Shown: piece by piece, positions 1 to 64,000 of the stretch
Layout: every line of letters starts with the position of its first letter
Numbering within the stretch: the first letter of the stretch is position 1
IMG/VR virus record: IMGVR_UViG_3300036794_000042
Span: 9,465-73,464 of that record
Length of the DNA stretch: 64,000 nucleotides
Direction: 5' to 3' (one strand)
Source of the DNA: a virus
Notes under the pieces: generated by a model
The model's database searches: none
Told to the model about the DNA's origin: nothing
What the model saw: the letters and a program-made list of their open reading frames with translations, nothing else
Made by a program: the position numbers and the translations under genes

Positions 1-1
1 G

Positions 2-130
2 CTGATGATGGTGGCCCGGCAGAGGCTGGCCAGCGGGGATCGCAAGTCGGTGGCCCAGGGAGCGGCCCTGGCCGCCGCGCATCTCGACCGCGAGGCCGCC
101 GCTGCGCGGGTGCGGGGAGGTCTGACGTGA
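2..130 (+). CDS. Hypothetical protein, 5'-truncated at window edge
   Basis: Open frame from base 2 (LMMVARQRLASG...GGLT*); its TGA overlaps the GTG of the next gene. Confidence 0.45.
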   Translation: MMMVARQRLASGDRKSVAQGAALAAAHLDREAAAARVRGGLT

Positions 131-357
131 GCTGTGTCACGAGACGTGATATCCCCTGCGGCTACACGGACACGATGGAGGCCACCCTGGATGAGGGCCA
201 TCTGGTGGTGGATGAGACCTGGCAGTACACCGTTGGTGATGACTTGTGGGCGGTGGGCTCGCAATGCACGCTGCGCACCGCCTACCTGAACGGCCAGATG
301 GTCACCGACCCGGCTGAGGCCCAGCGGCTCTATGAGAAGGCAGGATTCAGGACATGA
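127..357 (+). CDS. Hypothetical phage protein
   Basis: GGAGG RBS, GTG start, 4-nt overlap coupling at both ends. Confidence 0.6.
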   Translation: MSCVTRRDIPCGYTDTMEATLDEGHLVVDETWQYTVGDDLWAVGSQCTLRTAYLNGQMVTDPAEAQRLYEKAGFRT

Positions 358-677
358 ACGAGCCAGCACCGCTGAGCATCGCCATCACGATCTGGCAGGG
401 GCTCTGGCACATCGCGGCCTACAGCCATTCCGGCCTGCGGGTGAGCGACCATGACGCGGGCTACTGGTCGGCCTGCATTCCCCGGCTGCCGTGGCTGCGC
501 GAGTACGTGAGCTGGCGGCCGTCGCTGACCTCCAGCACCCCCTGGCAGGACGTCCCGATTGGCGTGAGGGACAGCCAGGGTGTGCTCTACATGGAGCGGA
601 TGCTGGAGGCCACCAGCACGGGCGAGGTCGAGGCGCTGCTGAAGCTGGCCAGGGCGGTGGGCAGTGGCCAGCGATGA
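354..677 (+). CDS. Hypothetical phage protein
   Basis: ATGA overlap with the upstream gene, GC3-rich codons. Confidence 0.6.
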   Translation: MNEPAPLSIAITIWQGLWHIAAYSHSGLRVSDHDAGYWSACIPRLPWLREYVSWRPSLTSSTPWQDVPIGVRDSQGVLYMERMLEATSTGEVEALLKLARAVGSGQR

Positions 678-879
678 CCAGGTACTGGAGATCAGCGGCT
701 GGCCAGCGTGCGAGACGCAGCGCAAGGTGCAGGACGCTTTTGACAACGCCAGCGACCAGGGCCGCACCACCTGGATTGAAGACGGCGGCAAGCGGATCTG
801 CGCGATCGTGCCGGTCGATGTGGCCGAGGCTGATGAGCTGGCCATGTCGCTGATCACCGGCCGGAAGATGACGCCGTGA
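664..879 (+). CDS. Phd/YefM-like antitoxin-family small protein
   Basis: ACETQRKVQDAFDNA...TTWIEDGGKRICAIVPVD resembles the Phd/YefM pattern (A.E.R..F..LLD.A...V.ITR.GKP.AVLVP). Confidence 0.5.
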   Translation: MASDDQVLEISGWPACETQRKVQDAFDNASDQGRTTWIEDGGKRICAIVPVDVAEADELAMSLITGRKMTP

Positions 880-1049
880 CCGCTCCCCGCATCCAGATGA
901 CCAAGCAGGCGTATGCCGAGCGTGACCTGCGGGTCTTCGAGCTGATCGACGCCGGGCGCAGCAACGCCCAGATCGCGGAGATCCTGGGCATGAGCGCCGA
1001 GACGGTGCGCCGCAAGCGGAGGGCTCGTGAGCGCAAGCAGCAGACCTGA
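876..1049 (+). CDS. LuxR-type helix-turn-helix DNA-binding protein (57 aa, not in the ORF track)
   Basis: MTAPRIQMTKQAYAERDLRVFELIDAGRSNAQIAEILGMSAETVRRKRR...; GTGA overlap; the G.SN.QIA..LG.S..TV HTH signature is present. Confidence 0.75.
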   Translation: MTAPRIQMTKQAYAERDLRVFELIDAGRSNAQIAEILGMSAETVRRKRRARERKQQT

Positions 1050-1164
1050 CCCGCTGGCCGAGCCCGAGGGCTACGGTGTCCGGCCAGGGCAGGAAGAAGG
1101 CCCTGACCTGGAGACCTGCTCGACACAGGTCCAGGGCGGGGAGAACTGCCAGGTCAGGGCGGGC

Positions 1165-1434
1165 ATGATCTTCTGGGCTGGCTGCACGGCCGGCGAGCAC
1201 GCCGGGCCGCTGCCCTACTGTGACCGGCACGCCATCTTCATCGCCGGCCACCAGCAGATGCTCATCTGCGGCCAGGGCCAGTGCGAGGGCCGGATGGTCA
1301 TCATGAAGGTGCAGCGTGTCCTGCCTGATGGCCGTATCGTGGACGCGGCGATGCCAGCCGACCCGGTGGCGCAGCAGGCTCTTGATCAGGTACTCGGAGA
1401 TGACGATGACGCGACCGGCAGGCTGGGTGGGTGA
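1165..1434 (+). CDS. Cys/His-rich hypothetical protein
   Basis: MIFWAGCTAGEH...YCDRH...CGQGQC; ATG at 1165 preferred over 1027 because 1050-1160 is a structured intergenic stretch. Confidence 0.55.
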   Translation: MIFWAGCTAGEHAGPLPYCDRHAIFIAGHQQMLICGQGQCEGRMVIMKVQRVLPDGRIVDAAMPADPVAQQALDQVLGDDDDATGRLGG

Positions 1435-1651
1435 TCCGGCCAACCAGAACCACGACACCGGCCCGGCCAGGCGCGTCAACAGGGCGCACGGCGACGGCAA
1501 GGCGCGCGAGGCCGCCTACCTGATCAGCCAGGGCTACGCCCGCAGCGCCATGTGCGCGCCAATGCGGCTGTCATTGCGCAGCGTGGACAGGTACATTAGA
1601 CGGGCAAAGGACATGGGCCTGCTAGATCACGATCAGGAGATTGCCGTATGA
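1427..1651 (+). CDS. Helix-turn-helix DNA-binding protein
   Basis: AAYLISQGYARSAMCAPMRLSLRSVDRYIRRAK is an HTH pattern; GTG start overlaps the upstream stop region. Confidence 0.6.
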   Translation: MGDPANQNHDTGPARRVNRAHGDGKAREAAYLISQGYARSAMCAPMRLSLRSVDRYIRRAKDMGLLDHDQEIAV

Positions 1652-1992
1652 GGTTCCACTGCTACACGATGACTGACCAGCAGGATCTGCTCAGCCACAC
1701 TCTCGACGCGGACAGCGCGGGCAAGGCCGCTGAGGAAGCCAGCCTGAAGTACCAGACGGATGCGTCCTGGACCGTGGTGAAGATCGCGGAAGACAGTGCG
1801 CCGCTGACCATCCAGGTGGTGGCCCGCACCACCTACCACGCCGCGATGGGCGGCCCCGGCCGGGTGAACCCGCAGTACAGCGCTCCGCAGTCCGGCCTGG
1901 GCACGCCCATCGTGGTGCCCGCGACCGGCCCGCAGGGCACCCAGGTCATCCCGACGCTGCCAGGCGGCCTGCGCACCAACGAGGCGCGGTGA
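1648..1992 (+). CDS. Hypothetical protein
   Basis: ATGA overlap, typical codon usage. Confidence 0.6.
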   Translation: MRFHCYTMTDQQDLLSHTLDADSAGKAAEEASLKYQTDASWTVVKIAEDSAPLTIQVVARTTYHAAMGGPGRVNPQYSAPQSGLGTPIVVPATGPQGTQVIPTLPGGLRTNEAR

Positions 1993-2192
1993 AGGCCAGC
2001 TACGCCGTCACCTGGGACGGCCTGGACCCGCACACTGACCTGTCCATCCTGAAGCAGACCATGAAGACCGCGCTGCTGGCCGGAGCCCGGGAGGGCCTGA
2101 CCGTTGAGGTCAAGCAGGAATGGATCTTGGAGACCGAGCTGGAAAGGCAGGCAGGGCTCGATGAGCATGAGCAGCAACAGCAGCGCACCTGA
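1989..2192 (+). CDS. Hypothetical protein
   Basis: GTGA overlap with the upstream stop. Confidence 0.55.
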   Translation: MKASYAVTWDGLDPHTDLSILKQTMKTALLAGAREGLTVEVKQEWILETELERQAGLDEHEQQQQRT

Positions 2193-2790
2193 GATCCGCA
2201 GCTACCAGCGGACCTACGCCAGCGGCCCGCAGTGCGAGTGGATCATGACCGGGCACAAGCTGCCGAACGGCAAGGTGCGGATCTACGCCAGCCGGAAGGT
2301 GCCCAACAGCCTGGCGTTCGGCCAGAGCGAGATCCGCCATGAGGTCCACTGGCACATCGAGACCGACTGCACCGAGCTGCGGATCGTAGACGGCGACGAC
2401 TGGAACGCGGCGCTCGCGCAGCTCTTCCAGGCGTGGAGCAATGAGGATGCCGAGACCGCCCGCCAGGAGCTGAGGGCACGCGGCTCGATCGAGACCCGTA
2501 CTGACAGCGGCGTCACCATCCACCAGCCCACCAGGGCGCTGCCACGGCCGGTGAAGGACCAGGCATCCTGGGCCAGCCCGGACGCGGACGTGAAGGGCGA
2601 CGTCACCGGGGCCATGAGCAGGGCTGAGAACCCGCCAGGCACCAGCCTGAACCCGACCCCGCCCGGCGAGAACTGTCCCAAGCTGGTCCAGGGGGAGCGC
2701 GAGATGTGGTTCTGCGTGGGCTGCGGCGACTTCCACGCCACCAAGGCCGAGCTGGACCGGATAGCGAAGGAGAACGATGGGAAGCCATGA
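2161..2790 (+). CDS. Hypothetical protein with a C-terminal Zn-ribbon-like motif
   Basis: Start at ATG 2161 (MSMSSNSS); C-terminal CPKL...WFCVGCGDFH. Confidence 0.6.
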   Translation: MSMSSNSSAPEIRSYQRTYASGPQCEWIMTGHKLPNGKVRIYASRKVPNSLAFGQSEIRHEVHWHIETDCTELRIVDGDDWNAALAQLFQAWSNEDAETARQELRARGSIETRTDSGVTIHQPTRALPRPVKDQASWASPDADVKGDVTGAMSRAENPPGTSLNPTPPGENCPKLVQGEREMWFCVGCGDFHATKAELDRIAKENDGKP

Positions 2791-3166
2791 CGGCGGCTCA
2801 GGACGCCACCTGGAGCCTGCGGTGAACCGGCCCGAGGATCGCAACGCCGTGCTGGATTATGAAGAGTTCCCCGGTGGCGCGAGCCTGCGGCAGCTCCAGA
2901 TCTGGATCAACTGGCTGGCCGACGTGGAGGAAGCACCCAAGGACGCTCACCCGCAGTTCAGCATCAACGCCAACGGCGAGATCGAGGGCGGTGTCTGCGT
3001 GCTGCGGCGGGCTCCGGCGAATATGCCGATGGCAATTGCGGTCCGGCCGGACCGCGCTGACCCGCTCGGCGGGCCGCTGCACTCACCCAGGCACGCGCGG
3101 CCGAGGTACGCGGACCAGGATGAGCGGGACTGGGTGACTAACGGATGCAACGGACAGGAGACCTAG
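2777..3166 (+). CDS. Hypothetical protein
   Basis: AAGGAG RBS before the ATG; overlaps the upstream stop. Confidence 0.55.
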   Translation: MGSHDGGSGRHLEPAVNRPEDRNAVLDYEEFPGGASLRQLQIWINWLADVEEAPKDAHPQFSINANGEIEGGVCVLRRAPANMPMAIAVRPDRADPLGGPLHSPRHARPRYADQDERDWVTNGCNGQET

Positions 3167-3170
3167 ATCA

Positions 3171-3563
3171 ATGTCGGTAACCAACTTCACCGGGCCGGTA
3201 CCGCCCGAGGGCGAGACCTGGTGCGCGGTCTGCGCCGCGATGTACAAGGCCCAGTGCATCTCGATGCTGGCTGCCGAGATCAAGGCGGCCGAGCAGGACG
3301 GCAAGGACGGCATCACCTGGCTGAGCCTGGAGAAGGTCGCGGCCAAGGCCGGGGTCGGCCACGGCTTCCTCAAGGTCGCGGTCACCGAGGGCGTCTACGG
3401 CCCGCTGGCCAACTGGGGAGCGCTGAAGGTCTGCTGGTCGCACAACATGGGCCTGGCCATCACCAACGGCATCATCCCGGCCAGCGCGGCCCAGATGCCG
3501 GTGATGCCCGGACCGGGCGGTGGCCGCCAGGTCGGCGGCGTCCCGCTGCTCGGCGGTGGCTGA
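3171..3563 (+). CDS. Hypothetical protein (CxxC...CxxH)
   Basis: GGAG RBS; WCAVC and VCWSH motifs. Confidence 0.6.
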   Translation: MSVTNFTGPVPPEGETWCAVCAAMYKAQCISMLAAEIKAAEQDGKDGITWLSLEKVAAKAGVGHGFLKVAVTEGVYGPLANWGALKVCWSHNMGLAITNGIIPASAAQMPVMPGPGGGRQVGGVPLLGGG

Positions 3564-3855
3564 GCCAGCCTGGACCGGCATCGTGGGCGGCACCGAGACC
3601 CACGACGTGGACGAGCTGGTCGCGCTCATCACCCAGGCGTTTTTAGCTCATGCCGGGGTGGTGGAGCGCGGCTGGCTCTCCTACAGGTCACGATGCACCT
3701 GCGGCTGGCGTTCACGCCGCTGGAGGCGACATGTCAACGCGCAGTTTGACCTGGAGCATCACGCGGATATGCTGGGAGCCTGGAAAGACCACGATCCCGA
3801 TAGGAAAGAAGATCACGATGAGCATGACAGTGAGCGGCGACCGCCCGGAAACTGA
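3556..3855 (+). CDS. Hypothetical protein (CxCGW motif)
   Basis: GTG at 3556 overlaps the upstream stop; RCTCGWRS...LEH is a small-protein pattern common in actinophages. Confidence 0.55.
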   Translation: MAEPAWTGIVGGTETHDVDELVALITQAFLAHAGVVERGWLSYRSRCTCGWRSRRWRRHVNAQFDLEHHADMLGAWKDHDPDRKEDHDEHDSERRPPGN

Positions 3856-4039
3856 CCCGGTGCAGGTCGAGCGCGATGATCTCCAGTACCTGCTGGCCCA
3901 CGTCGCGGACGAGATGTACGGCGACCCGGACCCGGGGCACTGGAAGCTGCCGGTGATCACCAACGTGATCAACCGGCTGGCGAAGATCGCTAACGCAGAC
4001 CAGGCGGCCGGGACGGAGGCGGCCAGTGCCCACCCGTGA
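3818..4039 (+). CDS. Hypothetical protein
   Basis: AGGAAAG RBS before ATG 3818. Confidence 0.55.
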   Translation: MSMTVSGDRPETDPVQVERDDLQYLLAHVADEMYGDPDPGHWKLPVITNVINRLAKIANADQAAGTEAASAHP

Positions 4040-4247
4040 AGAGCGCGAGAAGCTGCTCGGTAACCTGGCCAAGATCCTGAGCGGCCTCCAGGTGCCGGTC
4101 AGCCTGGGCAGCGGCCTGCTGGGCCGGGACGTCACCGTAGCCTGGACCGAGGCGCACCAGGCCACGGCCGGATTCGGCTGGCACGATGCCGCTGAGTACC
4201 GCGAGGGACTGCGCAAGATGCTGGAGGTGCCAGCCGATGATGGATGA
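4026..4247 (+). CDS. Hypothetical protein
   Basis: GGAGG RBS, GTG start. Confidence 0.55.
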   Translation: MPTREEREKLLGNLAKILSGLQVPVSLGSGLLGRDVTVAWTEAHQATAGFGWHDAAEYREGLRKMLEVPADDG

Positions 4248-4599
4248 CAAGGATCTCCAGGATGAGCTGGCCCTGGCGATGGCGCAGAGCAGGATCGAGC
4301 GCGCCGCAGCGAAGCTGCCTGTCATCATCGACGCCAGCGCGATCGGCCCGAACGCCAGCAACAACGTCCGCAACCTGATCCTGATGCTGATCGACTTCGT
4401 GACCGAGGCCGAGAACTGGGACAGGTTCGCCGCGTTCATCAAGGACACCGCCGTACTCCAGGGCGGCCCGGACTTCGACCCCCGCGTGAGGCGGAAGCTG
4501 CTGGACTGGGTGACTGACCTGGACCTGCCGACCCTGATCGAGATCGCAACCCGGCTTATCGTCCCAGGTGAGAAGCCCGGGGAAGGGCCGCTGAACTGA
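4237..4599 (+). CDS. Hypothetical protein
   Basis: GGAGG RBS before ATG 4237; TGATG coupling to the next gene. Confidence 0.6.
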   Translation: MMDDKDLQDELALAMAQSRIERAAAKLPVIIDASAIGPNASNNVRNLILMLIDFVTEAENWDRFAAFIKDTAVLQGGPDFDPRVRRKLLDWVTDLDLPTLIEIATRLIVPGEKPGEGPLN

Positions 4600-4943
4600 T
4601 GAGCGACCCGAGAACCTGGGACAATAAGACTGGCCAGAATGAGTGGGAGCGGCTGGTCGAGGGCAACCGCGTGCGGATCTGCCAGGAAAACCTGGCTTTC
4701 CGGCTCCAGCAGGTGGGCAGCTACGCCCTGGCCGCCGCACAGCGGGAGATCAACGAGCTGAAGGCGCAGCTTGCCCTGGAGCAGGGCCATGCGGTCTGGC
4801 GCTGCATGGAGCGCGAGGTGGACGGCGTGATCGCTGAGATGGACAGGACGGGGGAACGCATTGAGCCCGGCACCGTCATCATGGCCACGGACTCGCGCAG
4901 GCGCTGGGTCTACAGCGATGATGACCACTGGCAGAGGCAGTGA
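4599..4943 (+). CDS. Hypothetical protein
   Basis: TGATG overlap; coiled-coil middle segment. Confidence 0.6.
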   Translation: MSDPRTWDNKTGQNEWERLVEGNRVRICQENLAFRLQQVGSYALAAAQREINELKAQLALEQGHAVWRCMEREVDGVIAEMDRTGERIEPGTVIMATDSRRRWVYSDDDHWQRQ

Positions 4944-5212
4944 TTCAGGGGGCGGTCGCGGTGGTCGCAATGCTCTGGCTGGTGATGGCGGGCAGACGCA
5001 AGCCGCCCGTTCTGCCATGCTCGGTGTGCCAGATGCCGCCCGACATGCACCACGCCCCGGGGTGCCCGATGCCGTGCCGGCTCTGCACCATGAAGGAGAG
5101 CTGGGTGCGCAAGCGGTGGGGCGAGCTGCGGCCGTTCCTGCCCTTCCTCTCGATCCTGGTGCTCGGCATCATCGCCGCCCTGCTGCTCATCTACCTGTTC
5201 GGCTCGGCCTGA
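4940..5212 (+). CDS. Small membrane protein with a Cys/His cluster
   Basis: Hydrophobic N- and C-terminal segments flank CSVC...HH.PGCP.PC..C. Confidence 0.6.
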   Translation: MIQGAVAVVAMLWLVMAGRRKPPVLPCSVCQMPPDMHHAPGCPMPCRLCTMKESWVRKRWGELRPFLPFLSILVLGIIAALLLIYLFGSA

Positions 5213-5315
5213 TCCATCTGCGGGGTGGCCTGCATCTTGCCCGGTGGGCGGTTGTAGGCCACTCCTGGCGCAGGAAGACGATACGCTGCATGAAGTGCGG
5301 CAAGAGCCGCATCAG

Positions 5316-5579
5316 GTGATCATGATCTGGACTAGGGACATCCTGGAGAGGCTATCCATGCCACTGGGCTGGGGCGCGGACCTGAGTACCGCCGAGAAGC
5401 AGGCAAGGGCGTCTGAGCAGGCCCGCAGGGACGCGGCCCGCAAGCTGCGCCGTGAGAAGCGCGAGCAGAAGGCTGCGGCCCGCCGTAAGCGCCGCGCCGA
5501 GAAGAAGATCGCCCGGGACAAGGTGAACAGCAAGAAGGCGTTCCGGCGTGATCAGAAGATCAACAAGAGACTGAGGTAA
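5316..5579 (+). CDS. Lys/Arg-rich basic protein
   Basis: RRDAARKLRREKREQKAAARRKRRAEKK; GTG 5316 or ATG 5322 start. Confidence 0.55.
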   Translation: MIMIWTRDILERLSMPLGWGADLSTAEKQARASEQARRDAARKLRREKREQKAAARRKRRAEKKIARDKVNSKKAFRRDQKINKRLR

Positions 5580-5584
5580 CGATC

Positions 5585-5989
5585 ATGATCCATGCACTGA
5601 CCCCGGTGGAGTTCGTCTGCGTGTTCGCGGTGCTGGCCGGGGCGCTGGCCGTGTTCTGTACCTGGTGGGGCGCACGCTGGGAGCGTGCCAGCCACCAGTG
5701 CGAGGGCAGCACCCTGCTCAGCAACAGCTTCGAGGGCGGTGGCGGCGGTGAGTACGCGGCACAGCGCGAGTACCTGGATGACTTCGCCAGCACGTTCACC
5801 CTGCCTCCAGCGCGCCAGGCGATCGTGGTGCCGCCCAGGTCCATCCAGTACGCCCAGCCCGCGCCGTCATGCGTCAGCCGCGATCTGGGCCTGGAGATGG
5901 CCGTGGCGGACGCCCAGGGCTTCCTGGCGGGCCTGGACGAGTGGGGCGAGGAAGTCAGGAACCGGATCGTTGAGGTGGCGCAGTCATGA
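5585..5989 (+). CDS. Membrane-anchored hypothetical protein
   Basis: N-terminal TM segment (FVCVFAVLAGALAVFCTWW). Confidence 0.6.
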   Translation: MIHALTPVEFVCVFAVLAGALAVFCTWWGARWERASHQCEGSTLLSNSFEGGGGGEYAAQREYLDDFASTFTLPPARQAIVVPPRSIQYAQPAPSCVSRDLGLEMAVADAQGFLAGLDEWGEEVRNRIVEVAQS

Positions 5990-6354
5990 GCGCACCCTTC
6001 CACGTCAGGAACGTCACCGTTGACGCCACCGGAGCCTGGACCCAGGTCTTCCCCGGCATCCAGGCCCGCATACCGGCGACCCTCGGGCCGATGCGCACCC
6101 AGATCGAGGTCAAGATGGAGCCGGTCCCGGTGCGCACAGACATCCGGCCGCCCTGGGCGCAGCCCGAGCCTGAGCCCGAGCCCGAGCCGCAGAAGGTCTA
6201 CGTGGTCTGGGGCCGTCCCGGCCTTGGCGGCCAGCGTGACGTGGTGGTGCTGACCACGATGAGCGAGATCAGGGCGCTGCGGGCGGCTGGCGTGAAGGGC
6301 CGCTGGCTCCAGACGCTGGAGGTGGATGGCGATGACGAGCAAGAGGGACCGTGA
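5986..6354 (+). CDS. Hypothetical protein with a (PE)n linker
   Basis: ATGA overlap; QPEPEPEPEPQ. Confidence 0.6.
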   Translation: MSAPFHVRNVTVDATGAWTQVFPGIQARIPATLGPMRTQIEVKMEPVPVRTDIRPPWAQPEPEPEPEPQKVYVVWGRPGLGGQRDVVVLTTMSEIRALRAAGVKGRWLQTLEVDGDDEQEGP

Positions 6355-6664
6355 GGAAGAGGCCCAGTTCCAGGAGCTGAGGAACATGGGCGTCATCGGC
6401 CAGGCTGCGCCGGAGGGCGAAGACCCGCTGATGGGCGCGGTGCGCCGGGCTCAGGCGTTCCAGCGCGAGGCGGACGAGATCATGGCCGGTGCGGCTGGCG
6501 ACCCGCCGCCTAGCCCGCCAGCGCCGGAGCTAGTGGCCGGAGGCACGCACCTGGTGCTGGACTTCCAGACCGCTGAGCTGCGGAAGGAGTTCGAGAGCTG
6601 GATGAAGAGCACCGAGGTTGAGGGCGGCTGGCCATCGTTCGGCACCTGGAGGGACGCGCACTGA
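6326..6664 (+). CDS. Hypothetical protein
   Basis: GGAGG RBS; last gene before a terminator hairpin. Confidence 0.55.
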   Translation: MAMTSKRDREEEAQFQELRNMGVIGQAAPEGEDPLMGAVRRAQAFQREADEIMAGAAGDPPPSPPAPELVAGGTHLVLDFQTAELRKEFESWMKSTEVEGGWPSFGTWRDAH

Positions 6665-6670
6665 GCGAAC

Positions 6671-6714
6671 AGAGCCCGGCACAGCGAGCAAGATGTGCCG
6701 GGCTCTTTCCTTCC
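6671..6714 (+). terminator. Intrinsic terminator-like hairpin
   Basis: AGAGCCCGGCACA (6671-83) / TGTGCCGGGCTCT (6694-6706) 13-bp stem followed by TTCCTTCC. Confidence 0.7.
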
Positions 6715-6722
6715 CCAAGCGC

Positions 6723-6751
6723 GTGCAAAGGCGAAATCGCTCTGTTATCGT
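6723..6751 (+). promoter_or_regulatory. Putative SigA-type promoter for the LysM/Rpf gene
   Basis: GTGCAA-17 bp-TATCGT with an extended TG motif, right after the terminator. Confidence 0.5.
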
Positions 6752-6835
6752 CCGGGGAAGTCAGGCGCTGGCCCGGTTCCAGCCCCACCCCGAGGTAATG
6801 GCCCGGATCGCGCAACCTGCGAGCAAAGGATAGCT

Positions 6836-7567
6836 GTGTACCGTGCTGTTCTCTATGCCCTTTCAGCGGTAGTCCTGGTCTTTTTCGCACTGATGCCCCG
6901 GGCGGGTGTCACCCATGCACCACCTGGCATGGTCTTTGCCAGATACGGCCCCGGAAATGGCCCGGCAGCGGTCTCCAAGACGATCTCGATCCAGACGAGT
7001 TACAAGGTCAGGCAGGGCGACACCCTCAGCTCGATCGCCCGGCACGTCTACGGCCACGCCAGCCGGTGGCCGGCGCTCTGGTACACCAACCGCAAGAAGG
7101 TCCATAACCCGAACGCCCTGGACGCCGGGGTGACGCTCCAGCTCAGCGCCTGGCACCCGCGCAAGAGCTGGATCTTGCACAAGGCGCTCAACCACATCCC
7201 CAAGCCGCCGCCGCCACCGGCCCCGGCACCCGTCCAGGCAGCAGCGCCCGCAGCGGCCACGGCCGCGTCAGACGCCCAGCCCGCAGCAGACCCGGCACCG
7301 GCAGCCGCGCCAGCGGAGAACGTCTCCACGGCTGGCATGGGCAGCTTCCAGAGCTGCGTGATCAACGCGGAGAGCGGCGGCAACAGCCAGGTGATGAACA
7401 GCACCGGGCACTACGGCCTGTACCAGTTCAGCGCACAGACCTGGGCGGCGCACGGCGGCAACCCGGCTGACTTCGGCCATGCGTCGGTGGCCGAGCAGAA
7501 CCAGGTCTTCGCCAGCACCTATGCCCAGGACGGCACCAGCGACTGGGCACCCTATGACGGATGCTGA
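6836..7567 (+). CDS. Secreted LysM + resuscitation-promoting-factor (Rpf)-like transglycosylase
   Basis: AAAGGA RBS + GTG 6836; signal peptide/TM; LysM (YKVRQGDTLSSIA...NPNAL); Pro/Ala linker; Rpf-like core CVINAESGG...GLYQF...TW...EQ...W..C with catalytic Glu. Confidence 0.85.
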   Translation: MYRAVLYALSAVVLVFFALMPRAGVTHAPPGMVFARYGPGNGPAAVSKTISIQTSYKVRQGDTLSSIARHVYGHASRWPALWYTNRKKVHNPNALDAGVTLQLSAWHPRKSWILHKALNHIPKPPPPPAPAPVQAAAPAAATAASDAQPAADPAPAAAPAENVSTAGMGSFQSCVINAESGGNSQVMNSTGHYGLYQFSAQTWAAHGGNPADFGHASVAEQNQVFASTYAQDGTSDWAPYDGC

Positions 7568-7611
7568 CCAGCGGGTAGCCTGCTGACCAGTGTCCCTGCC
7601 AGCCAACCTCC

Positions 7612-7649
7612 GCAGGCCCGGCCCGATCCCCCGTGAGGGCCGGGCCTGC
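7612..7649 (+). terminator. GC-rich hairpin (terminator or processing site)
   Basis: GCAGGCCCGGCCC / GGGCCGGGCCTGC 13-bp stem between genes. Confidence 0.5.
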
Positions 7650-7669
7650 ACCCATCCCCGGGAGTAATC

Positions 7670-8473
7670 ATGGCATTCGAGATCTACGCAGGCGGCAGGA
7701 AAGACCCGCATCCCAATGAGACGCACCCGCGCGTCTACATTGACGATTTCTTCACGCCCAATTCTGAGATAGCGGTCCTGGACACGATCGACTACCTGAC
7801 CGGCGTCCAGTACACGATGGACTTGAACAACAGCCTGGGCGACTGCGGCATTGCGGGCATGGACCATTACCAGATGGCCATCAATTACTTCGAGAACGGG
7901 AATGCGCAGAGCTGGGGCGATTCCACCTGCATGAGCCTCTACGAAACGCTCGGCGGCTATGTGCAGGGCGACCCGTCCACCGACAACGGCACCGTGCTCC
8001 AGGACAACCTGGGCTGGTGGCGGAAGAATGACATCGGCGGTGACAGGATTCTGGCGTTCGGCCAGCTCCGCAATACCGACCGCGCCACCCGGCTCCAGGC
8101 ACTCCAGCTCTTCGGCCCCGGCTATATCGGCGGCCAGCTTCAGAACGCCCAGGAGCAGCAATTCCCCGGCCCGTGGGAGTGGGTGCCGGGCGGCTCCATA
8201 GCGGGCGGCCACTGCGTCACCTACGGGCGCGAGGTGCGCGGGCTCGACCAGGGCGGCCTGTCAAGCTGGGCCGCTGCGGTCCACTGCAATATGGCCTGGG
8301 TGCGGAACTTCCTGGCCCCGGCCGCTGGCGGCGAGTGGTGGTGCATCATCGACGGCAACTGGGTGAAGCGCAACGGCACCAATCCCCGGGGCTTCCGGCT
8401 GGCCGACCTGAACAGCGCGATCACCGGCCTGACACGCCAGGTCAACCCTCTGGGCTTGACTTCCCAGTTCTAG
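7670..8473 (+). CDS. Papain-like cysteine peptidase
   Basis: N..LGDC (Cys nucleophile), GGHCV (His) and downstream LSSW, the layout of papain-fold (C1-like) peptidases. Confidence 0.65.
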   Translation: MAFEIYAGGRKDPHPNETHPRVYIDDFFTPNSEIAVLDTIDYLTGVQYTMDLNNSLGDCGIAGMDHYQMAINYFENGNAQSWGDSTCMSLYETLGGYVQGDPSTDNGTVLQDNLGWWRKNDIGGDRILAFGQLRNTDRATRLQALQLFGPGYIGGQLQNAQEQQFPGPWEWVPGGSIAGGHCVTYGREVRGLDQGGLSSWAAAVHCNMAWVRNFLAPAAGGEWWCIIDGNWVKRNGTNPRGFRLADLNSAITGLTRQVNPLGLTSQF

Positions 8474-8532
8474 GGCACTACCGGGTCTAGCATCTGAGTC
8501 CTGAGACCAGAGCCGCCCAGTGAAGGAGCACC

Positions 8533-8955
8533 ATGTCCGAGCAGCCAGAGGGCCAGCCAGTAGAGCAGGGCCAGCCGGTCACCATCAACCCCGCTGGTGA
8601 GCGTGATGACGTCGCTCCTGGCGACTACTCGCCCACCGACCCGGAGGCGCAGCCGGTCGCGGGAGGCAACCCCGGGCTGAGCGACCAGCCGGGCTACCAG
8701 CAGGAGCCGCGCGGCTTCGGTGACGCCGTGGCCGGGGGCGACCAGGCCGTGTCCCCGATGGGTGCCAGCGCCTCCAACGAGTCGCCCAGCCTGCCGCCGA
8801 CCGCTGCCGCTGGCGCGGCACGGGCGCACGCGCTGCTCGGGCATTTCGTGGACGCCGCGCAGAAGATCCAGGCCGACCTGGCCCGCTACGTCCCGCAGTC
8901 CGCGCTGGACGCGGCCAAGGTCGAAGTGCAGGCCATGCTCCGAGAGATCATCTGA
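8533..8955 (+). CDS. Acidic, Pro/Gln-rich hypothetical protein
   Basis: GAAGGAG RBS; disordered N-terminus, helical C-terminus. Confidence 0.6.
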   Translation: MSEQPEGQPVEQGQPVTINPAGERDDVAPGDYSPTDPEAQPVAGGNPGLSDQPGYQQEPRGFGDAVAGGDQAVSPMGASASNESPSLPPTAAAGAARAHALLGHFVDAAQKIQADLARYVPQSALDAAKVEVQAMLREII

Positions 8956-8958
8956 GTC

Positions 8959-9684
8959 ATGGCAGGAGGGCGGACCTGGGAAGGTGACGTGCCGTGCCTG
9001 GGCGTCACCAACTCAGGCCGTCCCTGCGGTGAGAAGGAGATCGCGGGGCTCGAATACTGCCTGCACCACATCCCCGATGACCTGCTCGATGAGGCGGAAG
9101 AGATCACCGGCATCAGGCGGTGCAGGCACCGCTTCATGGAGGCCGACGCCTGCCGGTACTACGCCACCCAGGGCACCGAGCCGCCGATGTGCAAGAACCA
9201 CGGCGCGAACACCGGCAGCTACCAGTCCAAGATCGCGGCTGGCAGGGTGGTCGAGGGCCGCGCGGTGGACCGGCTGGCCGAGATCATGGCCGAGAACGGC
9301 GACCGGCTGCTGACCGCGCCGCCCGTGGATGACCCGCTGGGCGAGCTGCTGAACCTGGCCGGGGAGATCCGCGAGATGAAGGAGATCCTGCGCCGCGTCG
9401 TGGCCTACCTGTTCAGCCAGGACCGGGTGAGGTACGCGCACAACAAGATCGGTGAGCAGCTCCGGTCGGAGATCCTGCTTTACGAGCGGGCACTGGAACG
9501 TTATGCCACCATCCTGCTCAACATCGCCAAGCTGAACATCGCGGACCGGCTGGCCACCGTGGAAGAGAAGCAGATCCTGGCCATCGAGACCGCGCTGGAC
9601 AAGGCACTGAACGAGACCGGGCTGGACCTGGTGGGCCAGGACAAGGCCCGGAAGGCACTGCGGCGGCATCTCAAGGCGGCCTAG
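8959..9684 (+). CDS. Probable terminase small subunit
   Basis: Two Cys/His clusters (C.G.T.SG.PC...C.HH; C...A....C.NHG, HGG-type) plus helical C-terminus, two genes upstream of TerL. Confidence 0.6.
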   Translation: MAGGRTWEGDVPCLGVTNSGRPCGEKEIAGLEYCLHHIPDDLLDEAEEITGIRRCRHRFMEADACRYYATQGTEPPMCKNHGANTGSYQSKIAAGRVVEGRAVDRLAEIMAENGDRLLTAPPVDDPLGELLNLAGEIREMKEILRRVVAYLFSQDRVRYAHNKIGEQLRSEILLYERALERYATILLNIAKLNIADRLATVEEKQILAIETALDKALNETGLDLVGQDKARKALRRHLKAA

Positions 9685-9888
9685 ATGGCCGGCCGCCGCT
9701 CGGCGCACCGTGCGGTGGTCACCCACCTGGTCCTGGCGGTCACCTGGGCGCTGCTGATGGTGCCTACGCTGATCTGGTGGAAGACGTCGATCCTCTGGGT
9801 GGCCCTGATGAGCGGATACGCCAACATCGCCAGCCACTGGGGCGCGTACCAGGCATCACGATCGGAGCGGCGGATGGCTGATGACTAG
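9685..9888 (+). CDS. Small membrane protein
   Basis: Two hydrophobic segments in 67 aa. Confidence 0.6.
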   Translation: MAGRRSAHRAVVTHLVLAVTWALLMVPTLIWWKTSILWVALMSGYANIASHWGAYQASRSERRMADD

Positions 9889-11521
9889 CACGCTGCTCAA
9901 CCGGGTCGCGGACCGGATGGGCCAGCGCCAGGCCGACCCACGGCTGCGCTGGCGCGAGACCGCCCGGCCGGACCAGCTCCTTCCTGAAGGCGACTGGCGC
10001 GTCTGGTATGTCCAGGGCGGCCGTGGCGGCGGGAAGACCCGCAGCGGTGCCCAGGGGCTCGCGGACTGGCTGCTGAGCGACCCTGACGATGAGGGCGAGT
10101 ACGGCATCGTTGCCCCGACCTATGCTGACGCCTGGACCAAGTGCGTGGAGGGTGAGAGCGGGCTGCTGCGGGCGCTGGGCACGTCGATGAAGGAAGTGAA
10201 GGCGCACACCAGCCGGACGGTGAAGAACGCCTGGCGGACCTACGGCCAGGTGATCCTGCACAGCGGCCTGGTGGTCTACATCGACAGTGCGGCCGAGGGC
10301 GGGCTGCGCATCCAGGGCCGCAACCTCAAGGGCATCTGGTGCGACGAGATCGGGCTCTGGCTGAACTGGGAGACAGCCTGGAACGAGTCGATCAGGTACG
10401 CGGTCCGCATGGGCATCTCCAGGATCATCGCCACGGCCACGCCCAAGGCCAGTCGCCCGGCCCGCAAGCTGATCAGGTCCCTGATCAAGAACGACAAGCA
10501 GCATGGCGGCGTGGTGATCACCAAGCTGCGCACCATCGACAACGCGGCCAACCTGTCCGATGCGTTCCTGGCGGCCGTGGTCGGCGCGGCCGAGGGCACC
10601 AGGCTGGAGCGCCAGGAGCTGGAGGGCGAGCTGCTGGACGATGTGGCCAACGCGCTCTGGACCCGCGACCTGCTGGAGGGCATCCAGGTGCCCGACGTGG
10701 GCGAGGAAGGCGGCCCGCCGTACCTGCGCAACTGCGTCATCGGGGTGGACCCCTCGGACGGCAACGAGACCAGCGATGAGCAGGCATACACCGTGATCGG
10801 TGAGGGCCTGGTGGATGACGGGAAGATCTACGTCGCGGAGAGCTGGGGCGGGCAGATGGCCCCGGCCCAGTTCGCCCGGCTGGTGATCAAGCGGGCGCTG
10901 GCCTGGAATGCGGCCATCGTGGTGGAGAAGAACCACGGCGGTGAGTGGCTGAAGGCCACGTTCGTGCAGGTCATGAAGGACATGCAGGAGGAAGGGCTGT
11001 TTAAGGAGGGCCGCCCGCCGCTGCGCATGATCCACGCCAGCCAGGCCAAGCGGACCCGCGCCGAGCCCGTCTCCGCGCTGTATGAGCGGGACATCGTGCG
11101 GCACTGCCAGCGGATGACGCGGCGGCCGTGCGATTGCAAGGACAAGATCCACAAGGCCGGTCACCTGGTGCCCGACACCAACCTGCCCGAGCTGGAAGAC
11201 CAGATGGCCACGTTCACGGGTGCGGCTGGCGAGCGGAGCCCGGACCGGCTCGACTCGCTAGTGTGGGCGGCCACGCCGTGGCTGAAGAAGACGTTCGGCA
11301 AGCCGCCCAAGGGCGGCGTGCGGCAATGGGCAGCCAAGGCCGAGCTGGAGGCGGTCGGCGGACGGCCGCCATCCAGGGCGGGGCGGCGGCTGGCCCAGGC
11401 GCACAACGGTGTCTATTCTGACGCTGACAAGGCTTGGGATCTTGATGACTTTGCCCCGCGTGGCCAGGAAGATGAGGCTGTCCCGGCTGGCAAGCACGGC
11501 AACATCCGGTCCTGGAGATAA
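9881..11521 (+). CDS. terL: Terminase large subunit
   Basis: Walker A GGRGGGKT, Walker B WCDE, nuclease IGVDPS, C-terminal SPDRLDSLVWA. Confidence 0.95.
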   Translation: MTSTLLNRVADRMGQRQADPRLRWRETARPDQLLPEGDWRVWYVQGGRGGGKTRSGAQGLADWLLSDPDDEGEYGIVAPTYADAWTKCVEGESGLLRALGTSMKEVKAHTSRTVKNAWRTYGQVILHSGLVVYIDSAAEGGLRIQGRNLKGIWCDEIGLWLNWETAWNESIRYAVRMGISRIIATATPKASRPARKLIRSLIKNDKQHGGVVITKLRTIDNAANLSDAFLAAVVGAAEGTRLERQELEGELLDDVANALWTRDLLEGIQVPDVGEEGGPPYLRNCVIGVDPSDGNETSDEQAYTVIGEGLVDDGKIYVAESWGGQMAPAQFARLVIKRALAWNAAIVVEKNHGGEWLKATFVQVMKDMQEEGLFKEGRPPLRMIHASQAKRTRAEPVSALYERDIVRHCQRMTRRPCDCKDKIHKAGHLVPDTNLPELEDQMATFTGAAGERSPDRLDSLVWAATPWLKKTFGKPPKGGVRQWAAKAELEAVGGRPPSRAGRRLAQAHNGVYSDADKAWDLDDFAPRGQEDEAVPAGKHGNIRSWR

Positions 11522-11585
11522 CAATTTAGTTACGTACATTGGCGGAAACCAGCGACATATAAGGTCACCCAGTACACATCCGGCA

Positions 11586-11615
11586 CCGTCTGATGCCGCC
11601 TGATGCCGTCTGATA
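11586..11615. repeat. Three tandem 10-bp repeats CCG(T/C)CTGAT(G/A)
   Basis: ccgtctgatg ccgcctgatg ccgtctgata read directly from the sequence. Confidence 0.6.
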
Positions 11616-11660
11616 CGTGTTACCACGGTCCGGTCCGGCCTGCTCCAGCCACCCTCTGAC

Positions 11661-11689
11661 TTGCGAAAACATAGAGATAGCCCTACATT
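11661..11689 (+). promoter_or_regulatory. SigA-type promoter for the Lsr2-domain gene
   Basis: TTGCGA-17 bp-TACATT in an AT-richer intergenic stretch. Confidence 0.7.
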
Positions 11690-11746
11690 CTGGTGTTGTT
11701 GAGGTACCAGAACAAGAAGGGCTATCAGCATGAAGTCTGCCACAAA

Positions 11747-12325
11747 ATGAGCGCATCGACCAAGAAGGTGGAAGTCCGTGCCAGGCGTATCAACCGCATT
11801 ATGGTGACCTTGGCGATTATCAGCCGGAGTCATCGGGGTGACAGCCAGGCTTGCATGATCAGGAATGCGGTTGCTGAGGCTATCCCTGGAGCCACCAGGA
11901 TCATGGTGGATCTCCAGCACGTCCGGTTCACGCTCAACGGGTACAGGTACAGGTACCCTCTTCCCCCCGTGGCGGCCTATCGGCTGGCCAGCTTCGAGTC
12001 AGGCGATGTAGTCGAGCCGTTTTCATTCAGCCTGCGAGACGGGACGGTCTACCTGTCCAAGGGCAACGACCACAAGCCGGGAGGGCCTGCGGCCATCAGG
12101 GCCTGGGCAAAGGAACAGGGCCTTACCGTCCCCTCAAACAAGCACATCACCCCGGAAGTGAAGGCGGCATACGCTGCTGCTCATCCCGGTGTCAGGATCG
12201 CCAGCAGCAGTCATAGCGGGCAGCCGGGGGCCATGACCAGGAAGGCCCGCAGCCAGATCCAGGCTGACAGGTTCTACGGCCTGAAGCTGGCCACTGGATT
12301 CCAGCCAGGTGGAGTGCCTGGCTGA
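11747..12325 (+). CDS. Protein with an Lsr2-like C-terminal DNA-binding domain fused to an unknown N-terminal domain
   Basis: AAIRAWAKEQGLTVPSNKHITPEVKAAYAAAH aligns with the Lsr2 DBD (AAIREWARRNG..VS.RGRIP..V..AY.AA). Confidence 0.7.
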   Translation: MSASTKKVEVRARRINRIMVTLAIISRSHRGDSQACMIRNAVAEAIPGATRIMVDLQHVRFTLNGYRYRYPLPPVAAYRLASFESGDVVEPFSFSLRDGTVYLSKGNDHKPGGPAAIRAWAKEQGLTVPSNKHITPEVKAAYAAAHPGVRIASSSHSGQPGAMTRKARSQIQADRFYGLKLATGFQPGGVPG

Positions 12326-12345
12326 AGGCGGGCGAGGGTACACCA

Positions 12346-12380
12346 GCAGGGCGCGTCTCGCTATGAGGCGCGCTCTTGCT
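12346..12380 (+). terminator. Imperfect hairpin closing the Lsr2-domain insert
   Basis: AGCA-GGGCGCGTCTC-GCTAT-GAGGCGCGCTC-TTGCT. Confidence 0.4.
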
Positions 12381-12396
12381 GCTCTATCCTGCGGTC

Positions 12397-13980
12397 ATGG
12401 CTGCCCGCGACCCGCAAACTGCCCAGGTTCTGGCGTTCCCCGACCTGAAGCCTGCCACCAGGCGCGAGATCCTGGGCAAGGAGCTGGGCACCCAGTTCGA
12501 CATGTCCAACCGGCTCTTCGCCTACTTTGGCGATGGGGATGTCTTCGATTACGGCGAGTGGACCAGCCGTGACATGAAGGGGATGTTCCGCCGCGACGGC
12601 ATCTGCCAGGCCATCGAGTCCGTGCTGACCCTGCCGATCCGTGAGGCTGACTACACCATCGAGCCGGCCAAGGGCGACCAGGGCGAAGCGGAGCTGGCCC
12701 ACTCGGTGATCATGACGCCGGACGCCTTCGGCGGGATGCAGACCCCGGTCAGTGAGCTGGTCGGCCAGATCACCTCAGCCCAGGTCTACCGCCGCGCCTT
12801 CTTCGAGAAGGTCTGGAAGATCCGCGAGGATGACGGCGCGGTGATCTACGACAAGCTGGCGTTCAGGCCGCCCGCGACCTGCCAGGCGAAGTACACCGAC
12901 CGGGGCGGCGTGCCGAACGGCTTCCGCCAGCAGGTCTGGCTGTTCGGCGGGAATCTCAAGACGCTGAGCACGCAGAAGGTGCCCGGCTACGTGGACATCC
13001 CCAAGGTCCGCAGCTACATCTACACCCACGGCAAGCACAGGGAGCCGCTGACGGGTGTCTCAGAAATGGACGTTGCCTACTGGTGCTACCAGACCAAGAT
13101 GAAGATCCTTTATCTCTGGTACCACTTCCTGGAGAACCAGGCCCTGCCCAGGGTGATTGTCTACGGCAACGACCAGCCAGAGGCGAACACCCGCGCCGAT
13201 GACATCGCGGCGCTGAAGAGCAGCGGCGTGGTCGGCATCACTCATCCCGAGGCGGGCCAGAAGGCATTCGACGTCATCGAGAACAGCGGGGACGCGGGCA
13301 AGTTCTTCCTGGACGCGCTCGGCTTCCTGGAGGGCTGGCAGACCCACTCGGTGCTGGCCGGATTTATGGCGCTGACCGGCTCCGCAACCGGGGGCAAGGG
13401 CAGCTACGCCCTGAGCCAGGACCAGAGCAGCTTCTATCTCAAGAGCCGCCAGGGCGTCGCCAAGGAGATCGCCAGCTCGATCACCCAGGATGTGCTCACC
13501 CCGCTAGTCGCGGTCAACTTCGGCCCGAGGGCGGCGTTCCCGCGCTGGAAGTTCGGCCCGCTCCAGGATGAGCAGATTCAGGCGCTGCTGACGCTGTTCG
13601 GCCAGATGAGCGCCGCGCCCGTGCTGCACGTCCCGCTGCCTGTGTTCGACCTGATCACCGAGCGGATGGCCACCATCCTCCAGCTCGATGTGGACCAGGT
13701 GCATGAGGCGCTGGTCAGCACCGCCCAGCAACGTGCCGAGCAGCTACAGGCCAGCGCGCCACCGGGGATGCCGCCCAACGCGGCTAACTCGATCGGGGCG
13801 CTGAACGGGATGGCCGGGGCTGCGGCTGGCATGATGCAGCGCGCCCAGGCCGGCCAGAACCCGCTGCCGAACGCGCCCAGCAAGACCACCTCGCTGCCAG
13901 CAGTCACGCCCAATGGCGGCGGCCCGCCAAGGCCGCCAGCCAAGCCGCCGATGGTGCCGCCACCCGGGCAGATGGCGTGA
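12397..13980 (+). CDS. Portal protein (DUF935 / Mu gp29-like)
   Basis: First structural gene after TerL; 527 aa; D..C..IE..L..PI...DY.IEP, FFEKVW and GS.AL..DQ patterns of DUF935 portals; Pro-rich tail. Confidence 0.85.
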   Translation: MAARDPQTAQVLAFPDLKPATRREILGKELGTQFDMSNRLFAYFGDGDVFDYGEWTSRDMKGMFRRDGICQAIESVLTLPIREADYTIEPAKGDQGEAELAHSVIMTPDAFGGMQTPVSELVGQITSAQVYRRAFFEKVWKIREDDGAVIYDKLAFRPPATCQAKYTDRGGVPNGFRQQVWLFGGNLKTLSTQKVPGYVDIPKVRSYIYTHGKHREPLTGVSEMDVAYWCYQTKMKILYLWYHFLENQALPRVIVYGNDQPEANTRADDIAALKSSGVVGITHPEAGQKAFDVIENSGDAGKFFLDALGFLEGWQTHSVLAGFMALTGSATGGKGSYALSQDQSSFYLKSRQGVAKEIASSITQDVLTPLVAVNFGPRAAFPRWKFGPLQDEQIQALLTLFGQMSAAPVLHVPLPVFDLITERMATILQLDVDQVHEALVSTAQQRAEQLQASAPPGMPPNAANSIGALNGMAGAAAGMMQRAQAGQNPLPNAPSKTTSLPAVTPNGGGPPRPPAKPPMVPPPGQMA

Positions 13981-14624
13981 CCGCCCAGGCACCGCCGCAG
14001 CAGACCCCGGCCCAGCAGGACACGGAGATGGCCGTGGTCGCGGCTGGCGTGCTGGCTAACGCGGTCACGGTCGCTGATGCCACGGCTGGCCTGATCCTGA
14101 TATTCAAGCGATATTCGATCCGGCCCGCCGCGCTGCGGATCGCCGTGGCCGTGGTGATGGGGATGCCGCCCGACCGGCAGGGCGCGATGGGCAGCGCCAC
14201 CATGACGGTCTCGAACCTGAACGTCGTGCGCCGTGCCCAGTTCCTGGTGGCCGCAGCCCGGCGCGTCAACTCAGACATCCAGCAGGCCATCTCGACCCGG
14301 GGCAGCGTGCGCGAGGCCATCGCCACGGCGCTGGTCCGCGAGCGCCGGTACTACGGCCAGCACCTCCAGGCCGGGTGGAACCGGATGGACGCGGCGGCCC
14401 GGACAGACTCGGCGGCGATGCTGTACGGCACGCTGCTGAGCTGGAACGCGGTGATGGACCGCAGCACCAGCGCCGAATGCCGGGCAGCGGACGGCTCGAA
14501 CTACCGGGCCGACGTCATGCCCTGGCTGGGCTACCCGGGCATGGTCCACCCGCACTGCCGCTGCTACCCGGGACCGCCGATCGACGGGGCCAAGACCATC
14601 CCGGCGTGGCGGCCTGGTGGGTGA
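13977..14624 (+). CDS. MuF-like minor head protein (short form, no toxin extension)
   Basis: WNAVMD..T..EC...DG and PG..HPHCRC MuF signatures, directly after the portal. Confidence 0.85.
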   Translation: MTAQAPPQQTPAQQDTEMAVVAAGVLANAVTVADATAGLILIFKRYSIRPAALRIAVAVVMGMPPDRQGAMGSATMTVSNLNVVRRAQFLVAAARRVNSDIQQAISTRGSVREAIATALVRERRYYGQHLQAGWNRMDAAARTDSAAMLYGTLLSWNAVMDRSTSAECRAADGSNYRADVMPWLGYPGMVHPHCRCYPGPPIDGAKTIPAWRPGG

Positions 14625-14697
14625 TCCGTGCAAAACACAGTGACCAGTGCGAAGATAACCGCGTGATGGGCTACCCCGGCCCAGGCAGGAGCAGCCA

Positions 14698-15015
14698 ATG
14701 GAGTCCGACTACTGGGATAACCGGCGCATCCTGATCCAGATCCTCAAGAACACGGAGAAGATCATGAGCCAGCAGGACGACCTCAACCAGGACGAGCAGC
14801 TTCTGGCGCAGGCTCTGTCCGACGTCGCGGGCCAGACCACGGCCCTCGGCCAGACCCAGACCCAGATCGCCCAGGAGATCGCCAGTCTCCAGCAGGCCAA
14901 CCCCTCGCTGGACCTGACCGCGCTGGACGGCCTGGCACAGTCGGCGGCTGGCACCACGGCCGCGCTCGACACGGCGGTTCAGAACCTGGCGGGCCTGGCC
15001 CCGGCAGCCAGCTAG
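14698..15015 (+). CDS. Coiled-coil hypothetical protein
   Basis: AGGAG RBS; Q/L/A heptads. Confidence 0.6.
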   Translation: MESDYWDNRRILIQILKNTEKIMSQQDDLNQDEQLLAQALSDVAGQTTALGQTQTQIAQEIASLQQANPSLDLTALDGLAQSAAGTTAALDTAVQNLAGLAPAAS

Positions 15016-15020
15016 AACGT

Positions 15021-15057
15021 CCCGGCCGCCAGCGATCCGCACCCGCTGGCGGCCGGG
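15021..15057. terminator. 14-bp GC-rich hairpin (terminator or RNA processing site)
   Basis: CCCGGCCGCCAGCG / CGCTGGCGGCCGGG. Confidence 0.5.
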
Positions 15058-15078
15058 CACAGGGCCAGGGAGGCCAGC

Positions 15079-16968
15079 ATGATCGCCACCGGCAGCCGGC
15101 GCTCGGACATCGCCGGGAGGCTGCGCACCCAGGCCAACCAGATCGAGAAGGAGCAGCCGCACCTGACCACGCACCTGCACCTGCGGGACGCGGCCAGGGC
15201 GCTCGACCAGAACAACAGCCAGGGCGCGGCCCGCCACATCACCGCCGCGATGCACACCCTGACGCCGCTGTCACTGCTGCGCCACGGCGTGAAGGATGAT
15301 CTCCACCACACAGCGGCCAAGATGGGCATGGACCAGATCAACCGGCACCTGCTGATGGTGAAGGATCTCCAGGAGCTGGAAGACCGTGCCCGGGTAGAGA
15401 AGGAATCCGGTGCGCTGGCCCGCGCCGACCAGAGCGGTGAGTATGCCCCGCCCAAGGCGTTCGTGGTGCCAGGCGCAGCCCCGGCTCCCGGCGCACCACC
15501 AGCATCCGGGCAGGCCCCGGCAGCCAAGGCACCAGGGAAGCCCGCCGTGCCAGCACAGCGCTCAGCGCCGCCCGCTGCGGCCCAGAAGACCCCGCCAGCC
15601 GTAACCGCTCCGGCTGGCGGGCCTAAGACCAAGGCCCAGCTTGCAGCCTGCTACCTGACCGCCATAGAGCTGGCTGACAGGTGGCAGGAAGCCATCGAGC
15701 TGTCTGCGCAGACCGGGGCGCTGTCCTCCATTCACCGGCCCTTCGGAAAGCCGGGCGGCCCTGGCCTCTGGCATGACCAGGGCCTGGAGCTGCCTGCCTA
15801 CATCCAGAACATCGCGCACGCGCTGCTGCGGACCGGCCGGGCCAAGACGCTGAGCCAGGCCATCGCCATCGCCAAGGCGGCCACCAGCCGATGGGAGAAG
15901 GGCAAGAACACCAGCCCCGAGGTGCGCGCTGCGAGCGCCAAGACCAATGCCGAGTGGGAAGCTGACCGGGCCAAGGCCCACGCTCATGCCAGCACCGTCA
16001 TCGCCCAGATAGAGCTGGCGTTCCATCCTGGCGAGCTGCGCAATGCCCACGGCGAGTGGACGCACATCGGGAGCGACACCGGCAAGCTGGCGTTCAGCTA
16101 CCAGGGGCAGCCGGGCAGCTTCGCCCACATCCGCGCGGTGATGGGGGTCGGGGACAAGTACAAGGGCATCGGGGACCTGGCCACGCCCAACACCGGGCCG
16201 GGTGCCGACGTCCTGAGCACGTCGATGCACGCGGCGGCGCGGTTCATGGCGATGCGGCAGATGGACCTGGCGAACCGGGCGCTCGACTCGGCCGACTGGG
16301 CGGCACGGCACGTCAGCCCGCAGGCCCAGTCCGACGTCAGGGCGGTCCGGCGCAGCTTCGCGGCCGTGCCCAAGGGCGTGACCGGCCCCATTCCCAGCAG
16401 GCAGAACTTCTACCAGACCCAGCCAGCGGGCGGGTACTCCACCATCCAGGCAGCCACCGAGATGAGGGCGCTGGAGCTGGCGATAGAGCTGGCAGCCACG
16501 GCACCGTCTGGCGGCCGGTCCGGCGCGGGCCAGAAGGGCGGCGGCGGACGGCCGCAGTCATCCAACTGGCAGAACGAGGCCCGCGTGCCCAAGGGCCAGG
16601 TGGGCGGCGGCCGGTTCGGCTCGGGCGGCCAAGGCCAGGCCGGGAAGAAGATGCACCACGGCGCGCACGGCGGCAATCATCCGAGCCCGCAGCGCCGCGC
16701 CCAGATCATGCAGAAGATCGCCAGCCTGCGGGCCGAGATCCACGCCCTGCTGGCCCAGCTCCCCAAGAAGTCGTCAAGCTCGAAGAGCGGCAAGGCCAGC
16801 AGCTCCAAGGCCGCCAGCTCGAAGTCATCGAGCACCGCCGCCAAGAGCAAGAGCAGCACCCCGGCGAAGAAGGGCACGCCCAGGAAGAAGACCCTGAGCC
16901 CGCAGACGATTCACGCCAGGGTGGCAGCGCTGCGGGGCCAGATCATGGCCCTGCGAGCGCAACTGTGA
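15079..16968 (+). CDS. Modular head-region protein 1 (putative internal head protein)
   Basis: GGAGG RBS; 629 aa; five [I/L]EL[A/S] motifs, FHPGELRNAHGEW and WQNEARVPKG..GGRF motifs; Ser/Lys-rich tail. Confidence 0.7.
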   Translation: MIATGSRRSDIAGRLRTQANQIEKEQPHLTTHLHLRDAARALDQNNSQGAARHITAAMHTLTPLSLLRHGVKDDLHHTAAKMGMDQINRHLLMVKDLQELEDRARVEKESGALARADQSGEYAPPKAFVVPGAAPAPGAPPASGQAPAAKAPGKPAVPAQRSAPPAAAQKTPPAVTAPAGGPKTKAQLAACYLTAIELADRWQEAIELSAQTGALSSIHRPFGKPGGPGLWHDQGLELPAYIQNIAHALLRTGRAKTLSQAIAIAKAATSRWEKGKNTSPEVRAASAKTNAEWEADRAKAHAHASTVIAQIELAFHPGELRNAHGEWTHIGSDTGKLAFSYQGQPGSFAHIRAVMGVGDKYKGIGDLATPNTGPGADVLSTSMHAAARFMAMRQMDLANRALDSADWAARHVSPQAQSDVRAVRRSFAAVPKGVTGPIPSRQNFYQTQPAGGYSTIQAATEMRALELAIELAATAPSGGRSGAGQKGGGGRPQSSNWQNEARVPKGQVGGGRFGSGGQGQAGKKMHHGAHGGNHPSPQRRAQIMQKIASLRAEIHALLAQLPKKSSSSKSGKASSSKAASSKSSSTAAKSKSSTPAKKGTPRKKTLSPQTIHARVAALRGQIMALRAQL

Positions 16969-18569
16969 CCATCAGCGAGCAGATCGAGCTGGCCGGAGGC
17001 TGGCGGGATGCGTGGCGGACCGAGCTGCGCGGCCCTCACGGCGAGTGGGTCCGGGGTACGGGCATCACCGGGCAACTGACCGAGGGCGTCCGGCAGAACA
17101 GCAACCCGATCGCGCTGAGCCAGATCGCGGCGCGCGTTGACGCTGAATCACGGGCAGCAAAGCACACCGATGTCTCCCAGGCCCTGGACCGGGTGGGCGA
17201 CACGCTCCATGAGGCCAAGGGGAGCTGGCCCGATGACAAGCCGGACCTGAATCAGGCGTGGAAGGAGCTGCGGCTGGCCTCCCGGCTGGCTCACAGTCAC
17301 GGTGACCATGCTGACGCGGACAGGTACGATGCCCTGGCCAGCGCCATCGTGGCAGCCCGCGAGGGCGGCGTTTACCATCCAAACGGGCCGCCGCCAGACA
17401 AGGCAGGCCAGCTAAAACTGGCGGCCAAGGCGTTCGTCCAGCAGGCCGCGCCCGAGGTCGGGAAGATCTACGGCGGACCCGAAAAGTGGAACGGCCAGGT
17501 CGCGCTGGTCAGCCAGGAAGACCGGCCGGACATGCTGGGCGAGATGAGCTGGACCGGGGGCATGACCCTGCGGGACAGCGTGGCCAAGAGCATGATCGCG
17601 GACCGGGCTGGCACCGGGCCGGTCCGCGACCCTGACGCCTTTGTGGTGACGCTGCACGAGCTGACCCACGGCGTAGTCAGCCACGGCACCTACTTCCAGC
17701 AGGCCGACGCTTACCAGGACCCGCGCACCGCAGCGATCGAAGAAGGCTTCACGCAGCTCGGCACCACCCAGCACGCGGCTGAGTTCTTCAGCGCGATGGG
17801 CATCGGTGACCGGCCCACCCACATCATGAGCATGGACCCGGGTACCCGGGTGAAGCTGTCCCTGTCCGACCGCAAGGCGCTCCGCGAGGCGTTCACCGAG
17901 GCGCACAGCCTGGAAGCGGACACGCCGCTGGTGCTCAACCGGCTGGACCACGCCAGCACCGCCGCCGAGAAGGGCGACCTGGACACCGCGATCAGCATGG
18001 TGGACAACGCTTTCCAGAGTGCAAGTGATGTAGAAGTCAAGGTCCAGCTCCGGCAGCTCCAGAAGGCCCTGCACAGCGTGGCTGATGACTATGGCGTGAG
18101 CACCCGGCACGACTCAATGGCCGAGTACGCCAGGCGGCAGGCCACCCCGGAGCGCATCAGGCAGGGCCAGTGGGGGCACTACGCGGAGGCCACGGCCGAG
18201 GCGCAGCGCTGGGTCGAGCAGATCGCGGCGGCCGAGGGCCAGAAGACAGCCGCCCGGATGACCGAGCTGTCTGATGAGATCAACCGGGAAGGCCCACGGG
18301 ACAAGATCCACGTCATGGCCGAGCAGATCGCGCGGGCCAGCAAGGTCAGGCCGGTCCCGGGCGGCACGGAGGATGAGGGCCACGACTACACGCACACCCC
18401 GGGCCTGATGACCGATGAAGACTGGGAGAGCGTGGAAGAGAACATTCTGGAGGGCTGGGGCGGTGGCGAGTTCGGCAAGCCGGACGCGGGCGTGGCCTTC
18501 GGCAACGCGAAGAAGGCGCTGGCCCACGTCATGCAGGAACGGGAGAAGATGCTGGCGGGCCGGTCATGA
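16965..18569 (+). CDS. Modular head-region protein 2 with a gluzincin metallopeptidase domain
   Basis: True start is GTG 16965 (GTGA overlap; the track's 16056 extension is a shadow). Begins IELAGGWRDAWRTELRGPHGEW; contains HELTH (17655-69) and AIEEG. Confidence 0.75.
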   Translation: MTISEQIELAGGWRDAWRTELRGPHGEWVRGTGITGQLTEGVRQNSNPIALSQIAARVDAESRAAKHTDVSQALDRVGDTLHEAKGSWPDDKPDLNQAWKELRLASRLAHSHGDHADADRYDALASAIVAAREGGVYHPNGPPPDKAGQLKLAAKAFVQQAAPEVGKIYGGPEKWNGQVALVSQEDRPDMLGEMSWTGGMTLRDSVAKSMIADRAGTGPVRDPDAFVVTLHELTHGVVSHGTYFQQADAYQDPRTAAIEEGFTQLGTTQHAAEFFSAMGIGDRPTHIMSMDPGTRVKLSLSDRKALREAFTEAHSLEADTPLVLNRLDHASTAAEKGDLDTAISMVDNAFQSASDVEVKVQLRQLQKALHSVADDYGVSTRHDSMAEYARRQATPERIRQGQWGHYAEATAEAQRWVEQIAAAEGQKTAARMTELSDEINREGPRDKIHVMAEQIARASKVRPVPGGTEDEGHDYTHTPGLMTDEDWESVEENILEGWGGGEFGKPDAGVAFGNAKKALAHVMQEREKMLAGRS

Positions 18570-18799
18570 CCCCGCAGGGCGAGGCGGCGGCCAAGATCCT
18601 GGCCCGCGCATTCAAGGACCCGGCGTACCGCGTCATTGCGCAGCAGGAGATGCGGACACTGGCCCTGGCCGCTGTTGACAACCAGGCTGAGCGCGAAATC
18701 TGTGATGCCGGCACGAGCCTCAACCGCCTTGTCACGGCTGGCCAGGCGCGTACCATCTCCGATCAGATGACGGAAACGATCACCGGGCAGGCCCAATGA
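18566..18799 (+). CDS. Hypothetical protein
   Basis: ATGA overlaps at both ends. Confidence 0.55.
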   Translation: MTPQGEAAAKILARAFKDPAYRVIAQQEMRTLALAAVDNQAEREICDAGTSLNRLVTAGQARTISDQMTETITGQAQ

Positions 18800-19494
18800 G
18801 TGAGCGGACGGCGCTCTACAGCGACCTGCGCTCCCTTGGCGCTGATTCCTTCGAGGCCGCCATCGTGCTCTCGATCGTGGAAGAGATGACCGTGATCGAG
18901 CTGTCCCGGGCAACCGCCTACCTGCACGAGCCACGCGGCAAGGGCGGCGAGTGGGTCGGCACCCCCGGCGCTGGCCTGGACCGGGCCGGCTCCAGCAAGA
19001 CGGCCCGCCGCGCCAAGGCCCGGCTGGCGAAGAAGCAGGCCGTGGCCGCCCGCCATCCGGTGATGCCGCAGCTCGGCTCACCTGCTGCGGAAGACTCCGT
19101 GATCAAGCCGGACAACACCGCGCACAGCAGGGCATTCCAGCAGCATCTGTCCGAGTCCCAGGCCGAGCACAACAGGCTTCAGGCCCAGATGGAGGCCAAG
19201 GCCGCCAAGCTGGAAGCTGACACGTCTGCCCGGCTGGATGCCCAGGCCAAGCGTCATGTGGCGATGCTCACCCAGTCGATCAAGGACAACAACGCCAAGC
19301 TGGCCGAGGAAGAGAACAGCGAAGAGAAGAAGAAGGCCAGGCAGAAGGCGGCCATTGAGGGCTCGGTCGCGGTGGCCGGCGTGATCGCTGCCTATGCCGA
19401 GACCAAGCTGGGCGTGCCGGACCTAGTGGCCTTTGCCACGTCGGCGGTCGGCCCTGGCATCCAGATCCTGTCCGAGTGGAAGAAGCGCCTCTGA
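18796..19494 (+). CDS. Modular head-region protein 3 (coiled coil + C-terminal hydrophobic hairpin)
   Basis: VIELS followed by YLHEPRGKGGEW; C-terminal AAIEGSVAVAGVIAAYA...LVAFATSAVGPGIQIL. Confidence 0.7.
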   Translation: MSERTALYSDLRSLGADSFEAAIVLSIVEEMTVIELSRATAYLHEPRGKGGEWVGTPGAGLDRAGSSKTARRAKARLAKKQAVAARHPVMPQLGSPAAEDSVIKPDNTAHSRAFQQHLSESQAEHNRLQAQMEAKAAKLEADTSARLDAQAKRHVAMLTQSIKDNNAKLAEEENSEEKKKARQKAAIEGSVAVAGVIAAYAETKLGVPDLVAFATSAVGPGIQILSEWKKRL

Positions 19495-19631
19495 TGTGGT
19501 CTGACGAGAAGAAGGCCCAGGTCAAGGCCATCATGAAGCAGGCTTACATCGAGGGCGGGATGGATGAGGAAACCGCCGATGAAGTAGCCCAGGACGTCAC
19601 TGACCAGGCCGAGCAGCGGGAGTCTGAGTGA
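19494..19631 (+). CDS. Small acidic protein (45 aa, not in the ORF track)
   Basis: MWSDEKKAQVKAIMKQAYIEGGMDEETADEVAQDVTDQAEQRESE; TGATG and GTGA overlaps fill the gap exactly. Confidence 0.55.
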   Translation: MWSDEKKAQVKAIMKQAYIEGGMDEETADEVAQDVTDQAEQRESE

Positions 19632-21646
19632 GCGTCATCGAGCTGCGCGGGCATTTCGACCCGTCCCAGCCCCGGGACAGCCACGGCCGCTGGGCGCATA
19701 CGCCCAGCTATGGTGCGGAGCGGGCATGGGAAGCCGGGGCTGGCCAGCGCCAGCGGGCGTCAGGGCTCTGGGGCGGAAAGACCTACGCCCAGCACAGCGC
19801 AGCCGTGAGCAGGCTGAACCCCGACCAGCTCGGTGAGTACAACGACCAGCAGACCCACGGCGTGAGCCCGGGAGACGCACTGGCCAGGGCGCAGATGCTG
19901 ATCGGCAAGGACCCTTCCGGTGCGTTCGCGGCCAAGGTCAACAAGGTCTATGCCGCCGCAGCGGGGGCGGGCAAGGCTGCTGACGTGCGGGCGCTGAGCC
20001 GTGGCCAGCGGATGGAGTACGTCCGGCAGACCGCCCGGGGCACATCGCACGCTGACGCCATGAAGGCGGCCAGGGCATACACCTCGCCCTGGGAAACCAA
20101 CAGCCCAGCCAGCCGCCTGGCCATGAAGCAGACGATGGACTCAGCCAGCCTGCACACCGCCCAGCGGGCTCCGCTGCTACCCGGTGAGCAGAACGCCCGG
20201 AACGCGGCAGCCGCGCACCTGCGGCGGACCAACGTCTTCACGGCCGGCCCGCACGCCGCGTTTGCGGCCAAGGCCAAGACGCCTACCCTGCTCAAGCTGA
20301 AGGCGAAGTTCGACAGCGGGCAGATCAAGGACCCGGTGATGGCCAGGGCCGTCCAGGCCGAGCTGAAGCTGCGCGGTGAGCTGGCTGGTGCCAGCACCAT
20401 CCAGGCAGCAAACCCGGCAGGGGGCATCGAGCTGGGCTGGCGTGACGCCTGGCGCACGGAGCACCGTGGCCGGGGCGGGATGTGGCAGGGCATTGCCGGC
20501 AGCATGGCCCGGGACATGCTGGCCGGGGCGGCGCAGAACCCGGACAATGCCGCCGCGATGCGGGACATCGCGGGCACGGTCTCCGGCATGGCAGACGCCC
20601 AGCTCGGCCAGCAGCTCGGCATGAAGGTGCCCAAGGGCGCGGCGGACATCATCAGCAACGTCCGGCCGGAGAACGCCGTGGCTGCTGTCCAGAAGCTGAC
20701 CAAGATGGGCATGAAGCAGCTTGATGCGGCCAAGGCGGTGACCGCGATGCTCAACCGGACCCCCGGCGCAGTGACCAGGACCCAGGCGCTGATCGCAGGC
20801 AGCCGGACCGTGCAGACGGCTAACGAGATGGCCACGCCCACCAGCACGGCTGGCCGGAAGGCTGCGTACAAGGCCGGGAACGCGCTGAGGCCAGCCGGAC
20901 CCGGCCAGGCTCCGGGCTTCCCGGTCACCAGCGGGGCGCAGTGGGAGAAGGCACGGCAGGCAGTAGGGCGGGTGGCCGACCCGGCGCGGCGCGCGTCCCT
21001 GGCGAAGCTGCTGCGCAAGACTGCACCTAAGTTCGGCAAGACCAAGGCCCTGGCGCAGAGCTGGGCCGCGCCGGGCGGGGCCAAGACGATGACGGCTGAC
21101 CACGGAAGGACACTCGACATGGCAATCAGGCAGCCGGTCCGCACCCCGTTTGACGTGGTAGTGGCCCGTGGCGACGACGGTGCGGCCATCATCAGGCACC
21201 GGCAGGGCGGTGGCCTGATCGGCAGGATGTACCGCGATGACGCCGGCCAGTGGGTCGGTGTCGGTGACGGCGGGAAGAAGACCGACCCGCGCAATCATCA
21301 GCGCACCACGCTGCTCGACCTGATCACGGCCTACAACGGCACCGCGACCGCCGCGCTGACCAGGCCATCCACTCCCCCGCTGCCCGCCGCGCAGCCCGCC
21401 GTGCAGACCGACCTGATGCAGCAGTTCGGGGTGCCGGCCATCAAGCTGGCCACCCCTAGCACATCGAGCACCGATGGGCCGCGTACCGTGACCTCCGGCG
21501 CGTCGGACAGCGACTCGGACGATGGTCCGGCAGGATTGAGCCCCAAGGGCGTGGCGATCTACAAGAAGCTGAAGGCCAAGGGCTTCCCGGCCGCCCGCGC
21601 CCTGGCGTTTGCCCGCCGTGCCCAGTCCTTCGGAGGCAGCAAGTGA
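19628..21646 (+). CDS. Modular head-region protein 4 (putative internal head protein)
   Basis: Starts VIELRGHFDPSQPRDSHGRW; internal GIELGWRDAWRTEHRGRGGMW, LDMA and IKLA motifs. Confidence 0.7.
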   Translation: MSVIELRGHFDPSQPRDSHGRWAHTPSYGAERAWEAGAGQRQRASGLWGGKTYAQHSAAVSRLNPDQLGEYNDQQTHGVSPGDALARAQMLIGKDPSGAFAAKVNKVYAAAAGAGKAADVRALSRGQRMEYVRQTARGTSHADAMKAARAYTSPWETNSPASRLAMKQTMDSASLHTAQRAPLLPGEQNARNAAAAHLRRTNVFTAGPHAAFAAKAKTPTLLKLKAKFDSGQIKDPVMARAVQAELKLRGELAGASTIQAANPAGGIELGWRDAWRTEHRGRGGMWQGIAGSMARDMLAGAAQNPDNAAAMRDIAGTVSGMADAQLGQQLGMKVPKGAADIISNVRPENAVAAVQKLTKMGMKQLDAAKAVTAMLNRTPGAVTRTQALIAGSRTVQTANEMATPTSTAGRKAAYKAGNALRPAGPGQAPGFPVTSGAQWEKARQAVGRVADPARRASLAKLLRKTAPKFGKTKALAQSWAAPGGAKTMTADHGRTLDMAIRQPVRTPFDVVVARGDDGAAIIRHRQGGGLIGRMYRDDAGQWVGVGDGGKKTDPRNHQRTTLLDLITAYNGTATAALTRPSTPPLPAAQPAVQTDLMQQFGVPAIKLATPSTSSTDGPRTVTSGASDSDSDDGPAGLSPKGVAIYKKLKAKGFPAARALAFARRAQSFGGSK

Positions 21647-22866
21647 CCAGCGCAGTCCTGACGCCGTTCGTCAGGGGCGCAGCGACCCAGCAGCCCGGAG
21701 GGCGGTTGTGGCGCAAGAAGGTGCTGCCCGTAGGGGACATCGACTACAAGGGCCGGAAGCTGAGTTTCACCAGGTCATACAACGATGGCCTGGCTGCGGC
21801 GTACCAGTCCGGTGCCTATGACCAGGTGCCCTTCCAGCTCGCGGACCACGCCAACACCCATACCAACGACCCGGAGCGGTTCCGGGGCGACGTGATCTCT
21901 GTTGACAGTCTTGCTGACGGTCTCTACATCACGCTGGCTCCGACCGATGAGGGCGAGAAGACGCTCCTGACCAACCCCCGCCTGGGTGTCTCCGCACGGA
22001 TTGTGGAGGATTACGCCCGGTCAGACGGCAAGCACTACCCTGCCGCCATCCAGCACGTCCTGGGCACGCTCGACCCCCGGATTCCCGGGCTCGGTGCGTG
22101 GGAGGCCATCGAGGCGTCCAACCAGCCCGAGACGATCATCGACCTGACCGGGGCGACGTTCGCCGGCCAGCAGGAAGGAACAGAAGCCATGCCACTGACC
22201 GACCAGGAGCGCCAGGCCAGGCTGGCCAAGCTGCTCGAAGTCCCCTCTGACCAGTGGGACAAGATCGTCGCCCAGCTCACCGCACCGGCTGCGGCACCCG
22301 CCGCAGGCACCGGGACCGGGACTGGCACCACGACCCCTGCGGCCGGCGATGACCAGCTCACCGCAGAAGAGCTGGCCGAGCTGGAGGCCGCCGCCGCCGA
22401 GCTGGACGCACTGGGCCTGCTCGATGACGAGACCGAGGCCGAGCCGGTCGGCGCGGGCGCTCCCACGGCCCTCTCGAACACTGACCGGATGGCCATCGAG
22501 ATGGCCAACGTCCAGGCGGAAGAGACCGCCCGGCAGCTCCGCGTGGTGACCAACGAGCTGGATGCCCAGCGCTTCGAGGCCGAGAAGGTGCGGCTGGCGA
22601 AGATCGGCATCCCGCCGTACATCACCGAGCTGGCCCGGCCCTTCCTGGAGGGCGCTGGGCACACCGTGGACCTGGCCAACGGCTCCAGCGCGGACGGCGG
22701 CCAGGTCATGCGCAAGGTGCTGGAGGAAGTCGGCAAGCTGGGGCGGCTCATGGGGGAGACGGACGTCGAGCTGGGCAGCCCGATGGACGCGCCGGAGGAT
22801 CAGGGAGCGGCCACGGCCCGGGATGACATCGTGGCCCGCTTCCGCACCCAGACGGGGGCGTTCTGA
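21643..22866 (+). CDS. Capsid maturation protease / scaffold fusion (Mu gpI-like)
   Basis: N-terminal protease-like region (WRK.VLP.G...H.N.P....G....GVSARI...HVLGT.DP.IPGL), acidic helical C-terminal scaffold, position before the decoration and capsid genes. Confidence 0.75.
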   Translation: MTSAVLTPFVRGAATQQPGGRLWRKKVLPVGDIDYKGRKLSFTRSYNDGLAAAYQSGAYDQVPFQLADHANTHTNDPERFRGDVISVDSLADGLYITLAPTDEGEKTLLTNPRLGVSARIVEDYARSDGKHYPAAIQHVLGTLDPRIPGLGAWEAIEASNQPETIIDLTGATFAGQQEGTEAMPLTDQERQARLAKLLEVPSDQWDKIVAQLTAPAAAPAAGTGTGTGTTTPAAGDDQLTAEELAELEAAAAELDALGLLDDETEAEPVGAGAPTALSNTDRMAIEMANVQAEETARQLRVVTNELDAQRFEAEKVRLAKIGIPPYITELARPFLEGAGHTVDLANGSSADGGQVMRKVLEEVGKLGRLMGETDVELGSPMDAPEDQGAATARDDIVARFRTQTGAF

Positions 22867-22869
22867 GCG

Positions 22870-23070
22870 ATGTCCCGCCAGGTGATCACCAAGACCGTGA
22901 CGATTGCGGGGTCCGGCTACCTCGCGCCGTCCCGCACGCTCACGGCTGGCCAGGTGGTCGAGCTGTCCGCATCTGAAGTCACTGCGGTGACCACGGCGGG
23001 CGGCACAGTCCGCGCAACCGGAGCCCGCGACATTGCCGGGGAGTCTGCCGGCGTCTCCAACGGCAACTAG
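22870..23070 (+). CDS. Small head-associated protein
   Basis: 66 aa between the scaffold and decoration genes; G.VVELS.SE motif. Confidence 0.55.
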   Translation: MSRQVITKTVTIAGSGYLAPSRTLTAGQVVELSASEVTAVTTAGGTVRATGARDIAGESAGVSNGN

Positions 23071-23086
23071 GAAGAAGGGTTAGCCC

Positions 23087-23578
23087 ATGTCAGCAGTGCT
23101 GCCGCACTACAAGATGGGTCCGCAGAACTGTCAGGTCAGCGCTCTGATCTTCGGCGGGCAGCTTGTCGAGTACACCACCCAGACCGCAGGCACCACTGAC
23201 CTGACGGTGAAGCCAGCCATCGCAAACTCGCTGGTCTGCCTGGGCGTTTCCGGCGATGACGGCAACGTTCTCGCTACCCAGACCGGGGCCGCGAACACCT
23301 ACGGCCAGCCGCAGATTGACATCTCGGTGCTGCCGGACTACATCCCCGTCTACTTCGGCGGGGTGGACATCTGGGTCTGGTACTCGGCCCAGGTCACCCC
23401 CGGCCAGCTCCTGGCCACGACCGCGAACGGGACGGTCGGCCCGTTCTCCGGTACCACCTACAGCCAGATCGTGGGCCGCTGCACCAACCCGGGTGGTGTC
23501 GCTTCCGCCCAGCTCACCCAGCAGATCGGCGGGGCCGGCGCTTCCACCTTCTACCTGGGCCGCGCCCGGATCTTCTGA
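23087..23578 (+). CDS. Probable capsid decoration/cement protein
   Basis: 163 aa immediately before the MCP; beta-rich, with the V.PG..L.....G.V...G..IVG pattern of DUF2190/gpD-like proteins. Confidence 0.6.
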   Translation: MSAVLPHYKMGPQNCQVSALIFGGQLVEYTTQTAGTTDLTVKPAIANSLVCLGVSGDDGNVLATQTGAANTYGQPQIDISVLPDYIPVYFGGVDIWVWYSAQVTPGQLLATTANGTVGPFSGTTYSQIVGRCTNPGGVASAQLTQQIGGAGASTFYLGRARIF

Positions 23579-23592
23579 TAAGGAGCTGACAA

Positions 23593-24504
23593 ATGCCTGT
23601 TGCCGCACGCGGTTTCAGCGATGGTCCCCGGATCGTCGTCTCTGAACTGCTGAAGGACCCGCTGGTTATCCCGGCGCTCATCCTGGACATGACGCAGAAC
23701 GAGTTCATCGTGGACTCGGTGCTGCGCAACGGCGGGGCTGCACCGAGCGGCGCGGTGCGCTACTCGGAGTCCACCCCGATGTACGCGGACGACTTCCCCG
23801 AGATCCGGCCTGAGTTCGGTGAAGTGCCGATCGTGCCGACCTCCATCGGCATCCCGCGCGTGGTCTTCAGCCACGAGCGCGCGATGGCGATCATGGTCTC
23901 GGACGAGATGCGCCGCCGCCAGACCATCGACCCGGTGACCCGGCAGTTGCTCCAGGTCAAGAACACGATGGTCTACTCCTGGAACACCGCCTTCTACTCG
24001 GCGGTGGTGGCGAATGCCTCCATCCAGACCCTGGCCGTCAGCAATACCTGGGCATCGGCCGCCGCGACCATCCGCGCGGACATCGCCCAGGCGTGCTTCC
24101 TGGTCGAGAACGCCAACATCGTCTCGCCCTCCGGCGTGACGCAGTGGCTGGGCTTCGAGGCGGACACCCTCATCATCAACCACGCGACCAAGAACACGCT
24201 GCTCCAGAGCAGCACGTTCGCCGCGCCGTACATCGGTGACATCGCCAGCGAGAACCTGCTCTACACCGGCACGCTGCCGCAGAAGATCTTCAACCTGGAC
24301 GTCCTGGTCTCGCGCCAGGTGCCGGCCGGGAACGCGATCGTCATGCAGCGCAACCGGGCGGGCTTCTACGCGGACGAGCTGCCGTTCATCGCAGGGCCGC
24401 TGTACCGTGACGAGCCCAGGAAGACCTGGCGTTCCGACACGCAGCGGGCATCAGCCATCGGCCTTGACCAGCCCCTGGCGATCTGCCTGCTGTCCGGCCT
24501 GTAG
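23593..24504 (+). CDS. Major capsid protein (HK97 fold)
   Basis: AGGAG RBS; 303 aa; E-loop-like E...EFGEVP.V segment; position after protease and decoration genes. Confidence 0.85.
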   Translation: MPVAARGFSDGPRIVVSELLKDPLVIPALILDMTQNEFIVDSVLRNGGAAPSGAVRYSESTPMYADDFPEIRPEFGEVPIVPTSIGIPRVVFSHERAMAIMVSDEMRRRQTIDPVTRQLLQVKNTMVYSWNTAFYSAVVANASIQTLAVSNTWASAAATIRADIAQACFLVENANIVSPSGVTQWLGFEADTLIINHATKNTLLQSSTFAAPYIGDIASENLLYTGTLPQKIFNLDVLVSRQVPAGNAIVMQRNRAGFYADELPFIAGPLYRDEPRKTWRSDTQRASAIGLDQPLAICLLSGL

Positions 24505-24513
24505 GGAGACCGC

Positions 24514-24906
24514 ATGGCGAAGTACCAGGCGCTCACCAACCTCTCGATACCGATGCCGGTGGCGGGGGAAGAGAAGCGCACGTTCCTGGTGCCCAGGGGC
24601 GAGACGGTCGAGCTGACCGCCGAGCAGGCTGAGAACCTTCAGCGCAACCACCGGGTGCCCGTCATCCGGCCGGCCAAGGAAGGCAGCAAGCCCATGCCGG
24701 TGCTCACCGGGCGGTCGCTCTCGGGCCGCCTGATGGTGCCGGTGCAGAAGCCGCCGCCAGGCTGGACCGGGGCACGCCCCGACCCGGCTGGCAGCTCGCA
24801 GATCATCGAGCGGCAGGTTCCCGAGATGGGCGACCCGCAGGCCGGATCGGAGAGCAGCGACGGCGATGCGCTGGACCTGCCGCCCGGTACCAGGATCGGT
24901 GTATAG
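24514..24906 (+). CDS. Head-associated hypothetical protein
   Basis: GGGAG RBS; LVPRGETVELTAEQAE motif common in genes that follow the MCP. Confidence 0.6.
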   Translation: MAKYQALTNLSIPMPVAGEEKRTFLVPRGETVELTAEQAENLQRNHRVPVIRPAKEGSKPMPVLTGRSLSGRLMVPVQKPPPGWTGARPDPAGSSQIIERQVPEMGDPQAGSESSDGDALDLPPGTRIGV

Positions 24907-24919
24907 AAAGGGCTGAGCC

Positions 24920-25540
24920 ATGCCGGCTGCCGTCATCCCGGTTGAGGTGGCGCTGAGCTGCCCGCGCTGCAAGCTGCGCAGGCTGTTCATCACCACCAAC
25001 GGGACGCAGTACCGATGCGCGGGCTGCGAGTGGCTGTTCACGCTGGGGACACCCGCCGTGGCGGCTCCCGGCGTGCCGCTGTCCACGGTCGCGGTGACCA
25101 ACAACACCGGCACCGTGGTCTCGGTGGTGATCTCGGGCGGCACCCTGACCTTCGTATTCGTCAACAGCGTCCAGGTCGGCACCACGGCGGGGACCTACCT
25201 GGTCCCGGTCGGCGGCACCATCTCGATCACCTACAGCGTGGCTCCCACCTGGACCTGGGCACTGCCGCTGACCTCCGGCACGATCTCGCTGGGCGGGCTG
25301 GCCATCCCGCTGGCATCCGGTGGCACGAACTTCGCCCTGGGCCAGAACCTGCTGATCGACACGGCGGCCAATGCCGAGGTGGTAACTGTCAACGGGCCGC
25401 CGACCGGCACCAGCCTGCCCATCACGGGTGCGGCCAAGGCGCACAGCTCAGGGGTCGCGGTCGGCCTTGTGACGGCTTCTCCCGCGATTTCAGGCGTGGG
25501 TGAGCAGCAGATACCCAACCCGGGCGGCTGGGGCTTCTGA
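24920..25540 (+). CDS. Virion-associated protein (Zn ribbon + beta-sandwich domains)
   Basis: CPRC...CAGC followed by a beta-rich domain paralogous to 25847..26191. Confidence 0.6.
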   Translation: MPAAVIPVEVALSCPRCKLRRLFITTNGTQYRCAGCEWLFTLGTPAVAAPGVPLSTVAVTNNTGTVVSVVISGGTLTFVFVNSVQVGTTAGTYLVPVGGTISITYSVAPTWTWALPLTSGTISLGGLAIPLASGGTNFALGQNLLIDTAANAEVVTVNGPPTGTSLPITGAAKAHSSGVAVGLVTASPAISGVGEQQIPNPGGWGF

Positions 25541-25836
25541 TGGCCCTCTCGCGGTTCGTCATCGGCACCACCGTCCTGGTCCCGGCTGGCACGGGGACAG
25601 GCGGCAGCTTCGGCACTGAGAGCTGGGTGGGAGCGTCCGGCCCGCCGATCCAGTGGGCTGACGGCGAGACCATCCAGTTCATCGAGGGCACCGTGATCTT
25701 CTGTGACGGCGGCACGCCAGCCGTCCCGGCGACCCCTCCGCAGCAGCTCTACGCCGCGATCCAGGCGGCCGGGGGCAACCTGCGGGCGTTCGTGGACGGC
25801 TCCGATGACGTGGGCCACGCAGGCATCAGCAACTAG
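25540..25836 (+). CDS. Hypothetical virion protein
   Basis: TGATG coupling inside the structural operon. Confidence 0.6.
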   Translation: MALSRFVIGTTVLVPAGTGTGGSFGTESWVGASGPPIQWADGETIQFIEGTVIFCDGGTPAVPATPPQQLYAAIQAAGGNLRAFVDGSDDVGHAGISN

Positions 25837-25846
25837 GGAGCAGGAC

Positions 25847-26191
25847 ATGGCAGTCACCACCCCCGCGATGCCGGCCAGCACCACGGCCGTCGTCAACCAG
25901 ACCGGCCAGCAGGTCGCGGTGAACATCGCCGGTGGCACCCTGACCAGCGTGGTTGTCAACGGCAACCAGATCGGTACCACGGCGGGGAACTACCCGCTGC
26001 CGCCCGGTGCGTCCATCTCGATCACGTACTCGGCCGCGCCCACCTGGACCTGGACTGACCCACTCGATGAGGACTTCGAGGGTTATGCACAAGAGAACGC
26101 ACAGGCCGGGGATAACGAGCTGACCGACCTGCCCGAGACGCCGCACGCGGTGGGCGGCGAGACAGGACTAGGAGCAGCGGAGAGTAATTGA
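25847..26191 (+). CDS. Virion-associated beta-rich protein
   Basis: GGAG RBS, ATG 25847; paralog of the middle of 24920..25540. Confidence 0.6.
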   Translation: MAVTTPAMPASTTAVVNQTGQQVAVNIAGGTLTSVVVNGNQIGTTAGNYPLPPGASISITYSAAPTWTWTDPLDEDFEGYAQENAQAGDNELTDLPETPHAVGGETGLGAAESN

Positions 26192-26724
26192 CGTCAACGC
26201 TGTACGCAACGACCGATGATCTGCGCCAGGTGCTCGATGGCACCGACGCAGGCACCGGCACGGCCGCGACACTCTCCGATGAGCAACTGACCCTGGCCCT
26301 CCAGGCGGCCAGCAACCGGATCTCGATCTACGCGGGCGGCGTCTTCGATGGCAGCTCGGCAGCCTCCACGCCACCGGACATCTTCCACGATCTCGCGCTC
26401 GACCTCGGTGCGTTCTGGGCCACCAAGACCTACCTGAAGCACAAGACGATGGACGCCCAGCACCCGGTCTGGCTGGCGTACCAGAACGCGATGGACGTGC
26501 TGAAGGGCTTCCGCGACGGCACGCTGCGCCCGGACCCCGGCACCTACGGCGGGGTCGGCAATGAGGGCGGCCACGTCATCAACCGCATCCCTGGCATCTT
26601 CCGTAACGCGGACTCGAACGTCATCGTCAATCCCTACGATGGCAAGCTGGACGCCGACACGCCATCTGAGCTGGGACTTGCCAACGGATGGGAAGGCTTC
26701 AACTCCGGGGTGGAGTCGCCATGA
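26188..26724 (+). CDS. Head-tail connector/adaptor (Mu gp36 / DUF1320-like)
   Basis: YAT.DDL...L..AS..I..Y.....P....LA.DLA....Y..A...L.....G pattern. Confidence 0.7.
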   Translation: MTSTLYATTDDLRQVLDGTDAGTGTAATLSDEQLTLALQAASNRISIYAGGVFDGSSAASTPPDIFHDLALDLGAFWATKTYLKHKTMDAQHPVWLAYQNAMDVLKGFRDGTLRPDPGTYGGVGNEGGHVINRIPGIFRNADSNVIVNPYDGKLDADTPSELGLANGWEGFNSGVESP

Positions 26725-27233
26725 CCGCCCTCTTCCATGACCGGCTCGAAGAGCTGCGGACCAAGACCGGCTGCGATCAGGGCAAGCTGGAAGGCCAGGT
26801 CGAAGTGGATCAGGTCTACGCCCACTACCAGCATGAGCGCCTGGACCTGCACCATCCGCGCGGCGGCCAGGCCCGGTACCTGATCGAGCCGCTGTACGCC
26901 GGGACGCGGCGCTGGGTGTCCGAGATCGCGGCTGACTTCCTGGATGACGGCGGCCACCGGGCGATGCGGAACTGGATGGAAGACCTCGCGGAGGATGGCG
27001 GCGTGGCCACGCACGCCCCGGTTGAGTTCGATGACCTGCGGCGGTCCGGCCATCCCACGGTGCGGCTGGGTGCCCGCATCATCTACGACCGCGCGCCGCG
27101 CCAGCACCGCCTGACTGCGGGCGAGCTGCGGATCAAGGCCCGGCTGCGCAAGCTGCCGCCCGAGATCATCGGCTTCATCTGGTGGCATGTGATGCACAAC
27201 CAGAAGCCGCCGCCGCACCTGGGAGGCCGCTGA
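26721..27233 (+). CDS. Neck / head-closure protein
   Basis: ATG 26721; YAHYQHE and APVE..DLRRSG motifs of neck proteins; position. Confidence 0.6.
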   Translation: MTALFHDRLEELRTKTGCDQGKLEGQVEVDQVYAHYQHERLDLHHPRGGQARYLIEPLYAGTRRWVSEIAADFLDDGGHRAMRNWMEDLAEDGGVATHAPVEFDDLRRSGHPTVRLGARIIYDRAPRQHRLTAGELRIKARLRKLPPEIIGFIWWHVMHNQKPPPHLGGR

Positions 27234-27649
27234 TGCCCGCGCCCGCGCAGACCCAGGTGATCATCGACTGGATCACCGGCCTTGGCTGGGATGACCGGCA
27301 GGAAGTCGGCTTCCCTGTCTATCCGGGCCAGGAGATCCTGACCGCGCCAGATCGTGCCCTGTTCATCACGGGCGGCGGCGGGCCGGGCTACACCACCGAG
27401 GAACCGGCCACCGACGCCAGCGTGTTCCAGGCCCGGGTGCGCGGGACCAGCGACGATCCATTTGCCCCGGAGCAGGCGGCCCAGCTCCTTGACACCCTCA
27501 TCCTGCGCGCCTCATTCCCCGCAGCGGTGGATGGTGTCACGATCAGTCATGTCCACCGGGAGAGCAACGGGCCGACCCCGCTTCCCTTCGATCCGCGTGA
27601 CCGCCGCTTCGAGTTCGCGTGCAGTTACATCATCGTGACAGGAGTTTAA
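27233..27649 (+). CDS. Tail terminator-like protein
   Basis: TGATG start at 27233; FQARVRG...R.EF...Y pattern; position before the tail tube. Confidence 0.6.
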   Translation: MPAPAQTQVIIDWITGLGWDDRQEVGFPVYPGQEILTAPDRALFITGGGGPGYTTEEPATDASVFQARVRGTSDDPFAPEQAAQLLDTLILRASFPAAVDGVTISHVHRESNGPTPLPFDPRDRRFEFACSYIIVTGV

Positions 27650-27650
27650 G

Positions 27651-28130
27651 ATGGCCCTGCCCAGCGCCCGGGTGACATTGCAGCCAATTCCCTTCAACAG
27701 CACGCCACTGACCGGCGTGTTCCCGCTGGCGTCTACTCCTGGCTACGACCTGGGCAGCCCCAGCTCGATCACCGCGTGGGGCACCACCCAGGGCATCCGC
27801 GTCCCGAACAACGGCCAGGTGATGCTGTTCTGGGCTGCCGGGGCTTCTGCCCCTGGCGTCACCCAGGTACTGATCGGTGACCCGGTGGGCAACACCGGGA
27901 CATTCGCGCCGGCCACCACCGAGCAGCAGTCCCTGGCCGCCAGCAACTCCGGCTGGCTGGGGCCGTGGTCCCCCGCCACCTACAACATCCAGCAAGCCGG
28001 GAACACCTGGCCCGGGGCAATCAACTCGCAGGTGGCGGTAGCCGCTGACGTGGGCTGCGTCCTGATCGACTTCACCACGATTACCACTCTCGTGGTGCGC
28101 GCCTACCAGCTCATTCCCGTCCAGCCGTGA
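27651..28130 (+). CDS. Hypothetical virion protein
   Basis: Beta-rich, within the tail operon. Confidence 0.6.
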   Translation: MALPSARVTLQPIPFNSTPLTGVFPLASTPGYDLGSPSSITAWGTTQGIRVPNNGQVMLFWAAGASAPGVTQVLIGDPVGNTGTFAPATTEQQSLAASNSGWLGPWSPATYNIQQAGNTWPGAINSQVAVAADVGCVLIDFTTITTLVVRAYQLIPVQP

Positions 28131-28600
28131 AAGGATCTTCAGATATGGCAGCAGGAACAGGCCCCGGACCGGCCGGCCCTGGCGGTCCTGGCACGGTTGG
28201 CCCGACCGACCCGGCCGAGACCGTCCGCCCTCCGGTGGAAGCGCCCAACATCCTGGACCAGGCCCGGCAGGCATCAGGCCCGCCCGGGACCAAGGCACCG
28301 GAGAACACGGACGGCACCCCGACCGCGCCCGGCGAGACCGAGGGCGTCAACGATGAGCGCCTGACTGCCGAGGAAGAGCGCGAGCTGTCCCGGCTCCAGG
28401 CCAAGGCCCAGCGTGCGGCGGCCGGGTCGGACAAGACCCTGGTGCGGATGCGGGTGGAAGAGCCGCACGACTCGCTCAGCTTCGGCGGCTTCACGCTCGG
28501 CCGCGACTACCAGACCGTGCCCAGTCACCTGGCTGGCAGCCTGCAATCGGCGGCGGCCGAGGCGGGCGTGAACCTCACGCAGGAAGACCAGGAGAGCTGA
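28127..28600 (+). CDS. Hypothetical protein (disordered N-terminus)
   Basis: GTGA overlap; Pro/Gly/Thr-rich N-terminal half. Confidence 0.55.
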   Translation: MKGSSDMAAGTGPGPAGPGGPGTVGPTDPAETVRPPVEAPNILDQARQASGPPGTKAPENTDGTPTAPGETEGVNDERLTAEEERELSRLQAKAQRAAAGSDKTLVRMRVEEPHDSLSFGGFTLGRDYQTVPSHLAGSLQSAAAEAGVNLTQEDQES

Positions 28601-28601
28601 C

Positions 28602-29210
28602 ATGGCCGGGCCGCCACTTGTTTACACCCCGCCGAACTACAACACCCAGAACGTCCTGTACGGGACGGGCATCCTGTTCACCGCCGTGGTCGGCACCGCC
28701 GTCCCCTCGGACCAGAACCTGGGCGTTGGCACCGCGTGGACCGGCCTGGGCTGGGCCTACGTGGGCGCGACCGAGGCGGGCGTCACGGTCACCTTCAACC
28801 CGAGCACCCAGAACCTGACGATCGAGGAACAGCCCACCCCCGTGGCCGTGGCTGTCAACACCGCCGATCTCCAGGTGACCTGCTCGATGTCTGAAGAGAC
28901 CCTGGGCAACGTCAACCTGGCCTGGGGCAACGGCGGCACCATCGCCACCACCCCGGCTGGCGCTGGCCAGCCTGGCAAGAGCGTGCTGACGCTGAGCACC
29001 AACTTCCAGTCGATGGCCTGCGCCATTGTCGGGAAGAACCAGCTCGGCTTCGCTAGGGTCCTGAGCATCCCGCAGGTGATCTCGGCTGGCCAGGTGCAGA
29101 CCGCTTACCGCCGTGCCGCGCAGCAGAGGCTCTACCCGCTGACGCTCGGCGCGATCTGCGCATTCAGCCAGATCACCTGGACCGACCTCACGGCAATCGC
29201 CACGAGCTAG
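28602..29210 (+). CDS. Major tail (tube) protein
   Basis: GGAG RBS; W.YVGAT..GV...F.P....L.IEE...PV...E.TL.N pattern of siphovirus tail tube proteins; precedes TAC and TMP. Confidence 0.8.
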   Translation: MAGPPLVYTPPNYNTQNVLYGTGILFTAVVGTAVPSDQNLGVGTAWTGLGWAYVGATEAGVTVTFNPSTQNLTIEEQPTPVAVAVNTADLQVTCSMSEETLGNVNLAWGNGGTIATTPAGAGQPGKSVLTLSTNFQSMACAIVGKNQLGFARVLSIPQVISAGQVQTAYRRAAQQRLYPLTLGAICAFSQITWTDLTAIATS

Positions 29211-29225
29211 TCAGGAGATCCCCGG

Positions 29226-29666
29226 ATGGCAGGTTTTGACGCAGGGAAGGCAGTCAGCCCGCTCGACTACACCCTGAAGCCCTACATCGACGTCGGCGGG
29301 CGGCTCAAAGAGCCGTCTGACCGGCAGATCGCGGACTTCATGGACGGCATCAAGGGCCTGTTCAAGCAGGCCAAGGCGGCCGGGCTGGAGGGCCTGGACA
29401 ACGCGGACGAGAGCGACCCGAACGCGCTGATGGATGCGCTCGACCAGCTCTCTGGTGACGCCGTGGTCGAGATGTTCGAGACGATGGCCGGCATGTACGC
29501 CGATCTGTGCAGCGGGGTGCCCAGCAAGGAGCAGCTTCTCCAGCTCCCGCTCCGGGTGCGCGGCGCGTTCTATGAGTGGGTCCAGAACGAGGTGATCAAC
29601 CCGGAAGCCGCGCCCGCCGCTGGGATGAGGCCAGTGAGCACTCTGCCTCGCGCAGCCGGCGGGTAA
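29226..29666 (+). CDS. Tail assembly chaperone (G-like)
   Basis: Acidic helical protein between the tail tube and TMP. Confidence 0.75.
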   Translation: MAGFDAGKAVSPLDYTLKPYIDVGGRLKEPSDRQIADFMDGIKGLFKQAKAAGLEGLDNADESDPNALMDALDQLSGDAVVEMFETMAGMYADLCSGVPSKEQLLQLPLRVRGAFYEWVQNEVINPEAAPAAGMRPVSTLPRAAGG

Positions 29667-29926
29667 TCCTCTACATCGTCGCCAAGTATTTCCGCTTCAC
29701 CCCCGACGTCTGGGACACGATCTCCTGGCACGACCAGCGCGCCCTGCTGGAGGGCCTGGAAGACGATGAAGAGGTGCCGCTGAAGTTCGAGGATGACGGC
29801 GACATGCCGCGTGGCTTCGAGCCCACCGTGAGGGCCAACGTGGATGCTGGGACAGACGTGATCGACCTGGCCCAGATGCGGCGCGAGCTGGAAGCCGACC
29901 GGGCCAGGCGGCAGGGAGGCGGGTGA
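29576..29926 (+). CDS. Tail assembly chaperone extension (GT-like), probably reached by a -1 frameshift near 29660
   Basis: Overlapping -1 frame whose protein-like part starts at RRVILYIVAKYF...W.DQRALLEG; no good RBS for ATG 29576. Confidence 0.6.
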   Translation: MGPERGDQPGSRARRWDEASEHSASRSRRVILYIVAKYFRFTPDVWDTISWHDQRALLEGLEDDEEVPLKFEDDGDMPRGFEPTVRANVDAGTDVIDLAQMRRELEADRARRQGGG

Positions 29927-29929
29927 GCG

Positions 29930-32900
29930 GTGGCATTTGATGCTGGTGCCATCGTCGCCCGCGCCTCCATCGACCAGGCGCAGTTTGACCGCGACCTGCA
30001 CGACCTGGACACCAAGGCCAGGAAGTTCGAGCGCGAGCCCCGGACGCTGAAGTTCAGGGCCGTGCTCGACCAGGCCAGCCTGTCCCATGCCCGGCAGATG
30101 TTCCAGCAGCTTGACCGGCAGATCAGCCAGGACGCTTCCCAGAGGATGAAGAGCGGGTCTGGGAGCATCCTGGGCAGCCTGAACAGCCTCTTCAGCACCA
30201 GCCAGATCTCCGGGGCTCCTTCCGCCAGCCAGGCGGCCAACCAGGGCCTGCTGGGGCGTGTCCTGAAGCAGCAGGTCATCGTCTCCGGCCAGGGCGGCTC
30301 AGGCGGCGGGGGCATCGGTGCCGGGCGGCTGCTGAGCGGGACGGCTGGCGGTATCGGGCCGGGCATCCTCGGGCTCGGTGCCAAGGTGACCGGCATCGCG
30401 GGCCTTGGCGGCTCCCTGCTCGGCGCGCTGCCGACCGTGGGCGCGCTCGGCGCGGGCATCGGCACCATCGGCGCTGGTGCCCTGGCCCTGTTCAGCGGCA
30501 AGAACAACCCGCTGACCAAGGAACTGAAGAGCACGATGGAGAGTGCTCTCAAGATCGTTAAGGAAGCGGCCGGCCCGCTCATCAAGCCGATCATGGACGC
30601 CCTCAAAGGGCTGGTCCCCTTCCTGCACCAGATCGAGCCGGAGCTGCACAAGCTGTTTGCCGGGGCAGCTCCCCTGGTCAAGCCCCTGATCGGAGCCCTT
30701 GAACAGCTAGTCAAGGGGCTCCTTCCCGGCCTGGTGGCCATCCTGCACGCGGCTGGCCCGGCCTTTAACACGTTTGCCCAGGTCATGGGCTTGATAGGCC
30801 GCGATCTTGGCGGCCTGTTCAAGGCTCTCGCGCCCGCCATCCGCGAGAGCGACGTGATCTTCAAGGCGCTGTTCTCGGCCCTCGGTGCCCTGTTCCCCAT
30901 CGTGGGCAAGCTGGCAGCCGTCTTTGCCAAGACCCTGGCCCCGGTCTTCCCCGTGCTGGCCAACCTGATCAAGCAGCTAGAGCCGACCCTGACCCTGGTG
31001 GGCAAGATCATTGCCCAGCTCGCGGGGGCCGTGCTCGGTGATCTTGTGGCGGCCTTCCAGGCCATCGTCATCCTGGTCAAGGGCATCACGCCTGCCCTGA
31101 ACCAGCTTGTGGGCGTGTTCGGCCAGATCTTCAAGGTGCTGGAGAACGCTGGCGTCTTCGCCATCCTCGGTGACGCCCTGGAGGCCGTGGCCAAGCCCCT
31201 GGCCCGGCTGATCTCGGCGCTGATCCGTGGCCTGGCCCCGGCCTTGCCCGGCATCGTCCGGCTGGTGGGCTCCCTGGCCGGCATCCTGGTCAGGGTGCTG
31301 GCGGCTGGCATCTCGGCCCTGATCCCGCCGCTGATCCAGTTCGTCAACCTCATCTTGAAGTCTCTGGCCCCGATCCTGCCGCCCATCGAGAAGGCCCTGA
31401 CCCAGCTAGGGCGGGCCATCGGCGCGGCCCTGGTGAGTGCCCTCAAGGCGCTGCTGCCCAGCCTGGCCAGCCTGGTCCTGTCCCTGCTCAAGATCGTCGT
31501 GGCGCTGCTGCCCATCCTGCCGCCGCTGGTGCAGCTCGCGGCCATCCTGATCGAGCTGGCCCTCAAGGTCATCTCGCCGCTGTTCCCGCTGCTCGGCCTG
31601 CTGGCCCGGCTCATCGCGGACATCATCACGCCCGTCGCGGACCTGCTGGCCGCCATTGTCAAGTTCTCCACGCAATGGAAGCATAGCTGGGCTGATATTA
31701 AGCAATGGGCGTCTGACGCCTGGCATTTCATCTGGGACGGATTCGGCAAGTTCCTGCTGCCGCTGCTCGGGCCGGTCGGCCTTATTGCCCTGGGTGCGAT
31801 CGAGCTGGCCAAGCACTGGCACCAGGTGCTGAGCGACGTCAAGGGCGATGCCAGTGATGCCTGGCAGCACCTGGTGAGCTGGGGCGATGACATCCGCCGC
31901 CTGTTCACCAACACTATCCCCGGCTACTGGGATGACTTCTGGAACTTCACCAAGAACCGGCTGATCAACCCCCTTAAAAACGGCTTCGATGACCTGATCA
32001 ACTGGGTACACAACCATTTCGTCCAGCCAATCCAGAACATATTCACCAACACCATCCCGAACGCCTTCCGCACCTTCATCGACATCGCGGGCCGGGTGAT
32101 GACCCGCATCGAGGATGCGGTCAAAGGCCCGGTCAACTGGGTGATCACCCATGTGCTGGACGGGCTGATCGGGGCGTTCGACTGGATCTCGGGCAGGATC
32201 GGCGGCCCGCACATCCCCAAGATCCCCGCCCTCGCGGCTGGCGGGAAGATCACCCAGGGCACGCATGAGACCGCCGATGACGTCCTGATCAGGGTGTCCA
32301 AGGGCGAGACCGTGCTGTCCGGTATGCACTCGCGGCTGCTGGCCCCGTTGCTCGGCATGGCCGGTGTGCCCGGCTACGCCACGGGCGGGCGGGTCGGCCA
32401 GAACCCTCCCGGGCACACCGGCAACCCGCACCTGCCGCACGGTGAGCCCAACCCGGGCGGCGGCGTCGGCGGCTTCCTGGGCGGGCTGTTCCACAAGATC
32501 GCGGACGTCGGCAAGATCATCGCCGCCATCACCACCGGGAACAGCAAGGCGCTGACCAACGCCATCGTCAACATGATCCCGGGCGGGGTAGGCGGCGCGA
32601 TCGGTGATATGGCCGCCGTGCTCCAGGACATCCCGCGCAAGCTGATCGGTGATGCCGTCAAGGAGCTGATCGGGCTGGGCGGCGGGCTCGGCGGCAACGG
32701 CGGCGAGATCGTCAAGTACGCCATGTCCTTCCTGGGCAAGATCCCCTATGTCTGGGGCGGCACGGCGGTCCCGGGCGGGGCGGACTGCTCGGGATTCGTG
32801 CAGACCATTTACCGGCACTTCGGCATTGACGCACCGCGCACCTCGGAAGCCCAGGGCTCCTGGGTGAAGCGCGGCCCGCCCGTCCCTGGCGGCCTGGCGT

Positions 32901-33640
32901 TCTACCACTCCCCGGCTGGCGGGGCCGACCCTGGCCACGTCGCCATCGTGCGGGATGCCAAGTCGGTCATCAGCCAGGGCGGCGGGATGGGTCCGCAGCT
33001 CATCGGGCTGCACGCGCTGCCGCTGCTCTGGACCGGCGCACCGCCAGGCGGCGGGCTGGCCGGGCGGGGCGGCCTTGGCCGGGCCGGTCTGCGCTGGCTG
33101 GAAAACCTCTGGATGGGCGCTGGCGGCCCTGGCGGCGGGGTGGCCCACATCGCGGCGGCCATCGCGCTGGCCGAGTCAAGCGGCCGGACCAACGCCATCA
33201 ACCCTTCAGGTGCCTCTGGCTTGTGGCAGATACTCGGGCAGGTGGTACCGGGCAACATCTTCAACCCGCACATCAACGCCCTGAACGCGGTGAAGAAGTG
33301 GAGAGACGCGGGTGGCTTCAGCCCGTGGGTGACCTGGACAGACGGCCAGTACCGCCAGTTCATGGACAAGGGCGGCTGGATGCAGCCCGGAGGCGTCTAC
33401 AGCAACGCGCTCAGCCAGCCGGAGGCAGTGCTGACCCCGCCGCAGTCCCAGGCGTTCATCTCGCTCGCGGACGCGGCCCAGCACTTCAGCCGTGGCGGCG
33501 GGGCCACGGCAGGCGGGACACTGATGCGGGACGTCTACCTGACCCTGCCGGAGGGCACCACCGTGGCGCAGGCCATGCAAGAGATCAAGTTCCAGCTCAA
33601 GGTGGCTGAGCTGCAAGGCTTCGCGGGGGTGACTCCCTGA
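29930..33640 (+). CDS. Tape measure protein with NlpC/P60 and lytic transglycosylase domains
   Basis: 1236 aa; amphipathic and W-containing repeats; YVWGG...DCSG...GHVAI (NlpC/P60); AIALAESSG...N.SGASGLWQI...W (SLT-like). Confidence 0.92.
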   Translation: MAFDAGAIVARASIDQAQFDRDLHDLDTKARKFEREPRTLKFRAVLDQASLSHARQMFQQLDRQISQDASQRMKSGSGSILGSLNSLFSTSQISGAPSASQAANQGLLGRVLKQQVIVSGQGGSGGGGIGAGRLLSGTAGGIGPGILGLGAKVTGIAGLGGSLLGALPTVGALGAGIGTIGAGALALFSGKNNPLTKELKSTMESALKIVKEAAGPLIKPIMDALKGLVPFLHQIEPELHKLFAGAAPLVKPLIGALEQLVKGLLPGLVAILHAAGPAFNTFAQVMGLIGRDLGGLFKALAPAIRESDVIFKALFSALGALFPIVGKLAAVFAKTLAPVFPVLANLIKQLEPTLTLVGKIIAQLAGAVLGDLVAAFQAIVILVKGITPALNQLVGVFGQIFKVLENAGVFAILGDALEAVAKPLARLISALIRGLAPALPGIVRLVGSLAGILVRVLAAGISALIPPLIQFVNLILKSLAPILPPIEKALTQLGRAIGAALVSALKALLPSLASLVLSLLKIVVALLPILPPLVQLAAILIELALKVISPLFPLLGLLARLIADIITPVADLLAAIVKFSTQWKHSWADIKQWASDAWHFIWDGFGKFLLPLLGPVGLIALGAIELAKHWHQVLSDVKGDASDAWQHLVSWGDDIRRLFTNTIPGYWDDFWNFTKNRLINPLKNGFDDLINWVHNHFVQPIQNIFTNTIPNAFRTFIDIAGRVMTRIEDAVKGPVNWVITHVLDGLIGAFDWISGRIGGPHIPKIPALAAGGKITQGTHETADDVLIRVSKGETVLSGMHSRLLAPLLGMAGVPGYATGGRVGQNPPGHTGNPHLPHGEPNPGGGVGGFLGGLFHKIADVGKIIAAITTGNSKALTNAIVNMIPGGVGGAIGDMAAVLQDIPRKLIGDAVKELIGLGGGLGGNGGEIVKYAMSFLGKIPYVWGGTAVPGGADCSGFVQTIYRHFGIDAPRTSEAQGSWVKRGPPVPGGLAFYHSPAGGADPGHVAIVRDAKSVISQGGGMGPQLIGLHALPLLWTGAPPGGGLAGRGGLGRAGLRWLENLWMGAGGPGGGVAHIAAAIALAESSGRTNAINPSGASGLWQILGQVVPGNIFNPHINALNAVKKWRDAGGFSPWVTWTDGQYRQFMDKGGWMQPGGVYSNALSQPEAVLTPPQSQAFISLADAAQHFSRGGGATAGGTLMRDVYLTLPEGTTVAQAMQEIKFQLKVAELQGFAGVTP

Positions 33641-34563
33641 TGGCAGACCCGGTGCTGAGCCAGGGCCAGTATTCGATCGGGATAGACCAGCAGGGCGCGG
33701 GCTCCCTGGTCTACGGGGTCGGCGCGAACGCGCTCTACGTCAGCGACACCCAGACTGACACCGGCAGCCCGACCATCCAGGACCAGGCGATCGTGGGCCA
33801 TGACGGGGTGCAGTTCGGGGTGGACACCCTGCCCGGGATGGTGGTCACCCAGACCGGCTTCGCCTACTCGCCAGCCCAGGGCAAGACCGCGATGGACAAC
33901 TACGCGGCGTTGAGCGGGAAGTGGAACGACCCGGCGTGCCGGCTGGCGATGGGCTCGGTCCAGGTGCTGCGGGCCTTCTACCCGATCAGCCAGTCTGTCC
34001 GGCGCTGCTACGGGCGCGGGCGCAAGATCATGCCGACCTACGGCCTGGCCAACCAGGGCGTGGTCCCGTTCACCGCGCAGTTCCAGGCAGCCGATAACAA
34101 CTGGTACTCGGACAACAACTCAACGCTGCTGCTGACGATGGTGCCCAGCCTGCGGGGCACCCTGACGCCGCCATTCGTCCCGCCGTTCCAGATCGCGGTC
34201 ACCACGAACAACCTCCAGAACACGGCGGTCAACCAGGGCTCGATGCCCACCTGGCCGCTCTTCACCTTCACCGGGCCGATCACCAATCCGACCATCACCT
34301 ACGTGAACACGCCGGTCTCGATCGGCTACACAGGCAGCCTGGCCAACGGTGCCACACTGGTCATCGACACCCGGCCCTGGAACCGATCCGCGCTGCTCAA
34401 CGGCAAGAGCGCGGCTGGCAATCTCAGCGGAGATCCCATGATCAGCTTGCAGCTCCAGCCGGGCAGCACCGTGGTCAAGTTCGGCGGCCAGGACTTCACC
34501 GGCACGGCCACCTGCACCATGCAGTGGCGCAGCGCCTACCTCTCGATCGGGGGCACGGTGTGA
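33640..34563 (+). CDS. Distal tail (Dit-like) protein
   Basis: First gene after the TMP; N.G...TWP...F.GP.TNP...IDT.PW motif. Confidence 0.75.
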   Translation: MADPVLSQGQYSIGIDQQGAGSLVYGVGANALYVSDTQTDTGSPTIQDQAIVGHDGVQFGVDTLPGMVVTQTGFAYSPAQGKTAMDNYAALSGKWNDPACRLAMGSVQVLRAFYPISQSVRRCYGRGRKIMPTYGLANQGVVPFTAQFQAADNNWYSDNNSTLLLTMVPSLRGTLTPPFVPPFQIAVTTNNLQNTAVNQGSMPTWPLFTFTGPITNPTITYVNTPVSIGYTGSLANGATLVIDTRPWNRSALLNGKSAAGNLSGDPMISLQLQPGSTVVKFGGQDFTGTATCTMQWRSAYLSIGGTV

Positions 34564-35534
34564 CCTTCCAGGTCCCGGCCTACGCGGTCGATGGCAACAG
34601 CGAGAACGGCAACTTCCTGCGGCTGATGCTCCAGAGCGCCACCCTCGGCAGCCAGGGCGTGGTGGGCCACCTGGACTGCCAGGTCACACAGACCGGGACG
34701 CCCAGCGCGGGCATCATCATCACCTCGGGCGCGTGCGTGGTCCTGGGCCAGGAAGCGTCCTTCCAGGGCAGCTATTACGGCTACAACGCAGGCAACGACA
34801 CCACGCTGACCATCGCGGCTACGGGTGCCTCCCCTCGCTCGGACATGATCATCGTCCGCGCGGAAGACCCGACCTGGAGCGGCAGCCCGTGGGGCAACCC
34901 GGCATCCGGGCAGATCGTCTTCCCCCGGGTGCTGTCCGGGGTCAGCTCCGGCGCGACCTCGGTGCCGGGCGGCACCAGCGCCATCGCGCTGGCCCGCATC
35001 GACATACCGGCCACCACCAGCGCGATCACCAACGCCATGATCCACGACCTGCGGACGGTCTGTAACCCGCAGCAGCTCATGATCATGGAAGCCCAGAACG
35101 GAAGCACCCCGGCGCACGCCAGCACGGCTGGCACGACCAATGTCCAGTGGCCGACCGGCGCGATCTGGACCGTGGCCATTCCGGTCTGGGCCACCACGTT
35201 CGTCTTCGCCTGGACGGTCTCAGAAGTCCTCTACAACAACGACGGCAACGGATTCGTGCGGGGCAACGTCTGGCCGGTCTTCGGCAGCTCGGTTACCTCA
35301 CCGGCCCTGACCACCCCGCAGACCCAGGTCTCGATCCCCGCCGCGTCCGGTCCCTGGCGGCACACCTTCAGCGGGGGCGGCACCGTCTCAATCCCCGCCA
35401 GCCTGCGCGGCACCACCCAGACGCTCCAGTTCGTCCAGGTCGCGGACGGGACCAACACGGCCACTCTCAACTACGGCGAGGGTGCGAGCACCACCCTGAC
35501 CGGCCAGTTCCAGCAGCTCTCAGCAGCGGCATAA
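34560..35534 (+). CDS. Minor tail / baseplate protein
   Basis: GTG 34560; GSYY..N...R.D.II.R.EDP...LARI.IPA....IT..MI.DLR motif common in actinophage minor tail proteins. Confidence 0.7.
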   Translation: MTFQVPAYAVDGNSENGNFLRLMLQSATLGSQGVVGHLDCQVTQTGTPSAGIIITSGACVVLGQEASFQGSYYGYNAGNDTTLTIAATGASPRSDMIIVRAEDPTWSGSPWGNPASGQIVFPRVLSGVSSGATSVPGGTSAIALARIDIPATTSAITNAMIHDLRTVCNPQQLMIMEAQNGSTPAHASTAGTTNVQWPTGAIWTVAIPVWATTFVFAWTVSEVLYNNDGNGFVRGNVWPVFGSSVTSPALTTPQTQVSIPAASGPWRHTFSGGGTVSIPASLRGTTQTLQFVQVADGTNTATLNYGEGASTTLTGQFQQLSAAA

Positions 35535-35545
35535 CCGGAGGAATC

Positions 35546-36232
35546 ATGACGGATTACGACAGGATTGCCGCAGGGACAGAGCGGCTGGACGTGATGGTGG
35601 GAAGCCCGGCCAAGGAGTTCGCGGCCGTGTCCACCACCTGGATGGTCGAGCGGTGGGACGCGGAGCAGACCGAGTGGGCTCGCCAGCGCCTGGAGCTGCA
35701 CCCGCTGCGCGCCCTGACGGCGGCCGACTTCAGGCGGGCCAACGTCAAGAGCTACCACACCACGGTCCACGAGAATGCGAACCTGGTGGTCCAGGCTGGG
35801 TGGGTGGCGCTGCTCGGTGGCGTGGCCGGCACCACGATGAGCCCCAAGTTCGGGGCGGCCAACGCCCGGATCGGGGTCGGTACCAGTGCCACGGCTGCTG
35901 CCTTCAGCAACACCACGCTGGGTGGCGACACCGGAGCCGCATCGACCACCAGCTTCTTCAAGCTGTGCAGCGGTGCGCCGACCATCTCGACCGGCTCCGC
36001 GCCCTGCACCCTGGTCTTCGCTGCCGCGTTCGGCACTGCCCAGGCCAACTTCGCCTGGGCCGAGTTCGGCACCGATGCGGGCACGGCAGACTCGGTGAGC
36101 AACGCCACCACGGGCGGCACCTTCTTCAACCACGGCATCAGCGCCCAGGGCACCAAGGCATCGGGCCAGACCTGGACCGCGACGGAAACCCTGTCCTTCG
36201 GCTTCCCCTCGGGCTCCGGCACCGTCAGCTAG
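35546..36232 (+). CDS. Tail-associated structural protein
   Basis: GGAGG RBS, ATG 35546; IGVG...TAA...T.LG, ANFAW.EFG and GTK..GQTW motifs. Confidence 0.65.
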   Translation: MTDYDRIAAGTERLDVMVGSPAKEFAAVSTTWMVERWDAEQTEWARQRLELHPLRALTAADFRRANVKSYHTTVHENANLVVQAGWVALLGGVAGTTMSPKFGAANARIGVGTSATAAAFSNTTLGGDTGAASTTSFFKLCSGAPTISTGSAPCTLVFAAAFGTAQANFAWAEFGTDAGTADSVSNATTGGTFFNHGISAQGTKASGQTWTATETLSFGFPSGSGTVS

Positions 36233-36646
36233 ATGAACAGGACCCGGGCGGCTATCGCAGCCGTCTGGGTGGCAATCGGCGCTGTCCTGGTCTGGTGGTT
36301 CGCACTCGGAGGGCAGCACTGGCTGGCCATCCAGACGGGCACTGACTACTGCCAGGTCCCGCCGCGCCTGGTGACGGTCTGCCAGCGTTACGGCTACTGG
36401 TCCGGCTTCGGCTCGGTGATGCCCTGGGCGCTGCTGTCCCTGGGCGGCATCGCCACGGTCGCGCTCGGCCTGTTCCGCCACATCAACTGCCATACGCCGG
36501 GCTGCTGGCGGGTCGGCCGGTACCCGGCAGCAGGCGGGGAGTTCAGGCTGTGCGGGCACTGCCATCCAGACTGGAAGGGCAGGCACCCGACCCTGGAGCA
36601 CATCCTGGCCAGGCACGAATCCCACAAGACCGCCACCGGAAGCTGA
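36233..36646 (+). CDS. Membrane protein with a C-terminal Cys/His cluster
   Basis: Two TM segments; HINCH.PGCW...LC.HCHP. Confidence 0.65.
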   Translation: MNRTRAAIAAVWVAIGAVLVWWFALGGQHWLAIQTGTDYCQVPPRLVTVCQRYGYWSGFGSVMPWALLSLGGIATVALGLFRHINCHTPGCWRVGRYPAAGGEFRLCGHCHPDWKGRHPTLEHILARHESHKTATGS

Positions 36647-36667
36647 TCAGGGAGGCGGTGACCGCCC

Positions 36668-39043
36668 ATGCCGCAGAAGGTGGGCGGCCACGGCTACGCG
36701 GGGTCCAGGAAGCCGCGCCGCCAGAGAATTGGCAGGTTCGGCATCACCGGGCCGGCGTTCGTCCAGGCGGTCATCAACGACTCGGCTGGCGGATCATCCA
36801 GCCGGACCTTCACGGTCACGGTCACCACCAAGGCCGGCAACGCAATCCTGCTCTGGGGCCGGGTCGGCACCGGGGACCAGATCACCGCGATCAGCGACAC
36901 CAAGGGCAACACCTGGAGCATTGACGCCCAGGGCACCTCGGCCCAGACCAACTCGCTGCTGGCCAGCGTCATCATCACCACCCCGCTGGTCAACGGCGAT
37001 GTGATCTCGCTGACCTGCTCATCCACCCACGCCAACAAGTTCGCCGCCGCCGAGTTCTCCGGCCTGGCCGTCATGGGTGGCCGGACCGTGGTGGACCAGG
37101 CCGCCAACGTCCACGGCACTGCCTCCGGCCTGGTCACCGTGGCCACGCTGGTGAACGCGGCCCAGGGCGGGGACCTGGTGGCCTGCTCGGCGGCGGGCTC
37201 GACCAACACGGGCGCGATGACCCCGCCAGCCTCCGACCCGGACTCGGGCGGCCTCTGGACGGACCTGGTGCTTCCCTCCGGTGGCGGCACCGATGCGGTC
37301 TGGCAGACCGCACCGGCCACGGCCGGCCTGTACTCGGCAGCCTGGACGGCGGGCACCTCGAACGCTGACGCCTGCATAGTCGCCTACGCGGCGGCGGATA
37401 CCTGGCTGGGTACCAGCGCGATGGCCATCAGCCTGTCCGACGTCGCGGCAGAGGCTGATGATGCAGGCGGTATCTCGGTCGTGGCCACGGCCGACCTGGA
37501 GGATGTGGCTGCTGAGGCCGATGACAGCACCGGCATCGCGGTCAGTGAGCCTGTCAGCCTGGCTGACGCCGCAGCGGCCACCGATGCGTTCCTGCCAGCC
37601 GCAGCCGTCCCGCTGCCTGATGCGGGCGCGGCCATCGAGGCCATCGCGGAAACAGTCACGTTCAGCGTGGCCGACGTCGCGGGCGCGGCCGACTCGCTGG
37701 CCGTGGCCGCCGCTGTTCCTGTAGCAGACGTAGCAGGTGCAGCAGACAGCATCGCCACCACCCAGCCCAAGGCCCTGGCTGACGTCGCGGGCGCGGCAGA
37801 TGCAGTGCAAATTGCAGCGACAGTCCCGGTGGCAGACGCGGCCGGCGTCACGGACAGGATCGTCCCGGCCGCCGCGCTCAGCCTGGCCGATTCAGCCGGT
37901 GCGACTGAACTTCAGGTCATTGGCATAACCCAGGCTGAACAGGCAGCGGCCGTCGATAGCCTGGCCGTGGCGGCCACGGTGACCCTGGCGGACGCTGGCG
38001 GGGCAGCAGACGCGAATGCGGTGGGTATCCCGCAGGCGGATGCAGCCGGAGCGGCGGACAGCCTGGCCGTCACCGTGGCCGCACCCCTGGCGGACGCGGC
38101 GGGCTCGGCCGACCAGATCAGCCAAGGCGGCAGCTCCAGCCCGGTGCTCAACGACCTGGGCGCTGCGGCCGACCAGATCGCTGCCACGGTCGCCACCCCG
38201 CTGGCTGATGCGGCTGGCCAGGCCGAGCACCTGGTGCCCTCCGTCACGCTGGCCGTCGCGGACGCAGCAGGGGCGGCAGACAGCATCACGCCGCAACCGG
38301 CCGTCCCCGTGGCCGACGTGGCCGCAGCACGCGATGCGCTGGCCGTCACGGCATCACTGGGCCTGGCGGACGCCGGGGCCGTCCTGGACGCTCTCAGCGC
38401 CTCGGCTCTCGTGGTTTTCACGGATGCGGCCGGCACCGCCGATGTGCTAACGCTGCCCTCCAAGCAGCTCGGGCTCAGCGATGCGGCGGCCACGGCCGAT
38501 ACGATCTCCGTGGTTATCGGCGGCCAGGGCAATACCGGCGCAGTCACCTGGGAGGCCGGGCCGCAAGCGCCGCGCTGGCGGGCCATCCCGGCCGAGCTGC
38601 GCTGGGAAGCCGGCACAGCCAGCCGGTGGCAGACGGGCGTGGTGCCTGCGCGCTGGCAGGCCGGTCCGGCATCATCGAGGTGGAGGATCATCATGGCCAA
38701 GTTCGACCCCATCTCCGCAGGCAGCAAGGTCTACGTCAACGCGCTCTGGACCACGGACCTGGCCGGCACCGTCATCGACCCGACCAGTCCCCTGCTGACG
38801 GTGCAGTTCGCCTTCCCCGTCAGCTCGGGCGATGAGAGCAACCCGGCGCTGCCTGTGACCTGGTACGCCGGGAGCTGGCTGGCTGGCACCTCGGGCAAGG
38901 GCTTCATCGCCCAGTGCCTGGTGGGTCCGGGCGGCGGCCTGGTCACGCTCACGGCCGGGGTGAAGTATGACGTCTGGAGCCAGATCCTCGGCTCACCTGA
39001 GCAGCCGCGCGAGTTCGTGGGCGTCCAGCCCGTGACCAACTAG
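36668..39043 (+). CDS. Minor tail/fibre protein with Ala/Asp repeats and a C-terminal Ig-like domain
   Basis: GGAGG RBS; beta-rich N-domain, about 20 L.D.A.A.D repeats, RW(E/Q)AG repeats, C-terminal 116-aa domain. Confidence 0.7.
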   Translation: MPQKVGGHGYAGSRKPRRQRIGRFGITGPAFVQAVINDSAGGSSSRTFTVTVTTKAGNAILLWGRVGTGDQITAISDTKGNTWSIDAQGTSAQTNSLLASVIITTPLVNGDVISLTCSSTHANKFAAAEFSGLAVMGGRTVVDQAANVHGTASGLVTVATLVNAAQGGDLVACSAAGSTNTGAMTPPASDPDSGGLWTDLVLPSGGGTDAVWQTAPATAGLYSAAWTAGTSNADACIVAYAAADTWLGTSAMAISLSDVAAEADDAGGISVVATADLEDVAAEADDSTGIAVSEPVSLADAAAATDAFLPAAAVPLPDAGAAIEAIAETVTFSVADVAGAADSLAVAAAVPVADVAGAADSIATTQPKALADVAGAADAVQIAATVPVADAAGVTDRIVPAAALSLADSAGATELQVIGITQAEQAAAVDSLAVAATVTLADAGGAADANAVGIPQADAAGAADSLAVTVAAPLADAAGSADQISQGGSSSPVLNDLGAAADQIAATVATPLADAAGQAEHLVPSVTLAVADAAGAADSITPQPAVPVADVAAARDALAVTASLGLADAGAVLDALSASALVVFTDAAGTADVLTLPSKQLGLSDAAATADTISVVIGGQGNTGAVTWEAGPQAPRWRAIPAELRWEAGTASRWQTGVVPARWQAGPASSRWRIIMAKFDPISAGSKVYVNALWTTDLAGTVIDPTSPLLTVQFAFPVSSGDESNPALPVTWYAGSWLAGTSGKGFIAQCLVGPGGGLVTLTAGVKYDVWSQILGSPEQPREFVGVQPVTN
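37430..38510 (+). repeat. About 20 degenerate tandem repeats of roughly 54 bp (about 18 aa; consensus [LV]ADxAGAAD)
   Basis: Counted in the translation, from LSDVAAEADD to LSDAAATAD. Confidence 0.8.
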
Positions 39044-39051
39044 GAGCAGTC

Positions 39052-39642
39052 TTGAGTTTCGCAACTGGCACCAACGCTGAAGTTCTCTACTCGATGCCGG
39101 TGGTCGGCGCGACCAAGACCACCACCACGTCTTCCCTGGTCTCGGGCAACTCGGGCACGAACCCGGCCTTCCTGATGCCCGCGCTCGGCTCCATCTGGCC
39201 GGTCAGCTCGATGCAGGGCAAGGTGCTCCAGGTCTGGGCGGCCGGCACCTACGACGCGACTGCGGTCACCAGCCAGCTCGGCCTGTACTTTGACGCCACC
39301 CAGGCCACCCAGGGCACCCTGATCGCCGGGACGGGCGCGGTCACCGTCCCTTCGACCACCACGGGTGAATGGAACATGGAAGTCACCCTGACCTGCATCG
39401 GGACGGGCGCGGTCACCAGCTCGAACTGGAACACCGCAGGCCAGATCGCCTACGGGCCGGGCAACAACGCGGCGGCTGCGGCGGCCACGGTGGCGATGGT
39501 CGGCGGGGCGAACACGGCAGGCGTGCCCACCTCCCTGCTGCTGTCCAACACGGCTTCGAACTTCTGGGAGCTGTGGTCCGTCTGGGGCACCGCGCCCACG
39601 GCGTTCGTCTGCTCCCAGTTCATTGTGATGGGCCTGAACTAG
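39052..39642 (+). CDS. Hypothetical tail protein
   Basis: AGGAG RBS, TTG start; beta-rich. Confidence 0.6.
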   Translation: MSFATGTNAEVLYSMPVVGATKTTTTSSLVSGNSGTNPAFLMPALGSIWPVSSMQGKVLQVWAAGTYDATAVTSQLGLYFDATQATQGTLIAGTGAVTVPSTTTGEWNMEVTLTCIGTGAVTSSNWNTAGQIAYGPGNNAAAAAATVAMVGGANTAGVPTSLLLSNTASNFWELWSVWGTAPTAFVCSQFIVMGLN

Positions 39643-39645
39643 CCG

Positions 39646-41949
39646 ATGCCCGCCGCCAAGGGCAAGGGCGGCGGCGGGGCTGGCGGGCCGAGCCGATCAC
39701 AGCGCCGGAACCGCCAGGTTCTGCCGTACTTCGGCCCGCTCGTCACGCCTGTCCAGCTCAGCGACGTCGCGGCCATGTCCGACGACAACGCGATGGCCCC
39801 GCCAGCCGTCGTCTTCAACATCTCGCTGGCGGACGCGGCGGCCCAGGCTGAGGGCTTCTCCGGGGTCAATGACACCACCCTCCCCCTGGCCAACACCTTT
39901 GAGGGCCTGGCCAACGGCACCACCCTGACGATCGGCAACAGCGGCGGGGCCAGCGGCAACGCCTTCGATGCGATCTCGATCCCCTCGGGCGGGACGCTGG
40001 CCGCCGACAACACCCACGTTGCGCACGGGGTCAGCGCGCTCAAGGTGGCTACCGGGGTCACGTCCGGCGCACCGGCTGCCGAGTGGATCGCCTCCCTGGG
40101 CGGCACCTACCTGCTGCTGTACTTCCGCATCTACGTCTTCATCCCCGCAGCGGCCACGCCCGCACTCCGGCCCCTGGCCTTCCGCACGGCTGGCGGCACG
40201 CACATCTTCTCGCCGCTGATCAGCGGCAACTCACTCTCGATGAGCTACGGCTCCGGCTTCTCCGGCCTGAGCGCGTTCACCACGACCATCCCGAATAACA
40301 CCTGGTGCCGGCTTGAGGGCCATGTGCAGGCTGACGCCACCAACGGCTCAGTCAGCATGAGCCTGTTCACCAGCCAGGACTCCACCGTCCCGGTCGAGAC
40401 CAAGAACTTCAGCAGCCTGGCCACCGGAGCCCCGATCGGCCGGGTGGACATCGGGAACGCCAACAACGCGGCCTCGGCCGGGCCGCACTGGCTGGACGAG
40501 CCCGCGCTCTCGGCCACCGGGCCGATCGGGCCGGCCGTCTACCCCGCGCCGGTCAAGACCTACGCGCCCGCCAGCCCGGCCTTCATCCGGTCCCAGATGC
40601 CACGGCTGTACGCCCAGAACATCCTCACCGGCAAGTGGCTGCACCGCGACGTGCAGGGCGTCCAGCAGCCGCAGATCACCTGGACCCTGAACAGCGCGGA
40701 CAGCTTCTCCTGCACGATCAACCCGCCGCGCGCCGACCTGCTCGATGCCTCCGGCGAACCGATCTTCAATGAGTGGCAGACCGCGCTGTACCTGGAGGAA
40801 GCGGACGAGATCAAGTTCGGCGGTATCTTGACGTCGAGCCAGTTCGACGGGCCGGAGTGGCAGCTCGGCGCGGTCGGCTTCTCGGCCTACCCGAACGGGA
40901 TGCCCTACGAGGGCGAGGTCTACAAGGTCACGTTCACCGATGGCCTGGACGTGGTGCGCTTCCTCTGGAAGTGGCTCCAGGACCAGGTGGATGCCAACCT
41001 GGGCATGACGCTCGACTCCACCAAGAGCGGGGTGCTGGTCGGGGCCTACGGTGCGGTGGGCGCGCAGACCACGCTCGATGGCGCGATCAAGCCCGGTGAC
41101 AAGTCCTTCAAGGTCCACGAGGCCGGCCAGTTCAAGAACAAGATGGTGATCAACATCGGGGTGGCGGGCACCGACTCCTACACCGTGAAGAGCGTTTTCG
41201 TCAACCATGACGGCGGCGGCTGGATCACGCCCACCACGGCCATCAAGAACGGCCACGATGACGGTGCCCCGGTCGATGAGCAGAACAGCGTGCCCACCAC
41301 GCCGTTCGAGCTGGACTGGTGGAACAGCACGGACATCGGCCAGGAGATCCAGAGCATCCAGCAGGAGTGCATTTTCGACTACTTCGAGCGGCACATCTGG
41401 ACCGACTCGACCAAGCAGTCTGTGCGGCACCGGCTCGGATTCGGGGTGCCCCGCGTCGGCGTCCGGCAGACCGGGCTGCGGTTCGTGGAGGGCGAGAACA
41501 TCGCGCTGCCCTCCACCATCGTCCGCGACGGCACCAGGTTCGCCAACAACGTGGTCGGCATCGGGAACGGCCAGGGCAGCGCCTCGGTGCGCAGCACGGT
41601 CGCGGTGCCCAACGGGCGGCTGCGGCGCACGTTCGTCTACACCGACCAGACCGTCAAGAGCAAAGCCCGGCTCACGGCCAAGATCCAGAAGACGCTGGCC
41701 TCAATGCAGAACATCGACACGCCCAGCACGGTGACCGTGATCAATCACCCGCACGCGCCCTTCGGCAGCTTCGCGCCCGGTGATGACATCCCTGTCCGGC
41801 TGGCGTCAGGATGGCGCACCAAAGACCTCATCTGGTGCAGGATCACGGCCATGTCCCAGGACCCGACCACCAACCTGATGACCCTGACGCTGGCCCGGTC
41901 CGACTCCTTCAGCTACCTGGCCGAGTCCGGCCAGGCCGGGTCGATCTGA
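39646..41949 (+). CDS. Baseplate hub (Tal/gp37-like) protein with an N-terminal carbohydrate-binding-like domain
   Basis: The C-terminal region from MPRLYAQN has hub-like motifs (W.LN....F.....G.RQ..LRF.EG.NI...N.V.G.G.G); the N-terminal region is a beta-sandwich with GRVDIG...WLDE. Confidence 0.7.
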   Translation: MPAAKGKGGGGAGGPSRSQRRNRQVLPYFGPLVTPVQLSDVAAMSDDNAMAPPAVVFNISLADAAAQAEGFSGVNDTTLPLANTFEGLANGTTLTIGNSGGASGNAFDAISIPSGGTLAADNTHVAHGVSALKVATGVTSGAPAAEWIASLGGTYLLLYFRIYVFIPAAATPALRPLAFRTAGGTHIFSPLISGNSLSMSYGSGFSGLSAFTTTIPNNTWCRLEGHVQADATNGSVSMSLFTSQDSTVPVETKNFSSLATGAPIGRVDIGNANNAASAGPHWLDEPALSATGPIGPAVYPAPVKTYAPASPAFIRSQMPRLYAQNILTGKWLHRDVQGVQQPQITWTLNSADSFSCTINPPRADLLDASGEPIFNEWQTALYLEEADEIKFGGILTSSQFDGPEWQLGAVGFSAYPNGMPYEGEVYKVTFTDGLDVVRFLWKWLQDQVDANLGMTLDSTKSGVLVGAYGAVGAQTTLDGAIKPGDKSFKVHEAGQFKNKMVINIGVAGTDSYTVKSVFVNHDGGGWITPTTAIKNGHDDGAPVDEQNSVPTTPFELDWWNSTDIGQEIQSIQQECIFDYFERHIWTDSTKQSVRHRLGFGVPRVGVRQTGLRFVEGENIALPSTIVRDGTRFANNVVGIGNGQGSASVRSTVAVPNGRLRRTFVYTDQTVKSKARLTAKIQKTLASMQNIDTPSTVTVINHPHAPFGSFAPGDDIPVRLASGWRTKDLIWCRITAMSQDPTTNLMTLTLARSDSFSYLAESGQAGSI

Positions 41950-44153
41950 TGGCCACGGACCCGGCGCTCCAGAAGGCCGTGGCCGCGATCTCGGCCGAGC
42001 TGGCCACGGTCAAGGGACAGCTCGCCCAGGTCCAGCGCAACCAGCGCGCGGCCCAGCTCGGCAACGCCAGCATCGACGGCGGCGCGCTGGTGATCAACGA
42101 TGAGCTGGGCAACGGGCAGATCATCCTCGGGCTCCAGGCGGACGGGACCTGGGCGCACCAGGCGGTCGGCACCGGATCGCCAGCCGCGCCCTCCGCGCCG
42201 TTCGTCTCCCCGCTGATCAACGGGCTGCTGGTCGGCTGGGACGGCACGATGGCCGACGCCACGCTGCCCACGGCGGACTTCTCCCTGGTCGAGATCCACA
42301 TCTCCACGGTCTCCGGCTTCACGCCCGGCCCGGCCACACTCCAGGGCACGATGACAGCACCCGGCACCTTCCCGGTCTCTGACCTGGTGCCTTACACGCC
42401 GTATTTCGCGGCCCTGGTGATCCAGAATGCGGCGGGGGTGGAAGGGCCGGGAGGTGCCCAGGCTGAGGGCATCCCGGTCGGGGTGCTCGACAACATCCCG
42501 GCCGGCTCGATCACGGCTGGCATGATCAGCTTCTCGGTCGCGGGCATCACGGTGACCCTGGGCGCGCAGCCCTCCAGCCCGAACACCGGGGACCTCTGGT
42601 ACGACAGCTCGAACGGCTACGTGCTCAACCAGTGGAACGGCGTGGCCTGGACCACCTTCCAGTTCGGCACCAACGCCATCGCGGCTGGCTCGGTCACTGC
42701 CGCCCTGATCGCCGCCAATACCATCACGGCGGCCCAGATCGCGGCGGGCACCATCACGGGTACCCAGATCGCCGCCGCGACCATCACAGCGTCTCTCATC
42801 GCCGCAGGGACCATCCAGGGCACCAACATCGCGGCGGGCACCATCACCTCGGATCTGGTCAGCTCGGCGGCCATCGTGGCCGGCCTGATCGACGCCAGCG
42901 CCATCGACGGCTTCACCATCAACGGCGCGGTCATCAACGGCTCGGTGATCTCGGCCGGTGACCTGCTCATCTCAGGCAGCCAGGGCGGTCTGTTCGCCTA
43001 CGGCTCGGGCGGCACCATCATCCAGACCCTGATCTCCGGCACGCACTGGGTCTGCCCGGCCGATGTCACCTCCATCCTGATCGAGGGCTGGGCTCCGGGC
43101 GGCGGTGGCGGCAGCTCGGTCACCTCGCCCAGCAACGGCGGCGGGACCGGGGGCGGCGGCGGGGAGTATGCGGCCGAGCCCGCGATGGGAGTTACCGCAG
43201 GTAATAGCTACGTCTACAGCCTGGGCTCGATCGGGGTGGGTGCCCTGAGCACGCCGGGCACCGATGCCACCAACCTGACCTTCACCGGGGACACGCTCAC
43301 CCTGACTGCGCACGGCGGGAAGGGCGGCGGGGATGCCACCAGCAATGGCGGCCTTGGCGGGCGCGGCTCGGGCAACACGGTGGCCAACCAGGGCGGCGAC
43401 GGGGGCGGCCAGACCAGTGCTGTCCACGGAATTGGCGGGGGCAGCTCGGGCACCCCGACCAGCAACGGCCGCAGCGTGGGCCAGGACGTCCGCTCGGGTG
43501 CATCAGCGCCTGGAGATGGCGGTCCTGGCGGCGAGGGCGGCGGATCGGTCAACCCGGACATCGGCAGCACCCCGCTCCGGCCGGGTGGTGGCGGCGGCGG
43601 CGGCGGCACCGATGGGACAGCCAACCGCAAGGGCGGCAACGGTGCCCCGGGCCAGATCAGGATCACCTACACGCCGTCCGTGGTGACCCTGGTCGGCAGC
43701 CTGGTGGCCACCACCGGGCTGACCGACCCGATCGGCGGGGTCGCGGTGCCCGAGGGCCTGAGCATTGACAACGCGATCATCAGCAACCAGTTCACCGCGC
43801 CGGATGGCAGTGTCTGGACCAGCACCGGCCTGGTCACTGACACCTGGCACACCCTGACCCCGGGAAATAGCTGGTCAGGGACCTTCAAGTACACGCTCAC
43901 CCAGAACAAGACGGTGCGGCTCTCGTTTAACCTGACCGCGCCGGCCACGGCGGTCAACAACGTTACGATCGTCACCCTGCCCAGTGGCTACCGGCCGGCC
44001 TCGGCCAAGAACATCCCGACCGCAGCCGCCGCGACCCAGACCAACATCGCGCCCAGCCTGAACATCGACACGGCTGGCGTGGTGTCATCCAACGGCGTCG
44101 GTGCTTCCTCGGCCAGGATCGCCGCTGAAGTCGAGATCCCGCTCGATACCTAG
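41949..44153 (+). CDS. Tail fibre / receptor-binding protein
   Basis: N-terminal coil, FN3-like region, GDLWYD..W motif, IAAGTIT beta-helix repeats, Gly-rich domain, C-terminal W..L...W...TLPSGYRP domain; ATG 41949. Confidence 0.8.
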   Translation: MATDPALQKAVAAISAELATVKGQLAQVQRNQRAAQLGNASIDGGALVINDELGNGQIILGLQADGTWAHQAVGTGSPAAPSAPFVSPLINGLLVGWDGTMADATLPTADFSLVEIHISTVSGFTPGPATLQGTMTAPGTFPVSDLVPYTPYFAALVIQNAAGVEGPGGAQAEGIPVGVLDNIPAGSITAGMISFSVAGITVTLGAQPSSPNTGDLWYDSSNGYVLNQWNGVAWTTFQFGTNAIAAGSVTAALIAANTITAAQIAAGTITGTQIAAATITASLIAAGTIQGTNIAAGTITSDLVSSAAIVAGLIDASAIDGFTINGAVINGSVISAGDLLISGSQGGLFAYGSGGTIIQTLISGTHWVCPADVTSILIEGWAPGGGGGSSVTSPSNGGGTGGGGGEYAAEPAMGVTAGNSYVYSLGSIGVGALSTPGTDATNLTFTGDTLTLTAHGGKGGGDATSNGGLGGRGSGNTVANQGGDGGGQTSAVHGIGGGSSGTPTSNGRSVGQDVRSGASAPGDGGPGGEGGGSVNPDIGSTPLRPGGGGGGGGTDGTANRKGGNGAPGQIRITYTPSVVTLVGSLVATTGLTDPIGGVAVPEGLSIDNAIISNQFTAPDGSVWTSTGLVTDTWHTLTPGNSWSGTFKYTLTQNKTVRLSFNLTAPATAVNNVTIVTLPSGYRPASAKNIPTAAAATQTNIAPSLNIDTAGVVSSNGVGASSARIAAEVEIPLDT

Positions 44154-44162
44154 GAGAGACCT

Positions 44163-44456
44163 ATGTTCGCCAACCAGAACAGCGCACCCAACATCGCGGC
44201 GGCTGCGGCCACGATCCTGCGCAACCTGCGGGACGCCATCGCGGAGGAAGAGAAGTTCTATAAGTGGCTGTCTGAGCAGACCGATACGGATCTGACGAAC
44301 GCGGGCTTCACCGACCCGCAGGACATCGCCTTCCTGCGCAGCGCGTTCACCGACCAGCACAATCTGTTCACCATCGCCTACGGCGGCCCGGTGCCGCAGG
44401 GCGTCACGCTGCCAACCGACTTCACCGCGAACGCCACACAGGTGATCGGGGTCTAG
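44163..44456 (+). CDS. Hypothetical protein (possible fibre chaperone)
   Basis: AGGAG RBS; follows the fibre gene. Confidence 0.6.
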   Translation: MFANQNSAPNIAAAAATILRNLRDAIAEEEKFYKWLSEQTDTDLTNAGFTDPQDIAFLRSAFTDQHNLFTIAYGGPVPQGVTLPTDFTANATQVIGV

Positions 44457-44845
44457 CGGGTCACCGGGATGCCGTAGAACTTCGCCCAGTGCAGCAGCTT
44501 GCCGCTCGGCGGCGGCAGCGACCCGCAGCCCTTGCCGATGTAGCTGTTCCGGTTGTTGACGATGTACGTCACGATGAGCTGGCTTGGTGCCGTGGCCGGG
44601 GGAGTAGTGGCCGGCTCGATGAGAGCGATCTCCCTGATGGCCGCGCAGTCGGCGGTGATCTCCATCTGCTGGCGGGACAGCAGCAGCCCGCCGACGATCA
44701 GCGCGATCAGGACCACGGCCGCCAAGGCCGCCACCCCGTACCAGCGCAGCCGGTGGAAGGTCTTCACGGTGTGCCGGAGCTGTTCATCCAGCTCGGCCAC
44801 CGGCTTCGGCTCGGGAACTTCCGGGGTCGGCTGGAAGCTGCTCAT
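44453..44845 (-). CDS. Single-TM membrane protein (lysis-cassette type), inverted
   Basis: TM WYGVAALAAVVLIALIVGGLLL, two Cys in the C-terminal domain; coupled by ATGA overlap to 44842..45285. Confidence 0.65.
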   Translation of the reverse strand: MSSFQPTPEVPEPKPVAELDEQLRHTVKTFHRLRWYGVAALAAVVLIALIVGGLLLSRQQMEITADCAAIREIALIEPATTPPATAPSQLIVTYIVNNRNSYIGKGCGSLPPPSGKLLHWAKFYGIPVTR

Positions 44846-45285
44846 CCTGCCTCCGCTGCGGAGATCTGGGTGGCGATGCCCTGGACCACCTGGAGGATGC
44901 GGGCGCTCTGCTCGATGCCAGCGGCCAGCCGGGCATCCATCGCCTCCACGGCGCTGCGGCCGGTCACCATGTCCTGGAGGGTGGAGATCTGGCCGCGCAG
45001 CTCAGCGATCTGCCGGTCCTTCTCGGCCATGCTCTCGCCCAGCTTGATGATCTGGTCATCCTGGGTCTCAATGTGAGCGTCCTGGGCCTTGGATTTGGCC
45101 TCCCACGCTTCGGCAGCCTGCTTGTAGACCGCCACGGTCTGCGTGTTCCTCTGAATCTTCCAGCTCCCGCCCGCGATGCCAGCCGCAGTGACCAGGAACG
45201 TGAGAACCGCAATCAGGGTCAGGACAAGGCTGCCGCTGAAGGTGATGCCTCCAGACGCAACAGCAACGGCCAGCCCGGTGATCAC
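44842..45285 (-). CDS. TM + coiled-coil protein (lysis-cassette type), inverted
   Basis: N-terminal hydrophobic segments, then heptads (IKLGESMAEKDRQIAELRGQISTLQ). Confidence 0.65.
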   Translation of the reverse strand: MITGLAVAVASGGITFSGSLVLTLIAVLTFLVTAAGIAGGSWKIQRNTQTVAVYKQAAEAWEAKSKAQDAHIETQDDQIIKLGESMAEKDRQIAELRGQISTLQDMVTGRSAVEAMDARLAAGIEQSARILQVVQGIATQISAAEAG

Positions 45286-45306
45286 GATTCCCGCCTCACG
45301 CTGTCA

Positions 45307-45335
45307 GTTATACGGGGTAGCTTGCTGGGCATGAA
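45307..45335 (-). promoter_or_regulatory. Putative SigA-type promoter for the inverted gene pair
   Basis: On the - strand, TTCATG-17 bp-TATAAC about 20 nt upstream of GTG 45285. Confidence 0.55.
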
Positions 45336-45371
45336 GACGGCCACGCCGTACCGCAACCCAGGAGTGACCTG

Positions 45372-46265
45372 ATGACGATCCAGACATTCGATGTAACCGG
45401 GGCAGCCAGCGCACAGGGCCTGGACGTCTCCAACTTCCAGGGCCGGTTTGACTGGGCCGGGGCTAAGAAGAACGTGCCCAATCTCGCCTTCGGCATCCAC
45501 CGGCTCACCCAGGGCCTGGGCACGCCGGGCACCAACTCGCCGGACCCCGATGCGACCTGGAACCACCAGCAGATCACTGCCATCGGCATCGACCGTGGCG
45601 CGTACCACTTCATGGACCCGCGCGAGGACGGCACCAAGCAGGCCAACTACTTCGTCACCAACCTCCAGAAGGTCGGCCTGCGCACCACGGACATCCTGAT
45701 GCTGGACAACGAGACGGCTGGCAGCACGCCGGCCACCACGGCCCAGGTGGCCCGGGACTTCATGAACCGGCTGGACCAGCTCTGCCCGCACAACCCGCGC
45801 GGCGTCTACACCTTCATCAGCTTCGCCAACGAGGGCAACTGCGCCGGGCTCGGGCACTATGACCTCTGGCTGGCCTTCCCGAACCTCACCGCGCCAGCCG
45901 CGCCGCCGCCGTGGCTGGGCTCGATGTTCAGGTTCTGGCAGTGGGGCCAGCGCCGGGGCACCGACGCGGACGCCTTCATGGGCACCGTGAGCCAGCTCAA
46001 GACCTGGATCAACAAGTTCCAGCCCGCGCCGCCGCCGCCAGCTCTCAAGCCCAACCCGGACGGCAGCTTCACGATGGACGGGCACACCACCCTCCGCAGC
46101 TTCGCCCATGCCCACGGCAACACGGTGCTGGGCGTCATGCTCGACACCATCAAGGCCAAGGGCGGGGATCTAGGGCCAGGGCAGCGGGACCTGTTCAGCG
46201 CCCTGGTCAACTCCGGCAGCGTGGCGGACGAGAAGATCGGCCAGGGCACCGAGCTGTGGCCCTGA
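45372..46265 (+). CDS. Endolysin, glycoside hydrolase family 25 muramidase
   Basis: GLDVSNFQG, GAYHF, LDNE (DxE), LWLA, FWQW and DAD motifs; Pro linker plus C-terminal domain. Confidence 0.9.
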   Translation: MTIQTFDVTGAASAQGLDVSNFQGRFDWAGAKKNVPNLAFGIHRLTQGLGTPGTNSPDPDATWNHQQITAIGIDRGAYHFMDPREDGTKQANYFVTNLQKVGLRTTDILMLDNETAGSTPATTAQVARDFMNRLDQLCPHNPRGVYTFISFANEGNCAGLGHYDLWLAFPNLTAPAAPPPWLGSMFRFWQWGQRRGTDADAFMGTVSQLKTWINKFQPAPPPPALKPNPDGSFTMDGHTTLRSFAHAHGNTVLGVMLDTIKAKGGDLGPGQRDLFSALVNSGSVADEKIGQGTELWP

Positions 46266-46537
46266 ACAGGCACAAGGAGCGGCTGGAGTGGGTGGTCTCC
46301 ATCCTCACCGGCTACCGCGAGCACGGCATCAAGGTGGTCAGCGTCCGCGAGATGCTGGCGATGATCGAGGATGGCGAGATCCTGGCCGCCGAGAAGCCGG
46401 ACCCCGACGCGGGCGTGCCCGCAGCGCCGCTCGATCCCCGGGCAGACCCGATGACCGGCTGTATGCCGGTCACGGCCGCCGCTGTTTCCCGTGAAACATC
46501 GGGGGCACCTACCGGGACGAATGGAGGCGCGTCATGA
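46262..46537 (+). CDS. Hypothetical protein (start uncertain: CTG 46262 or GTG 46291)
   Basis: Protein-like LNRHKERLEWVVSILTGYREHG...; fills the gap between the endolysin and the next gene. Confidence 0.45.
   Translation: MNRHKERLEWVVSILTGYREHGIKVVSVREMLAMIEDGEILAAEKPDPDAGVPAAPLDPRADPMTGCMPVTAAAVSRETSGAPTGTNGGAS
46483..46498. promoter_or_regulatory. parS-like ParB-binding palindrome
   Basis: TGTTTCCCGTGAAACA, 15/16 match to the Firmicute/Actinobacterial consensus TGTTTCACGTGAAACA; reads VSRET on both strands. Confidence 0.7.
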
Positions 46538-46692
46538 TCGTGCTCGGAGTCCTGCTGATCGTGGTCGGCCTGCTGGTGGCCAAGCTGGCCATCCTGGTCA
46601 CCATCGGCATCATTGTCCTGGTCATCGGCCTGCTCCTGCTGGTGCTCGGCTACGCCGGCCACCCGGTGGGCGGCAGGCGGTACTGGTACTAG
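46534..46692 (+). CDS. Small two-TM membrane protein (DUF6131-like; possible holin), not in the ORF track
   Basis: GGAGG RBS; MIVLGVLLIVVGLLVAKLAILVTIGIIVLVIGLLLLVLGYAGHPVGGRRYWY. Confidence 0.75.
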   Translation: MIVLGVLLIVVGLLVAKLAILVTIGIIVLVIGLLLLVLGYAGHPVGGRRYWY

Positions 46693-46764
46693 CCCGGCTG
46701 GCCGCCAGCCGGTAGCCTGCCCGTGGGGATCAGGCACCCATCTCGCGGCTGAGTGCCAGCAAGA

Positions 46765-46796
46765 GAGCCCGCCACGTCCTTCCGCGTGGCGGGCTC
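46765..46796. terminator. Hairpin at the convergence of the two arms (probable bidirectional terminator)
   Basis: GAGCCCGCCACG / CGTGGCGGGCTC 12-bp stem between convergent genes. Confidence 0.7.
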
Positions 46797-46808
46797 CCTG
46801 CTATCTGG

Positions 46809-47390
46809 CTAGTGGGCGTTCAGGCCCTGGAAATAGCCGTTCATCCCGTCCGTCTTCACGGTCCAGTCGTGACCGGCGATGTTGTTGCTCGATGCGTCCC
46901 AGTTCGGGCCGAATAGCTGGGAGCAGTACCGGCTGACCCACTTGATCCCGTTGGAGGTCACATCGAAGCCCCAGATCGTCCCGTTGTCGCTCTGGTTCGG
47001 CTTGACCACGATGCTGTTGCAGTTGTCGGCGGCGGCCATGAACTTGCCGTCTGCACCGAGGACCAGCGGCCCCTCAGTCAGCCCGTTGAAGGTGCCGCCA
47101 TCGTTGCAGAACTTGAGCGACCGGGCCGAGTTGGTGTCTTCCTCGAATGGTGCGAAGTTCGACAGGCTCGGGGCATTGAGCCAGAGGTTGCTGCCGTTGC
47201 GGGTGTTGTAGGTGTTCAGGCCGCCGCAGTTGGCAACCGTCCCGTCCGCCATCGTGATGTGCGAGCTGCTGCCGATGACGCCCGGGTGGTGGCCCGCCGT
47301 GGCCGCCCCGGCCGGGCTGGCTGCCAGGGCACCCATTCCCGCCAGCATGACCGTTGAAGCCAGGCCGCCGATCCATCGTCCGTATCTCAT
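46809..47390 (-). CDS. Secreted protein (Sec signal peptide; Asn/Gly-rich, four Cys)
   Basis: GGAGG RBS before ATG 47390; MRYGRW...ASPAGA signal with an AxA cleavage site. Confidence 0.7.
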   Translation of the reverse strand: MRYGRWIGGLASTVMLAGMGALAASPAGAATAGHHPGVIGSSSHITMADGTVANCGGLNTYNTRNGSNLWLNAPSLSNFAPFEEDTNSARSLKFCNDGGTFNGLTEGPLVLGADGKFMAAADNCNSIVVKPNQSDNGTIWGFDVTSNGIKWVSRYCSQLFGPNWDASSNNIAGHDWTVKTDGMNGYFQGLNAH

Positions 47391-47403
47391 CGAGACCTCC
47401 ATG

Positions 47404-47437
47404 AAAAACCACTGCACGGTCTTTCCGTGCAGTGGTT
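47404..47437 (-). terminator. Intrinsic terminator
   Basis: AACCACTGCACGG / CCGTGCAGTGGTT 13-bp stem ending in a T-run on the - strand. Confidence 0.75.
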
Positions 47438-47485
47438 CCATTGTCTCACAGATCGCTGCCATTCCGCAGCTCTATCTGCGGATAT

Positions 47486-47989
47486 TTAGCCCATCGTCTT
47501 GTTCACGGCGTACTGCGCCTGGGCCTCGGTGAAGCCCTCGCCTGCCTTGGAAGTGAGCTGCTGCATCAGCCCGGACGGGCTGAATCCAGACCCGTCGCTG
47601 AGGTAGCCCCTGGCGGACAGCACTGCCTGATGGTCCCAGTTCGGGTGCAGGAACCTGATGGCGAACGCCGCGTCCTTCCGGGCGAAGCCCTCGCCCGCGC
47701 TGGAGGTGAGCTGCTGCATCAGGCCGTAGCGGCTGAAGCCCTGGCCATCGGTCAGGTACTGCGCGGCGGTCTCAACCGCCTGCTGCTGGGCCGCCGTGAT
47801 GGTGTGCTGGGGCCTGGGCTTGTGCGTTGCGGCTGGTGCCGCTGCCGCCACTCCCGAGCTGGACGGTGCCTGGGTAGACACCGTGACCGTGGGCGCGGGT
47901 CTCGCCGCGCTGTGCGTGCTAGCGCATCCGGCCAGCACGCCAGCGGCCAGGGCCGCTGCGGCCAGTGCGGCCTGTCCTATCTTGATCAA
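47486..47989 (-). CDS. ltp: Ltp-family lipoprotein (superinfection exclusion-like)
   Basis: Lipobox VLAG-C; two tandem Ltp-type HTH repeats (A...A..YL....GFS..GL.QQL...GEGF...A.YA). Confidence 0.85.
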   Translation of the reverse strand: MIKIGQAALAAAALAAGVLAGCASTHSAARPAPTVTVSTQAPSSSGVAAAAPAATHKPRPQHTITAAQQQAVETAAQYLTDGQGFSRYGLMQQLTSSAGEGFARKDAAFAIRFLHPNWDHQAVLSARGYLSDGSGFSPSGLMQQLTSKAGEGFTEAQAQYAVNKTMG

Positions 47990-47999
47990 TTTCCTTCTC

Positions 48000-48296
48000 C
48001 TAATCCAGTTCTTCCACTATGACGGCCCAGAGCGGGATGCTCCAGGGCCTCTTGACATACAGCTCGAACGGCCTGCGGTGAATCCAGCCCACCCAGGCCA
48101 TGATGCCCAGGGCGAACAGCAGCAGGTAGAACTCCGCGATGATCCAGCCGACCAGGGCGAAGCCCCAGACCGCCATCCAGAAGACCAGGATGAACGGCCA
48201 CACGAACAGCACCCAGACGGCCAGCGTGACCGAGTAGAGACCGGGCAGCCAGAAGTAGCTGCGCCGGTACCCCCACGGCCACGAGTAGATGATCAT
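48000..48296 (-). CDS. Trp/Phe-rich integral membrane protein
   Basis: Long hydrophobic stretch. Confidence 0.6.
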   Translation of the reverse strand: MIIYSWPWGYRRSYFWLPGLYSVTLAVWVLFVWPFILVFWMAVWGFALVGWIIAEFYLLLFALGIMAWVGWIHRRPFELYVKRPWSIPLWAVIVEELD

Positions 48297-48775
48297 TGCC
48301 CTCGCTCATCCTCCGGCACCAGCTCGCGGGCCGCTTCCACCAGGCCGATGATCGTGCTGGTGGGATTGGTCGAGTCGGTGCGCATCTCGGCCAGTGTGCG
48401 GACGATGTGCTCGGCCGCGCCGAACCGCTCCACGGCCTCGCCCTGGGCGGCCAGGTCGGCTGCGTGCCACTCGCGCACGTCCCGCAGGATGGCGATCTCA
48501 GCGAACGCGGTGCGGGCCTTGCCCACCTGCTCAGCCAGCCGGTCCGCGTCGGAGCCCTCGAACTCCGAGCTGCCGGTGTCCAGCTTCTGCCGCAGCCGCA
48601 GGGCCATGCCCTCCAGCTCGTGCAGCGCCACATGAGCGTGACGGCGGGCCGCCCGGTCAGCGTTGCGGTGCTCGCGGTTCGGGTAGCTCACGCCGGCCGC
48701 CGTGTTGGCGGGCCGGGCGGTGCGGCGGAACGCCTCCTTCTCGGCTGGCGTTACCGGGTCACGGCGGTCAGCCAT
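48293..48775 (-). CDS. Hypothetical protein
   Basis: AAGGAG RBS before ATG 48775. Confidence 0.6.
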   Translation of the reverse strand: MADRRDPVTPAEKEAFRRTARPANTAAGVSYPNREHRNADRAARRHAHVALHELEGMALRLRQKLDTGSSEFEGSDADRLAEQVGKARTAFAEIAILRDVREWHAADLAAQGEAVERFGAAEHIVRTLAEMRTDSTNPTSTIIGLVEAARELVPEDERGQ

Positions 48776-48776
48776 C

Positions 48777-49253
48777 TCAGGCTCCTTTCGGGGGCTCGTA
48801 GTCGATGACGAACGTGCTGAAGGCCAGATCCTGGACCAGCTCAGCGACGGGCCAGAACATCTCCATGCCCCGGGTCGTGGTGACCCAGAGGTAGGCGTTC
48901 CGCACATCGTCCTTCCCGGTCAGGAAGTAGGCGTTCTGCGGGTCGCGGACCAGGGCGCGAGCGGTGCCGTAGACCGGCTCATCGCTCAGGAGATCCCCGC
49001 CGCCCGTGGTGGGCACCCTGGCGACCTTGGCGTGACGCCGGCTGGCGTCCACCAGGCTGCCAAGGCGGCTGGCCTCATCAGCGCTCAGCGGGTGGCCGAT
49101 CTCGCGGTAGCCAGCCGCCATGCACTGCTTCAGGTCCCAGCTCTCGCTCCCGACCACCACGGCAAAGTCCGTGGTGTCCAGCCGGTCTGCGGCTGCCTTG
49201 TGGAACTCACGGGCATCCGTGTCATCCAGGCGGATGGTGAAGTCCTGCATCAT
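48777..49253 (-). CDS. Hypothetical protein
   Basis: GGAG RBS before ATG 49253. Confidence 0.6.
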   Translation of the reverse strand: MMQDFTIRLDDTDAREFHKAAADRLDTTDFAVVVGSESWDLKQCMAAGYREIGHPLSADEASRLGSLVDASRRHAKVARVPTTGGGDLLSDEPVYGTARALVRDPQNAYFLTGKDDVRNAYLWVTTTRGMEMFWPVAELVQDLAFSTFVIDYEPPKGA

Positions 49254-49429
49254 GCTCCGTTCTTGCGAGCGCGCCGGGCTCGGCGGCTCCTGGTGAAGTG
49301 GTAGAGGCCGGTCCATGCCACGGCCACGGCTGCCCAGATGAACGTCCAGGCCACGTTGTGCGCGACGGCTGAGCTGACGGCGAAGAAGGTGACTACGGCC
49401 ATCGCCCAGATCCATGCGATCCTGCTCAT
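49250..49429 (-). CDS. Small two-TM membrane protein
   Basis: MSRIAWIWAMAVVTFFAVSSAVAHNVAWTFIWAAVAVAWTGLYHF + basic tail; AGGAAG RBS. Confidence 0.6.
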   Translation of the reverse strand: MSRIAWIWAMAVVTFFAVSSAVAHNVAWTFIWAAVAVAWTGLYHFTRSRRARRARKNGA

Positions 49430-49586
49430 CGTGATCTTGATCTTCCTGTTGTCTTGTGGGTGAAAGGCACCGGATTTACCACCCTCGGGCGAGAGTCTGC
49501 GTCTGTTCGGTCCCGTCTTCAAACGGGTCCTGATCTGCTCGCTCTCTCGGTGCCCTTCACTCTTGTCAACACGTAGTCCGACCTGG

Positions 49587-49832
49587 TTATTCCCCGGGCA
49601 GTTTGTCCCGCTCAGCTTGCCCGGCTGCCTCGGCCCGGCCCTTGTCGGTGATCTCGTAGCTGGTCTGCTTGCCGTAGTGCCTGATCCTGACCAGGCCGTC
49701 CTGTTCCAGCATCCGCACCCTGAGCGCGGCACTCTGCCAGGTGATACCCATCTGGCGGCCCAGGTCAACCGGGGTGACAATGCCGTGGCCGGGAGCGGCC
49801 AGGTAGGCCAGGATCTTCATCGAGAGGATCAT
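49587..49832 (-). CDS. Winged helix-turn-helix DNA-binding protein (MarR/ArsR-like)
   Basis: ILAYL...TP.DLG..MGIT...A...V..LE..GLV.......Y.IT.KG. Confidence 0.75.
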   Translation of the reverse strand: MILSMKILAYLAAPGHGIVTPVDLGRQMGITWQSAALRVRMLEQDGLVRIRHYGKQTSYEITDKGRAEAAGQAERDKLPGE

Positions 49833-50227
49833 GACTGCTCCACCTTCACGGTCACCCAGTCGTGGCCGCGCTGCGTGCGGCGGCCGACCTCGAAGCGGGT
49901 ATTCCCGTCCCCGTCGTGCTCCATCAGGCCCACGGACAGGTCCCAGGTGGGATAGATCGCGTTGCGGGCCAGCTTGGCCACCCGGGCAGCCAGCCCGTCA
50001 ACCGGCAGGTGCTTCTCTGCGGCTGGCGGGACTGGTCCGGTGACCCTGGCGTGGTCGAGCACGCAGCGGGTGTAGGAGCCCGCCACAAGGCCCTCTGCGG
50101 CTGCCTGGTCCGTGGCGTAGACCACGGCCTCAACCTTGTAGCCCTGGAGCTGTGTGTGGCCGTCTGCGGCCCTCTTGACGGCTGGCGCATCCTCCGGCCG
50201 GCCGTACTTCACGGTGCTGCTCATCAT
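49829..50227 (-). CDS. Hypothetical protein
   Basis: Coupled overlaps, typical codon usage. Confidence 0.55.
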   Translation of the reverse strand: MMSSTVKYGRPEDAPAVKRAADGHTQLQGYKVEAVVYATDQAAAEGLVAGSYTRCVLDHARVTGPVPPAAEKHLPVDGLAARVAKLARNAIYPTWDLSVGLMEHDGDGNTRFEVGRRTQRGHDWVTVKVEQS

Positions 50228-50631
50228 CCATACCTCTCAGCCAGGCGGCGGCCACGGCCGGCCATCATCCAGCGCATGTCTCCTTCTACCCGGTGCGGGT
50301 GGAATGGGGCGTCGAAATCTTCTGACTTCCTGCGCAGCGCCTCACGATCCTCATGCTCGTGGATCTTGGCGGCGCACTCCAGGATGAAGCGGTCCACGTC
50401 ATCGGGGTCCAGGTCGCGGACGTCCAGCCTGACCGGGGTCTCGATGTACCTGGGCTTGCGGTAGCCCTCGCGGGCGTATTCGCGGTCGGTGTCCACGGTG
50501 CGCGTCCCGAGCGTGATCTCGATCTCGTCCGGGTCGCGGCCCCACGGGGCCATGACCGGCCGGGCCAGGATGGTCCACTCCGGCCAGAACACCAGGTCAT
50601 TGACGTGGCGGATTGCCTCTTCTGCCCTCAT
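50224..50631 (-). CDS. Hypothetical protein
   Basis: HEDREAL...FDAPFHPH motif; ATGA overlaps. Confidence 0.6.
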   Translation of the reverse strand: MRAEEAIRHVNDLVFWPEWTILARPVMAPWGRDPDEIEITLGTRTVDTDREYAREGYRKPRYIETPVRLDVRDLDPDDVDRFILECAAKIHEHEDREALRRKSEDFDAPFHPHRVEGDMRWMMAGRGRRLAERYG

Positions 50632-51131
50632 CGCCGTCCCAGCCTTTCCAGCGTGAAGCCGTATCCGGGCGTCTCGGCGGTGAGCCGCCAGTCAGCCTCC
50701 CCGCGCAGGATCTTGCCCAGGCGGCCGGTGACCGTGGTACTGGTCGAGAACATGGACACGCTCAGATGGTTGAGCCTGGTCTCCCGGGCCAGAAGATCAG
50801 CAGACTCGCGGTTGAGCCCGATCTGCTCGGTGATCATCTGGCCAGCCGTGGCCAGGTCTGCGGCTTCCCAGCGCCTCAGCACGGGGATCTCCCCCTTGAT
50901 CTGCTGGATGCCGGTCTCGGTGGCCCGGTAGATCATCTGCCGCAGTGAGATCCGCTCCACCAGGCCCTTGCGGACCAGGCTGGCTGCGGTCCGGCTGACG
51001 CCGTTCTCGTGCAGCTCGACATGATCGTTGCGGCGGACGTAGCTGACGATCTCGTGCCGGGCATAGCCCAGGTTGGTGCCGCCGCGCACGATGGCGGTCA
51101 GCACCTGGGTCTCCCTCTCACTCAGCTTCAT
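50628..51131 (-). CDS. Winged-helix-like hypothetical protein
   Basis: LSERETQVLTAI...TAASLVRKGLVE...YRATETG. Confidence 0.55.
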   Translation of the reverse strand: MKLSERETQVLTAIVRGGTNLGYARHEIVSYVRRNDHVELHENGVSRTAASLVRKGLVERISLRQMIYRATETGIQQIKGEIPVLRRWEAADLATAGQMITEQIGLNRESADLLARETRLNHLSVSMFSTSTTVTGRLGKILRGEADWRLTAETPGYGFTLERLGRR

Positions 51132-51373
51132 CGGAGCCCGTGCCCTCCCACCTGGATCGCGGCGTCTTCGATCAGCGCCTTGGCCATCAGGTCGAGCTGC
51201 GTGTCAACGCAGTCCAGGCACAGCCGCTCCCCGCTCCAGGGGACCAGCGGCCCGGTGCTGGTCTCGCAGCCGGTGCAGCGTGACTCAATGAGCACGGCTG
51301 CTGCGGCTGGCCATTCCCACTCCGGGCCTGGCGCGGCGGGTGTCAGGTCCAGCTCGAACTCCCCGGCCCTCAT
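51128..51373 (-). CDS. Small Zn-finger-like protein
   Basis: CTGC...LCLDC. Confidence 0.55.
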   Translation of the reverse strand: MRAGEFELDLTPAAPGPEWEWPAAAAVLIESRCTGCETSTGPLVPWSGERLCLDCVDTQLDLMAKALIEDAAIQVGGHGLR

Positions 51374-51585
51374 GCCCCGACCTCCGTCCGGTTGACGCTG
51401 AGCGCGGCCTCGGCCGCTGTGAAACGGTCCCAGATCTCCTGGCGCTCAGCACTGTTTTTTGCCAGCTCCACGTTCCGCTGGCGGTGCAGCTCATCGAGCC
51501 TCAGCTCGATCTCAAGCTGCCTCTCACGTTCCGGGTCGTAACCCTCGATCGGGCCGGTGTAGGCCCGCTCGATGTGACTCATCAT
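51370..51585 (-). CDS. Small coiled-coil protein
   Basis: GAAGGAG RBS. Confidence 0.6.
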   Translation of the reverse strand: MMSHIERAYTGPIEGYDPERERQLEIELRLDELHRQRNVELAKNSAERQEIWDRFTAAEAALSVNRTEVGA

Positions 51586-51634
51586 GATCGTGATCTCCTT
51601 CAGGCGGTCCGTCCGCCTTCATAGTTGTCAACAG

Positions 51635-51973
51635 CTACTCTGAGCTGTGTATTCCTCTGCTCCGCTCAGCATTCCTGCTCCGTATGGACTCAAGGCTGCC
51701 AGGATCGGCCATCCGGGCGTTGCGCTCGGCTGGCGTCTCGAAGCCCTGCCCTCGCGGCCCCGGCACGCCCTGGGCGTACCAGACCAGGCAGGCGTCAATG
51801 TCGAAGTCGGGGCCACGGTCTCCCCAGCCCACCGGGCTCGGGAAGGCGTGGCCGTTCCGGTTCTCGGTCCGCCGCAGGTTCCACACATAGACCTGCCTGC
51901 GGTCCAGCGGCGGCACCAGCCGGAAGTAGCCGGTGATCGCATCGGCCACGGCCTGGTACCCGTTCGGGGTCAC
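51635..51973 (-). CDS. Putative DNA-binding protein (excisionase/AlpA-like HTH)
   Basis: GYQAVADAI....RRQVYVW..RR...FP.P......FD.DA...W pattern. Confidence 0.5.
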   Translation of the reverse strand: MTPNGYQAVADAITGYFRLVPPLDRRQVYVWNLRRTENRNGHAFPSPVGWGDRGPDFDIDACLVWYAQGVPGPRGQGFETPAERNARMADPGSLESIRSRNAERSRGIHSSE

Positions 51974-52230
51974 GGAGATCCCTCCATGATCTCCCGCATG
52001 GCCTGGGTCAGATCCTGGGTGAGCGGCTGGCTGACAGTGGCCCCTGCCAGATAGGCCCAGGTGCCCGGCGTCCAGTTCGGCTCGGCCTCGCCCTGGGTCC
52101 AGTTCAGCTCAACGAACGCCTCCCCGTCCCAGCCCGCGCAGATCTCGAACTCCACGGTGCCCTCAACTGGCAGCGCGCCCGGGTAGTGCGTGCGCACCCA
52201 CTCAGCGGCCTTGGTGTCGAACTCGCTCAT
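51970..52230 (-). CDS. Hypothetical protein
   Basis: GAGGGAG RBS. Confidence 0.55.
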   Translation of the reverse strand: MSEFDTKAAEWVRTHYPGALPVEGTVEFEICAGWDGEAFVELNWTQGEAEPNWTPGTWAYLAGATVSQPLTQDLTQAMREIMEGSP

Positions 52231-52296
52231 CGTCTCCCTCTCGCGTGGAAAGGGCCGGGCTGCGGTCTGGCAGCCCGGCCCTCGCTCTGTGCTGGC

Positions 52297-53583
52297 TCAG
52301 GCCGCTGCGGCCTTGTCCAGCGCCGGCATCGTTGCCAGCTCGATCTCGTAAGCCCGGTCCACATCCTCCACCGTCTGGGCGAAGGCTGAGACCGCCTGGG
52401 CGAGTCCGCCAGCCGTGGGCTGGCCGCTCAGGATGAACATGTCCAGCACACCCTTGCGCTCTTCCTCGCTGAAGCCGAGACCCTGGCAGATCGCAGGAAC
52501 CGTCTCGCTCGGCGTGTCGATCGCCACGGCGGCCTTCTCTTCCACCCCGCGCACCAGGCGCTCCAGGTAGCCGGTGGTGAGCCAGGTACCAACCGCGTCG
52601 GTGGTCTCGCTGGAGACCAGCGCACCGGCCCGCCGTGCGGTCTCGGCGCTGGCCCGGATCAGGCCCTGCTCCAGCCGCGCGCCCAGGTGGACCTTGCGGA
52701 TGCCCTCCTTGCGCTGCACCCACCCGTTGGTGCATCGGACGATCCCGATCACCGGGTCCAGGGTGTACGCGCCGCCGCCCGTCTCGCTGTTGCGGAAGTC
52801 GATGCCCATATAGGCAACCGGGCTGTCCTTGTCGCTGAACATGTGGTGCGCCCCGTACTGCTGGCGCAGCTCATCGAAGGTGCCGGCCCGCTTCGCGCCC
52901 CGGTCGAACGGGGAGACGTAGCCGTTGATCAGGTTCGGGGCCAGCGTGTTGATCTCTGGGAACTCGAACCGGACGCGCATCGCGCGCTCGCTCAGGTCGG
53001 TGACCCGCACCAGGGGCTGAACGCCCGCGTCACGGATTCCGGCCATGACCGCCATCAGCATGTCCAGGTTGTCCATCGTGATGCCGTAGCGGTCGCTCAG
53101 CATCGCGCGGGCCACGCCCTCATCGCCGTCTTCGCCCCGGAAGAGCCGGAGCAGGAAGGCCCGGGGGTCGGGCTCGTGGATGACCACCCGCTCTGACGGC
53201 TGGCTGCCTGGCTGGACCGGGGCCACCTTGCCACGGAGCAGGCCGTTCACGTTGCCGTCGATCAGGTCGGTCCGGCCGCGCTCACGCAGCTTGCGCAGGT
53301 ACTGGCGGGGGATCTCCAGCTTGGCGGCCAGGCCCTCATCGAAGACCTCGGTGGGCCGGTAGGTGCCGATCGTGCTGGTCACGCCACTGGCGGACAGCAC
53401 GGGCTCGGTGCCCTTGACCTGGATCAGGCCGTCCTGGCTCCGCATGTTGATCGCGGGGACCACCACATCCAGCTTGTGCGCGTTCTGTGCCTGGAGGACT
53501 CCCACCAGGTCTTCCGCCGTTGCGTTGCGGGCGGTGAGCTGTACGTTCGTCATGATCTGGATCGTTCCTATCTGGTCTGACAT
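52297..53583 (-). CDS. DUF932-like domain protein (likely start ATG 53553)
   Basis: LTARNAT..DL...L..Q...K.D.VV, FLLRLF, RAMLSDRY...DN, NSETG.GA, VRC.NG and HLG motifs. Confidence 0.75.
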   Translation of the reverse strand: MSDQIGTIQIMTNVQLTARNATAEDLVGVLQAQNAHKLDVVVPAINMRSQDGLIQVKGTEPVLSASGVTSTIGTYRPTEVFDEGLAAKLEIPRQYLRKLRERGRTDLIDGNVNGLLRGKVAPVQPGSQPSERVVIHEPDPRAFLLRLFRGEDGDEGVARAMLSDRYGITMDNLDMLMAVMAGIRDAGVQPLVRVTDLSERAMRVRFEFPEINTLAPNLINGYVSPFDRGAKRAGTFDELRQQYGAHHMFSDKDSPVAYMGIDFRNSETGGGAYTLDPVIGIVRCTNGWVQRKEGIRKVHLGARLEQGLIRASAETARRAGALVSSETTDAVGTWLTTGYLERLVRGVEEKAAVAIDTPSETVPAICQGLGFSEEERKGVLDMFILSGQPTAGGLAQAVSAFAQTVEDVDRAYEIELATMPALDKAAAA

Positions 53584-53812
53584 TTCGGGCTCCGGGTCCG
53601 TCCCGTTTGCCCTACGTAGTTTGTCAACAGCCTACCCTGCCAGGACATTCCCCGTACCAGATTTTTCCCAAAACGAGCGGCCGGCTGCCCGGAAGGGGTC
53701 GCCACCAGGAGATCTCCACTCTCTCCCGGGACCAGGCAGCCGGCCGTGGCGGGGACATACTGCTTCCCCAACCCCGCCAGCACGCGGGTGCGTCCGCCCG
53801 CGTGCCTCAGAC

Positions 53813-54187
53813 TCAGGCGTGCTGCTTGGCCAGCTCGGCCAGCCGGTCGGCCGTGTCACGCTGGATGACGTCGTAGACCTCGGGCGGGAACGGCTCGGCC
53901 TCCGGGCTGCGGTCCAGCCAGTCCTGGACGTCCGCGAGCCCGCCGCGCCTCACCATTTCCGCGATGAAGGACCGGGCGAAGAACGCCAGCTCGTGGCCTT
54001 CCACGGTGTGCGGCTGGAAGGTGCCGGCCGCGTCACCCATCCTGATCCTCGGGGCATGGCCGGGGACCTGCGGGCCGTCATCGACGGTGAACCAGAGGCA
54101 GTCCCCGGTGTAGCTGGAGCACATGGTCACTGCGCCCTCGGGCAGCTCGAAGCCGGACAGCGGCTGCGGGTTTGGCATGATTGGCAT
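53813..54187 (-). CDS. Hypothetical protein
   Basis: GGGAG RBS before ATG 54187. Confidence 0.55.
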   Translation of the reverse strand: MPIMPNPQPLSGFELPEGAVTMCSSYTGDCLWFTVDDGPQVPGHAPRIRMGDAAGTFQPHTVEGHELAFFARSFIAEMVRRGGLADVQDWLDRSPEAEPFPPEVYDVIQRDTADRLAELAKQHA

Positions 54188-54288
54188 TGTCAGTCTCCCT
54201 GGGTTGATCGGAATCGTTGGCATCGTTGGGTTGATTGGTACAAGGTGCCCGGCCGGACCAGACGGGGACAGGCCCGGCCGGGCACGCA

Positions 54289-55392
54289 TCACTGAGCCCA
54301 GGGCGGCATGTCCGGCGCGGTGCCGGGCTGCTGCGGCTGGGCCTGCTGCGGCGGCTGGGCCTGCTGCGGAGCCCCGTTGCCGTTCCACCCGGCCGGGGGC
54401 TGCTGCTGCGGCGGCTGTGCTCCCTGGGCCATGCCCTGCGGGGTGAACTGGCCCGTCCCCGGCTGGCCAGGCTGCTGCGGCTGAGCCCACTGCGGGGCAC
54501 CCGGGACGGGAGCCTGCTGCTGCTGCTGCTGCTGCGGCGGGCCGGACGGGACGAATCCCGGCTGCTGCGGAGTCACCTGGCCCGGGAACTGCTGGCCGCC
54601 CTGGGCGTACTCCTGAGCCCCGGGAACGGGAGCGGCACCGGCTGCCCAGCCACCAGGCGGCTGCGGCTGGCCGGTCGCCTGCTGATACGGGTCCGGGGCG
54701 GCCTGAGCGGGCTGCTGAGCGTTCCACGGCTGCGGGGCAGCCTGCGGTGCGGGCTGGCCCTGCGGAGCGCCCCAGCCTTGCGGCTGCGGCTGCGGGGGAG
54801 CCTGCTGGTTCCACTGCTGGGCCATGCCCTGCGGGGGAGCCTGCTGGAAGCCCTGCTGCGGCTGCCCGTACCCGGGCGGCGGGGCGAAGCCCTGCTGCGG
54901 GGCCATCTGCTGCTCGCGCGGCCAGTCGGTGGGCGCACCGGGACGCGGAGCCCGCCAGTCGCGGATCTTGGTCCGCACCTGGCCCTCGTACTCATCGTCC
55001 TTCAGCAGCACCTGGACCGGACGGCCCTTCATGGCCTGGGCCACCTGCTCTTCCGCCCAGCCCAGCATCCAGAACGGCTGGGTGCCGTTCACGATCTGCT
55101 GCGGGTTTTGCGGGTCGGGCACCGGGATGCCCAGCGCCGCCAGGTGGCGGAACATGATGCCCAGCGCCCGGGGGTTGTCGGCCGAGATCGTGATGGTCTG
55201 GGTGAGCGGCATCTTGCCCGCGTGCTCGCCCTCGGTGGTGCGGACCTTCACGGTCCACTGGCCCTTGCTGCCGTCCTTGGTCCGGCCGAACGCGCTGTCT
55301 TCCACGACGGCATGGACCCAGCCCTCCGGGTAGCGCAGGTTCGAGTTGTCTGCCTGCCCGTAGAGCTGGCCAAAGTCATACCCTTGGCTCAT
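54289..55392 (-). CDS. DUF669-like ssDNA-binding protein with a long Gln/Pro/Gly-rich tail
   Basis: N-terminal OB-like region (PEGW..A.V.D....TK.G.K....V...GE.AG); directly downstream of a Sak4-like ATPase. Confidence 0.7.
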   Translation of the reverse strand: MSQGYDFGQLYGQADNSNLRYPEGWVHAVVEDSAFGRTKDGSKGQWTVKVRTTEGEHAGKMPLTQTITISADNPRALGIMFRHLAALGIPVPDPQNPQQIVNGTQPFWMLGWAEEQVAQAMKGRPVQVLLKDDEYEGQVRTKIRDWRAPRPGAPTDWPREQQMAPQQGFAPPPGYGQPQQGFQQAPPQGMAQQWNQQAPPQPQPQGWGAPQGQPAPQAAPQPWNAQQPAQAAPDPYQQATGQPQPPGGWAAGAAPVPGAQEYAQGGQQFPGQVTPQQPGFVPSGPPQQQQQQQAPVPGAPQWAQPQQPGQPGTGQFTPQGMAQGAQPPQQQPPAGWNGNGAPQQAQPPQQAQPQQPGTAPDMPPWAQ

Positions 55393-56213
55393 TGCGGTGT
55401 TCCTCCAGTCAGTACCTGCTTCAGGCAGGTCTCGATGGTGTAGCCAGGCCGGCCGGGGTAGCCGAGCTGGAGAGAGTAGGGCAGGCGGCCTCCGACCCGC
55501 TCGCCCGTCTCATATTGCGGATGCGGCCCGATGAGCATGTTGCGGGTGCCATCGGGCTGGGCGGCGATGAAGCCCAGCACGTCCACGTAGTAGGGCAGGA
55601 AGTCTGACACCTGGCCCTGGACCAGCGGACGCCATTTGCCGTCCCGCTGGTGTGTCCCGGCCACAAAGCAGACCGACCAGATCGGGTGGGTCGGGTGCGT
55701 GATCAGGTCACGGAAGCGCCGGGTGGTCGAGCTGACCTGACGGAGCAGTGCGCCCCACTGGTCCCGCTCGATCTTCCGGGTGCCCGCGATCGAGTCGATG
55801 ATGCGCTGCTGGACCTCGGTGATCGAGTCCACGCTGATGGCATTCCAGGGATGCTGGCCGCTGTTCAGCGTGTTGTAGATCCGGTCCACCGTGCCCGCAT
55901 CCCGCACCGTGGCGATGCAGGACTCCCAGGCGGCGGTGACCGACGTAGGCCCGTAGCCGACCGTGACGTGCCGGCCGAGCTGCGGCGGGGTCTCGCGGTC
56001 CGGGTTCCAGTAGATCTTCCGGCTGGGCGTCCAGTAGCTGGTGCCCTCCACGTCCACGATCAGGCGCGGCCCTGGCCCGGAATCCGCGAACGTGCTCTTG
56101 CCAGCCTTGGCCGCGCCGTGGACCAGGAAGCTGAGCCCCTGGGCGCGGCGCTCGGGAACAGGCGGCTGCTGATAGGCGGCCGGCATGGGTTGCTGAAAAG
56201 TCTGGATCGTCAT
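55389..56213 (-). CDS. AAA_24-family ATPase (Sak4-like)
   Basis: LVHGAAKAGKS Walker A; IVDVEG; VDSITE Walker B; DVLGFI. Confidence 0.85.
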   Translation of the reverse strand: MTIQTFQQPMPAAYQQPPVPERRAQGLSFLVHGAAKAGKSTFADSGPGPRLIVDVEGTSYWTPSRKIYWNPDRETPPQLGRHVTVGYGPTSVTAAWESCIATVRDAGTVDRIYNTLNSGQHPWNAISVDSITEVQQRIIDSIAGTRKIERDQWGALLRQVSSTTRRFRDLITHPTHPIWSVCFVAGTHQRDGKWRPLVQGQVSDFLPYYVDVLGFIAAQPDGTRNMLIGPHPQYETGERVGGRLPYSLQLGYPGRPGYTIETCLKQVLTGGTPQ

Positions 56214-56336
56214 CGAGCGATCGTCTCCCTGATCGACTCAGCCAGCCTACCAGGGCAAGTCTGCCGGTGAACCTCCACGTAGGGCTCCATGAAGACAACA
56301 ACGTTGCCGCACGCATCGCACACCGTCTGGATGGCG

Positions 56337-57344
56337 TTATCGGGTATCGGCCGCAGGTCCACTCTTGATCTTCTCCAGCTCGGTGTGCAGGGTCCGCAGC
56401 GCATCGTTGCGGTAGTACGAATAGGGGTCGCCCTGAACGTAGCGCCCGCTGCTGACAAGAAGGCCGGCCCAGTCGCTGCCGTCATCCATCATCGTGCAGA
56501 GCCCGCTGCTGAAGGGGCAGTCCCAGGAGCAGCGGTCGATGATGGGGGTCGGGGCCAGCATCGACTGCTGGACCGCGTTGACGGTCTCCAGGCTGCCGCC
56601 GAACGCCTGGTACATCGCATCGAGCGCGTCCCTGGCCTCGCAGATCGCGGTGCAGACAGCGATGATCTTGCGCCGGGTGCTCTCGATCATGTCGGGGTTG
56701 TAGCGGAACTCGTCCCGCTGGTAGTACGGCGGCTTGCTCGCGCCGGTCCGCTTCACCCGCCGCAGGCTGGTGATAATCCCGCCACGCACTTGCGGCGCAC
56801 CGGGAATCCCAGCGGTGGCCATGTGCTGGATGGTCGAGTAGTAACGCATCTGCGGGTCCAGGGACAGCAGCTCGTGCTTGTCGAAGTTGGCCACCGTCTT
56901 GTAATCGAGATAGCCCAGCGTGCCGTCTGACCTGCGGCGGTACACCTGGTCCATCCGCGCCCGGAGCGTCACGCCCAGGGTCTCCATCGGCACGTTGACG
57001 TCGGCCTCAACCTGGACCACCTCCAGGTCAGCGTCTTCCCCGGTCTCCTTCACCCACTCCAGGTACCCGGTGACCATGATCACGGCCATCTCCCACTCGG
57101 CCCGCAGCTCGCTCTCCTGGTCCGGGTGCTTGCTCAGCTCGACCGCATAGAGCGCGTTGATCACGTCCACCGGGTCCAGCTCGTAGCCGTAGTAGCCCTC
57201 CAGCGCGACGTGGATGCGGCTGCCCATGTTCTTCTTGGATGCGGCTGGCTCATCAGCGGGCAGGAATCCCAGGTAATAGGTGATAAACCATTGCCGCTTG
57301 CACCGCTGCCAGAGGTTGATCTCGCTATTACTGATCGTGATCAT
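56337..57344 (-). CDS. PD-(D/E)XK exonuclease (Cas4/RecB-like)
   Basis: S.SEI.L.QRC.RQW, G..IH.ALE, RARMD, DYKT, C-terminal C..C....C. Confidence 0.85.
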   Translation of the reverse strand: MITISNSEINLWQRCKRQWFITYYLGFLPADEPAASKKNMGSRIHVALEGYYGYELDPVDVINALYAVELSKHPDQESELRAEWEMAVIMVTGYLEWVKETGEDADLEVVQVEADVNVPMETLGVTLRARMDQVYRRRSDGTLGYLDYKTVANFDKHELLSLDPQMRYYSTIQHMATAGIPGAPQVRGGIITSLRRVKRTGASKPPYYQRDEFRYNPDMIESTRRKIIAVCTAICEARDALDAMYQAFGGSLETVNAVQQSMLAPTPIIDRCSWDCPFSSGLCTMMDDGSDWAGLLVSSGRYVQGDPYSYYRNDALRTLHTELEKIKSGPAADTR

Positions 57345-57555
57345 GAATTACCTCTCCCTGAAGAATGCCCGGCTGGCCAGGACGCACACCCACCGTGATG
57401 CCCGTTGCCGCACCGTCTGCTGATTCCTGGTCATTGAACGGGATGACAATTTCAACCCCGGGCGGATGGCCAGCGCGCACCAGGTCATTGATCTCTATCT
57501 CAAACGCCTGCGGCAGCCTGACCACCACCTCCCAGGCGCGGGCTGGCTTAGCCAT
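57328..57555 (-). CDS. Hypothetical protein
   Basis: Fills the gap between helicase and nuclease with overlaps. Confidence 0.5.
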   Translation of the reverse strand: MAKPARAWEVVVRLPQAFEIEINDLVRAGHPPGVEIVIPFNDQESADGAATGITVGVRPGQPGILQGEVIHDHDQ

Positions 57556-59419
57556 CGAATAGCACGCCCTGCCCGGACTCGGCTGGCTCGGCCCCGGTCA
57601 CGATCCAGCGCAGCAGATCCGCGTCACGGGTCACGTTCATGACCCGCTCGGCCTTCTCTTCACCGAGCTGGAACAGGCCCTCTTCAACGGTGTGCGGGGT
57701 GATCGAGTAGATCACCCGCACGGCCTTCTCCTGGCCGATCCGGTCCACCCGGCCGATCTTCTGCTCGCGGCTGCGGAACACCGGGTCCGGCTGGGCGAAG
57801 AAGATGGTGCTGGCCGCCGTCAGGGTGATGGCCTCGCTGCCGGCCGCGTTGATGAAGCAGACCTGCACGTCCCCGCGCTGGAACATCTCGGCCGCCGAGT
57901 CCTTCTCCATGCTGGTCATGCCGCCGACGATCCTGCTGCTGGTGATCTTGAACTTGCCGATATACCCAGTCATCAGCTCAATGAGCTGCGGGCTGTTGGC
58001 GGCCACCACGAGCTGGTCAGTCGGCTCGTCCATGATGAAGTCAAGCAGGTCATCGGCCTTGGATGACGGCGCGGTCATGCGCACCAGGTCCGTGGTGAAG
58101 CCCTGGGCATCCTCGCCGTGGGTCACCTCCACGGTCGAGACCGCCATCTGGCACAGGCGGCTGAACAGCACCCCGCTGTTGGCCGGCACGATGGTGGAGG
58201 GCTCCAGGTCGGCCAGCAGCTCCTTCCTGAGCTGCTTGTAGACCCTGGCCTGGGCCGGGGGCATCTCCGGGTAGCGGAACACCGGGTCCAGCCTTGGCGG
58301 CTGCCACGGCCGCGCGATCTCCTTGGGGATGCGGCGGATCAGCGGCTGCACCAGAGAATGGAAAGTGCGCGCCGTGTCCGGCCTGATGTCCAGCACCTCC
58401 ATCCCGCCGTGCCAGGCGTACTCCTTGATGGCGAACAGATCCAGGTACCGCGAGCGCGACGGCCATGCCCGTGGGTCGATGCCGTGCAGAATCGGCCAGA
58501 GATCATTGATCGTGTCCCCGATCATGGTGCCGGTGACGGCCCAGAAGTTCTCCGCGTGGTGGGCCAGCCACCAGACGGCTCTGGTCTGCTTGCTGCGGGC
58601 ATCCTGCATCCGGTGCGCCTCATCAGCGATCACCGTCTGGATGCGGAAGCCCTTGCGGTTCAGCTCCTTCTCGTGCAGGTCACAGCGGCCCGGGGTGGTC
58701 TTCGGGTCCTGGCCGCCGTGCTCCGGGCACCTGGCGAACGCCACGCCGGGGTACCTCGCCAGCCGGGTGTGCGTGCGCACCGATGACCAGGCCATGACAT
58801 AGACGTCAGCAGGCTCTTCGAGCGCCCGCCGCCGCCTCAGCGCGGTGCCGTCCACCACGGAGACCTTCAGCTCAGGTGCCCAGCGGTCGAACTCGCGCTT
58901 CCAGTTGTAGAGCGCCGCGCCGGGGGCGACCACCACGGCTGGCAGCCCGCCGCCCTGGCCGCGCTGCTCCAGCACCTGGAGCGCCCGGATCACCATCGGG
59001 GTCTTCCCGTTGCCCTGCGGGTCGCCCAGGATGTCCCGACGCCAGCGCACCAGCCAGGCTGTCCCGCCGCGCTGCGGCAGGAACAGCTTGCGCTCAGCGC
59101 CCTTCTCGATGGCGTCGATCTCCCTGGCGATGTGCGGCGGGGCGTCCAGTTCCTGGCGCATCGCGTAGCGCTCCTGGACGCCCTGCCAGCACGCCTCCCC
59201 GTACTTGGCCAGGGACGGCCGGATGTCGAGCGGCTGGCTGCCCCAGACCTCGCGCAGGCAGGCATAGGCGGGCCAGCTCAGATCGACCCGCCAGATGCCG
59301 TCCGCCTTGTCGTAGTTGCACCCGGGGATCTGCTCGGCCAGGTGGTGCTCAGCCTTGGGGCAGCCAATCGCCAGCCTTGGCGGCTCTACGGTTGAGTCGA
59401 TCGCTGCCCAGCTAGTCAC
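57548..59419 (-). CDS. SNF2-like DEAH helicase
   Basis: GTG 59419; DPQGNGKT, DEAH, TGT, ITLTAA, GRVDRIGQ motifs. Confidence 0.9.
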   Translation of the reverse strand: MTSWAAIDSTVEPPRLAIGCPKAEHHLAEQIPGCNYDKADGIWRVDLSWPAYACLREVWGSQPLDIRPSLAKYGEACWQGVQERYAMRQELDAPPHIAREIDAIEKGAERKLFLPQRGGTAWLVRWRRDILGDPQGNGKTPMVIRALQVLEQRGQGGGLPAVVVAPGAALYNWKREFDRWAPELKVSVVDGTALRRRRALEEPADVYVMAWSSVRTHTRLARYPGVAFARCPEHGGQDPKTTPGRCDLHEKELNRKGFRIQTVIADEAHRMQDARSKQTRAVWWLAHHAENFWAVTGTMIGDTINDLWPILHGIDPRAWPSRSRYLDLFAIKEYAWHGGMEVLDIRPDTARTFHSLVQPLIRRIPKEIARPWQPPRLDPVFRYPEMPPAQARVYKQLRKELLADLEPSTIVPANSGVLFSRLCQMAVSTVEVTHGEDAQGFTTDLVRMTAPSSKADDLLDFIMDEPTDQLVVAANSPQLIELMTGYIGKFKITSSRIVGGMTSMEKDSAAEMFQRGDVQVCFINAAGSEAITLTAASTIFFAQPDPVFRSREQKIGRVDRIGQEKAVRVIYSITPHTVEEGLFQLGEEKAERVMNVTRDADLLRWIVTGAEPAESGQGVLFDG

Positions 59420-59811
59420 CCTGCTGCCTCCATCGCGTCCGCGTAAGCCAGCCGGAGGCGCTTGCTGTAGTAGTAGCCGTCCCCGGTGGTCTTCTTGTGC
59501 CACTCATCGCTCATGCCGTTGGCGTCGGCCCACTCGCGGACCTTCTTGCCCGCACCGCTGCCGGGCGCAAGCTGCCCGCGCGTCAGGGTGCGGTTCCGGC
59601 GCGGCTTGGGCGGCGGCCCGTCCAGCTTCAGGCCGGCCCGCTTGCAGCGTTCCAGCGTCTCACGGAGCATCTTGTAGTGCTCACTGGTCAGGTCTAGCTG
59701 GTACCAGGCTCCGTCGATGCCGACGTGATCGGTCACGCTGGCCTCGATCCTGATGCCGTGCTCGTCCAGCTCCCAGTCATCCCAGAGCCGGGGCACCAGT
59801 TCCTGGGCCAT
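59416..59811 (-). CDS. lsr2: Lsr2-family protein with a divergent DNA-binding domain
   Basis: Lsr2 dimerisation domain (V.IDG..Y.LDL..EH...LR..L....AG) and VREWA.ANG; no RGR. Confidence 0.8.
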   Translation of the reverse strand: MAQELVPRLWDDWELDEHGIRIEASVTDHVGIDGAWYQLDLTSEHYKMLRETLERCKRAGLKLDGPPPKPRRNRTLTRGQLAPGSGAGKKVREWADANGMSDEWHKKTTGDGYYYSKRLRLAYADAMEAAG

Positions 59812-60158
59812 CAGGCCACCGACTCGTTGATGCGCCGGTACAGCTCGTTCCGGTAGTCCGCCCTGGTCAGCTCGGCCCGCTCGGACAGCGGCTCGGCGCT
59901 GAAGTCGCGCAGGCCGCCGCCGTAGCTCCAGGTCTCACCTGGTGCCAGCAGCTTCTCCCGCCACCGGGAGCAGTTGGGGCAGTCCTGGTGGACGAACGTC
60001 ACGCCCTGGACCTGGGACGGGCTGTAGCGGGTGCCCTTCGGCACCCTGCCCGGCTGCCAGAGCATGGGCCAGGGGTGGTGGTCGCCACGGCACGAGACCA
60101 CCCGGTCATCGACGTGCCCGAGGATCTTGGTTGCCTTGTCTACCATCTTGGTAGCCAT
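59811..60158 (-). CDS. Hypothetical protein (Cys/His motifs)
   Basis: CRGDHH.W...CPNC. Confidence 0.55.
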   Translation of the reverse strand: MATKMVDKATKILGHVDDRVVSCRGDHHPWPMLWQPGRVPKGTRYSPSQVQGVTFVHQDCPNCSRWREKLLAPGETWSYGGGLRDFSAEPLSERAELTRADYRNELYRRINESVA

Positions 60159-60632
60159 TTATTCTCCCGATCTTGATCTAAGGTTGGCCAGGATTTCCGC
60201 CTCCCGTGGCGGGACCTGGTTGGTGCGCATCATCCAGGCAAGGAGATGCTGGGCGGCGCTCTGCGCGTCGTTCTTGGCCGGCACCCACCAGCCGATGGCC
60301 CGCAGCATTGCCTGCGTGGCCACCAGCCGCTCACCCGGCTGGGCCGGGGTCAGGATGGTGCGCTTATACCGGACCGCCGCCGACTTGACCGCGCCGATCA
60401 TCATGATGGCGTCCTGGGCGTCGGCGGTCTTCTTGTGCGTCTGGGCGTTGATGGTGAATGCTTCCCAGCCGACGTGGACCTTGGTGTAGCTAATGCAGAT
60501 CCGCTCGGCCAGCTCAGCCGCCGTGGCGAAATTGCCCTCATCAATGAATGGCTGGTCGGTGGCCGGGTGCCAGACGGCAAGGCCGGTCATGCCACCCGGG
60601 TCCACCCAGGCAACAGGGAAAGCTGGCTGCAT
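60159..60632 (-). CDS. RuvC-like Holliday junction resolvase
   Basis: VDPG.MTG, WEAF, IG.VK and NDA.SA..H acidic RNase H-fold motifs. Confidence 0.75.
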   Translation of the reverse strand: MQPAFPVAWVDPGGMTGLAVWHPATDQPFIDEGNFATAAELAERICISYTKVHVGWEAFTINAQTHKKTADAQDAIMMIGAVKSAAVRYKRTILTPAQPGERLVATQAMLRAIGWWVPAKNDAQSAAQHLLAWMMRTNQVPPREAEILANLRSRSGE

Positions 60633-60701
60633 CGTTCATCCCATCGTGATCGTCATCGTCAACAGCCTACGTCATCATGCAGGCTGACGTGCCAGTTTTG
60701 C

Positions 60702-60926
60702 TCAGGGCTTAGGCTGCTGGCCGCTGACAGCCTGGATCGCGGCGGCCTTGGCCTCATGCGCCGTGCTCTTGGCCTCCATCGCGGTCCTGGCCGCGTTGCC
60801 TGCGGTGTTCTGCGCGTCCGCTGCGGTCTTGCGGTTGCTGTTGCCCCGGACCAGCGCGGTCACAGCCCCGATGAGACCGGCCACGGCAATGATCAGCCCG
60901 GTCCACGCCTGGATTGATGCGTTCAT
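60702..60926 (-). CDS. Small single-TM protein
   Basis: AWTGLIIAVAGLIGAVTALV + Ala-rich coil. Confidence 0.6.
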   Translation of the reverse strand: MNASIQAWTGLIIAVAGLIGAVTALVRGNSNRKTAADAQNTAGNAARTAMEAKSTAHEAKAAAIQAVSGQQPKP

Positions 60927-61066
60927 TTCTTCCTCTTCCTGGCCTTTTTGGCCTGCTTGCGGCGGCCTCGCTCAATGGCCTTCTGGTCCTTCTTGCGCTG
61001 CTTCTCGATCCGCTCCTGGATTTTGCGCAATGCCTTCCCAGGGTCGCTTCCATTCGGGCCACTCAT
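60923..61066 (-). CDS. Highly basic 47-aa peptide (not in the ORF track)
   Basis: GGAG RBS; MSGPNGSDPGKALRKIQERIEKQRKKDQKAIERGRRKQAKKARKRKK; ATGA coupling to 60702..60926. Confidence 0.55.
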   Translation of the reverse strand: MSGPNGSDPGKALRKIQERIEKQRKKDQKAIERGRRKQAKKARKRKK

Positions 61067-61241
61067 GGACTCTCCGGTAGGTAATCGTCACATCACCGTT
61101 GCCGTCCGCCGAGACCTGCGTATCGACACCGATGATCATGAGCGGCTGGCCGCCGTGGGAGGGCAGCATGTCGGACGGTTCCTCCCGGCCCTCCCGGTCA
61201 ACCCAATGCACTCGCGGAGCACTCATCAGGTCTTCACCCAC
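60972..61241 (-). CDS. Hypothetical protein
   Basis: Overlaps the polA stop; its 3' third overlaps the basic peptide ORF. Confidence 0.45.
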   Translation of the reverse strand: MGEDLMSAPRVHWVDREGREEPSDMLPSHGGQPLMIIGVDTQVSADGNGDVTITYRRVHEWPEWKRPWEGIAQNPGADREAAQEGPEGH

Positions 61242-63031
61242 CTGTCTTTGAGGATGGAGCCGGCCCAGGTGATCGGCACCGCGAAGCTGGTGCGGTCGGT
61301 CAGGATGCGGGTGGCCTCAGCCAGCGCCTCAGCGGCCAGCTTCTCGGGCACCTCCATCAGGATCTCGTCATGGATGGGCAGCCGCAGGTACTCACCGAAA
61401 CCGGCTGCCTCCAGGTTGACGATGCCGCGCTTCATCGTCTCGGCCGCCGATCCCTGGATCTTGTAGTTGAGCAGGGCGTACTCCTTACCCTTCTCCGAGT
61501 ACAGGCGGCGGCCGGTCAGGGTGCGGACCTCGGGCCGCCGCATCCGCTTGCCGTCGTTGATCAGCTTGTTCATCAGCGCGTTCACGCCGGGGTAGAGCTG
61601 CTGGAAGCCCATATAGCTCGGCCGCATCACCTCCACCGGGACGCCAGCCGTGACCGCTGCCTTCTCCAGGCCGGCCCCGTAGATCTGGCCGTAGGTGGCG
61701 TTCTTGGTCCGGGTGTACCGGGGGTCCTTCTTGCTGATCGTCTCGCCAAAGATCTTGGACGCCATGATGATGAAGAACGACTGGCCGGTGCGGTCCGCCT
61801 CGATGAAGTCCGCGATCATCTGCCGGTCACCGCTGAAGTGCGCGGCCTTGCGCGCCTCGATCTGGTCCGCGTCGATCGAGATGAAGACGTGCCCCGGCCG
61901 TGGCCGGTACGCACCCCGGATGTAGGGCTCATCGCGGTCATAGGTCTGCATCGGCGGATCTGTGATGCTCATCCGGGTGGTCCGGGCGCGGGACGTCCAG
62001 ATGGTGTAGTGCATGATCTGGTCCGCGTCGGCCATCTCCAGGAACTTGCCCAGGTAGCGGCCGATGATCGCCTCGCCCTTGCGGCTCCACTGGATCGCGG
62101 CCAGCAGGTCGCGGGCGTGCGGATAGGTGTTGCGGTACAGCTTCAGGGCGTCCTTGCTGATGGACGGCTGGCCGCCATCGGTGAAGACCAGGGTGGGCAC
62201 GCCAGCCGCATTGAGCGCCCGGCCGACCTGCTGGTTGCTGTTCACCGAGCTGATGCCGTGCTCGCGCAGGATGACGCTGGCCTGGGCCAGGTAGCCCTCG
62301 ATCCGGGCGATGGCACCCTGGATGTAGGGCACGTCGATCATCATGCCGGTCATCATCATGTTCGCGCAGATCCGCAGGGTGGCGCGCTCCAGGTCGTAGC
62401 TCTCGCGGAACTGGGTGGTCACCGTGCGGCCGTACTTGTCCCAGAGCCAGGCCGTCAGGACCGGATCGAGCGCGCCATAGGCCCAGTACGGTCCCCAGCT
62501 CACCGGCACCGTGGCCCAGGTCCAGTGCTGCTTCAGCATCCCGGCGTGCATCATCTGCTCGCCCGCGATGGCCCGGGGGTCCACCTCGATCGCGGCGCGC
62601 GGCTTCAGCTTGGCGGTCCGCAGCGAGTCCGCGATGTGGCCGCCGATCAGCGTGTCATGGGTGCGCTCCCAGCGCGGCTCGAAGCCCTCCCAGATCTTCA
62701 GCACCCGGTTGTCATAGGGGCTGTTGTGCGCCACCAGCTCGCCGTCATAGCGGCTCAGGATCTCGGTCGCGGCCCCGCCCCAGCCCCGCGCCGGGAAGGC
62801 CCAGCCGTGGCGCTTGTCCCCGATCTGGATCAGCCGGTCCGGGTGGCGGTGCGGCTCCAGGCCCGCGCTCTCGGTGTCGAACGCCAGCGGTGTCTCACGG
62901 CGCTCAGCGGCCCAGCGCCAGCACGCGACCAGCTCGGCCATGTTGTCCACCAGGTGCAGCTTCACGCCGTCCAGCGGGCTCCCTGACGTCCGCGCGGGGC
63001 TGTTATCGCGGACGGCCGGCAGGCTGGTCAC
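61226..63031 (-). CDS. polA: DNA polymerase I (family A) with 3'-5' exonuclease
   Basis: ExoI AFDTES, ExoII HNSPYD, ExoIII YGALD; motif A IDADQIEAR, motif B RTKNATYGQIYG, motif C IHDE. Confidence 0.95.
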   Translation of the reverse strand: MTSLPAVRDNSPARTSGSPLDGVKLHLVDNMAELVACWRWAAERRETPLAFDTESAGLEPHRHPDRLIQIGDKRHGWAFPARGWGGAATEILSRYDGELVAHNSPYDNRVLKIWEGFEPRWERTHDTLIGGHIADSLRTAKLKPRAAIEVDPRAIAGEQMMHAGMLKQHWTWATVPVSWGPYWAYGALDPVLTAWLWDKYGRTVTTQFRESYDLERATLRICANMMMTGMMIDVPYIQGAIARIEGYLAQASVILREHGISSVNSNQQVGRALNAAGVPTLVFTDGGQPSISKDALKLYRNTYPHARDLLAAIQWSRKGEAIIGRYLGKFLEMADADQIMHYTIWTSRARTTRMSITDPPMQTYDRDEPYIRGAYRPRPGHVFISIDADQIEARKAAHFSGDRQMIADFIEADRTGQSFFIIMASKIFGETISKKDPRYTRTKNATYGQIYGAGLEKAAVTAGVPVEVMRPSYMGFQQLYPGVNALMNKLINDGKRMRRPEVRTLTGRRLYSEKGKEYALLNYKIQGSAAETMKRGIVNLEAAGFGEYLRLPIHDEILMEVPEKLAAEALAEATRILTDRTSFAVPITWAGSILKDRWVKT

Positions 63032-63276
63032 TTAGTCACCCGGATCTGGACGCCATCGCCCTGGCTGAGCCGGGCAGCTTCCTCACAGCTCAGCAGGACG
63101 CGGCAGCCCAGGCGCGGGCAGACCCAGTGGTGGGTAACAATGTCGTGGATCATCAGCGCATCGTGATCATCGCAGTACACAGGCAGGGTGGCCTTCTCCG
63201 GTGGTCGCGGGGCAAGACCAGGCTGCATGACCCAGCTATCGGGCCATGCAGCCTGGAGCCGCTTCAGTACGCTCAC
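63028..63276 (-). CDS. Hypothetical protein (Cys/His motifs)
   Basis: YC..H....WVCP..GC. Confidence 0.55.
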   Translation of the reverse strand: MSVLKRLQAAWPDSWVMQPGLAPRPPEKATLPVYCDDHDALMIHDIVTHHWVCPRLGCRVLLSCEEAARLSQGDGVQIRVTK

Positions 63277-63452
63277 AGCGCCCGCAGGCCGTGGTTGGTA
63301 CCACCGGCCTTGGCCGCCTTGGCGTCCTTCTTGGTCACCTCACCCTGGCGGGCCGCGACCTGCTTGAGCGTCTTCGGGCTGGCCTTGGTGTTGTGCGCGA
63401 CACCCTTGTTCAGGTGCTGCTTGGGCAGGTGCCCGGTGTGCTTACCGCCCAT
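63273..63452 (-). CDS. Small basic protein (59 aa, not in the ORF track)
   Basis: GAGGAAG RBS; MGGKHTGHLPKQHLNKG...GLRAL; GTGA coupling to the next gene. Confidence 0.55.
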   Translation of the reverse strand: MGGKHTGHLPKQHLNKGVAHNTKASPKTLKQVAARQGEVTKKDAKAAKAGGTNHGLRAL

Positions 63453-63464
63453 GATCTTCCTCCC

Positions 63465-63794
63465 TTACCAGCCGACGCCAGTCTTGCCCGGCCCGAGCCC
63501 GTTCTGCTCGCGGGTCTTCTGGACCAGCTCATCCACCCACTCTGACCTGTCCGGGGGCATCATGCGGGTGACTGCCCTGGCGGACAGCTTCCCGCTCTTG
63601 AGGATCACCCGGCCACGGGCGGCCACGGAGGGATGATCCTCGCCCCGGCGCATGGTGATGTTCAGGTGCTCCGGCCGCAGCATCCTGCCGTCGCTGTAGA
63701 GCGGCGGCAGGTCCGGCCAGGCTTCCTCGCCCAGGGATTCCTCCCGGGACAGGTGGATGCGCCAGAACTCACCGTGCTCAATCTCGGTGATCAT
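63465..63794 (-). CDS. Hypothetical protein
   Basis: ATGA overlap. Confidence 0.55.
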   Translation of the reverse strand: MITEIEHGEFWRIHLSREESLGEEAWPDLPPLYSDGRMLRPEHLNITMRRGEDHPSVAARGRVILKSGKLSARAVTRMMPPDRSEWVDELVQKTREQNGLGPGKTGVGW

Positions 63795-64000
63795 GGCCTG
63801 CTCGCTGACATCCGGCCCATCAGCGGCTCGATCTCTGCCGGCAGCTTCCGCACCCAGCCCTCATCCGTCTTCCGGGTGATGGTCCAGACGGTCTTGGCCC
63901 TGGTGTCGGCGGTGTTGCCGCGCGGGCCGGTTGGCCGGTCAGGGCCGTTAGACATGGCGCGGTACCGCTGGCCGGTGATGGTCACCGAGATCCACTCTCC
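63791..64000 (-). CDS. Hypothetical protein, possibly truncated at window edge
   Basis: Open frame reaching the right edge. Confidence 0.4.
   Translation of the reverse strand, partial: GEWISVTITGQRYRAMSNGPDRPTGPRGNTADTRAKTVWTITRKTDEGWVRKLPAEIEPLMGRMSASRP

Follow-up and report, generated by a model that had tools for sequence, protein, structure and literature searches.

A predicted exported LysM–Rpf-like wall enzyme encoded ahead of the packaging genes of an uncultured soil actinophage

Since phages depend on active hosts and the greater part of soil bacteria is dormant, a phage-borne 'wake-up' enzyme would be a candidate for viral control of host activity. The window analysed here, a stretch of 64,000 nucleotides (positions 9,465 to 73,464) of IMG/VR virus record IMGVR_UViG_3300036794_000042, contains a gene for a protein with a LysM domain and a domain resembling the resuscitation-promoting factors (Rpfs) of actinobacteria. 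An earlier note, made from the sequence alone, had offered two roles for it: waking the dormant neighbours of an infected cell, or remodelling the wall of the infected cell itself. The question raised by the locus is which of these, if either, the enzyme serves. Were it to break dormancy, such phages would help to set the active fraction of soil actinobacteria; were it a mere aid to lysis, it would show phages of thick-walled filamentous actinobacteria supplementing the holin–endolysin scheme. The identity of the protein is secure, and its likely benefit to the phage is argued here from sequence and comparison.

The phage origin of the DNA was borne out by the presence of a large terminase (9881–11521), a portal protein (12376–13980) and a tape measure (29930–33640) with its own NlpC/P60 and SLT_3 domains, in a record of 74,957 bases that is rated 99% complete. 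Searches of this record found no tyrosine or large serine recombinase. A GH25 endolysin lacking a signal (45372–46265) is adjoined by two genes for transmembrane (TM) proteins on the other strand (44453–45285), and the Rpf-like gene lies 38 kb from this holin/GH25 lysis cassette, as far apart as had been described. The GC and GC3 contents of the gene equal those of the genome, so that it is not a recent import. Its product is, by prediction, a third and exported wall enzyme of a phage without sign of lysogeny. The features of the gene are as follows.

6836–7567, + strand: coding sequence for the LysM–linker–Rpf-like protein, 243 amino acids, a peptidoglycan glycosidase as predicted from its domains, relatives and model
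6825–6830, + strand: Shine–Dalgarno sequence AAAGGA, 5 nt 5' of GTG 6836
6845–6895, + strand: hydrophobic export signal or membrane anchor, residues 4–20, mean Kyte–Doolittle hydropathy 2.62 over 17 residues
7001–7144, + strand: LysM peptidoglycan-binding domain, residues 56–103, Pfam PF01476 at 23.3 bits (cut-off 20.9)
7199–7333, + strand: Pro/Ala-rich linker, residues ∼122–166, pLDDT below 70, 80% GC
7337–7564, + strand: Rpf-type lysozyme-like catalytic domain, residues 168–243, assigned from a PF06737 match, alignment with RpfE, RpfC and RpfB, and the model
7355–7357, + strand: Cys174, invariant in an alignment of 74 sequences
7370–7372, + strand: Glu179, aligned with the catalytic Glu of Mycobacterium tuberculosis RpfE, RpfC and RpfB
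7562–7564, + strand: Cys243, the last residue, invariant in the same alignment

The reading frame is open on the + strand from 6695 to 7567, and GTG 6836, which is in frame and gives 243 residues, is the preferred start because it combines a Shine–Dalgarno sequence 5 nt away, a conserved preceding element and start position, and the alignment of homologous signal peptides. In an alignment of the upstream regions of six related phages (this one included), GAGCAAAGGATA precedes the start codon in five of the six and GCAAAGGATA in all six, and the position of the start is kept in five relatives although the coding sequences differ. Two other starts were rejected: ATG 6929, the gene call of the source record itself (212 amino acids), is without a Shine–Dalgarno sequence and loses the conserved export signal, and GTG 6695 falls within the upstream hairpin described below.

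The domain composition given in the earlier note (LysM, Pro/Ala linker and an Rpf-like domain with a glutamate and two cysteines) agrees with the Pfam matches and the 74-sequence alignment. An AlphaFold2 model calculated from those 74 sequences has a pLDDT of ∼90 in both domains. In the LysM domain, where the pLDDT is 93–95, the model comprises a strand at residues 55–57, helices at 64–72 and 75–84 and a strand at 100–102, the β-α-α-β arrangement, and the nearest solved LysM domains in a profile search are of the Kbp/YgaU type. The PF06737 (Transglycosylas) search that had been proposed as a check gives 38.7 bits over residues 175–238 against a cut-off of 27. The nearest solved catalytic domains, using a profile built from 18 relatives, are those of M. 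tuberculosis RpfC, RpfE and RpfB, which are also the best PDB matches of the catalytic-domain model; the modelled C-terminal domain superimposes on these three with TM scores of 0.65–0.77 and rmsd values of 1.5–2.2 Å, at 31–41% identity over 66–71 residues. Pairwise alignment places NAESGGN (containing Glu179) over QCESGGN of the Rpfs. Among the PHROGs the matches are to 'endolysin' and 'transglycosylase' families, with phrog_4602 covering both the LysM and the catalytic domain.

The catalytic domain nevertheless departs from the canonical Rpfs in its cysteines. The canonical pair, one immediately before the glutamate and one in WPxCG near the end, is missing; an alanine precedes Glu179, and Cys174 and Cys243 are invariant instead. 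Glu179, Cys174 and Cys243 show no variation among the 74 aligned sequences and are retained by practically every viral copy. The NCBIfam RpfC equivalog scores 30.3 bits, far under its cut-off of 200. By these sequence comparisons the domain is a variant Rpf-like subfamily, not an orthologue of RpfA–E or of any tested Rpf, and the fold and the conserved glutamate suggest that the protein would cleave the glycan strands of peptidoglycan.

The N-terminus carries the export-type signal that had been reported, with a mean hydropathy of 2.6 over hydrophobic residues 4–20 (the h-region) and an n-region with a single charged residue, Arg3. The sole AxA-like site near the N-terminus is THA/PP, with proline at position +1. 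Proline at this position blocks signal peptidase I, and the signal of this protein may be an uncleaved anchor. The signal peptides of homologues with full-length coverage align with it, and a charged and then hydrophobic N-terminus was found in nearly all of 80 viral and 79 bacterial loci when their upstream open frames were read. Its presence in nearly all viral and bacterial relatives makes predicted export a conserved property of the family, and the LysM–Rpf-like protein would accordingly be expected to leave the cytoplasm by the Sec route.

The surroundings of the gene bear on when it would be expressed and with which neighbours:

6671–6707, + strand: terminator-like hairpin followed by a T/C-rich tail, 13-bp stem, −31.1 kcal/mol, z −4.1
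6743–6751, + strand: extended −10-like box TGtTATCGT (TGn + TAnnnT), conserved, a candidate promoter
7612–7649, + strand: GC-rich hairpin, 13 bp with a 12-nt loop, no U tract, z −3.0
7670–8473, + strand: putative papain-like (C1/C39-like) cysteine peptidase gene, phrog_19005, of a mostly viral family without a signal peptide

Both flanking hairpins seen in the earlier note are real by comparison with shuffled sequence (z −4.1 and −3.0): none of 200 shuffles folded as well as the upstream hairpin, and no shuffle folded as well as the downstream one. A terminator scan called neither, because the T run that it requires is missing. The preceding gene ends at 6664 and the upstream hairpin closes that gene. 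The promoter that had been assigned to the gene stands in part: a consensus σ70 scan called no promoter at the gene, the box at 6743–6751 included, but the −10-like TGtTATCGT is conserved in five related phages. The pattern cTG(t/c)TAnnnT is kept in six related phages (this one included) amid otherwise diverged sequence, the hairpin occurs at the same upstream place in five related phages, and the six upstream regions share the order hairpin, ∼35 nt, −10-like box, ∼80 nt leader, ribosome-binding site and start. The alignment suggests that this shared stretch is a real regulatory region, with a putative function to match, and the box is a candidate promoter that would drive the gene and probably the packaging operon as well. 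The downstream hairpin is preceded by another TAnnnT, at 7577, which is presumably there by chance and might conceivably act as a second promoter. The motif CTGTTRWC gave no link between the −10-like box and the leftward early promoters. Some bacterial rpf genes are controlled by the ydaO/c-di-AMP riboswitch; an Rfam search of 6400–7900 at a permissive threshold found no family, this riboswitch included.

The next start, ATG 7670, comes just 20 nt after the downstream hairpin, a gap that leaves room for a GGGAG ribosome-binding site and nothing more. The next gene and the terminase genes therefore probably need read-through of the hairpin, which would make the Rpf-like gene the opening gene of the packaging operon and not a separately insulated insertion.

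The same position recurs among the relatives. More than 3,000 proteins match the protein, and at least 107 IMG/VR contigs carry a relative of the gene, which is thus not a one-off. The nearest bacterial relatives (44–54% identity) belong to uncultured Streptosporangiaceae/Trebonia; they point to this group as the predicted host, and chromosomal genes of this group probably gave rise to the phage genes, as judged by sequence similarity. These bacterial proteins, annotated 'LysM + transglycosylase family', have an architecture identical to that of the phage protein. Their contexts, however, are housekeeping ones, such as a position between histidine and tryptophan biosynthesis genes in one case, and in 79 bacterial loci compared with 80 viral loci none was found beside a terminase, a papain-like peptidase or a small NlpC/P60 gene. 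In the viral set, at least 35 of the 80 copies lie 0.3–4 kb upstream of terL and/or beside a homologue of the papain-like peptidase gene (bacterial loci, 0 of 79), and the terminases concerned are 56–64% or 25–32% identical to that of this phage. A large group of uncultured actinophages thus carries the gene as a constant element leading the packaging genes. A tree of the LysM-to-end region, obtained by a quick method from a short alignment, places the copy studied here with five others in a group made up of viral sequences alone (SH-aLRT 98); diversity is greater among the viral copies than among the bacterial ones sampled, and the viral copies do not group by terminase type, which suggests allele exchange at a fixed slot. 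Architectures at the slot also vary, with two LysM domains, a helical region replacing the LysM domain or a C-terminal NlpC/P60 fusion. Among cultured phages, a megablast search with 6000–9000 gave no match and full-length tblastn gave matches to the LysM domain only.

A second wall enzyme often accompanies the Rpf-like gene in viruses. A two-gene module was defined by a small NlpC/P60 gene with a signal peptide on the same strand and no more than 700 nt downstream of the Rpf-like gene. An NlpC/P60 gene in this position was counted in 34 of the 80 viral loci, against 0 of the 79 bacterial loci, and all four of the downstream NlpC/P60 genes that were read encode signal peptides. In one viral locus (L042) the two domains are fused in a single protein. 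The most useful new point of the analysis is the conserved slot that leads into the packaging genes, together with a pairing with exported NlpC/P60 proteins that is peculiar to phages. Synergy between Rpf and RipA in peptidoglycan hydrolysis is established in bacteria (Hett et al., 2008, as cited in PMC8269222), and the viral pairing recalls this pair by analogy. The phage studied here has no exported NlpC/P60 gene beside the Rpf-like gene, its sole NlpC/P60 domain being that of the tape measure; the papain-like peptidase gene stands in place of the partner. Another relative (L031) has Rpf-like, NlpC/P60 and papain-like genes in a row. In some relatives a gene for a protein with a single TM segment directly follows the Rpf-like gene, in two of them before the NlpC/P60 gene, a layout that resembles a lysis cassette as far as gene order can indicate.

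Four related genomes were compared for their endolysins. The GH25 family profile matched in two of the four, clearly in one and weakly in the other; the GH25 protein of this phage, used as query, found nothing in the related genomes. A region scan of the third showed an Rv2525c-like glycosidase with PG_binding_1 after the tail fibre, and no endolysin was identified within the stretch examined of the fourth. Amidase_2 was found in none of the five genomes. Since related complete genomes keep a canonical endolysin, the Rpf-like module is an addition to the lysis enzyme and not a replacement for it.

The explanation preferred here, tentatively and at somewhat less than an even chance, is that the gene encodes an accessory, wall-bound, exported glycan-cutting enzyme that heads the packaging or late operon and loosens the wall of the infected cell itself. 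The Rpf-type enzyme would leave the cytoplasm by Sec and act on the glycan strands of peptidoglycan, with the LysM domain keeping it on the wall and an uncleaved signal anchor perhaps tethering it as well. As the promoter-proximal gene it would be read in a transcription unit that continues into the peptidase, the small and large terminase and the portal. During infection the enzyme would then sit on the outer face of the membrane and nick the wall of its own cell, in many relatives with an exported NlpC/P60 endopeptidase acting alongside. Such nicking would add to the action of the holin and the GH25 endolysin and ease the passage of progeny through the thick wall of actinobacteria, in what may be a phage copy of the bacterial Rpf–RipA principle. 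Export, timing, action in cis, enzymatic activity and the benefit at lysis are all deduced from the gene and its relatives.

Of the interpretation in the earlier note, the molecular description of a separate gene for a LysM–linker–Rpf-like protein stands, and its second alternative, remodelling of the producer's own wall, is the one favoured on four points: the hold of the LysM domain, the possible uncleaved anchor, the NlpC/P60 pairing in relatives and the leading place in the packaging operon. That the phage also has a canonical endolysin supports an accessory wall-loosening enzyme in particular. A conference abstract reports that, for two mycobacteriophages, lysis and replication are optimal only when host Rpfs are present (PMC12908700). 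A lysis role would at the same time be redundant, given the canonical GH25 endolysin with its two TM proteins and the NlpC/P60 and SLT domains of the tape measure. Other points against this explanation are that Rpf domains are weak bulk lysins, that this phage is itself without the exported NlpC/P60 partner and that a −10 box of host type might point to expression early in infection and not late.

That same box, which host RNA polymerase could read at once, would suit a different use of the enzyme in cis, in which Rpf activity sustains wall turnover and growth of the infected cell or ends its dormancy. Soil actinobacteria are often dormant, and the family is Rpf-like by profile, alignment and model, but none of the Rpfs that have been tested is an orthologue of the domain, and in a dormant cell transcription, translation and export of the protein would all have to come first. 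In Rhodococcus infected by phage WC1 the host rpf genes are up-regulated throughout, which led the authors to suggest phage-driven prevention of dormancy (PMC10986025), and this up-regulation speaks for such a use, as does the statement in the abstract cited above that two phages fare less well in mycobacteria deficient in Rpfs (PMC12908700). The gene, however, heads the packaging genes and is not one of the early genes that run leftward, and an endopeptidase partner is as much in keeping with hydrolysis as with signalling; manipulation of the infected cell's state is on balance unlikely. The wider proposition that the Rpf of a soil actinophage, often with a RipA-like endopeptidase, pushes either the infected cell or dormant neighbours and spores into a phage-permissive state is distinctly doubtful.

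The main idea of the earlier note, that enzyme from infected cells, secreted or freed by lysis, rouses dormant neighbours or spores and thereby provides new hosts, draws on the very low concentrations at which Rpfs act on dormant actinobacteria (PMC1084345; PMC10569661). That potency, the predicted export of a protein that lysis would free in any case and the retention of the gene family in many soil phages all count in its favour. The LysM domain and perhaps an uncleaved anchor, with Pro at +1, would nevertheless hold the enzyme on the wall of its producer, competing phages would share any benefit and the cysteine pattern is unlike that of a canonical Rpf, which together leave this idea improbable.

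The protein could also be the main endolysin of the phage, exported by Sec like Lys44 of Oenococcus phage fOg44 or retained as a SAR endolysin. The export signal at the N-terminus of a muralytic protein, SAR-like segments rich in Gly, Ala, Ser and Thr in several distant viral relatives and the TM-protein genes near the Rpf-like gene in relatives would be expected of such an enzyme, yet the signal-less GH25 protein adjoins two TM genes at 44.4–46.3 kb and related complete genomes keep GH25 or an Rv2525c-like glycosidase with PG_binding_1, so a role as main endolysin is very unlikely. A SAR-type endolysin, named in the earlier note as the contrary case, would have a less hydrophobic segment than the one found, in which the mean hydropathy is 2.6 and small residues make up five of 17, and the GH25 enzyme is separate.

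Finally, a moron or lysogenic-conversion gene expressed from the prophage to the benefit of the host, as might be read from the layout of hairpin, promoter-like box, gene and hairpin, the host origin of the family and the Rpf gene in M. abscessus prophage prophi79-1, is extremely improbable, since the locus as a whole departs from this type despite its hairpins and −10-like box: the 99%-complete record contains no tyrosine or large serine recombinase, the composition of the gene equals that of the genome, its position is fixed in many related phages with no present/absent pattern and the next gene has no room for a promoter of its own after the hairpin.

Comparison with known systems places the accessory wall enzyme proposed here between bacterial Rpfs and phage muralytic proteins. 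It shares with M. tuberculosis RpfB, RpfC and RpfE the predicted fold, the aligned catalytic glutamate within ESGGN and export (predicted in the present case), and differs in being phage-encoded, in its N-terminal LysM domain and in the replacement of the cysteine of CESGG by alanine, with an invariant cysteine five residues upstream and the second cysteine as the last residue (YDGC). RpfB, RpfC and RpfE have the NlpC/P60 protein RipA as partner; the viral relatives are paired with an exported NlpC/P60 protein and this phage is not. The Rpf of Micrococcus luteus and the LysM-containing Rpfs of non-mycolate actinomycetes likewise join a secreted Rpf domain to LysM through a low-complexity linker (PMC1084345), but there the domain order is the reverse of the LysM-first order seen here, where the catalytic domain is moreover of the variant subfamily.

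The earlier note had placed the Rpf-like motifs of mycobacteriophages inside tape measure proteins. This is correct as far as it goes and incomplete: the catalytic domain gives weak matches to cultured phages both in tape measures, including those of Gordonia and Mycobacterium phages, and in separate genes, and cultured phages and prophages already include annotated Rpf genes of the stand-alone, secreted kind. These comprise M. abscessus prophi79-1 gp102 ('resuscitation-promoting factor'), Rhodococcus phage Weasels2 gp46 ('transglycosylase') and Streptomyces phage Gilson gp21 ('hydrolase'). All three match weakly (E 0.007–0.06), encode a signal peptide and, like the present gene, are separate phage genes for a protein with an Rpf or Rpf-like domain. 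The slot of gp102, between terminase and portal, also resembles that of the window gene. Unlike the window protein, prophi79-1 gp102 and Weasels2 gp46 have the canonical CESGG...WPxCG and no LysM domain, whereas PHROG 4602 ('transglycosylase') spans LysM and catalytic domain as it does. A literature search found no paper testing a stand-alone phage Rpf gene. The Rpf-like gene, with or without NlpC/P60, is a testable unit for which Weasels2, Gilson and prophi79-1 provide cultured analogues.

The tape-measure motifs themselves, for example that of TM4, are also phage-borne Rpf-type muralytic modules, but they are part of a virion protein for entry, whereas the window protein is separate, predicted to be exported and non-virion; the tape measure of this phage has NlpC/P60 and SLT_3 domains and not an Rpf-like motif. 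Lys44 of fOg44 and P1 Lyz resemble the window protein in carrying an N-terminal export signal on a phage muralytic enzyme; they are the lysis enzymes of their phages, whereas here a signal-less endolysin and holin-like genes are found elsewhere.

The gene that follows, at 7670–8473, is a possible candidate partner of the Rpf-like enzyme. Its assignment as a papain-like peptidase comes from ESM Atlas leads, in which the predicted product has a feature score of 0.98 to 'Peptidase C39-like' clusters and TM scores of 0.67–0.71 to Peptidase_C1 clusters, and homologues of this gene adjoin the Rpf-like gene in 12 viral loci.

Of the 80 viral loci compared, 34 (within L002-L080) have a small NlpC/P60 endopeptidase gene, predicted to be exported, directly 3' of the Rpf-like gene; none of the 79 bacterial loci does. 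Four of the viral examples, all downstream of the Rpf-like gene, are

L043 6651-7127, small NlpC/P60 gene, predicted exported
L048 7006-7446, small NlpC/P60 gene, predicted exported
L080 6650-7135, small NlpC/P60 gene, predicted exported
L014 about 6940-7380, small NlpC/P60 gene, predicted exported

and in viral locus L042 the Rpf-like and NlpC/P60 portions are fused in a single 476-codon frame. The pairing is phage-specific and forms a putative module resembling the mycobacterial Rpf-RipA pair. The neighbourhood of one bacterial homologue, in a Trebonia genome, is a housekeeping context of his/trp genes:

L161 8001-8789, LysM-Rpf-like gene, with a hisF-type gene on one side and hisI/trp genes on the other

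The gene that follows the Rpf-like gene in the window is

7670-8473, + strand, candidate papain-like cysteine peptidase (motifs, ESM Atlas)

Its product had no match in Pfam, and its sole PHROG match is phrog_19005, of unknown function. The motifs GDCG (Cys59) and GGHC (His181), an ESM Atlas feature score of 0.98 against 'Peptidase C39-like' clusters and structural TM values of 0.67-0.71 against Peptidase_C1 clusters suggest a papain-like cysteine peptidase. The family is for the most part viral and lacks a signal peptide, and a homologue adjoins the Rpf-like gene in 12 viral loci.

The public gene call for the Rpf-like protein (212 aa, window 6929-7567) takes an internal ATG as its start and leaves out the export signal. 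The same N-terminal truncation occurs in several close database relatives (177-197 aa), so that the exported nature of the family has been hidden by truncated calls.

Conservation at the DNA level extends upstream of the gene in six phages (the window, L014, L039, L052, L060 and L072):

window 6665-6835, upstream hairpin, -10-like box, leader and ribosome-binding site

Within the ribosome-binding site, GCAAAGGATA is conserved among all six and GAGCAAAGGATA in five. The Rpf-like coding sequences downstream of this region fall on different branches of the tree, and the locus has the look of a fixed slot whose alleles can be swapped.

Two further proteins, the second encoded in a relative (L052) by a gene lying after the Rpf-like gene and before the terminase genes, are

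window 8959-9684, + strand, 241-aa protein, N-terminal region rich in Cys and His (zf-C3Hc3H, weak match)
L052 3627-5381, extremely Pro-rich 584-aa protein

At least 16 related phages encode a homologue of the former (36-58% identity) immediately ahead of the large terminase; the protein probably serves as the small terminase or binds DNA in packaging. The last ~60 residues of the latter are similar to the C-terminal end of the 140-aa protein encoded at window 8533-8955.

The tape measure protein carries wall-hydrolase domains near its C-terminus, NlpC/P60 at residues 939-1015 and SLT_3/SLT at residues 1070-1135:

window 29930-33640, + strand, tape measure protein

Besides the exported Rpf-like gene, this phage thus encodes wall hydrolases for both entry and lysis.

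Follow-up and report, generated by a model that had tools for sequence, protein, structure and literature searches.

Four cargo proteins of an actinophage carry a two-part header peptide, probably a head-protease cutting site joined to a widespread label

The window, meaning the whole stretch of 64,000 nucleotides that was analysed, originates from an uncultured soil actinophage. The gene order is terminase, Mu-type portal, MuF, cargo, protease-scaffold and capsid protein. The Mu-type portal gene (12376-13980) lies directly before the gene of a MuF-like head protein (13977..14624; Pfam PF04233 Phage_Mu_F, E 1.3e-8). As predicted, this protein is short, a stand-alone MuF domain of 215 aa. It is followed by cargo gene 1 (15079..16968, 629 aa), gene 2 (16965..18569, 534 aa, with a GTG start at 16965), gene 3 (18796..19494, 232 aa) and gene 4 (19628..21646, 672 aa). 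The position of the four genes between MuF and the protease and their lengths agreed with the original prediction on recheck; two small open reading frames (14698-15015 and 18566-18799) had been absent from it. A single open reading frame (21643..22866) then encodes the prohead protease (residues 1-144) together with a scaffold-like helical part, and after it come a scaffold-like 163-aa protein (23087..23578; phrog_673 head scaffolding protein, E 8e-10) and the major capsid protein of 303 aa (23593..24504; PF25209 and phrog_1650, E 2.6e-72). The genes named here from MuF to the capsid protein lie on the + strand. No match to the four cargo proteins was found in Pfam or PHROGs, and nucleotide and protein searches of GenBank phages returned no match to the cluster, to gene 2 or to gene 4. 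Homologues of gene 1 are present in the related loci L002, L003 and L005, and those of gene 3, with identical layout, in L002 and L005.

Recurring motifs had been predicted in the four proteins, and all coordinates given for them were correct. IEL sites are located at 15664, 15694, 16009, 16483, 16983, 18895, 19637 and 20426, with an LELA at 16471, and R-x-x-x-G-x-W sites at 16039, 17028, 18934, 19673 and 20465. Both motifs occur together in a tag, in which the IEL-type element is called part A and the R...G.W core part B. Five copies were detected by a motif profile, all on the + strand: within gene 1 (IELAFHPGELRNAHGEW; 16009..16059, 49.3 bits), at the N-terminus of gene 2 ((M)TISEQIELAGGWRDAWRTELRGPHGEW; 16965..17048, 62.5 bits), in gene 3 (IELSRATAYLHEPRGKGGEW; 18895..18954, 52.2 bits), at the N-terminus of gene 4 (VSVIELRGHFDPSQPRDSHGRW; 19628..19693, 36.1 bits) and internally in gene 4 (STIQAANPAGGIELGWRDAWRTEHRGRGGMW; 20393..20485, 47.7 bits). 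A sixth, looser copy had been proposed after 16483. The LELAIELA at 16471 is present, but the stretch (LELAIELA ... WQNEARVPKGQVGGGRF; 16471..16617, + strand) was below profile detection. In L003 the corresponding position has an unmistakable tag, AIELARGNDAWRNAWRHELRGPGGQF, so that the copy of the window seems to have degenerated.

The original prediction depended on the motifs being enriched over the other proteins of the genome, and this was found. The 2,067 cargo residues contain IEL 8 times and the remaining 15,531 residues of the genome's proteins contain it 5 times (Poisson p 5e-7); R..[HGKD]G[ERKMQ]W occurs five times in the cargo proteins and in none of the others. On the whole 75-kb genome the profile scored 36-62 bits at the five copies and below 6 bits everywhere else; as the five copies were part of its training set, only the absence of further matches counts as a result.

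The four proteins differ in layout around the tags. In gene 1 a helical N-terminal part and a Pro/Ala linker are combined with the extra IEL sites at 15664 and 15694, the full tag, the degenerate tag and a basic coiled-coil tail. The product of gene 2 begins with the tag, followed by a four-helix bundle and a gluzincin-type metallopeptidase (HELTH ... EEGFTQ), in which H231, E232, H235, E259 and E260 were invariant among 38 sequences. Its AlphaFold2 model had a mean pLDDT of 86 and aligned in VIA-align with M1 aminopeptidase catalytic domains at a moderate score (Z 8.3-9.3 over 184-199 residues), while Foldseek with the whole model gave only weak zincin matches. From the HExxH motif and the downstream Glu ligand on a predicted zincin fold we assigned gene 2 as a gluzincin metallopeptidase. 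In the same model the tag is predicted to be unstructured ahead of a well-folded domain, with block-mean pLDDT values of 36-57 over residues 1-50 and values below 50 for residues 1-14 and 30-45. Gene 3 encodes an acidic leader, the tag, a basic stretch, a coiled coil and a hydrophobic hairpin at the C-terminus. Gene 4 consists of tag, module, tag, module and a conserved C-terminal domain, the latter being a separate gene in L002; ESM Atlas searches run with each half of gene 4 separately yielded no usable known fold.

The tag was conserved at the protein level beyond the window, as had been expected. In 80 related viral contigs the profile detected 150 copies at 12 bits or more, all 150 on the coding strand, in one shared frame and not more than 9 kb upstream of the head protease gene; no match was present in the 588 kb downstream of the protease gene in these contigs. 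Its occurrence is restricted to the genes that separate MuF from the head protease, and of the 39 loci for which 5 kb or more of upstream sequence was available, 33 carried 1-8 tags. One contig, L004, contained tags and a zincin, and no recognisable head gene was found within 10 kb of them, which speaks against the reading favoured below. A search of 1.84 billion proteins with the profile gave 387 representatives at E <= 0.001, many of them 1,000-2,600 aa long with 2-8 tag copies about 300 aa apart. Among the best 146 representatives, 79 had a tag within the first 45 residues; the other tag copies headed internal modules. Median distances in this set were 302 aa from tag to tag and 340 aa from the last tag to the C-terminus, from which we concluded that the tag is a header and not a tail.

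Could the repeat be the imprint of a DNA or RNA signal in the linkers of such genes, for instance an antisense promoter, a small RNA or a recombination hotspot? For the invariant Arg all six codons are in use and for the invariant Gly all four, which shows that selection acts on the peptide, and on this variety an antisense imprint was rejected. In addition, the five window copies had a mean column identity of only 59% at the DNA level, and all matches were in a single coding-strand frame. We therefore regard a nucleic acid signal as extremely unlikely.

The tag copies head effector-type modules, namely zinc protease, ADP-ribosyltransferase, ParB, hydrolase, kinase, zeta toxin and DUF7178. Pfam domains behind tags in 37 proteins comprised DUF7178 (28), Abhydrolase_8 (7), PI3/PI4-kinase-like (5), ParB_N (4) and ADPrib_exo_Tox (4), with Arr-ms, Zeta_toxin, LPD1 and ATLF as further domains; ART-PolyVal was also found among the domains of tag-bearing relatives. 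The predicted shuffling of interchangeable modules was borne out in these relatives, where the zincin module is fused to a preceding ADP-ribosyltransferase, ParB-like module or alpha/beta-hydrolase and every junction carries a tag. An ADP-ribosyltransferase plus zincin occur in L002; in L021 a 2,128-aa protein contains Abhydrolase_8 and DUF7178, and the zincin of the gene 2 type is located elsewhere in the locus. In relatives a single polypeptide can reach about 2,100 aa and bear 6-7 tags; in the window the modules are divided among four genes, of which gene 4 alone contains more than one. Because the large multi-tag proteins of relatives have a tag ahead of each effector-type module, we concluded that the cluster probably corresponds to a split-up polyvalent protein.

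The frequency of the metallopeptidase raises the question whether the tag might be its processing site, used before or after delivery, with the head protease uninvolved. The zincin is among the commonest modules (57 of the 146 representative proteins); it mostly stands in last position and is invariably preceded by a tag. Fourteen loci had both tags and zincin and none had a zincin but no tag, and processing of polyvalent proteins by metallopeptidases was proposed by Iyer et al. (PMC5512222). However, a gene-2-type zincin was missing from 10 of the 24 tag-bearing loci for which 8 kb or more of upstream sequence was available, on which ground it was rejected as an obligatory partner of the tag, and ten distant polyvalent proteins that bear 6-8 core tags all lacked it. 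Processing by the zincin would also leave unexplained why IEL-type sites recur at conserved positions of the protease-scaffold protein, and overall we consider it unlikely.

These positions bear on the head protease itself. The open reading frame at 21643 had no Pfam or PHROG match, and its family HMM gave only chance matches against solved structures. The AlphaFold2 model, in contrast, matched T4 gp21 (5jbl) best in Foldseek (probability 1.00, E 7e-4, TM by target 0.53), followed by herpesvirus assemblins, and H73, S117 and H138 were invariant in 33 sequences. The label prohead protease, given from sequence in the original prediction, was thereby justified. The protease-scaffold protein contains four conserved h[ED][LM][AGST] sites, IDLT (22138-22149), IEMA (22495-22506), VDLA (22666-22677) and VELG (22765-22776), kept in 53, 56, 57 and 41 of 59 homologues, respectively. 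IDLT and VELG are in segments with pLDDT below 50, predicted to be disordered linkers, and IEMA and VDLA are confidently modelled. The other alignable structural proteins contained three such conserved sites in about 3,800 residues, and no conserved IEL-type site was found in the major capsid protein (60 homologues).

Part A follows the form T-[IL]-[ST]-x-Q-[ILV]-[ED]-L-[AG] and, as judged from sequence comparison, is specific to this phage lineage; an h-[ED]-[LFM]-x element precedes the Arg by 5-13 residues in 110 of 121 distinct tags. [quoted passage not shown] A complex prediction that paired the tag (alignment A1) and the full-length protease-scaffold protein (A2) scored 0.00, was made without controls and speaks neither for nor against binding. 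Cultured Streptomyces phages (JackieB and others) encode a protease-scaffold protein of 49% identity and, like phage Mwe-JY05, have large proteins in the cargo position; no tag was found in gp8 of JackieB or in the 1,669-aa protein of Mwe-JY05, so the protease family works also without tagged cargo.

Cleavage could instead need no protease. Asn-Pro and Asp-Pro bonds are labile, and F-[ND]-P-x-x-P-R-D is found in many tag copies, so that the core might process itself, its backbone breaking spontaneously or with assistance at the Asn/Asp-Pro that often stands before it (FNP, FDP). But the strongest copies of this lineage are without any N/D-P (AWRTELRGPHGEW), and R, G and W are invariant while N/D-P is not. 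Self-processing is in our view very improbable.

Part B has a wider distribution than part A. Its pattern [WF]xxx[EQ]xR[DGN]xxG[ERK]W is, on sequence comparison, the local form of a header that occurs across phages (FDPxxPRDxxGRW), and polyvalent proteins with the core header occur in phages of at least three different portal families. The original prediction of tagged, interchangeable cargo modules thus stands as regards a conserved protein-level tag that heads modules between MuF and protease, but not as regards a single local invention. A core common to at least three portal families implies a partner or role far more general than the phage's own capsid protein or protease, and argues against a partner that evolves as fast as the capsid protein. 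Probably the core is a widespread and apparently undescribed label on enzymes carried in phage capsids; our literature search by motif strings retrieved unrelated papers only and no published description of the tag.

Capsid loading is a possible role of part B. We tentatively consider, at a low probability, that [FWY]-x-P-x-x-x-R-D-x-x-G-[RK]-[WF] and its local forms could be a universal cargo-loading address, read by a conserved feature of the assembling head of tailed phages (scaffold, portal or capsid interior); every protein that bears it would be packaged, after which a lineage-specific protease site immediately ahead of the core would release the modules. It is rather unlikely, in our estimate, that the core would work during or after ejection, as a leader for threading through portal and tail or as a handle for a host factor, with loading achieved by other means. 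The conservation of the core across unrelated portal families fits a universal partner or a physical process, and the core always lies ahead of a module in a segment predicted to be flexible. Stand-alone tagged proteins nevertheless need to enter the head, and no other common feature was seen on them.

We favour, with a probability of roughly 0.55, a split polyvalent protein whose two-part tag, a candidate gp21-type cleavage site and a core read in trans, serves prohead loading and delivery with the DNA. The block from 15079 to 21646 would then encode effector or accessory modules, most likely loaded into the prohead and delivered with the DNA into the host, each module being headed by some 30 flexible residues made up of parts A and B. 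The protease at 21643 would cut part A, by which fused modules would be separated and N-terminal leaders trimmed inside the prohead. Part B would be read in trans, most likely for incorporation into the assembling head. The peptide of the four cargo proteins is probably a head-protease cutting site joined to a widespread label. As one half is lineage-specific and matches the protease-scaffold sites and the other half is universal, cleavage and addressing should be separable by mutation.

Phages are known to bring along head-borne enzymes that disarm the host upon injection, and to our knowledge the way such cargo is selected has been worked out for T4 and a few giant phages only. If the tag marks every cargo module in hundreds of protein families and across unrelated groups of phages, it would provide a sequence rule for injected effectors and anti-defence proteins in metagenomes and define the module boundaries of giant polyvalent proteins. 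It might also serve as a portable handle for loading foreign proteins into capsids.

Among known systems, the T4 internal proteins IPI-III and Alt carry a capsid-targeting sequence (CTS) that is cut by the prohead protease gp21 (PMC3012670). The tag resembles the CTS as a short common leader of otherwise unrelated, fast-evolving proteins (79 of the 146 representatives start with it), in the gp21 fold of the protease and in the hydrophobic-acidic element within the leader, which resembles gp21-type sites. It differs in having no sequence similarity, in its length of about 30 residues and its two parts, and in occurring also internally between polyprotein modules. If cut at IEL, most of the tag, including the R...G.W core, would remain on the mature protein; the core also reaches far beyond one phage group.

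Phage-type polyvalent proteins were predicted to be packaged into the head and processed (Iyer, Burroughs, Anand, de Souza and Aravind 2017, PMC5512222). Their repertoire of zincin metallopeptidase, ADP-ribosyltransferase, ParB and LPD1 is matched by the zincin of gene 2 and by the other domains in tag-bearing relatives, and their genes likewise lie among portal and terminase late genes, but the window distributes its modules among four genes; no mention of a boundary tag was found in that paper. In MuF polymorphic toxins (Jamet et al. 2017, PMC5576092) the cargo adjoins MuF and portal and the effector domains are interchangeable, as here, whereas the MuF protein of the window is separate, 215 aa long and without a fused C-terminal toxin. 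Words beginning with motif, linker or cleav are absent from the text of PMC5576092, and the tag is unmentioned.

The giant-phage prohead protease gp245 of SPN3US cuts at AXE and removes N-terminal propeptides (PMC10052503). Like phiKZ gp175, it is gp21-like, trims many head or ejected proteins at a short Glu motif and cuts itself. The candidate site here is h-[ED]-L-[AG] instead of AXE, and it is accompanied by an additional conserved core. The mechanism of the original prediction is closest to that of encapsulin cargo-loading peptides, in which a short flexible address directs diverse enzymes to the interior of an HK97-fold shell. Encapsulin loading peptides are usually C-terminal and have a consensus unlike the tag. 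If the core were a universal address, it would be the phage counterpart of these peptides.

The window makes up most of a 74,957-bp IMG/VR viral contig with a G+C content of 68% and a completeness rating of 99%. Its late operon runs from the large terminase (9881-11521) over a Mu-type portal (12376-13980) and a short MuF (13977-14624) to four large ORFs of 629, 534, 232 and 672 aa (cargo genes 1-4, 15079-21646), which are followed by a 407-aa ORF (21643-22866), a scaffold-like ORF of 163 aa and the major capsid protein of 303 aa. Nothing similar to the four cargo ORFs was found among GenBank phages.

The original prediction had described IEL(A/S) sites followed by an R-x-x-x-G-x-W motif in these four proteins, and had read the combination as a cleavage site plus a capsid-docking tag on interchangeable head cargo. 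On recheck every motif coordinate was correct. IEL occurred 8 times in the 2,067 cargo residues compared to 5 times in the 15,531 residues of the genome's remaining proteins, and R..[HGKD]G[ERKMQ]W was found five times in the four cargo proteins and not once in the genome's other proteins. A tag profile (alignment A1) was built from 20 copies. With it the five window copies scored 36-62 bits, and no other place in the genome reached 6 bits; of this only the lack of other matches is informative, because the five window copies were part of the training set. The tag was absent from both small ORFs of the cargo block (14698-15015, 105 aa, and 18566-18799, 77 aa). At either end the latter shares 4 bases with the adjoining gene, and the related loci L005 and L003 have an equivalent ORF in this position.

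To follow the tag among relatives we used homologues of the 407-aa protein. Its family comprises uncharacterised proteins from metagenomes, more than 838 in number, of which a few come from Streptosporangiaceae bins; these MAG labels point to soil hosts of the Streptosporangiaceae type. Eighty IMG/VR loci around such homologues were scanned with the tag profile in all six reading frames. All 167 matches at ≥10 bits were on the coding strand, and all 150 matches at ≥12 bits fell in the 9 kb upstream of the homologue's gene, while 588 kb of downstream sequence contained no match at ≥12 bits. Of the 39 loci that extend 5 kb or more upstream, 33 contained between one and eight tags. Single giant proteins are encoded in several relatives, L021 for example having one of 2,128 aa with six tags. 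Thus the observation behind the original prediction was confirmed and reaches well beyond the window.

The module shuffling that had been proposed also proved real. In relatives the zincin of gene 2 follows differing partners, namely an ADP-ribosyltransferase (L002), a ParB-like module (protein P0008), an alpha/beta-hydrolase (P0009) and another N-terminal module (P0012), and each junction is marked by a tag. In L002 a stand-alone 235-aa gene encodes what is the conserved C-terminal domain of gene 4 in the window. At the C-terminus of the tagged gene 3 product (window 19330-19494) paired hydrophobic helices are kept in relatives, including L002 (about 3900-4103), which suggests an ejected protein that may insert into a membrane.

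Alignment of the copies on their final Trp gave the core [WF]-x-x-x-[EQ]-x-R-[DGN]-x-x-G-[ERK]-W, where R and G were present in all 115 copies, W in 110 and E in 97. The element h-[ED]-[LFM]-x was located 5-13 residues ahead of the core Arg in 110 of 121 distinct copies, its final position being mostly Ala or Gly. In most cases T-[IL]-[ST]-x-Q comes before the element. The IEL(A/S) site and the R-x-x-x-G-x-W motif therefore belong together as the halves of a single header about 30 residues long. A nucleic-acid imprint was rejected, since all six Arg codons and all four Gly codons occur at the respective invariant positions of 115 distinct DNA copies; mean column identity at the DNA level among the five window copies was only 59%. 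Judged by its codons, the motif is a peptide signal and not a nucleic-acid signal. Self-cleavage of the tag at an N/D-P bond is unlikely, because the best copies are without that dipeptide.

The AlphaFold2 model of gene 2, made from 38 sequences, was good overall (mean pLDDT 86, pTM 0.72). Residues 1-14 and 30-45 fell below a pLDDT of 50, with block means of 36-57 over residues 1-50, and on this basis the fold is not predicted to include the tag. After the tag the model contains a four-helix bundle and then a domain matching the catalytic domains of M1-family gluzincins (Z 8.3-9.3), in which HExxH and EEGF are invariant. The cargo's own zincin could be the enzyme that processes the tagged modules, and processing by a metallopeptidase has already been proposed for polyvalent proteins (PMC5512222). 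However, the zincin is missing from 10 of 24 tag-bearing loci and from all ten distant polyvalent proteins that were tested. Two tagged proteins, one being the zincin, were also found in L004 (7518-11101; ENA contig_140601, 58.5 kb), where no homologue of the 407-aa protein, no PHROG match and no recognisable head gene lies within 10 kb of them; the neighbours include cupin, solute-binding and HATPase genes. A decayed prophage is one possible explanation of L004, and a different type of element that makes use of the tag is another.

The favoured candidate for the processing enzyme is the 407-aa protein itself. It had no match in Pfam, PHROGs or a PDB sequence search, but residues 1-144 of its AlphaFold2 model (33 homologues) were confident, and Foldseek returned the T4 gp21 prohead protease as best match (5jbl; E 7e-4, probability 1.00, TM by target 0.53), with herpesvirus assemblins ranked next. 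H73, S117 and H138 are invariant across 33 sequences. The remainder was modelled as helical with disordered linkers, as would be expected for a fused scaffold. We then aligned each structural protein with its own homologues and surveyed conserved h[ED][LM][AGST] sites. Four were found in the protease-scaffold protein, compared to only three across all other alignable structural proteins, and the major capsid protein alignment had none. IDLT at residue 166 (present in 53 of 59 homologues) and VELG at residue 375 (41 of 59) are located in segments with pLDDT <50, and IEMA at residue 285 (56 of 59) and VDLA at residue 342 (57 of 59) in confidently modelled ones. These sites are also kept in a 49%-identical protein of cultured Streptomyces phages. 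They make up the best available case, a circumstantial one, for h-[ED]-L-[AG] as the recognition site of the head protease. The interpretation given in the original prediction is partly supported.

The cultured homologue just mentioned is encoded at 9489-10595 of Streptomyces phage JackieB (L090, MH229863.1). In about a dozen cultured Streptomyces phages the homologue is gene 13 or 14, annotated as hypothetical protein, and by homology it is probably a capsid maturation protease fused to a scaffold. The 1,169-aa gp8 of these phages, encoded just after MuF, is without the tag, as are the large proteins at the cargo position of JackieB, its relatives and Microcystis phage Mwe-JY05 (L091, PP395638.1). 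The capsid and protease genes of Mwe-JY05 are actinophage-like, with 41-42% identity to the window, and such a head region, with a G+C content of 73.7%, is odd in a phage assigned to Microcystis.

Among 1.84 billion representative proteins the tag profile had 387 matches at E ≤ 0.001, of which 92 reached E ≤ 1e-10. Many of the 387 are 1,000-2,600 aa long with 2-8 tag copies. In 79 of the best 146 proteins a tag was found inside the first 45 residues, and in this set the median distance was 302 aa from tag to tag and 340 aa from the last tag to the C-terminus. Its place is therefore at the start of a module, never at the end. More distant matches contained the core only, without the IEL-type half, in 6-8 copies each (for example FDPNQPRDESGRWT, KYDPSEPRDEAGRWT and ELHPRDDHGRWT). 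These proteins contain ART-PolyVal, Acb1, an internal MuF domain or HNH, and adjoin portals of other families (PF04860, PF06381). Thus the core is a header of phage polyvalent proteins in general, to which the IEL-type half is a lineage-specific addition. One distant protein, P0191 (L085 10001-16027), is a 2,008-aa polyprotein with an internal MuF domain (residues 990-1040) and core tags on both sides, an arrangement suggesting that MuF must be freed by processing in that lineage. That the core is a head-loading signal is a minority possibility. It may instead act in ejection or in the host, which would fit its wide spread.

A description of the tag was not found in the searchable literature. 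Pfam domains in 37 tag proteins included DUF7178 (28), Abhydrolase_8 (7), PI3/PI4-kinase-like (5), ParB_N (4) and ADPrib_exo_Tox (4), and further Arr-ms, Zeta_toxin, LPD1, ATLF and lipase. DUF7178, the commonest module behind the tag (for example in L021 1423-7806 and L070 3039-8351), is absent from the window cluster; to judge from its consensus, DHPFF ... RWY.DAH ... SPQT.WP, it may be an enzyme. The domain set behind the tags matches that of the polyvalent proteins described by Iyer et al. (PMC5512222). The known kind of system to which the window would belong is head-packaged, protease-processed cargo of the polyvalent type, with both packaging and cutting predicted, and its tag is a new two-part version, in which an element resembling a protease site is joined to the universal core.

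Follow-up and report, generated by a model that had tools for sequence, protein, structure and literature searches.

A putative host-type parS centromere in an actinobacteriophage genome without recognisable par genes

The phage genome analysed here contains a parS-like 16-mer, TGTTTCCCGTGAAACA, which on the strength of sequence comparison we judge to be a true case of host centromere piracy, as it is known from phi29. The site occupies positions 46483-46498 of the window, a term that denotes the whole stretch of 64,000 nucleotides under study (bases 9465-73464 of a 74,957-bp IMG/VR record with a CheckV completeness of 99%). We lean slightly towards the explanation that it is a selected, ParB-loading site used for the positioning or inheritance of the unintegrated phage genome; the phage would then probably borrow the ParB of its host, in a manner similar to phi29. 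The site and its immediate surroundings comprise the following features:

45372..46265, plus strand: GH25 endolysin, immediately 5' of the 93-aa ORF
46256..46537, plus strand: 93-aa ORF of unknown function without Pfam or PHROG match, with the site in a C-terminal tail of low conservation (V77-T81)
46475..46506, no strand assigned: imperfect inverted repeat around the site; RNA fold of -18.5 kcal/mol, z = -2.74; absent from the related contig L120
46483..46498, no strand assigned: putative host-type parS 16-mer TGTTTCCCGTGAAACA, the same sequence as the Thermus thermophilus chromosomal parS, with a 14-bp core that is the prevailing form in Kineosporiaceae
46534..46692, plus strand: 52-aa DUF6131 membrane protein, final gene of the rightward late/lysis operon

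The 16-mer differs from the consensus TGTTTCACGTGAAACA at a single position, with A changed to C at position 7, and 15 of the 16 positions of the chromosomal-type palindrome TGTTNCACGTGAAACA agree, as had been recorded in the initial annotation. It is the sole match to TGTTTCACGTGAAACA with at most two mismatches within the window, and none of 100 shuffles of the window yielded such a match. The initial annotation had also proposed a scan of the remaining genome for more parS sites; no second site with at most one mismatch was found in the whole 74,957-bp virus record. Markov models of order 0 to 3, trained on the phage's own genome, gave a chance expectation of 5e-5 to 9e-5 sites with at most one mismatch per 75 kb, in agreement with an earlier hand estimate of ~1e-4.

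Further comparisons indicated that the departure from the consensus corresponds to a natural form of the centromere. T. thermophilus HB27 has one chromosomal parS, which has exactly the sequence TGTTTCCCGTGAAACA and lies inside gidB (denoted parSc); the ParBc protein of this bacterium binds it specifically in competition EMSA with the wild-type parSc probe, and a plasmid-borne copy nucleates ParBc-sGFP foci in Escherichia coli (PMC4409726). The 16-mer is thus a sequence bound by a chromosomal ParB, and it is tabulated also in a review (PMC7022226). Closer to the phage, a metagenome-assembled genome (MAG) titled 'uncultured Kineosporiaceae bacterium' (G014) holds a contig of the same phage family. 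In this genome parB is located at C46:27200-27490 and is preceded, within 3.8 kb, by three exact and two near copies of GTTTCCCGTGAAAC; the three exact copies of this 14-bp core fall within 3.1 kb. Adjacency of the variant core to parB was examined in G014 (C46:23415-27490; L208, L211, L231), and the presence of the core was surveyed more widely. It occurs in 42 of the 49 genomes of G014's family, mostly in clusters of two to seven copies within a few kb, as compared with no matches for the reversed control in these 49 genomes and just 12 genomes with the canonical parS core. Class-wide, the variant core was present in 41 of 301 sampled genomes versus 3 control matches. The parS form of the phage is therefore found, beside parB in G014 and across its family and class, in a plausible host lineage.

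As an observation in its own right, the asymmetric GTTTCCCGTGAAAC replaces the canonical palindrome as the main form in G014's family, which amounts to a lineage-wide shift of the centromere sequence and may reflect an altered ParB specificity.

Judged by these identities, the phage site appears to be an authentic chromosomal-type parS form, one that is the main centromere of some actinobacteria. The label 'one mismatch from consensus' would accordingly undersell it, and the variant base is in all appearance no defect. Because the variant is the dominant parS form of Kineosporiaceae, it may also help to identify the host; we regard this putative Kineosporiaceae-type variant as a clue and not as proof, and relatives fall into MAG bins of Streptosporangiaceae, Actinospica, Mycobacterium and Kineosporiaceae. 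We rejected a capture of the site from host DNA, as there is no similarity between the flanks of the phage site and G014.

The phage constitutes a new lineage of actinophages and encodes a replication module of its own, an assignment that follows from capsid similarities and gene content. Its capsid protein is ~36% identical to capsids of Gordonia, Mycobacterium, Rhodococcus, Corynebacterium and Streptomyces phages, and searches with the terminase, lysin and capsid protein returned distant actinophages only. The GC content of the window is 67.7%, with GC3 near 0.9 in genes. The replication genes encode PolA, an SNF2 helicase and a Prim-Pol together with a D5-type helicase; a PD-(D/E)XK nuclease, AAA_24, a Mu-type portal and MuF are also encoded, the MuF-like gene being located at window positions 13977-14624 (PF04233). 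No tRNAs were found in the phage. An enzyme that combines LysM with an Rpf-type transglycosylase domain (PF06737) is encoded far from the lysis cassette, at 6695-7567 on the plus strand, and is possibly tied to dormant or sporulating hosts. On the minus strand, at 59416-59811, a match to the Lsr2 dimerisation domain scored 28.5 bits, against a Pfam cut-off of 29.6. At each end of the record an ORF is truncated, one on either strand (L121:2-808, minus; L122:942-1757, plus), from which it follows that the record is not circularly closed and falls a little short of completeness, in spite of the CheckV estimate.

Six-frame HMM searches over the whole record, from which a small end piece may be missing since genes are cut at both ends, revealed no ParB_N (PF02195), ParA-like AAA_31 (PF13614), Phage_integrase or Recombinase domains, extending to the full record what the initial annotation had noted for the window, namely that parA, parB and an integrase are not in view. 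ParB_N, AAA_31, tyrosine-integrase and serine-recombinase domains are likewise absent from the complete ~75-kb relatives with terminal repeats; a tyrosine integrase was seen among relatives in two 125-kb records only. Nor is the site part of a phage-encoded parABS cassette with adjacent parA and parB, its neighbours being the genes for the GH25 lysin, the 93-aa ORF, the DUF6131 protein, a 217-aa protein and an Ltp-like lipoprotein. Given an authentic parS form, the lack of ParB, ParA-like and integrase domains and the precedent of phi29, use of the host ParB is the natural reading. In phi29 there are five parS sites, and the host protein Spo0J helps the phage genome to enter the prespore (PMC2731898). 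The proposal in the initial annotation that the phage hijacks the host ParABS system is strengthened by the form of the site and by the missing par and integrase domains; its suggestion of an extrachromosomal prophage gained no support. Nothing in the data favours a stable prophage of this type: no clear repressor, plasmid-type replicon, or lysogeny or carrier-state genes were recognised in the genome, the family is without plasmid-type genes, the phage has its own replication module, and the family members found among species-representative genomes are all MAG contigs, none of them from an isolate.

If the site serves positioning or inheritance through host ParB, dimers of the host chromosomal protein would recognise the palindrome after DNA injection. 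ParB would then bind CTP, close into clamps, and spread or slide along the neighbouring phage DNA to give a partition complex, which would couple the non-integrated phage genome to host ParA/ParB, polar anchors and SMC. The phage genome would thereby be positioned like an origin region and, with the lytic cycle delayed, be handed on to daughter cells or into spores or dormant cells. We infer these steps from established ParABS biology, and in the same way infer ParB binding in the host and its purpose in segregation or persistence.

The capsid protein defines a family of 179 IMG/VR contigs (87-99% identity) and five MAG contigs. The five MAG members, found among 185,579 species-representative genomes, include none from an isolate, and the long ones are phage-sized. 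A cultured-phage collection contained no close DNA relative; the sole match was 122 nt of the DUF6131 gene to Mycobacterium phage Myrna. Across 18 long records, 50 fragments and two MAG phage contigs of the family, only one further site with at most two mismatches was detected, in a 74,596-bp record with terminal repeats that is rated 100% complete (G002). Any site of this quality is thus carried by two of about nine near-complete family genomes and by none of the 50 shorter fragments. Since most family members are without a site, parS is dispensable and evolutionarily labile in the family.

The G002 site, CGTTTCACGTGAAACA, has a perfect 14-bp core and lies inside the MuF-like head-morphogenesis gene, where it encodes the peptide G-V-S-R-E-T-R-Y (L210:1501-1516, equivalent to G002:C1:74327-74342; also present in L135). 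In seven homologues, the window included, the same MuF codons have 8-11 mismatches to parS and encode GVTRERRY, GVARERRY, ALVRERRY and similar peptides. Between G002 and its closest relative 8 of the 16 bases differ, every one of them changed toward parS. The chance expectation in the ~1.75 Mb of relatives is 1-2e-3 sites with at most one mismatch. Within this one ParB-less family, a centromere-like site thus appears to have arisen a second time, independently and de novo, at a position in G002 that is not homologous to that in the window, and this is the strongest sign in our data of what looks like selection for parS-like sites. The scan of relatives that the initial annotation had called for accordingly gave a divided answer, with a second, independent site in G002 and none in most of the family.

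The location of the G002 site in a different gene also argues against a role tied to local genes, and this bears on the possibility that ParB loads onto the phage DNA for a purpose other than segregation. Such purposes could include titration of ParB from the host origin by hundreds of replicating phage copies, recruitment of SMC to organise the phage DNA, damping of the adjoining lysis genes by the spread of ParB, or marking of the DNA as 'self' against SMC-family defences. The binding-site evidence from T. thermophilus and Kineosporiaceae is the same as that for a segregation site; in addition, the site in the window adjoins the lysis cassette, and a lytic-looking phage, equipped with PolA, primase-helicase and SNF2 and with neither an integrase nor a recognised repressor, is compatible with a function in the lytic phase. 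We nevertheless consider a non-segregation purpose quite unlikely, because with a G002 site in a head-morphogenesis gene local gene regulation would not be expected, and because phi29, the only tested precedent for the use of host parS, concerns segregation (PMC2731898).

We then determined how often the sequence occurs in viral contigs at large. The exact 16-mer TGTTTCCCGTGAAACA was present in at least 118 IMG/VR contigs (L002-L119), and 40 of the contigs listed had a GC content of at least 60%. The reversed control, composed of the same letters backwards, was present in 14 contigs, none of them with GC of at least 60%, so that the 16-mer is at least eight-fold commoner than its control in viral contigs. 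ParB_N was absent from 35 of the 40 listed high-GC records, including seven of the eight with a completeness of 90% or more. Among the high-GC cases the site is flanked by a variety of peptides, and in several it is intergenic, which points to many independent origins or contexts of the 16-mer. Together with the G002 site, this census shows that parS-like sites, as putative centromeres, are recurrently created or kept in this family and in other high-GC phages.

These numbers also allow a pure coincidence to be weighed, that is, a random match that surfaced because very many windows were scanned. With ~250,000 windows scanned, a few chance matches with at most one mismatch are expected somewhere, and the homologous site in the relative L120 (see below) is not conserved. 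Against this, the expectation per genome is the minute figure given above, the match is to one specific natural variant and not to any sequence with one mismatch, and a second, independent site exists in the family. The contrast of 40 to 0 between the 16-mer and its control (among the matches listed) makes pure coincidence very unlikely for this 16-mer in a high-GC viral contig, and we hold it to be highly improbable here.

At its own locus, the site spans codons 77-81 of the 93-aa ORF, and the reading frame gives A-V-S-R-E-T (residues 76-81), which bears out the V-S-R-E-T peptide that had been assigned to it. The stop codon of the ORF overlaps the ATG of the next gene (ATGA overlap). Over the site the codons are GCT GTT TCC CGT GAA ACA, which mostly end in A or T and are unusual for this genome; because the parS motif dictates them, they provide no independent evidence. 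A Protein Atlas search with the 93-aa ORF returned no meaningful match. The leftward genes start at 46809, the first encoding an unknown 217-aa protein and the second the Ltp-like lipoprotein. The latter is of the superinfection-exclusion type (PF07553, phrog_4980; window 47486-47989, minus strand) and is encoded by a phage without a recognisable lysogeny module. Upstream, between the tail genes and the endolysin, are two small opposite-strand genes (window 44453-45285, minus strand), one of which is weakly similar to an Rz-like spanin.

A single homologue of the 93-aa protein was found among 5.8 billion proteins, with 84% identity, on a syntenic 10.2-kb soil contig (L120). The homologous 16-mer of L120, CGTTTCACGTTGAACA, has three mismatches from the consensus; the stop codon of the gene falls inside the site, and the peptide ends with ...NVSR. 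Identity between the window and L120 is 84% in the ORF core, 12-13/16 in the site, 54% in the spacer that follows and 81% in the DUF6131 gene. The site is thus no better conserved than the adjoining coding DNA (12-13/16 as compared with 81-84%). The initial annotation had held that a peptide kept in relatives whose palindrome is lost would speak against a parS function; in the single relative available, V-S-R is kept and the palindrome, with its three mismatches, is gone, so that this pattern is seen in part. The homologous region is absent from 20 long relatives, which are without the gene, and searches by peptide pattern for relatives of the 93-aa protein and the lysin in viral and metagenome contigs yielded none. 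Four soil metagenomes among the sequencing runs contain the stretch or part of it, with no RNA run among them; the contigs of run X2 end before the site. Indels tend to occur immediately 5' of the site (46480-46513), with three additional nucleotides in L120 and three fewer at 46480 in a soil contig of run X4. This X4 contig represents a third relative that spans the site, and its 1-nt deletion at 46513 would alter the frame of the tail.

Wherever the window and L120 differ, at four positions in all, the canonical base is present in one or the other, and in L120 the left half-site is still canonical and uses the same rare codons (GTT TCA CGT). This modestly favours a perfect ancestral parS that would have changed from A7 to C in the window lineage, where it remained a valid form, and decayed in L120; the reading rests on two sequences, from which the direction cannot be proven. 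The same pattern fits a relic, in which a once-useful or recombined parS drifts in both lineages within a weakly constrained gene tail and confers no present benefit, even though ParB may bind it without consequence. Decay of the L120 site to three mismatches, the lack of a site in most relatives, and the position at the border between conserved coding DNA and the 54%-identical spacer are all in keeping with an effectively neutral site of this kind. On the other hand, the copy in the window agrees exactly with a validated parS and with the form that prevails in Kineosporiaceae, whereas imperfections would be the likelier state of a relic subject to drift; G002 with its de novo site, which we take as positive selection within the family, and the high-GC viral contigs, in which the 16-mer far exceeds its control, weigh in the same direction. 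On balance we consider a relic unlikely.

The comparison with L120 is also informative about a role at the RNA level, in which the 93-aa gene would end in a hairpin with an effect on the stability of the mRNA or on how the DUF6131 gene, 36 nt further downstream, is translated, or else about a site for a different DNA-binding protein. An extended, imperfect 32-nt inverted repeat encloses the parS site and reaches beyond the 16-mer, and a 43-nt stretch folds at -18.5 kcal/mol (z = -2.74), a stability equalled by only 1 of 200 shuffles. The fold is lost in L120 (z = -0.81), however, and neither a terminator-like nor a promoter-like site was found at the parS position. Such roles would moreover not account for why the sequence equals parS exactly, why G002 has its site in a different gene or why the 16-mer is in excess across the collection, and we regard them as very improbable.

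If host ParB does load at this site, centromere piracy in the style of phi29 would extend to actinobacterial phages, here to a lytic-looking ~75-kb soil lineage with 179 contig relatives in IMG/VR. No description of host-type parS in actinophages was found in the literature searched. The principle is already known from phi29; the present case adds to it in that the site is identical, base for base, to a validated parS, corresponds to a host variant specific to a lineage, and has a counterpart that a sister phage made by recoding a structural gene. G002 gives the family an additional interest, since one can rarely observe how point mutations assemble a protein-binding site within a conserved phage gene, and the excess of the 16-mer in high-GC viral contigs without ParB suggests a general, little-studied persistence route for non-integrating phages in slow or dormant soil bacteria. 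More speculatively, and with small probability, recoding of their own genes, as in the MuF gene of G002, might time and again provide high-GC soil phages with new host centromeres, tuned to the host variant, as part of a dormancy strategy: silent genomes would reach dormant cells or spores by way of ParB, and the LysM-Rpf enzyme (6695-7567) would help these cells to awaken; or a ParB coat might serve as a 'self' mark against SMC-family defences of the Wadjet/Mks type.

Among known systems, phi29 and Nf (PMC2731898) are the closest in kind: they have no ParB of their own, carry a host ParB-binding sequence, do not integrate, and have the sites in a genome without a par cassette. The phage described here differs from phi29 in having one site with at most two mismatches instead of five, in a presumed host among the actinobacteria and not the firmicutes, and in a ~75-kb siphovirus-like genome as opposed to that of a 19-kb protein-primed podovirus. 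The phi29 sites are linked to sporulation (PMC2731898); that of the present phage is unconserved in the nearest relative. With respect to sequence, the parS of Thermus (PMC4409726) is identical to the phage site over the full 16-mer, and the Kineosporiaceae sites are identical over the 14-bp core. Like many chromosomal parS sites, that of the phage lies inside a coding region; the Thermus and Kineosporiaceae sites adjoin parAB near oriC on the chromosome, while the phage site is on a virus without par genes. A third comparison is with actinobacteriophages of the RedRock type without integrase, which, in work by Dedrick et al. from 2016 (cited in PMC12704722), reportedly carry parABS cassettes. 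Phages of this type encode their own ParA and ParB, and their parS consists of phage-specific arrays of short repeats. The present phage resembles them as an actinophage without integrase that carries the element near the centre of the genome, after the structural and lysis genes; it departs from them in having no parA or parB, and in a site that is, by its sequence, apparently of the host chromosomal type.
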